Shown one piece after another: positions 1-12,119 of a stretch of DNA of 12,119 bases. Numbering within the stretch: the first letter of the stretch is position 1; each line of letters starts with the position of its first letter. A program made the position numbers and the translations under genes. Source of the DNA: a bacterium. Its GTDB lineage: Bacteria; Bacteroidota; Ignavibacteria; UBA10030. Under the pieces are notes generated by a model. That model did not search any database. It was not told the origin of the DNA and saw only the letters and a list, made by a program, of their open reading frames with translations. The DNA lies in the NCBI GenBank assembly GCA_043803945.1, contig JAZDJN010000109.1, forward strand, positions 1-12,119, read 5' to 3'.

Positions 1-1484
1 GAAGAGAACCAGCCATCGGTAACGGGAATATTTTCTCCGGAATCTAAAGAGTAGAGATATATTTTAGGCATCATTTCTGACTCCGGCTTCCCATAGGTAA
101 TCCACTTGCTATCGGGAGACCAGCTTGTCGCGTTAATCTCTCCTGCTTCTGCTTTAACAACAAGGGTTACTTTTTTCGAATCGAGATCAACAAACTGGAG
201 GCGTTGTTCTTTATCCGACCAGAGAATTTTCTTGCTATCGGGTGACCACGATATTGCGTATTTATAGGTGTCCGCATTCTTTGTGATTTGTTGGGCCGAT
301 GTTGAGCCATCCTGAACTTGAACATAGATCTCATCTTCCCCGGAGAGATCGGAGATGTACGCAATCCACTTGCCGTTCGGCGACCAGACGGAGTTCCGTT
401 CGTGGACACCCGGAGTTGCTGTCAGATTGCGGATGTTGCCGTTTTTCGATGGAACAGTAAAGACATCGCCGCGTGCTCCGAAGAGCGCCCTATTTCCATC
501 CGGTGAGATCTCATAGTTGGTAATCGAACGACTCACATCGATCAATCCTCCTCTTCCACTATCAAGATCTTCCTGCAAAATAATTTTAACTTTTTCCGTC
601 CGTTCGGTCGCAAGGTCGAACTTGTAGATGGATCCTCCATTTTCAAAGACGATGGCTTTGTCGCCGATTGAGGGGAATTTGATATCATACTCATCGAACG
701 TGGTCAGTTTTTTTGTCTGTTTCGTCGATAGATCATAGGAGTAAAGATTCAACTTCTTAATCTCATCGCGATCAGAGATGAAATAGATTTTATCACCGCC
801 CCACATCGGGAAAATATCCTGAGCGGAATTATTTGTGACGTTCACGGTTGTCTTGCTGGCGAAATCATAGACCCAAATGTCATCTGCCTGTCCGCCGCGA
901 TACCGCTTCCATGTCCTGAATTCGCGAAAGACCTGGTTGTACGCAAGTTTCATTCCATCGGGTGATATCGTACAGAATCCACCGCGTGGAAGAGGGAGTT
1001 GTTCCGGCATTCCCCCTTTCACAGATGCAAGATAGAGTTGGCCTTTGAAATCGTTGAACTCCGTTCTTCGTGACCTGTAGATGATATGCTCGTTGTCCTT
1101 CCAGGCCATAACAATATTATTCGGTCCCATCCGATCTGAGACATCATCGCGATCCAGCGTTGCTGTGAATGACAAGCGTTTTGGAACTCCACCCTGCGAC
1201 GGCATCAAATGGACTTCCGTATTGCCGTCATACTGTCCGGTGAACGCGAGTTGTTTTCCATCCGGCGAGAATCGGGCAAACATTTCGAAGCCAATGTCGT
1301 TTGTCAGTTTTCTTGCAACACCTCCTGTAGCGCTGACTGAATAGAGATCGCCTGCGTAGGTGAATACGATTTGATTTCCATAGATTGCTGGAAAGCGCAA
1401 GAGTCTCGCCTCCTCCTGGGAAATCCCAAGAGAATATGCCAGAAGCATAATAAGGCTCAGGAACATTGTCCTTTGTTTTCGCAT
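1..1484 (-). CDS. Tricorn protease homolog (S41 family), N-terminal beta-propeller part; runs off the left edge
   Basis: Missing from the ORF track. Manual translation from ATG at 1484 gives MRKQRTMFLSLIMLLAYSLGISQEEARLLRFPAIYGNQIVFTYAGDLYSVSATGGVARKLTNDIGFEMFARFSPDGKQLAFTGQYDGNTEVHLMPSQGGVPKRLSF..., i.e. a signal peptide plus PD40/'FSPDGK' repeats typical of tricorn N-termini. GAGGAG RBS at 1490-1495. Confidence 0.9.
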   Translation of the reverse strand, partial: MRKQRTMFLSLIMLLAYSLGISQEEARLLRFPAIYGNQIVFTYAGDLYSVSATGGVARKLTNDIGFEMFARFSPDGKQLAFTGQYDGNTEVHLMPSQGGVPKRLSFTATLDRDDVSDRMGPNNIVMAWKDNEHIIYRSRRTEFNDFKGQLYLASVKGGMPEQLPLPRGGFCTISPDGMKLAYNQVFREFRTWKRYRGGQADDIWVYDFASKTTVNVTNNSAQDIFPMWGGDKIYFISDRDEIKKLNLYSYDLSTKQTKKLTTFDEYDIKFPSIGDKAIVFENGGSIYKFDLATERTEKVKIILQEDLDSGRGGLIDVSRSITNYEISPDGNRALFGARGDVFTVPSKNGNIRNLTATPGVHERNSVWSPNGKWIAYISDLSGEDEIYVQVQDGSTSAQQITKNADTYKYAISWSPDSKKILWSDKEQRLQFVDLDSKKVTLVVKAEAGEINATSWSPDSKWITYGKPESEMMPKIYLYSLDSGENIPVTDGWFS

Positions 1485-1594
1485 AGTAACTCCTCGATTA
1501 GTTGTTAGAAAGAATGACCAGGCTCTTCTGAAAAAGAAGGATATTGGATTTCGAAAAGAATTTCAACTGCTCAGGGACAAATCTTCATAGAAAT

Positions 1595-1816
1595 TTATAT
1601 GTGCAGCATAACCCAAATTAAATAAGCGATAAATAGCATCCCGAACCCGATTAAAAAGGCTTTAGGCCAAGATGAGCCAGACTCTTATTTATTTTCCTTT
1701 TCTTTAACTTTCTTCCTCATCCCAGGATAAGCTTTTTCCATCATCTGGTCAAAGCGTTTGAAGGCGCTACCAATCAGGGAGAACAATCCTTCAGCAATAT
1801 CCAATAAATCGATCAT
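1595..1816 (-). pseudogene. Small putative membrane protein interrupted by one in-frame TAA (1685-1687)
   Basis: Manual translation: MIDLLDIAEGLFSLIGSAFKRFDQMMEKAYPGMRKKVKEKENK*ESGSSWPKAFLIGFGMLFIAYLIWVMLHI*. The frame continues past the stop into a clean transmembrane-like helix. Confidence 0.4.
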
Positions 1817-2105
1817 CTGCGTGCTTTTATGTTCACCTGGACGATGTTCTAATTGAATGAGGAACTATACATTTGGAAAGGTTCTATGGTATTTCTGGAG
1901 TTTCAGCGTTCACCAATACACTCTTCCATCAACTGCATAATAGTTCAGTGGCATTACTTTTTGACAATCGCCCGAGATGCACGTTTTGCTCGATTCTTAT
2001 CATGGAATACCCCCAAAAGGGGCCTTGGTTTGACTGATGGCAAGATTTTAGAAAGGTTTGCCAAAAGAATCAATAAGAGAGATATTCTTAAAAATAAATA
2101 TTTAC

Positions 2106-2134
2106 TTGTTTGCTTCCTGGAGAATACCTACTTT
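2106..2134 (+). promoter_or_regulatory. Candidate sigma70-type promoter for the csp gene (long ~230-nt 5' UTR)
   Basis: TTGTTT-N17-TACTTT. Long 5' UTRs are typical of csp mRNAs. Confidence 0.3.
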
Positions 2135-2374
2135 ATACATGTAAATACTCTGTACACCGCTTTAAAGAAACTTCTTTCTTAGTAAGTAGTTTTTTAAAGC
2201 CACGCAGTTGTAGATGATCTGTACTATCTGTGCCCCTTTTTCGTGGTCTTTCAGGTTTCGCGAGATTTGGCCTGTGTACAACTTCACTTGTTTAGCTTGC
2301 GTGTCGAGTCAGCCAGATGCTGATTGTTGTTCACGTGTACTTTTTTTCTTCATTTATACTGAAAGGATTGTTCC

Positions 2375-2575
2375 ATGGAAAAAGGAACAGTTAAATGGTT
2401 CAATGGAACCAAAGGTTTTGGATTCATCACACGTCAAAGCGGCGAAGATGTATTCGTCCATTTTAAGGAGATCGTCGGCGACGGCTATCGCACTTTGAAT
2501 GAGGGTGACCAGGTCCAATTTGAATCTCAGATGGGACCCAAAGGCCTCCAGGCTACCAAAGTCGAAAAAATATAA
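2375..2575 (+). CDS. cspA: Cold-shock protein (CspA family; symbol is family-level only)
   Basis: 66 aa with KGTVKWFN, RNP1 KGFGFI and RNP2 VFVHF. GAAAGGA RBS upstream. Confidence 0.96.
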   Translation: MEKGTVKWFNGTKGFGFITRQSGEDVFVHFKEIVGDGYRTLNEGDQVQFESQMGPKGLQATKVEKI

Positions 2576-2592
2576 GCGACCTTGAGTGAAGC

Positions 2593-2630
2593 AACCCCAG
2601 TCAGTGATATAACTGACTGGGGTTTTTTAT
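2593..2630 (+). terminator. Rho-independent terminator of csp
   Basis: AACCCCAGTCAGT-gatata-ACTGACTGGGGTT, a 13-bp perfect stem followed by a T-run. Confidence 0.9.
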
Positions 2631-2894
2631 TTCTCGGAAAGGAATTTCGGTGAACAGAACACTTTAGTATTTTTTTATCGAAAAGATTGGAATTCCTAAC
2701 GGCAATAACGGTGAAGAGACCTTTAAAATTCCCCCGATTTCTTTCGTGTTAACAATGTTATGATCTGCCACGAAGTTCTCTTCCTGATGTTCTATACAAT
2801 TTTACACAAAGAGTTTTCTGAAGATCAGATTCGCGGAGAAAAGAAACTTACTCTCTATTATTTATCAAGCCTCTTTAGTCTTCGGAGAAATATC

Positions 2895-2925
2895 TTGCAA
2901 TCTGACTTTTCGTTCGCTATATTTG
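2895..2925 (+). promoter_or_regulatory. Candidate promoter upstream of the tRNA-Asp locus
   Basis: TTGCAA-N17-TATATT(TG). Confidence 0.5.
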
Positions 2926-3031
2926 AAACCAAGTTGAGCTTCTAACACTACTTCTGACACTTTTCAATCGAAGGAATCGGGCAAAGGTGAGAAGAAAGTG
3001 GAAAATGATCAGAAATCGAAGAAATTTATCA

Positions 3032-3096
3032 GGGGTCGTAGCTCCCGCCCAAAGATGAAGCATGGCGGGCAGGCGGTTTGGTTAGAGCACTTGCTT
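3032..3096 (+). pseudogene. Degenerate 5'-half copy of tRNA-Asp with a 30-nt hairpin-containing insertion
   Basis: GGGGTCGTAGCTC (3032-3044) equals tRNA nt 1-13. The insert is 3045-3074. Then GGTTTGGTTAGAGCACTTGCTT matches tRNA AGCTTGGTTAGAGCGCCTGCCT at 17/22 positions. Similarity stops just before the anticodon. Confidence 0.8.
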
Positions 3097-3131
3097 CCGG
3101 GTTGATCAAAAGATATTGTTCTTTACATATT

Positions 3132-3206
3132 GGGGTCGTAGCTCAGCTTGGTTAGAGCGCCTGCCTGTCACGCAGGAGGTCGCGAGTTCGAGTCTCGTCG
3201 GCCCCG
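3132..3206 (+). tRNA. tRNA-Asp (GTC)
   Basis: Acceptor stem GGGGTCG/CGGCCCC, D-arm GCTC/GAGC, anticodon arm CCTGC-CT GTC AC-GCAGG, T-arm GCGAG-TTCGAGT-CTCGT, discriminator G. CCA is not encoded. Confidence 0.97.
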
Positions 3207-3211
3207 CACAC

Positions 3212-3242
3212 AAAGCCCTCCCTGAAACCTTGGAGGGCTTTT
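3212..3242 (+). terminator. Terminator-like hairpin after tRNA-Asp
   Basis: AAAGCCCTCC-N10-GGAGGGCTTT followed by T. Confidence 0.7.
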
Positions 3243-3257
3243 CCATTCTATAACCTT

Positions 3258-3527
3258 ATGCCTCACTTTGTCTATATAATCCAGAGCAAACGCGATGGTT
3301 TGTACTATACCGGTTCTTCACATGATCCTGTTCTCAGATGCCAGCGACATAACGAAGGTTGGACCAGATCCACAAAATACAGGGGTCCGTGGAAATTAGT
3401 ATGGACAAAGAAATTCCCCACAAAGTCTGAAGCTCTTCAATTCGAACGCTACATTAAGAAAATGAAGAGTCGCGCTTTTATTGAACGACTGATCCGCGAC
3501 GCAGGAGGTCGTCCCGATTCCGAATAA
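3258..3527 (+). CDS. Small stand-alone GIY-YIG nuclease (YhbQ/UPF0213-like)
   Basis: FVYII...YYTG (GIY-YIG motif), R-xx-RHNEG, TK-x-RGPWKLV and catalytic-helix EALQFERYIKKMKSR. 89 aa. Confidence 0.92.
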   Translation: MPHFVYIIQSKRDGLYYTGSSHDPVLRCQRHNEGWTRSTKYRGPWKLVWTKKFPTKSEALQFERYIKKMKSRAFIERLIRDAGGRPDSE

Positions 3528-3554
3528 CGAAATCGGGAAGTCTCGTCGGCCCGC
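3499..3554 (+). repeat. tRNA-Asp 3'-half copy 1 (att-like), with T-arm nt CGAGTTCG replaced by a 27-nt hairpin
   Basis: ACGCAGGAGGTCG + TCCCGATTCCGAATAACGAAATCGGGA + AGTCTCGTCGGCCCGC, compared with tRNA ACGCAGGAGGTCG-CGAGTTCG-AGTCTCGTCGGCCCCGC. Confidence 0.92.
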
Positions 3555-3593
3555 CGAAGTCCCGAAGAAACGAAGAAGCGTCGGCACACTTCG
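3555..3593. repeat. REP-like hairpin (TCCCGA family, degenerate)
   Basis: GTCCCGA(3559-3565)...TCGGCAC(3581-3587), with outer arms CGAAGT/ACTTCG. Confidence 0.55.
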
Positions 3594-3752
3594 ATACAAA
3601 ATCCCTATTCAAGGTGATTTGTTTCGTACATCCTCTCCGATCACTATTCCGCCCGTACTTGACATTCCTTCCCGGCAATCGTAGTTTTGTATGCGACACG
3701 ATAGCACAGAACCAGCATTGATCCATTTGTTTTCATGGAGATCAAATGAAAC

Positions 3753-4127
3753 TTGCGAGATTCTCCATTCACTGATGCACCGCTTGTAGCCCCCACAGTA
3801 GTGAACCTATCGAGCGGCTTTTGGGGCAGGTACGAGGATGATCAGGTGACTGAGCATTGGATGGCATTTGTTGATGATTCCCTTTGGGGCATTGCTGTCT
3901 ATAATCCTCGCTGTCTCAATTTTCTGGCTGGGATTTCCGGTTCACCGGGTTGTGAAGCATCTGACGCTTCGACCTGTTACATTGCACCAGTCAAATACAA
4001 ATCACTAATGAAGAATTCGGTTTATGAATACGAATATTTTATCATCGTCGGTTCGCTGAGAACAATCCGGGCGACGGTGTACCGACTGCACGCTGGGGAG
4101 AAAGGAAATACAACTGATCACCAATAA
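3753..4127 (+). pseudogene. Probable 5'-truncated hypothetical protein (C-terminal fragment)
   Basis: Protein-like sequence (TEHWMAFVDDSLWGIAVYNP...STCYIAPV...YEYEYFIIVGSLRTIRATVY), but it starts at a TTG near the island's left end and reads like a C-terminal portion. No function recognised. Confidence 0.5.
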
Positions 4128-4305
4128 GATGCTACGATCTCACCGATGGAAGCAAACGAACTGCATTCTGCTCATTGTTGCTAATTCCAGCCAATAGATT
4201 CCCTGTACTATAGATCCGATTGTGATGAGATGAAAATAGAAAAACTATTTATGGTAATGTGGAATGGTATGATTTTTTTCGAAGAGTTATTTTCTGAATA
4301 GCCCT

Positions 4306-4344
4306 GGTGGCGCTCCCAAGAGCTCAGGAGGAGAGAGCGCCACC
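4306..4344. terminator. GC-rich inverted repeat downstream of the lipoprotein gene (possible terminator or mRNA stabiliser)
   Basis: GGTGGCGCTC-N19-GAGCGCCACC with perfect 10-bp arms. No adjacent U-tract. Confidence 0.4.
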
Positions 4345-4391
4345 TTCGTCGCTGGAGATCTCCACCATGAAGACCTCCACCGAATAGAGAC

Positions 4392-4901
4392 CTAGATAGG
4401 GCTAAACACAGGGCAGATCACGACAGGCCGTATGGAAAGGACATTTCCAGTATATACCAGTTGTACTACAAGGTGGGCAGAATCCGGTGCACCTGGAATT
4501 GCATAGCACTTCTCTACTACCGATCCCTCTGCAAGAGTACCACAACTCTCGCAGGACCTATCAGACACGATCCACAAACCGGATCCCACTTCAGCGGTTG
4601 AGTACTTCATAACAACATAGATCTCAATATCAGCGGTATTTGGACCTGTTCCTTTACTGGGCTGATTATCAGTTCCATTGCTCTGCGTGAGTAAGTAGAG
4701 GATTGATCCTTGTACCTGAATATTCCCGTAATCATAAGTAGATCTCAAAAATCGAACACTTTGGTTCAGGTCGAGCTTCCTTCTGCTCGATCCATCTACT
4801 CCAACCGACAAAGTTGACACAGGGCTTGATAGGTCATAATCCGAGCAACCGATTAGTAAGAACACGGTCACAAGGGCAAGAAAAAGATTCACGCGTTTCA
4901 T
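4392..4901 (-). CDS. Hypothetical lipoprotein
   Basis: MKRVNLFLALVTVFLLIG-C lipobox. AGGAGG RBS at 4907-4912. 169 aa with a Cys cluster in the C-terminal half. Confidence 0.75.
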   Translation of the reverse strand: MKRVNLFLALVTVFLLIGCSDYDLSSPVSTLSVGVDGSSRRKLDLNQSVRFLRSTYDYGNIQVQGSILYLLTQSNGTDNQPSKGTGPNTADIEIYVVMKYSTAEVGSGLWIVSDRSCESCGTLAEGSVVEKCYAIPGAPDSAHLVVQLVYTGNVLSIRPVVICPVFSPI

Positions 4902-5001
4902 AGATGCCTCCTTTTTATTGAAATGGATTGTTGTTTGCAGGGTGGGCTTGAAAAGCTTGAGATTTTTTTTTCTCTCGACTACCCATGCTGGAGTATCATC
5001 T

Positions 5002-5018
5002 TACAAGGTGCGTGCCGA
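5002..5018 (-). promoter_or_regulatory. sigma54 (-24/-12) promoter for the lipoprotein gene
   Basis: The minus strand reads TCGGCACG-CACC-TTGTA, compared with consensus YTGGCACG-N4-TTGCW. It lies about 100 bp upstream of the ATG, next to a sigma54 activator gene. Confidence 0.65.
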
Positions 5019-5074
5019 TGCACAAACGCTGAAATGGAATTGAAACACAAAGACGTGATAGTTGGAACCGCTTG

Positions 5075-5098
5075 ATTATGAGCAGCTCTGCTCATAAT
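5075..5098. promoter_or_regulatory. Perfect palindrome, candidate enhancer (UAS) for the adjacent sigma54 activator
   Basis: ATTATGAGCAG-ct-CTGCTCATAAT (11-bp arms, 2-nt spacer), about 60-80 bp upstream of the -24 box. Confidence 0.55.
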
Positions 5099-5215
5099 TG
5101 AACGATAGGCAGACTGTCAAGAGTAAATCAGATGCTGAAAATATCTGGGCAAGTATTCTTTGAGAAGGAGATGTTGGTAATGAGGGTGAGCACTACTCGC
5201 GTCGATGAATGATAT

Positions 5216-6757
5216 TCATTCCAGTCCGTACTTCTCTATCCGTCGTTGCACGGCATTGCGATCGATGCCGAGGAGGCGTGATGCTTGCGTAATATTTCCG
5301 TGAGTAGATTTGAGTGATAAATGAATAAGCTCCTTCTCCATCAATTCAAACAGATCTTTGCCCGAGGAATTTAAGGAAAGAAGCTCGTGTAATTCTTCCA
5401 GAAGCCTTTCAGATAACCGGAGTGTGCTTGAAGCCGGAAGAATACCGATGCCAACCGTACGGAGCTGTTCCGCAGTTATCTCTGCAGAAGAGATGAGGAT
5501 CGAGATTCGTTCGACGGTGTTGCGAAGTTCTCGTACGTTTCCTTTCCAGATAAGTTCTGAGAGATACCGATGTGCCTCGTTTGTAAAATGCTTTGCACTG
5601 CTGGAGAGTTCATTGAGAAATTTATCCGCGAGCAGCGGAATGTCTTCTATTCGTTTATTGAGCTGCGGCAAAGTGATGGGGACAACATTCAAACGATGAA
5701 AAAGATCTTCACGGAATTGTCCCTTCCGTATGGCATTGCGCAGATCGTTGTTTGTCGCTGCAATTACCCGCACATCCACGCGGTGGTCAACTGATGAGCC
5801 AACGCGACAAAACGACCGCTCCTCGAGAATGCGCAATAGTTTCGGCTGAAGCTCGAGTGGCATCGCTGAAATCTCATCGAGGAAGAGCGTCCCTCCATCT
5901 GCCAGCTCGAACTTTCCTTTCATGGTTGCCGTGGCTCCGGTGAATGCACCTTTTTCGTGACCGAAGAGCTCCGATTCAAACAGAGTCGAAGGAATCGCTG
6001 AACAGTTCACTGCCACAAAGGGCCGTTCAGCGCGAGGGCTCTGATAGTGTATCGCTTTTGCCGCTACCTCTTTACCCGTCCCGGTTTCACCCACGAGGAG
6101 AACTGTCGCATTTGTCACTGCAACGAGATTGATCGTATTGCGCACCTCTTCCATCGCTTGGCTTTTCCCAAGCAGTGCCGAAATACCTCGTTCCTGTTGA
6201 AGAGTCTCCTTCAAACGAATATTATCGCGAAAGAGGGTTTCGTGGAGTCTTGCGCGCAAGACAAACTGAGCAGCCAGAGGTGCCAGCACGTTGGCCTTGA
6301 GAACCTCATCGTCGGAAAACTTCCGCCCCCCTTTTGAGTTGACGAGATTGACAAAGCCAATCATTCTCTCCCCTGACAACAGAGGAACAGCGAGAGCCGG
6401 ACCAAGTATGAGTACTTCTTCTCGAGAGCTGCGAATTTTGAGATCTTTCACTACGTCCTCAACCAGAAGGGGCATTTTGTGTACTTCGAGCCATCCTGCC
6501 ACAACCGTATTCACACCGTGATCTATTTCTCCGGATGATTTGCGTGTGCTCCGGACAACCGTTTGAACTGCATCCCCTGCGGATTCTCCCACGAGCACAA
6601 CGGCAGCCCGCTCTGCCTTGCAAAGATCGAGAAAGCATTCAACAATTCCCTCGAGAGTTTCATAGACACCTACCACAGAACCGAGTGATTGTGCGAGACG
6701 GTGGACCCCCTCGAGTTCCTGTATGCGCTGCTTGAGTGAAGAGAGGTCGTTTGTCAT
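5216..6757 (-). CDS. sigma54-dependent transcriptional activator (GAF + AAA+ + Fis-type HTH)
   Basis: Walker [24 protein letters not shown], Walker [27 protein letters not shown] and C-terminal [15 protein letters not shown]-terminal GAF-like region ([20 protein letters not shown]). Confidence 0.95.
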
Positions 6758-6903
6758 TGGATGATTGGTGTGACTGCTGAAGAGAAGGTATAGATGTTTG
6801 CAAGAATAATCAATAATTCAGATCCTCTGCTTATGGAGACGGGTTTAGAGAATTTATGATAGGATGATACTCACTGGCACTCGACTTCGCGAACGTAACG
6901 GAC

Positions 6904-9555
6904 TCAGCGCTCAACGTACTTGACTAGCAGTGACTTATACCGCGGGTGCTCGCGGATCGGGTCCCACAGCGGATCTAGCCTCAGCGTGTGGACGCTGGAA
7001 TACGAAGGTCCAGCAACTAATCGTTCGATCTCGTCTAGCGCACCCTCAGCGTCGCCGATTTGTGCAAGAATCTGTGCGCGTTGTTCTGCGACCCAAAATC
7101 CTTCTTCGAAGAAGTCACGACGGTAGGGCTCTGATTGTTGCAGCCAGTGCGCCTCGCGACGTGCCTCCTCCTGACGGCCGAGCCCGGCTAGTGTGAGACC
7201 GCGGCCCGCATGCACGCGCCAGTCTTCCGGTAGTTCTCTCAGCATCGAATCAACGATTCCCAGCGACAATTTGAACGCCGCCATCGCGGCCGGGCGGTCA
7301 CCGCGCAACTGGTGTGCCCAGCCCACGAACAAGGAATTGGGCAGATAGGACGACTGCATAACGATCACTTTGTCGCGCGACAAGGAAAGGAAACTCAGCA
7401 GGCTGTCGGCTTGACGTTCCCAGTACAGAAGCATAGCATGACTGGATTTTTTAAATGTCGAGTTCATCGGCATGTGATCCAGCGCCACCCGCAGTGTGTC
7501 AAATTGCCCCTTCCAGGCGACATAGATCCATCCCTTCATTATGGCAATGCCATTCAAGTCCGGAGCGAGGCTCAAGGCATGATCGCACAACCGGACCGCC
7601 TCGGCGTAGCGATGCATCGCTTTGTAGGTATATGCGCCTAGGTCCCAGAACAGATCCGCGTCCCGCGGAGCTATCAGTGTGGCCTTCTCGAATGCGGCGA
7701 GGGCCTCATTCCAGTTCCCGAGCCGGCGCTGCGCATACCCGATCGCGCTCCAGAGCGTCCCATCATTGGGTAATCCCTTCAGTGCGATCGTGAACTCCTC
7801 CAACGCCTTCCGCCAGTCGCGGTGCGCATAATGCACCCGGCCCATCGCGATATGAGCCTGCGGTAGATCCGGCGCGAGCCGGAGCGTAGCTTCCGCTTCC
7901 TCACGCATGCGAGTTGCTCGCAACGGCGTGGGATCGGCACGTAAAAAGTACTTACGGCTATGCACCACTGAAAGTGCTGCGTGGGCCAATGCGAAACCCG
8001 AATCGAGTGCCAACGCCCGCTCAAACATATGTTGGGCGATATCCATGTTCTCTTTGACGTAGCCTGGGCGAGCATAGTACTCGCAGCCCTGAAGATAGAA
8101 CCGGTAAGCCTCGGCATTTGCCGTCGGGATCGATGTAATTCTCTCTTGTTCAGTGCTGGTGAGCGCTCCGCCCACCGCTGCAACGATCCGCTGTGCTACC
8201 TCACTCTGGATTGCAAAAGCGTCGTCCAGTGTACGGTCGTACCGCTCTGCCCACAGGTGCACGTCCGTGGTCGCATCGATCAACTGGACATTCACCCGCA
8301 ACCTCCCATCCACCACTTGCACGCTCCCCTCCACCACGCTTGCTACCCCCAGCTCGCTCGCGATTTGCCTCAATGGGGTCTTCATCCCTTCGTAGCTCAT
8401 TACCGAGGTGCGGCTGATTACTGTGAGTGCCGACACCTTCGACAGTTGTGTCAGTAGTTCGTCGTGCAGCCCACCGGCGAAATAAGCGTGCGGTCCCCCG
8501 GGGCTCAGGTTCTGGAATGGTAGTACAGCAATGGATTTGTTACGTACGTTAGTCTTGAGAGGTAAGAGGAAATACAATCCTACGAGAGCAAGCAGTACAA
8601 CTGTCACCGTACTCAAACCAATCTTTAAACGCTTTTTTGTGATTGTCGCCTTCGTCGCTCTTTGTAGGTCGGCTATCAATTCATCGATCTTTTGGTATCT
8701 GTCGGATACTTTCTTCTCCAGACACTTCTCAATAATCTTTTCTAGCTTCTGAGGAACATCTTTCCGTAAAGTAGTCACCGGCTGTGGTATTTCATTCAGT
8801 ATGTAGTACACAACGGCATCGTAAGACTCGCTCTTGAAGGGAAGCTGGCCAGTGATCATCTCATAGAGAACAACGCCGAGCGACCAGATATCGCTGCGTT
8901 GATCTAGTTTCTCCCCTATTGCTTGCTCGGGGGACATATATGCTATTGTTCCGGGTGTTGATCCAGTTTTCGTCAGCTTCGTTTGTCCCCTTAGACCCAC
9001 CTGGCCAACAATAGCGTGCTTCGCTGTTGCCTCAAGACCAGCGTCAGTTTGAGTCGATCGTTCATTCGTCAACCTCTTGCGTTCTGCTAACTTGGCAAGG
9101 CCGAAGTCGACAATTTTTACCTTCCCTTCTTTCGTCAGCATGATGTTTGCCGGTTTGATATCCCGATGTATCATCGCTGTCGAATGTGCTCTCTGCAGCC
9201 CCTTGGCTGTTTGGAGAGCAATATCGATTGCTTCACCAATCGGCAATGGCCCGCGTTCAATCTTCTTCTTTAAGGTCTCCCCTTCATACAAGTCCATGCA
9301 GATATACAATTGTCCATCTGAAGTTTCATCGATGTCGTGAATTGTGCAGATGTTATCGTGCTGGAGAGCTGATGCTGCTTGTGCCTCGCGTATAAAACGT
9401 TCTTTTGCTTCCGTGTCGCGGGTAAGTTCAGGAGGGAGAAATTTGAGGGCTACATAGCGTTTGAGTCTGGTGTCGTACGCTTTGTATACTACACCCATCC
9501 CGCCCGCACCGATGCGTTCCATGATTTTGTAGTGGGCTATGGTCGTTCCGATCAT
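6904..9555 (-). CDS. Hanks-type Ser/Thr protein kinase with TM helix, TolB-like 'SIAVLPF' domain and TPR repeats
   Basis: GAGGMGVVY, VALK, HRDIKPANIM, DFG, YMSPEQ, SDIWSLG. TM segment LSTVTVVLLALVGLYFLL, then KSIAVLPFQNLS, TPR-like helices and terminal DPLWDPIREHPRY. Confidence 0.95.
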   Translation of the reverse strand: MIGTTIAHYKIMERIGAGGMGVVYKAYDTRLKRYVALKFLPPELTRDTEAKERFIREAQAASALQHDNICTIHDIDETSDGQLYICMDLYEGETLKKKIERGPLPIGEAIDIALQTAKGLQRAHSTAMIHRDIKPANIMLTKEGKVKIVDFGLAKLAERKRLTNERSTQTDAGLEATAKHAIVGQVGLRGQTKLTKTGSTPGTIAYMSPEQAIGEKLDQRSDIWSLGVVLYEMITGQLPFKSESYDAVVYYILNEIPQPVTTLRKDVPQKLEKIIEKCLEKKVSDRYQKIDELIADLQRATKATITKKRLKIGLSTVTVVLLALVGLYFLLPLKTNVRNKSIAVLPFQNLSPGGPHAYFAGGLHDELLTQLSKVSALTVISRTSVMSYEGMKTPLRQIASELGVASVVEGSVQVVDGRLRVNVQLIDATTDVHLWAERYDRTLDDAFAIQSEVAQRIVAAVGGALTSTEQERITSIPTANAEAYRFYLQGCEYYARPGYVKENMDIAQHMFERALALDSGFALAHAALSVVHSRKYFLRADPTPLRATRMREEAEATLRLAPDLPQAHIAMGRVHYAHRDWRKALEEFTIALKGLPNDGTLWSAIGYAQRRLGNWNEALAAFEKATLIAPRDADLFWDLGAYTYKAMHRYAEAVRLCDHALSLAPDLNGIAIMKGWIYVAWKGQFDTLRVALDHMPMNSTFKKSSHAMLLYWERQADSLLSFLSLSRDKVIVMQSSYLPNSLFVGWAHQLRGDRPAAMAAFKLSLGIVDSMLRELPEDWRVHAGRGLTLAGLGRQEEARREAHWLQQSEPYRRDFFEEGFWVAEQRAQILAQIGDAEGALDEIERLVAGPSYSSVHTLRLDPLWDPIREHPRYKSLLVKYVER

Positions 9556-9770
9556 CCGTAATCCTTTGATTTACAATCGGAAGAAGATCTGAATCTATAT
9601 CGCAATCCGCGACAGAAGGCTCTCTTTGCGGATAGAAATGTCAATGCAAAGCTACTATAGTTATGAGACTAAGTCAAACCTTGAAGATTCTATTCGACGA
9701 TATTCAATGCTATTTCGCTCTCTTGAGAATCAGAAAATTACGATTTTCAATTTTCACCACCCGCTACTAC

Positions 9771-9826
9771 CGCAGGAGGTCGTCCCGATTCCGAATAACG
9801 AAATCGGGAAGTCTCGTCGGCCCCGC
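9771..9826 (+). repeat. tRNA-Asp 3'-half copy 2 (att-like) carrying the same 27-nt hairpin
   Basis: CGCAGGAGGTCG-TCCCGATTCCGAATAACGAAATCGGGA-AGTCTCGTCGGCCCCGC. Confidence 0.92.
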
Positions 9827-9839
9827 TTCCAAAACACAA

Positions 9840-9864
9840 AGGGTTAGCGATGTATGCTAACCCT
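9840..9864 (+). terminator. Hairpin following the tRNA 3' fragment (possible original post-tRNA terminator)
   Basis: AGGGTTAGC-gatgtat-GCTAACCCT. U-tract weak. Confidence 0.5.
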
Positions 9865-9878
9865 GATTCGTTTTGTGA

Positions 9879-9901
9879 ATCCTGACGATTTGTGTCGGGA
9901 T
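9879..9901. repeat. REP-like hairpin (TCCCGA family)
   Basis: ATCCTGAC-gatttgt-GTCGGGAT (one T.G pair). Confidence 0.6.
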
Positions 9902-9942
9902 GTGTTTTCAGAATTCCGCCGTTTTGTGGTTGGAAGAAGAAT

Positions 9943-9963
9943 AAACCCCTTTATGGGGTTTTT
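9943..9963 (+). terminator. Terminator-like hairpin
   Basis: AAACCCC-tttat-GGGGTTT followed by TT. Confidence 0.5.
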
Positions 9964-9999
9964 CATTTCTGTACTGGAAAAAGATTCATATCTCGCCTG

Positions 10000-10044
10000 T
10001 CCCGACTTTTCCCGATTCTTTCTATCGGAGGTCTTTTGTCGGGA
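10000..10044. repeat. Nested REP-like hairpins (TCCCGA family)
   Basis: Outer TCCCGAC(10000-10006)...GTCGGGA(10038-10044) encloses inner TCCCGAT(10010-10016)...ATCGGAG(10024-10030). Confidence 0.65.
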
Positions 10045-10090
10045 TCGGTCCCACAATCTTTTGCTCACCTCACAATCAATGAGGTGATTA

Positions 10091-10222
10091 ATGTTGTCCA
10101 TCTTCTATCGCTCCAACGCTATCTACTACATCTCCTATGAGGTCGATGGAGTTCGTCAATGGAAGAGCACCGGTACAACTCGAAGGACTGAAGCGATCAA
10201 TATACCTGACAAGTTTCCCACT
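10091..10222 (+). pseudogene. Probable N-terminal remnant of a tyrosine integrase (arm-binding-like region)
   Basis: GAGGTG RBS, then MLSIFYRSNAIYYISYEVDGVRQWKSTGTTRRTEAI, which resembles integrase N-termini (YYxxYxxxGxRxxxSTGTxxxxEA). It sits next to a tRNA-derived att. The frame then runs antisense into the next gene with no catalytic domain. End coordinate approximate. Confidence 0.55.
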
Positions 10223-10258
10223 GTTGTGCCAATAGTAAGTATTTTATTCCTTCATTTC

Positions 10259-12119
10259 TCACTTCAACAGCAACAGCTTACGCGTCTGCTGAAATTGACC
10301 CGCAACCAGGCGATAGAAATACATTCCACTCGGAAGATCGGTCGCACGAAATGTGACCGTATACACTCCTGCAGGTCGCTGCTCGTTGACGAGCTCAGCG
10401 ACTTGCTGACCCAGTGAATTAAAGACGCGAAGGTTCACAAATTCCTCTGCAGGGAGTTCGTACACAATCTGCGTCGTCGGATTGAACGGATTGGGATAAT
10501 TCTGTTCCAGTTGGAACTGTTGCGGTAAAGTGCTGCCCGTTTTATCTCCACCGACCGATGCAGGAATAGATCCGCACCCCCACTTGGCAATATACTTTGC
10601 ACTCACTCCTCCGGCTGTAGTAAATATTCCCGCTGCATAGAGATCCTGCCCGATTACCGCAAGACGCCAGACGCCATCATTCATCCCGGCTCCGAGCGGC
10701 GACCAGGATGTACCATTCCATTTAGCAACACTATTTGCGCTCACACCTTCAGCAGTCGTAAAGCTTCCGGATGCATAAAGATCCGTTCCCATCGCGGCAA
10801 AGCCTTCTACACTATTATTCATCCCGTTAGTGCTGCCAGTTCCGAATGAGGACCAGGTCGAGCCATTCCATTTAGCAATAAAATTCGCATTATTTCCATC
10901 GGCTGTAGTAAATCTTCCGCCGGCATAGAGAGTTCCAGCCATCATCTCAAGACCAGTTCCTCCGATAAAGAAGTTCATTCCTGATCCAAGCTGAGACCAG
11001 GTTGTGCCATTCCATTTAGCAATACGATTTGCAGGCACCACTCCAGCAAGTGTGAATTGTCCTCCAGCATAGAGGGATGATCCATCAACCAAGAACGATG
11101 ATACGTAATCGTTCATTACGCTGAACGGCGACCAATTTACGCCATCCCATTTAGCTATAAGATTTCCAGGGCCTCCCAATGCCGGTGTCAAAATATATGA
11201 TGTGGCATAGAGAGTATTTCCCATTGCTGCAAGAGCATTAATAGCACCAGCCGCAGAAAGTCCGCTTCCGAGCGCTGACCAGTTTGTGCCATCCCATTTA
11301 GCAATATTTAGTGCAGGGATACCTCCAGCAGAAGTAAACCAGCCGCCGGCATAAAGATCAGTTCCAATTACAGCAAGTGCTGATACCATTCCATTAATAC
11401 CATTTACACCGTTACCACTGCTAATAAGTGGCGACCAATTAGAACCGTTCCATTTTGCGATATGATTTGCTGTAGTGCCTCCGGTAGTTGTAAAGTTTCC
11501 GCCCACATACAGATCCGATCCTATAACCGCAAGAGCCCACACCTCACCATTCGTTCCATTATTTATTCCGGTTCCGAGCGGTGACCATGCTTTCGTTCCA
11601 TTTGTACACGGATCGAGTTTGTTTCCGAAATAGAGAGTATCGATGTTCTGACCTGCTGCAAGCAATACTGTGTAGGTGCCCGGAGCAATTGGGAGCGTTT
11701 GCACCCATCCGTTTTGGTTTGTCTCTGAAACCGTATACGTCCCAGCCTTCAAGTTGTTGAAACAATACTTGCCTTCTTTGTCTGTTTTCACAGGTGGAAA
11801 TGATGTTCCATTCAAGTTGATCTGCCAGTTCGGTAATCCCGGTTCACCACGATCCATGATACCATTGCCATTCAAGTCGTTGAACTTCACGCCGCAAATA
11901 GAACCGAGCGTGGGCGTTGCACATGTTATCGTTATTGCATCAAGAAAATTTCCGCCAGCTTCCGTACCACCTACGGGGAGAGAAATAAATCGTAACTCAT
12001 ACGCCGTAACACTATTATTAGGAAATGTGTAAGTGACACTATCCTTTTTCCAGACTGTCGTACTTGTGTATGTTCCTAAAATACTGTCTACACCATTAGC
12101 AGGTCTAATGGCTACACTC
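10259..12119 (-). CDS. Large secreted protein with SdrD-B-like domain, beta-propeller repeats and T9SS type A C-terminal sorting domain; 5' end lies beyond the window
   Basis: The frame is open upstream of 11890 to the edge (...[47 protein letters not shown]). [23 protein letters not shown] is SdrD-B-like. About seven ~50-aa repeats of W-s-LG-G-NG-V-ALA-xG-DLYAGG-FT-AGG-xA-xIAKWxG. The CTD is [15 protein letters not shown]...SGMYFYRL...RKLLLLK. Confidence 0.9.

Follow-up and report, generated by a model that had tools for sequence, protein, structure and literature searches.

How does the only tRNA-Asp gene of a bacterial genome come to lie between two dead pieces of itself, with a small nuclease gene among them? 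The window analysed here, a stretch of 12,119 nucleotides, carries on its forward strand an intact tRNA-Asp(GTC) at 3132-3207 (ARAGORN and Rfam, 68 bits), the sole tRNA-Asp in a 5.54-Mb assembly with 47 tRNAs. A dead 5' piece of the same tRNA lies upstream (3032-3096), and downstream follow a stem-loop (3212-3241), a gene for an 89-aa GIY-YIG nuclease, here P0001 (3258-3527), and a dead 3' piece (3499-3552), all on the same strand. This order, put forward in the original prediction, was confirmed by ARAGORN, Rfam, Pfam and exact sequence matches. The prediction had explained it by the insertion of a ~400-bp unit, bringing a replacement tRNA and a tiny homing-type nuclease, at the anticodon of a single older tRNA-Asp, with a tandem array of tRNA and nuclease units as its alternative. 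A group I intron or tRNA intron was rejected as a candidate, as Rfam finds the intact tRNA only (searched at E up to 10 over 2600-4200 and at the gathering score across the window). An open reading frame at 2214-2498 was likewise dismissed as spurious, the real gene there being a cold-shock gene at 2375-2575.

Both pieces proved to be plugged by hairpins. The 3' piece consists of 13 nt of tRNA, a 27-nt hairpin and another 14 nt of tRNA: 3499-3511 reproduces linear tRNA positions 39-51 exactly, beginning directly 3' of the anticodon, 3539-3552 reproduces positions 60-73 exactly, and between them the T-arm hairpin TCCCGATT..AATCGGGA (3512-3538, in the centroid fold TCCCGATTCCG-AATAA-CGAAATCGGGA) replaces eight nucleotides of the tRNA (CGAGTTCG). 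Its loop contains the TAA stop codon of the nuclease gene. The 5' piece, recognised by its match to the intact copy, is exact over 3032-3044 (tRNA positions 1-13) and 3078-3088 (positions 17-27); the remaining stretch, 3089-3096, matches at five of eight bases and reaches the base before the anticodon, a diverged remnant of the D-arm and anticodon stem. Its D-loop is plugged by a hairpin, TCCCGCC-(14 nt)-GGCGGG, at 3043-3069 (arms 3043-3049 and 3064-3069), which folds into a 6-bp stem in the centroid structure with an energy no better than that of shuffled sequence (z +0.57). Both hairpins share a TCCCG stem. The tRNA blocks of the 3' piece are exact, those of the 5' piece have diverged; the inserts in both had been overlooked. 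Within a 1.7-kb locus the BLAST E-values of the 3' blocks are 0.001 and 3.5e-4, and that of the 5' block is 0.001; we do not regard these matches as chance, given that they are collinear and that other genera have conserved the arrangement.

The third hairpin, AAAGCCCTCC..GGAGGGCTTT at 3212-3241 between the tRNA and the open reading frame, folds at -10.1 kcal/mol (z -4.5, with none of 200 shuffles equally good). It was the exception when the hairpin regions were folded singly, none of the others being significantly better than shuffles (z -0.67, +0.57 and -1.85). It looks like a terminator; a terminator consensus scan made no call for it, because its T-run comprises only four T. Homologues of this stem-loop occur in the left part of the cassette at loci L013, L029, L026 and L047.

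The original prediction had also missed an exact second copy of the plugged 3' piece. A 53-nt repeat of 3500-3552 lies on the same strand at 9771-9823, 6.2 kb away and with no adjoining open reading frame, and the DNA directly beyond it, as far as about 9935, has its homologue in what comes after the piece at L045. Islands of the Islander type, integrated in tRNA genes, typically leave a displaced 3' fragment of the tRNA, which represents attR, and the present locus shares with such islands the succession of intact tRNA, foreign DNA and a direct repeat of the 3' part of the tRNA. The two 53-nt copies could in this way resemble the direct repeats at island ends, and the fragments could be ordinary scars of integrase islands or of random tandem duplication, with the nuclease a bystander. 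We consider this very improbable. Unlike an island, the unit measures only ~330 bp, and a hairpin breaks up the repeated tRNA part, so that what recurs is the plugged version and not contiguous tRNA; the junction, the adjacency of the open reading frame and the orientation recur in many unrelated assemblies. Nor was any recombinase domain found among the 14 window ORFs scanned against Pfam, which included every ORF >120 aa between 3553 and 9770, in agreement with the prediction that the element carries neither integrase nor transposase. An assembly artefact was rejected as well, because the architecture recurs in many independent assemblies.

The nuclease gene encodes a single domain. GIY-YIG (PF01541, E 9e-19, residues 3-71) is the only Pfam match, 18 residues extend beyond it, and a search of NCBIfam assigned the protein to no family. 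Residues Y6, Y17, R27, H31 and E63 are invariant in an alignment of tRNA-linked homologues, which places the protein in the GIY-YIG superfamily. Its best matches with solved structure are two UPF0213 proteins of the same size and fold family, 1zg2 (BH0048, E 8e-12) and 1ywl (EF2693, E 1.7e-6), both named hypothetical in the PDB; to our knowledge, no link of UPF0213 proteins to tRNAs or hairpins is known. The last nine codons and the stop fall within the tRNA-derived piece and the hairpin loop; the resulting tail, ..AGGRPD, is conserved in the window and at L013, L024 and L027; the frame stops short of the tRNA piece at L029 and L026. Homologues differ by a dN of 0.14-0.24 with dS saturated, and dN/dS, computable in three of ten pairs, is 0.08-0.12; the gene is under strong purifying selection across genera.

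Is the arrangement peculiar to this genome? Among related genera, a P0001 homologue lies just downstream of tRNA-Asp at 5 of the 15 loci that could be evaluated (those with 900 nt of downstream DNA), and four of these five also carry the hairpin-plugged 3' piece, the exception being L025, with a truncated frame and no piece. A sixth locus, L027, whose sequence begins inside the open reading frame, carries it too; in all, the plugged piece is kept at L013/L044, L024, L027, L029 and L045. A protein-first search of other lineages, with the single P0001 protein as query, found an intact same-strand tRNA immediately upstream at 8 of 12 loci (five Asp, and Gly, Val and Phe); the other four comprise three with tRNA pieces and one with none, so that 11 of 12 loci, in other phyla, are tRNA-linked. 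At two loci of this search (L047, L054) the tRNA is present and the plugged piece absent. The window's genome has 11 GIY-YIG matches, four of them no more than 150 nt from an intact tRNA, where 0.46% per segment is expected at random (binomial p 1.5e-7), and a fifth copy, on C51, adjoins 3' pieces of tRNA-Asn. The prediction that a small GIY-YIG gene is tied specifically to tRNA genes and their fragments is borne out by these counts. So is its alternative of repeated units of tRNA piece and nuclease, since tandem units are directly seen at L029, L026, L050 and L052.

The same comparison does not support the cutting of one old gene into two; what is conserved as the cassette's hallmark is the hairpin in place of a tRNA arm, which the prediction had not noticed. 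In other genera the cassette lacks a matching 5' half, which is missing altogether at L013 and reduced to positions 1-15 plus hairpins at L029 and L045. The D-loop hairpin stem type recurs at L045 and in G021, and in G021 a 5' piece, 93% identical and with the same hairpin, lies 15 nt upstream of the intact tRNA-Asp. The anticodon as point of the split holds in this window, where the two pieces meet; over 54 instances there is no single breakpoint, 51 of the 3' pieces beginning at tRNA positions 36-45 (the other three are longer), and the piece at L029 contains the anticodon itself.

These observations also bear on a classical free-standing homing endonuclease, which would cut cassette-free double-stranded tRNA-Asp genes and have the unit copied in by repair, the pieces being the halves of the invaded gene. 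SegB-type enzymes are larger proteins with DNA-binding domains, and act on the dsDNA of competing phage genomes. The 89-aa protein is, unlike these, chromosomal, tied to plugged tRNA pieces and nearly absent from viral contigs, a viral contig collection scanned for the junction having given one match; phage records yielded remote homologues only (13 records, all <60% identity and none covering 80% of the protein). GIY-YIG enzymes do include free-standing homing endonucleases, and the gene for T4 SegB sits in a tRNA gene cluster (PMC13096335). The present gene resembles it in lying between or beside tRNA genes and in being patchy among relatives. The meeting of the window's pieces at the anticodon and the coexistence of filled and empty tRNA-Asp loci among relatives would suit homing too. 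Yet P0001 is a catalytic domain only, without a DNA-binding module, an intact and presumably cleavable tRNA-Asp remains beside it, the 5' half is missing from cassette-bearing relatives, the breakpoints are spread over positions 36-45, and the hairpins are left without explanation. We regard homing, and with it this part of the original prediction, as distinctly unlikely; the protein looks more like the hairpin-directed Ssn ssDNA nucleases. An alignment with a syntenic empty tRNA-Asp site in related genera was not obtained, the flanks not being syntenic: orthologues of the upstream 494-aa protein were found in 15 relatives (67-70% identity), and in the genomes cross-checked (G003, G029, G036 and G037) they sit on a different contig from tRNA-Asp.

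A search starting from the hairpin widened the picture. The junction GGTCG-TCCCGA..TCGGGA-AGTC was found in at least 123 metagenome stretches, 80 of which formed the hairpin-first set. A GIY-YIG HMM match is present in 45 of these 80 loci, ending 0-80 nt before the motif in 38, and an intact tRNA-Asp in 35; every GIY-YIG match (58/58) and every tRNA (49/49) is on the strand of the motif. Repeated ORF matches and motifs occur at L124 and L127, the order deviates at L068 and L086 (piece, ORF, then tRNA), and 16 of the 62 loci with enough upstream DNA have neither ORF nor tRNA. Across 63 distinct inserts the inner hairpin stem extends by 1.14 pairs on average, versus 0.22 in shuffles (maximum 0.43 in 200 shuffles). 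From left to right the cassette comprises the 3' end of a tRNA, a conserved stem-loop, a GIY-YIG gene of ~80-90 codons and a hairpin-plugged tRNA piece. It sits inside or beside tRNA genes and always spares one intact tRNA copy near the dead pieces.

What could the hairpin be for? The Ssn family comprises site-specific ssDNA nucleases with NTS/SRM hairpin repeats, among them SsnA of Neisseria meningitidis, which cut only ssDNA, a few nucleotides 5' of their own hairpin, according to Chenal et al. 2025 (PMC11893778), in which the word tRNA does not occur. P0001 is likewise a single-domain GIY-YIG protein of about 90 residues (89 aa, versus 94 aa for N. meningitidis SsnA) without an extra DNA-binding domain, and its Y6, Y17 and E63 correspond to Y6, Y17 and E64, the residues mutated in SsnA. 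GC-rich hairpins of the TCCCG type accompany the gene, with GTC just upstream, and the genome also holds canonical SRM repeats, TGTCAT-TCCCGCG..GCGGGA-ATCCAG, five of which surround a GIY-YIG paralogue on contig C112; further paralogues, on C99, C101 and C12, have TCCCGA..TCGGGA hairpins nearby. The local hairpin, GGTCG-TCCCGATT..AATCGGGA-AGTC, resembles the SRM pattern with different spacing and a longer loop, its likeness to the genome's SRMs consisting of GTC, one nucleotide and the TCCCG stem. The strict pattern HGTCWYN(0-2)YYVSBRHN(0-5)WNVSBRGN(0-2)RNCYNB has 50 matches in the genome, versus 25-34 in block shuffles, and none of the 50 is on the window's contig, C109. The departures from Ssn extend beyond this unmatched pattern: here the hairpin lies within a partial tRNA copy, replacing an arm, beside an intact tRNA, and there is usually one, after the ORF, whereas Ssn hairpins lie on both sides. 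P0001 and the SRM-flanked paralogue at L009 align with 32% identity (tblastn E 3e-4), a weaker match than that to the UPF0213 structures, which leaves P0001 at most a candidate member of the Ssn clade (cd10448).

We put at roughly 55% the probability that the locus is one copy of a widespread small cassette at tRNA genes that moves by Ssn-like, hairpin-directed nicking and recombination. By analogy with Ssn, the T-arm hairpin at 3512-3538 is probably the recognition hairpin of the nuclease, which would bind it in single-stranded DNA and nick a few bases 5', within the tRNA-derived stretch. The tRNA homology starts, at its left end, 1-11 nt upstream of GGTCG in 51 of the 54 instances, a position compatible with where an Ssn-type cut would fall. 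Because that stretch is identical to the adjoining intact tRNA, and near-identical to the same tRNA of other species, the break is proposed to provoke recombination or template switching with a tRNA gene. Possible outcomes would be tandem duplication of the unit, the scattering of ORF-less plugged pieces such as 9771-9823, and entry of the cassette into tRNA genes whose T-arm is the same. On this view the 5' piece, D-loop hairpin included, would be a second footprint of the same process and not the other half of a split gene. The multiplication of hairpin repeats together with a small ssDNA-hairpin nuclease, and the scattering of ORF-less copies, recall REP/BIME-RAYT and IS200/IS605 systems (in part after PMC11893778); unlike those, the cassette has no Y1/HUH transposase, and its hairpins occupy tRNA loop positions and come with partial tRNA duplication.

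The stop codon within the hairpin loop, and a frame that reads into the piece in the window and at L013, L024 and L027, could alternatively point to a role in RNA, the plugged piece processing, stabilising or terminating a nuclease mRNA that may be transcribed together with the tRNA, so that the fragments would not be DNA footprints. The constant strand of tRNA, ORF and piece suits such a role, as does a scan for sigma-70-like promoters on the forward strand of 2900-3800, which found none. We consider it very unlikely nonetheless: plugged pieces occur without an ORF, alone or in arrays (9771-9823, L048, L070, L099, L128), some tRNAs with no ORF after them are preceded by 5' pieces with D-loop hairpins, and the frame ends before the piece at L029 and L026.

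Whether the cassette serves itself or its host is a separate matter. Our reading is that it is selfish or semi-domesticated; a selfish gene and one useful to the host are equally compatible with the strong conservation seen for the ORF across genera. A domesticated Ssn-type system might tune or restrict recombination with incoming ssDNA at conserved tRNA loci, or act as a decoy that diverts integrating elements from the single-copy tRNA gene. In Neisseria, SsnA and the NTS repeats modulate transformation, and domestication is proposed by the authors (PMC11893778). The strong purifying selection on the ORF across genera, with synonymous sites saturated, the plugged pieces on both sides of the only tRNA-Asp gene and the single match among viral contigs lean the same way. 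Patchy occupancy at tRNA-Asp among relatives, truncated or decayed copies (L025, the second units of L029 and L026, and a C98 copy with two stops), tandem amplification and occurrence in distant phyla look more selfish, and we judge domestication unlikely.

Should the cassette move as proposed, it would rank among the smallest autonomous DNA elements known, with ~330 bp, one enzyme of 80-90 residues and one hairpin, and would represent a new, integrase-free way to exploit tRNA genes. It would place the newly described Ssn-type nucleases in a biological setting beyond Neisseria, and would solve a common puzzle of genome annotation, namely dead fragments of tRNAs, genes called as "tRNA with insert", assemblies that break at tRNA loci and small GIY-YIG genes beside tRNAs. 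Natural pairs of nuclease and hairpin site could be drawn from it for ssDNA work, and its claims are open to direct testing with oligonucleotides and one small protein. A search for the tRNA link in openly accessible literature brought up work on homing in mitochondria and phages, besides the Ssn paper, and no description of such a cassette. More tentatively, and at somewhat less than even odds, we suggest a whole class of cassettes that colonise tRNA genes, pairing an Ssn-like ssDNA nuclease with a hairpin that replaces a tRNA arm; the conservation of tRNAs would supply the homology for spread across genera and phyla, and the intact copy would preserve function.

As a separate observation, the anticodon loop of tRNA-Asp, TGTCAC, agrees with HGTCWY, the 5' box of the Ssn recognition motif. 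This agreement may explain why tRNA-Asp is a favoured host, and why in Bacteroidia the hairpin comes directly after the anticodon loop.

Within the window, which is the entire 12,119-bp contig C109 (from an assembly of 5.54 Mb in 118 contigs), ARAGORN and Rfam identify a single tRNA, an intact tRNA-Asp(GTC) at 3132-3207, which is the only copy among the 47 tRNAs of the assembly. It is followed by a strong stem-loop (3212-3241, z -4.5), an ORF for an 89-aa protein, P0001 (3258-3527; Pfam GIY-YIG, E 9e-19), and a 3' piece of tRNA-Asp whose start falls within the final codons of that ORF. The piece corresponds to linear positions 39-51 (3499-3511) and 60-73 (3539-3552), with a 27-nt hairpin (3512-3538) in place of 8 nt of the T-arm; the ORF's stop codon lies in the loop of this hairpin. 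Upstream of the intact tRNA, a 5' piece begins with tRNA positions 1-13 (3032-3044), carries a TCCCGCC/GGCGGG hairpin at the D-loop position, and continues as a diverged remnant of the D-arm and anticodon stem ending at 3096. The original prediction gave this order of parts correctly, and its two tRNA pieces abutting the anticodon are borne out (the 5' piece running to 3096, the 3' piece from position 39); it lacked the hairpin plugs present in both pieces. We consider it highly probable (roughly 85%) that the locus represents a single copy of a recurring cassette, namely a small GIY-YIG gene together with a tRNA piece plugged by a hairpin, beside an intact tRNA.

Among 15 tRNA-Asp loci of related genera, each with 900 nt of downstream DNA, five have a P0001 homologue (56-80% identity) directly downstream of the tRNA, and four of these five have a 3' piece with the junction GGTCG-TCCCG..CGGGA-A(G/A)TC. 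At L025, the ORF is truncated and the piece absent; L027 starts within the ORF and has the 3' piece. The other ten of the 15 loci lack a homologue, and seven of them are also free of tRNA pieces. A second, decayed unit stands in tandem at L029 and L026, the kind of array that had been offered as an alternative origin. The 5' piece is an irregular partner of the cassette: it is absent from L013, comprises positions 1-15 plus hairpins in L029 and L045, and in the relative G021 is 93% identical, with a hairpin, 15 nt from the tRNA. At L026 (G032:C5), the intact gene is also preceded, at distances of 265 and 132 nt, by two tandem tRNA-Asp pseudo-copies of almost full length (positions 1-51, T-arm hairpin, 3' part), and the piece after the ORF bears a second large hairpin insert directly 3' of the anticodon loop.

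The anticipated enrichment of tRNAs beside P0001 homologues is evident within the genome itself, where tblastn with P0001 gives 11 matches. For four of them, on C109 (Asp), C99 (Pro-GGG) and twice on C98 (Ser-UGA, Ser-GCU), an intact tRNA is no more than 150 nt away, compared with a probability of 0.0046 for a random 240-nt segment (binomial p 1.5e-7). A fifth copy has 3' pieces of tRNA-Asn next to it, at an end of contig C51. On C99 the order is mirrored (tRNA-Pro positions 1-15, hairpins, ORF, intact tRNA-Pro), and the ORF runs into the intact tRNA; for C109, C99 and the first C98 copy, the coordinates give a repeat spacing of 329-335 bp. Numerous tRNA pieces with a T-loop or D-loop hairpin but no ORF are present in the genome as well, derived from Met, Asn, Glu, Gln, Arg, Gly, His and Arg-UCU tRNAs, some of them arrayed with a period of 99-108 nt.

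Arrays of this period lie 3' of tRNA-Met and tRNA-Asn (C102:55690-56084, C60:19300-19786, C29:8255-8400, C51:39913-40053), each unit consisting of a partial T-arm, a T-loop double hairpin and an 18-nt tRNA 3' end. Contig ends fall inside these arrays, which therefore probably break the assembly. A REP-like double hairpin, in which TGAGCC-N3-GGCTCA precedes a second short GC-rich hairpin such as TGCGCC..GGCGCA or TCAGCC..GGCTGA, occurs at 14 loci (for example C16:146, C27:52366, C29:8311, C95:33103 and C37:199); at five of these it occupies the T-loop of a dead tRNA piece (Gln, Arg, Asn twice, Gly). Since the tRNA-Arg fragment on C27 has a T-loop double hairpin of this family, we interpret it as a further instance of the phenomenon seen at tRNA-Asp. 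The intact tRNA-His and tRNA-Arg(UCU) genes are preceded by 5' pieces of the respective tRNA at C12:886-1150 and C44:8256-8365 (two copies in the case of tRNA-His); every one of these pieces leads into long hairpins and a TCCCGAC..GTCGGGA hairpin, and no ORF accompanies them.

Searching one genome per species with P0001 gave 12 loci, labelled Bacteroidota, Ignavibacteria, Rhodothermia, Cloacimonadota, Chloroflexia, Prolixibacteraceae, Flavobacteriales and one "Woesearchaeota" bin. An intact same-strand tRNA lies directly upstream in eight (Asp in five, then Gly-GCC, Val-GAC and Phe); three others have tRNA pieces, and one has none. Hairpin position varies with lineage: in Ignavibacteria-like and Rhodothermia loci it takes the place of the T-arm, in Bacteroidia it is directly 3' of the anticodon loop (CTGTCA-TCCCGCC..), and at the Chloroflexia tRNA-Val locus it takes the place of the anticodon arm; at the tRNA-Gly(GCC) locus, T-arm sequence and junction are identical to those of tRNA-Asp. 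L048, labelled Candidatus Woesearchaeota archaeon, has a homologue of 57% identity with plugged-piece arrays on both sides, reflecting either cross-domain transfer or a bacterial contig misplaced in an archaeal bin.

With the junction pattern as the sole query, at least 123 stretches of metagenome sequence matched, and 80 of these loci were fetched. Among these 80 of at least 123, a GIY-YIG HMM match is found in 45, ending 0-80 nt before the motif in 38, and tRNA-Asp is present in 35. All 58 GIY-YIG matches and all 49 intact tRNAs are on the motif's strand; a rival reading assigns the tRNA piece a role at the RNA level. Where at least 400 nt of upstream sequence was available (62 of the fetched loci), 35 have the ORF, 39 a tRNA and 16 neither. 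Past the 6 bp that the pattern imposes, stems continue for a mean of 1.14 further pairs (63 distinct inserts), versus 0.22 in shuffles (maximum 0.43 in 200). In 51 of 54 instances, homology to the tRNA begins on the left between linear positions 36 and 45, with no single site. Of the rival explanations, unrelated scars of integrase activity are the least compatible with the data, since the 14 ORFs of the window scanned against Pfam contain no recombinase domain and the identical junction recurs across many assemblies. Scanning viral contigs for the junction gave one match, and phage records contain only remote homologues of P0001.

P0001 matches the UPF0213 structures 1zg2 and 1ywl, had no match in an NCBIfam search, and shares Y6, Y17, R27, H31 and E63 with its homologues. 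For the five tRNA-Asp-linked ORFs, dN is 0.14-0.24 with dS saturated, and dN/dS, computable in three of ten pairs, is 0.08-0.12; a domesticated function of the Ssn type is another rival reading. As described by Chenal et al. 2025 (PMC11893778), SsnA of Neisseria meningitidis is a 94-aa single-domain GIY-YIG enzyme that binds its NTS/SRM hairpin repeat solely as single-stranded DNA and cuts a few nucleotides upstream, cutting being abolished by Y6A, Y17A and E64A; the word tRNA does not occur in that article. The SRM pattern as given there has 50 matches in the present genome, versus 25-34 in block shuffles, the majority by eye near-identical (TGTCAT-TCCCGCG..GCGGGA-ATCCAG). None of the 50 is in the window, where the hairpin and its flank (GTC, G, TCCCGA stem) are SRM-like but outside the pattern. 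Genome-wide, some 45 sites carry TCCCGA..TCGGGA hairpins, among them positions close to the paralogues on C99, C101 and C12. The SRM 5' box, HGTCWY, is matched by the anticodon loop of tRNA-Asp (TGTCAC), a fit that may be relevant here. At C112:9034-9760, a GIY-YIG paralogue (9366-9578) is ringed by five canonical SRM repeats, the NTS-ssnA-NTS layout described in that article.

A tentative mechanism, to which as a whole we give slightly less than even odds, would begin with a single-strand nick by the Ssn-like nuclease, 5' of the hairpin and within tRNA-identical sequence. Such a nick would trigger either recombination or template switching involving a tRNA gene, and the cassette would spread as tandem units, scattered ORF-less pieces and entries into tRNA genes with the same arm sequence. 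The nuclease might instead be a classical homing enzyme that cuts both strands. Searches of open-access articles turned up no account of cassettes that combine a GIY-YIG gene and a hairpin and are embedded in tRNA sequence.

A 53-nt plugged tRNA-Asp piece is present in two exact copies in the window (3500-3552 and 9771-9823), bracketing 6.2 kb that encode a sigma-54 activator, a Ser/Thr kinase with TPR repeats and two unknown ORFs; no recombinase was found among the ORFs scanned in this interval. The stretch that follows the second copy, as far as about 9935, shows homology to the DNA immediately 3' of the piece in L045. The 6.2 kb may accordingly have inserted at the piece; alternatively, the second copy is perhaps a dispersed solo element. 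On the other side of the tRNA, a cold-shock protein gene occupies 2375-2575 (Pfam CSD, E 6e-27), and an overlapping ORF at 2214-2498 was rejected as spurious. The surrounding region, 2200-2724, has an 89%-identical copy at C16:20187-20717 and several copies in each relative.

Follow-up and report, generated by a model that had tools for sequence, protein, structure and literature searches.

Ssn nucleases are single-domain GIY-YIG proteins of about 94 aa. According to their published description, they bind a hairpin repeat solely when the DNA is single-stranded (PMC11893778), cleave a few bases upstream of the hairpin (PMC11893778) and require the bases next to the palindrome, the identity of the loop being dispensable (PMC11893778). 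Hairpin repeats of the NTS/SRM kind usually lie on the flanks of the ssn genes (Chenal et al. 2025, PMC11893778). The locus described here, in which a gene for a GIY-YIG nuclease (P0001) lies behind a tRNA-Asp gene, resembles these loci in three respects: both proteins have about 90 aa and consist of the GIY-YIG domain alone (PMC11893778), residues Y6, Y17 and E63 of P0001 occupy the places of Y6, Y17 and E64 mutated in SsnA (PMC11893778), and hairpins of 20–50 nt with a conserved stem-end sequence and a free loop accompany the gene (PMC11893778). It differs from the Ssn loci as described there in that its hairpin is off the published SRM consensus, lies inside a partial tRNA copy rather than free between genes, and has two copies in the genome. 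The main text of the Ssn paper has no occurrence of tRNA, and its text-format supplements have it in lists of gene functions only (PMC11893778). The best solved relatives of P0001 are UPF0213 proteins, and its likeness to the Ssn family (cd10448) is one of size, residues and hairpins. A search of the literature found no bacterial tRNA-lodged minimal GIY-YIG cassette with hairpin-plugged tRNA pieces; it returned phage SegB and organelle homing endonucleases.

Besides the nuclease domain, homing endonucleases of the SegB kind possess DNA-binding domains, and their substrate is double-stranded DNA. SegB itself is a free-standing GIY-YIG homing endonuclease encoded in a tRNA gene cluster of phage T4 (PMC2330249), and the present gene is like it in lying among tRNA genes, with an inheritance tied to the neighbouring tRNA DNA (PMC2330249). 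Duplicated tRNA halves and hairpins, however, are absent from the description of SegB in the abstract of that paper (PMC2330249), and P0001 is a bare catalytic domain.

REP/REPIN hairpins and their RAYT genes likewise combine a small nuclease-type gene with short hairpins recognised as single strands, and both occur in the genome studied here. RAYT is, however, an IS200-like Y1/HUH tyrosine transposase as opposed to a GIY-YIG hydrolase, and the RAYT-linked hairpins of the host genome have a GTAG-type flank on their 5' side and lie outside tRNA pieces. Where tyrosine integrases insert islands into tRNA genes, attR is a 3' fragment of the tRNA that has been displaced. The present locus resembles such islands in having an intact tRNA on one side, the tRNA 3' part directly repeated on the other side, and stacked modules, whereas both its cassette and a neighbouring 6.2-kb insert lack an integrase and its displaced fragment is hairpin-substituted. 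UPF0213/bacterial Slx1-like proteins (1zg2 and 1ywl) have the same minimal domain as P0001 in entries without a stated function, and we know of no description of a tRNA or hairpin context for UPF0213 proteins. As far as tested, the additions made by this locus are the T-arm substitution form in Ignavibacteria-like genomes, a statistic on stop codons in hairpin loops, the comparison with an empty site, and the exact repeats around the 6.2-kb insert.

Organization of the tRNA-Asp locus

The window, by which we mean the whole 12,119-nt stretch of DNA that was analysed, belongs to contig C109 of a 5.5-Mb genome in 118 contigs, the contigs being metagenome-type assemblies. Its features are listed in Table 1. 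The tRNA-Asp gene is the sole tRNA gene of the window and the sole tRNA-Asp gene found genome-wide. Within the decayed 5' pseudo-half in front of it, a 26-nt CCCGCC..GGCGGG hairpin (3044–3069), 190 nt upstream of the nuclease gene, is followed by a stretch resembling the D arm and anticodon stem (3077–3096) in which 16 of 19 bases equal the tRNA; a 5' piece with a TCCCGC..GCGGGA hairpin was also present upstream of tRNA-Asp in three further loci (L042, L048 and L058). The stem-loop that follows the intact tRNA was not flagged by a simple terminator scan. Further downstream, the mini-module is of the same kind as modules in L013 and L024, and the integrase-like stretch behind it had no match in Pfam. 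When region 2600–10300 was searched against Rfam at E <= 1, the tRNA alone was found, with no group I intron or other known RNA.

Table 1. Coordinates of the features at the tRNA-Asp locus (positions counted from the first base of the window).
Feature	Position	Strand	Basis or remarks
Decayed tRNA-Asp 5' pseudo-half	3032–3096	+	gene positions 1–13 exact at 3032–3044
Intact tRNA-Asp (GTC)	3132–3207	+	ARAGORN; Rfam RF00005, 68 bits
Stem-loop 3' of the tRNA	3213–3242	+	terminator-like, weak T run; common to the G018 cassette
GIY-YIG nuclease gene P0001, 89 aa	3258–3527	+	ORF; Pfam PF01541
Hairpin-plugged tRNA-Asp 3' half, copy 1	3499–3552	+	left block 3499–3511, hairpin 3512–3538, right block 3539–3552
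Insert between exact 53-base repeats	3553–9770	no strand	6,218 bases
Hairpin-plugged tRNA-Asp 3' half, copy 2	9771–9826	+	53/53 bases identical to 3500–3552
Conserved flank with long stem-loop	9827–9900	+	alignment to L031 and L060
Mini-module	9991–10055	+	T-stem 3' strand-like stretch, TCCCGAC..GTCGGGA hairpin, acceptor 3' strand-like end
Possible tyrosine-integrase N-terminus remnant	10091–10204	+	12/38 residues identical to the L024 integrase N-terminus, pairwise E 3e-4; weak

P0001, a predicted single-domain nuclease

Judged by its sequence, P0001 is a nuclease of the UPF0213/Slx1-like type, minimal in size and subject to purifying selection. The protein is a single domain with a catalytic core at approximately residues 1–79; its sole Pfam domain covers residues 3–71 (E 9e-19, 68 bits against a cut-off of 22.6), and Pfam detected no added DNA-binding domain, unlike in homing endonucleases of the SegB type. 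NCBIfam holds no family for it. Among the structures in the PDB, the best matches were the UPF0213 proteins 1zg2 (BH0048, E 8e-12) and 1ywl (EF2693, E 2e-6), followed by SLX1. Residues Y6, Y17, G19, R27, H31, N32, W45, E63 and K67 were kept in 42–43 of 43 relatives, and in the same alignment conservation fell off after I79. When the genes of the window, L030 and L031 were compared with each other, pN was 0.12–0.15 and pS 0.79–0.87; synonymous sites that are saturated together with a low pN indicate that the nuclease gene is old and has been held by purifying selection. Given an old cassette at tRNA-Asp, much of its spread within the family may reflect vertical descent rather than movement.

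A hairpin takes the place of part of the T arm

Copy 1 of the tRNA-Asp 3' half consists of two tRNA-derived blocks with a hairpin between them. The left block is identical to positions 39–51 of the tRNA-Asp gene (window 3170–3182) and the right block to positions 60–73 (window 3191–3204), and the 27-base hairpin takes the place of CGAGTTCG, i.e. gene positions 52–59 (window 3183–3190). These eight bases correspond roughly to canonical tRNA positions 50–57, the 5' strand of the T stem plus four bases of the T loop. The hairpin reads TCCCGAT..ATCGGGA, with a TAA at 3525–3527 in its loop, and zero bases are duplicated at its edges. The original prediction had read directly from the sequence that a hairpin stands in for eight nucleotides of the T arm with no duplication at its edges, and the recomputed alignment gave the same result. 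Its broader contrast of replacement with duplication holds for the hairpin, which is a substitution; it does not hold for the surrounding piece, which is itself a duplication of the tRNA 3' half, such that the 3' part of the target tRNA forms a direct repeat (gene positions 39–73 at 3499–3552, hairpin-substituted, and again at 9771–9826). As to the cut-and-repair insertion that had been proposed on this ground, nothing in the analysis shows such a route.

The substitution of a hairpin for part of the T arm in this piece of tRNA-Asp is more than chance, since the two exact blocks (13 and 14 bases) are collinear with the window's only tRNA, the 53-base piece recurs exactly at 9771–9823, and the same layout is present in other genomes. 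The folding energy of the hairpin was unexceptional (z = -0.52 in a 71-nt context, with 50 of 200 shuffled sequences folding equally well); it is comparison with other loci, not energy, that makes the case for the hairpin. Both ARAGORN and Rfam recognised the intact tRNA as a tRNA and did not recognise the hairpin-plugged pieces. A genome-wide search for the hairpin that allowed <=6 substitutions returned 2 occurrences, both inside the window; a dispersed repeat was therefore rejected, as the exact hairpin, present just twice, has not spread as a repeat in this genome.

Hairpins of related loci share their ends and covary in their stems

Hairpins starting with TCCCG or CCCCG were collected from positions -35 to +45 nt around the stop codons of 62 distinct ORFs of relatives, which yielded 29 distinct hairpins in 31 sequence contexts. 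They start with TCCCG or CCCCG and finish with CGGGA or CGGGG. Throughout the 29 hairpins, pairs 1–4 were invariant and pair 5 was A-T in 26 and C-G in 3. Pair 6 was paired in all 28 hairpins scored (13 T-A, 11 C-G, two A-T and two G-T wobbles), and the alternate pairs at this position indicate covariation. Deeper pairs varied widely yet mostly remained paired: the hairpins of the window, G018 and L031, for example, have the outer 7 pairs in common and differ in their inner stems, which are still complementary. The flanks were restricted as well: GGTCG preceded the hairpin in 18 of the 31 contexts and AGTC followed the hairpin in 18, and the consensus of the class at the site of substitution was CG/TCCCGA...TCGGGA/AG, where slashes mark the edges of the hairpin. 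Hairpins of the anticodon-arm types were preceded by GAGCG and followed by AGGT. A distant clade of nucleases (35–39% identical) has a TGGCGC..GCGCCA hairpin in place of the anticodon arm, and a hairpin of this type was found in G016 in a tandem run of 14 units of ~298 bases. Invariant ends, fixed flanks and covarying stems together suggest an element defined by sequence plus structure, not a random disruption of the tRNA.

A pattern search with the SRM consensus gave 50 sites in the host genome versus 19 in a shuffled sequence, with a cluster at the paralog on contig C112; among the C109 matches listed, none fell on the hairpin of the window. Contig C112 carries a canonical Ssn-type locus, with hairpins that match the published consensus.

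Nuclease genes and hairpin-plugged pieces recur beside tRNA genes

In the loci compared, nuclease gene, hairpin and tRNA piece form a package that is found again next to tRNA genes of many bacteria, and it looks like a little-described kind of selfish DNA. Five of the 18 GIY-YIG matches at Pfam level in the host genome adjoin tRNA genes, namely those for Asp, Pro(GGG), Ser(TGA), Ser(GCT) and Ser(CGA). The closest paralog of P0001 (C99, 43% identical) has a hairpin-bearing 5' piece of tRNA-Pro in front, reads into the 5' end of the intact tRNA-Pro and stops in the D loop. The arrangement of tRNA-Asp, nuclease gene and hairpin-plugged 3' half was also found in five other genomes (G018, G003, G005, G032 and G035), and relatives of the nuclease were detected in 155 of 301 sampled genomes of the class (E <= 1e-8). 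Outside the window, the 29 best class-level loci included 22 whose GIY-YIG gene had a tRNA gene no more than ~150 nt away (Asp in 16, Pro in 2, and Ala, Ser, Val and Met in one each), with extra pieces of the same neighbouring tRNA in 21 of these 22; in the remaining 7 no tRNA was seen, several of them being at contig ends. Thirteen loci showed a 3' piece (gene positions 59/60–75/76), and in 12 of them it matched the tRNA next to it at 100% identity. Such identity, although the tRNAs themselves differ between genomes, calls for ongoing gene conversion or selection.

A public genome collection extended the picture: an intact tRNA (Asp, Gly, Val or Phe) was located just upstream in 8 of 12 loci, and the nearest named relatives were MAGs of Ignavibacteria/Bacteroidota. 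In records assigned to Rhodothermia, a tRNA-Gly piece had the same eight bases replaced by a hairpin; in those assigned to Chloroflexia, a hairpin stood in place of the anticodon arm of a tRNA-Val piece; and those assigned to Cloacimonadota showed the same design, with a hairpin-plugged piece of the local tRNA.

Hairpin-plugged pieces were also common in sites free of a nuclease gene, including sites beside tRNA-Asp in five loci (L043, L044, L048, L052 and L058) and, in the host genome, at least four 99-base units behind tRNA-Met and a tRNA-Glu piece on contig C25. Seventeen of the 308 CCCG hairpins of this genome were situated <=300 nt from a tRNA gene (1.8 expected), touching 14 of the 47 tRNA genes; as the 308 include hairpins linked to RAYT genes, this enrichment near tRNA genes is not creditable to GIY-YIG genes alone. 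The genome has 12 RAYT-type (Y1-transposase) matches with CCCG hairpins of their own, none of them at this locus.

A putative recognition hairpin lodged in a tRNA gene

Taken together, we think it probable that the hairpin-plugged piece is the downstream end of an Ssn-type cassette that rides on tRNA genes, here a minimal GIY-YIG nuclease gene with its own hairpin, lodged in tRNA-Asp. Along with the nuclease gene, the part of the tRNA that reaches from the anticodon loop to the 3' end is present a second time, whereby one working tRNA is kept and a spare 3' half remains behind the nuclease gene. By analogy with the Ssn enzymes, the hairpin would be the recognition element of the nuclease, bound as single-stranded DNA, and cleavage would fall within the tRNA-derived block a few bases upstream. 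The pair of nuclease and hairpin might then drive or bias events of gain and loss; given that a GIY-YIG hydrolase is unable by itself to rejoin strands, a role in moving DNA is something that we infer.

The strongest competitor is a protective plug, in which the hairpin disables the spare tRNA half and thereby confers homing immunity, prevents deletion or avoids a harmful tRNA-like RNA. We consider this unlikely as the main explanation. The substitution does destroy the T arm, it splits a 38-base repeat into blocks of 13 and 14–17 bases, too short for deletion by recombination, and the intact tRNA alone is recognised by ARAGORN and Rfam; moreover, the cassettes are long-lived, and protection as a second benefit is compatible with the hairpin being a recognition element. 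Any disruption would serve as a plug, yet the ends of the hairpins are invariant, their flanks fixed and their stems covarying across phyla. The neighbouring intact tRNA is left unprotected, hairpins of the same class occur at other tRNA positions and beside tRNA genes that have no nuclease gene, and the anticodon-arm types still keep a 33-base repeat block. Resistance of the fragment to re-cleavage, as had been suggested earlier for this hairpin, leaves the same things unexplained, i.e. the invariant ends, the covarying stems, the hairpins that no ORF enters, the use of other arms and the nuclease-free sites. On balance, a recognition element appears more likely than a shield against re-cutting.

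If the reading as a tRNA-lodged cassette is true, tRNA genes in many phyla would be hosts to minimal cassettes made of a catalytic domain of ~80 residues and a hairpin, and residence in tRNA loci, with their remodelling, would be a natural genomic role for Ssn-type nucleases. The loci would further provide ready pairs of enzyme and substrate for studying how a small protein reads sequence plus structure, and many 'broken tRNA' fragments and odd tRNA-like annotation calls would be explained.

Gain and loss of DNA at the hairpin piece

The second copy of the hairpin-plugged half continues to the full tRNA 3' end. Copy 2 is entered by no gene on the + strand, and the TAA in it accordingly terminates no frame. 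The insert separating the copies carries, both on the minus strand, the genes for a sigma-54 activator (5216–6757) and for a TPR-repeat Ser/Thr kinase (6904–9555), together with two ORFs without a Pfam match, and no integrase domain was detected by Pfam in the ORFs of 3208–9770. L031 lacks this insert, and its hairpin piece runs straight into the flank found behind copy 2 in the window; this flank (9827–9900) aligned with L031 at 81.5% over 130 nt and with L060 at 83.9% over 93 nt. In L060, which belongs to genome G009, the site is empty: the shared stem-loop flank comes immediately after the intact tRNA-Asp. One and the same flank thus stands after a plain tRNA (G009), after a hairpin piece (L031) and after copy 2 (window), from which it follows that the cassette and the 6.2 kb are additions that came between the tRNA and its former neighbour, or that they were lost precisely elsewhere by way of the repeats. 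The presence of the nuclease gene at this one conserved site (empty in G009, filled in L031 and the window) is equally compatible with precise repeat-mediated loss. In G003, a tyrosine-integrase element of 2.85 kb is located between the tRNA-Asp 5' half and a hairpin-plugged pseudo-tRNA-Asp, bounded by a ~25-base repeat that ends in the anticodon loop. As judged from these loci, the hairpin piece takes part in DNA gain and loss. The exact 53-base repeats around the 6.2 kb suggest that hairpin pieces also shape the gain of ordinary genes, although a mis-join of the assembly at the 53-base repeat may have occurred in this metagenome-type contig.

A bolder version, which we put forward tentatively and regard as possible, if doubtful, treats the plugged tRNA halves as the active termini of a separate class of mobile DNA. 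In place of an integrase or transposase, such an element would rely on a bare GIY-YIG nuclease specific for single strands, together with the hairpin that this enzyme recognises; it would insert into tRNA genes while regenerating the tRNA, amplify in tandem and leave hairpin-marked pseudo-tRNA sites as safe landing pads for other DNA. Candidate landings of other DNA would be the 6.2-kb insert of the window and the integrase element of G003 in its hairpin-plugged pseudo-tRNA-Asp.

The repeats could also be debris of attachment sites, i.e. attL/attR and arm-site remains of tyrosine-integrase islands that enter tRNA-Asp repeatedly, with the GIY-YIG gene as a passenger. The duplicated part of the tRNA starts in the anticodon loop and reaches the 3' end, a pattern known from classical tRNA-integrating islands; exact 53-base repeats surround the 6.2 kb, an integrase is present in the G003 element, and a weakly integrase-like N-terminus is seen at 10091. 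This origin is nevertheless very unlikely to account for the locus, as neither 3208–3498 nor 3553–9770 contains an integrase, relatives of the G003 integrase are found in just 4 of 89 loci, and nuclease, hairpin and tRNA piece are found together again at a variety of tRNAs, as well as in tandem arrays in which integrases are missing. The crossover region of tyrosine recombinases measures 6–8 bases, and many of the hairpin loops, at 2–4 bases, are below this length.

A stop codon in the hairpin loop

The catalytic core of P0001 ends right at the junction with the tRNA piece, and its last nine codons (residues 81–89) are consequently read from the tRNA piece and the hairpin, giving the tail ..DAGGRPDSE. 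It had been predicted that the ORF reads into the tRNA piece, stops at the TAA in the loop and would continue if the hairpin were missing. This proved correct: with the eight tRNA bases instead of the hairpin the frame would have 135 codons, and with the TAA read as a sense codon it would be 30 codons longer.

Among 16 hairpins of the TCCCG/CCCCG class entered by a nuclease frame, 13 contained an in-frame stop codon and the other 3 were read through, with a stop <=10 bases beyond; the two alternative frames of the same hairpins held a stop in 0 and 1 of the 16, respectively. These counts come from kindred loci chosen by protein similarity and therefore overstate independence. The stops in the hairpins included TAA, TAG and TGA, and at least six different hairpin sequences were involved. 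Provision of the stop codon by the hairpin, as originally predicted, is thus recurrent, but it would not be the hairpin's purpose, the loop being simply free to evolve a stop. With the core ending at the junction, the block held identical to the tRNA and the stem held by pairing, the loop would be the sole stretch free of both constraints and hence the place where the stop comes to lie. The least probable of the explanations weighed here, an RNA-level element in which the hairpin acts as terminator or 3' stabiliser of the nuclease mRNA and the loop stop couples translation to it, would fit the position of the hairpin at the extreme 3' end of the ORF and the enrichment of in-frame loop stops, but no T run follows position 3538, the terminator scan was silent at the 3512–3538 hairpin, Rfam gave no match, relatives have a separate terminator-like stem after the piece, and no ORF reads into copy 2 (9771–9823) or into several other copies, among them those at L024:4546 and in L027.

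The original prediction had further proposed that homologs would differ in C-terminal tails encoded by tRNA or hairpin sequence, and the comparison of C-termini bore this out. If the reading as a tRNA-lodged cassette is true, this rule of the stop in the loop would show how a mobile gene can take its end from the DNA beside it. The tails of relatives followed whichever tRNA piece abuts the gene: AGGRPD.. where this is tRNA-Asp and RDVAQPG where it is the 5' end of tRNA-Pro, with stops in D loops.

Hairpin-bearing tRNA pieces and GIY-YIG genes in the window, its genome and related genomes

The 6.2-kb block of the window (see the table for coordinates) has the hairpin-plugged tRNA piece at either edge, in copies that are identical over 53 bases; this piece is the partial tRNA-Asp copy in which T-arm bases are replaced by a hairpin. 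The block codes for a sigma-54 activator, a Ser/Thr kinase with TPR repeats and two unknown ORFs, no integrase was found within it, and the related locus L031 lacks it. On the other side of the intact tRNA-Asp, 35 nt upstream of it, lies a decayed 5' pseudo-half of the same tRNA; a cassette carrying a tRNA of its own could have split one tRNA gene, leaving this pseudo-half and the 3' piece as the two halves.

Hairpin-substituted pseudo-tRNA-Asp copies were also found in relatives. One of them (L024) houses a tyrosine-integrase element whose boundaries are a repeat of about 25 bases, with the repeat end in the anticodon loop, and the disabled tRNA copy may serve as a harmless attachment site. 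At another locus (L027), the tandem pair is located ahead of an intact tRNA-Asp.

Tandem units were seen both with and without a nuclease gene. Each unit of the array in the relative G016 consists of a GIY-YIG gene and a tRNA-Pro-like piece in which a TGGCGCC..GGCGCCA hairpin replaces the anticodon arm, and about 2 bases separate the tRNA-like 3' end from the start of the next gene. In the genome that holds the window, the 99-base unit on contig C102 duplicates the T-arm region and 3' end of tRNA-Met, and its T loop is interrupted by nested hairpins; the units on C102 and C60 lack a nuclease gene.

Features in the window, its own genome (contigs C16 to C112) and related genomes
Feature	Location	Remark
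6.2-kb block	window 3553-9770	flanked by repeats 3500-3552 and 9771-9823
Decayed tRNA-Asp 5' pseudo-half	window 3032-3096	CCCG hairpin in D-loop region
Tyrosine-integrase element, 2.85 kb	L024 (G003:C14) 1627-4594	inside hairpin-plugged pseudo-tRNA-Asp
Two full-length pseudo-tRNA-Asp copies, tandem, period 133	L027 (G032:C5) 1164-1385	T arm hairpin-substituted
14 tandem units, ~298 bases each	L091 (G016:C2 364300-369156)	reaches contig end
At least 4 tandem 99-base units	C102:55688-56083 (also C60:19302-19773)	behind tRNA-Met
Canonical Ssn-type locus	C112:9007-9760	GIY-YIG paralog at 9366-9587
Short GIY-YIG remnant	C103:44939-45022	first ~28 positions of domain
Hairpins, 5' GTAG-type flank and CCCGAAATC stem	C18:82708-83692 and C16:127076-127253	

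The same genome carries further GIY-YIG sequences, including a paralog at a locus typical of the single-strand-DNA nucleases (Ssn), flanked by five hairpins in both orientations that all match the published SRM consensus, and a remnant 39 nt downstream of tRNA-Ser(CGA), which is probably a decayed cassette. The GTAG-flanked hairpins are a separate hairpin system within this genome, and those on C18 adjoin a RAYT-like Y1-transposase match (C18:83277-83603).
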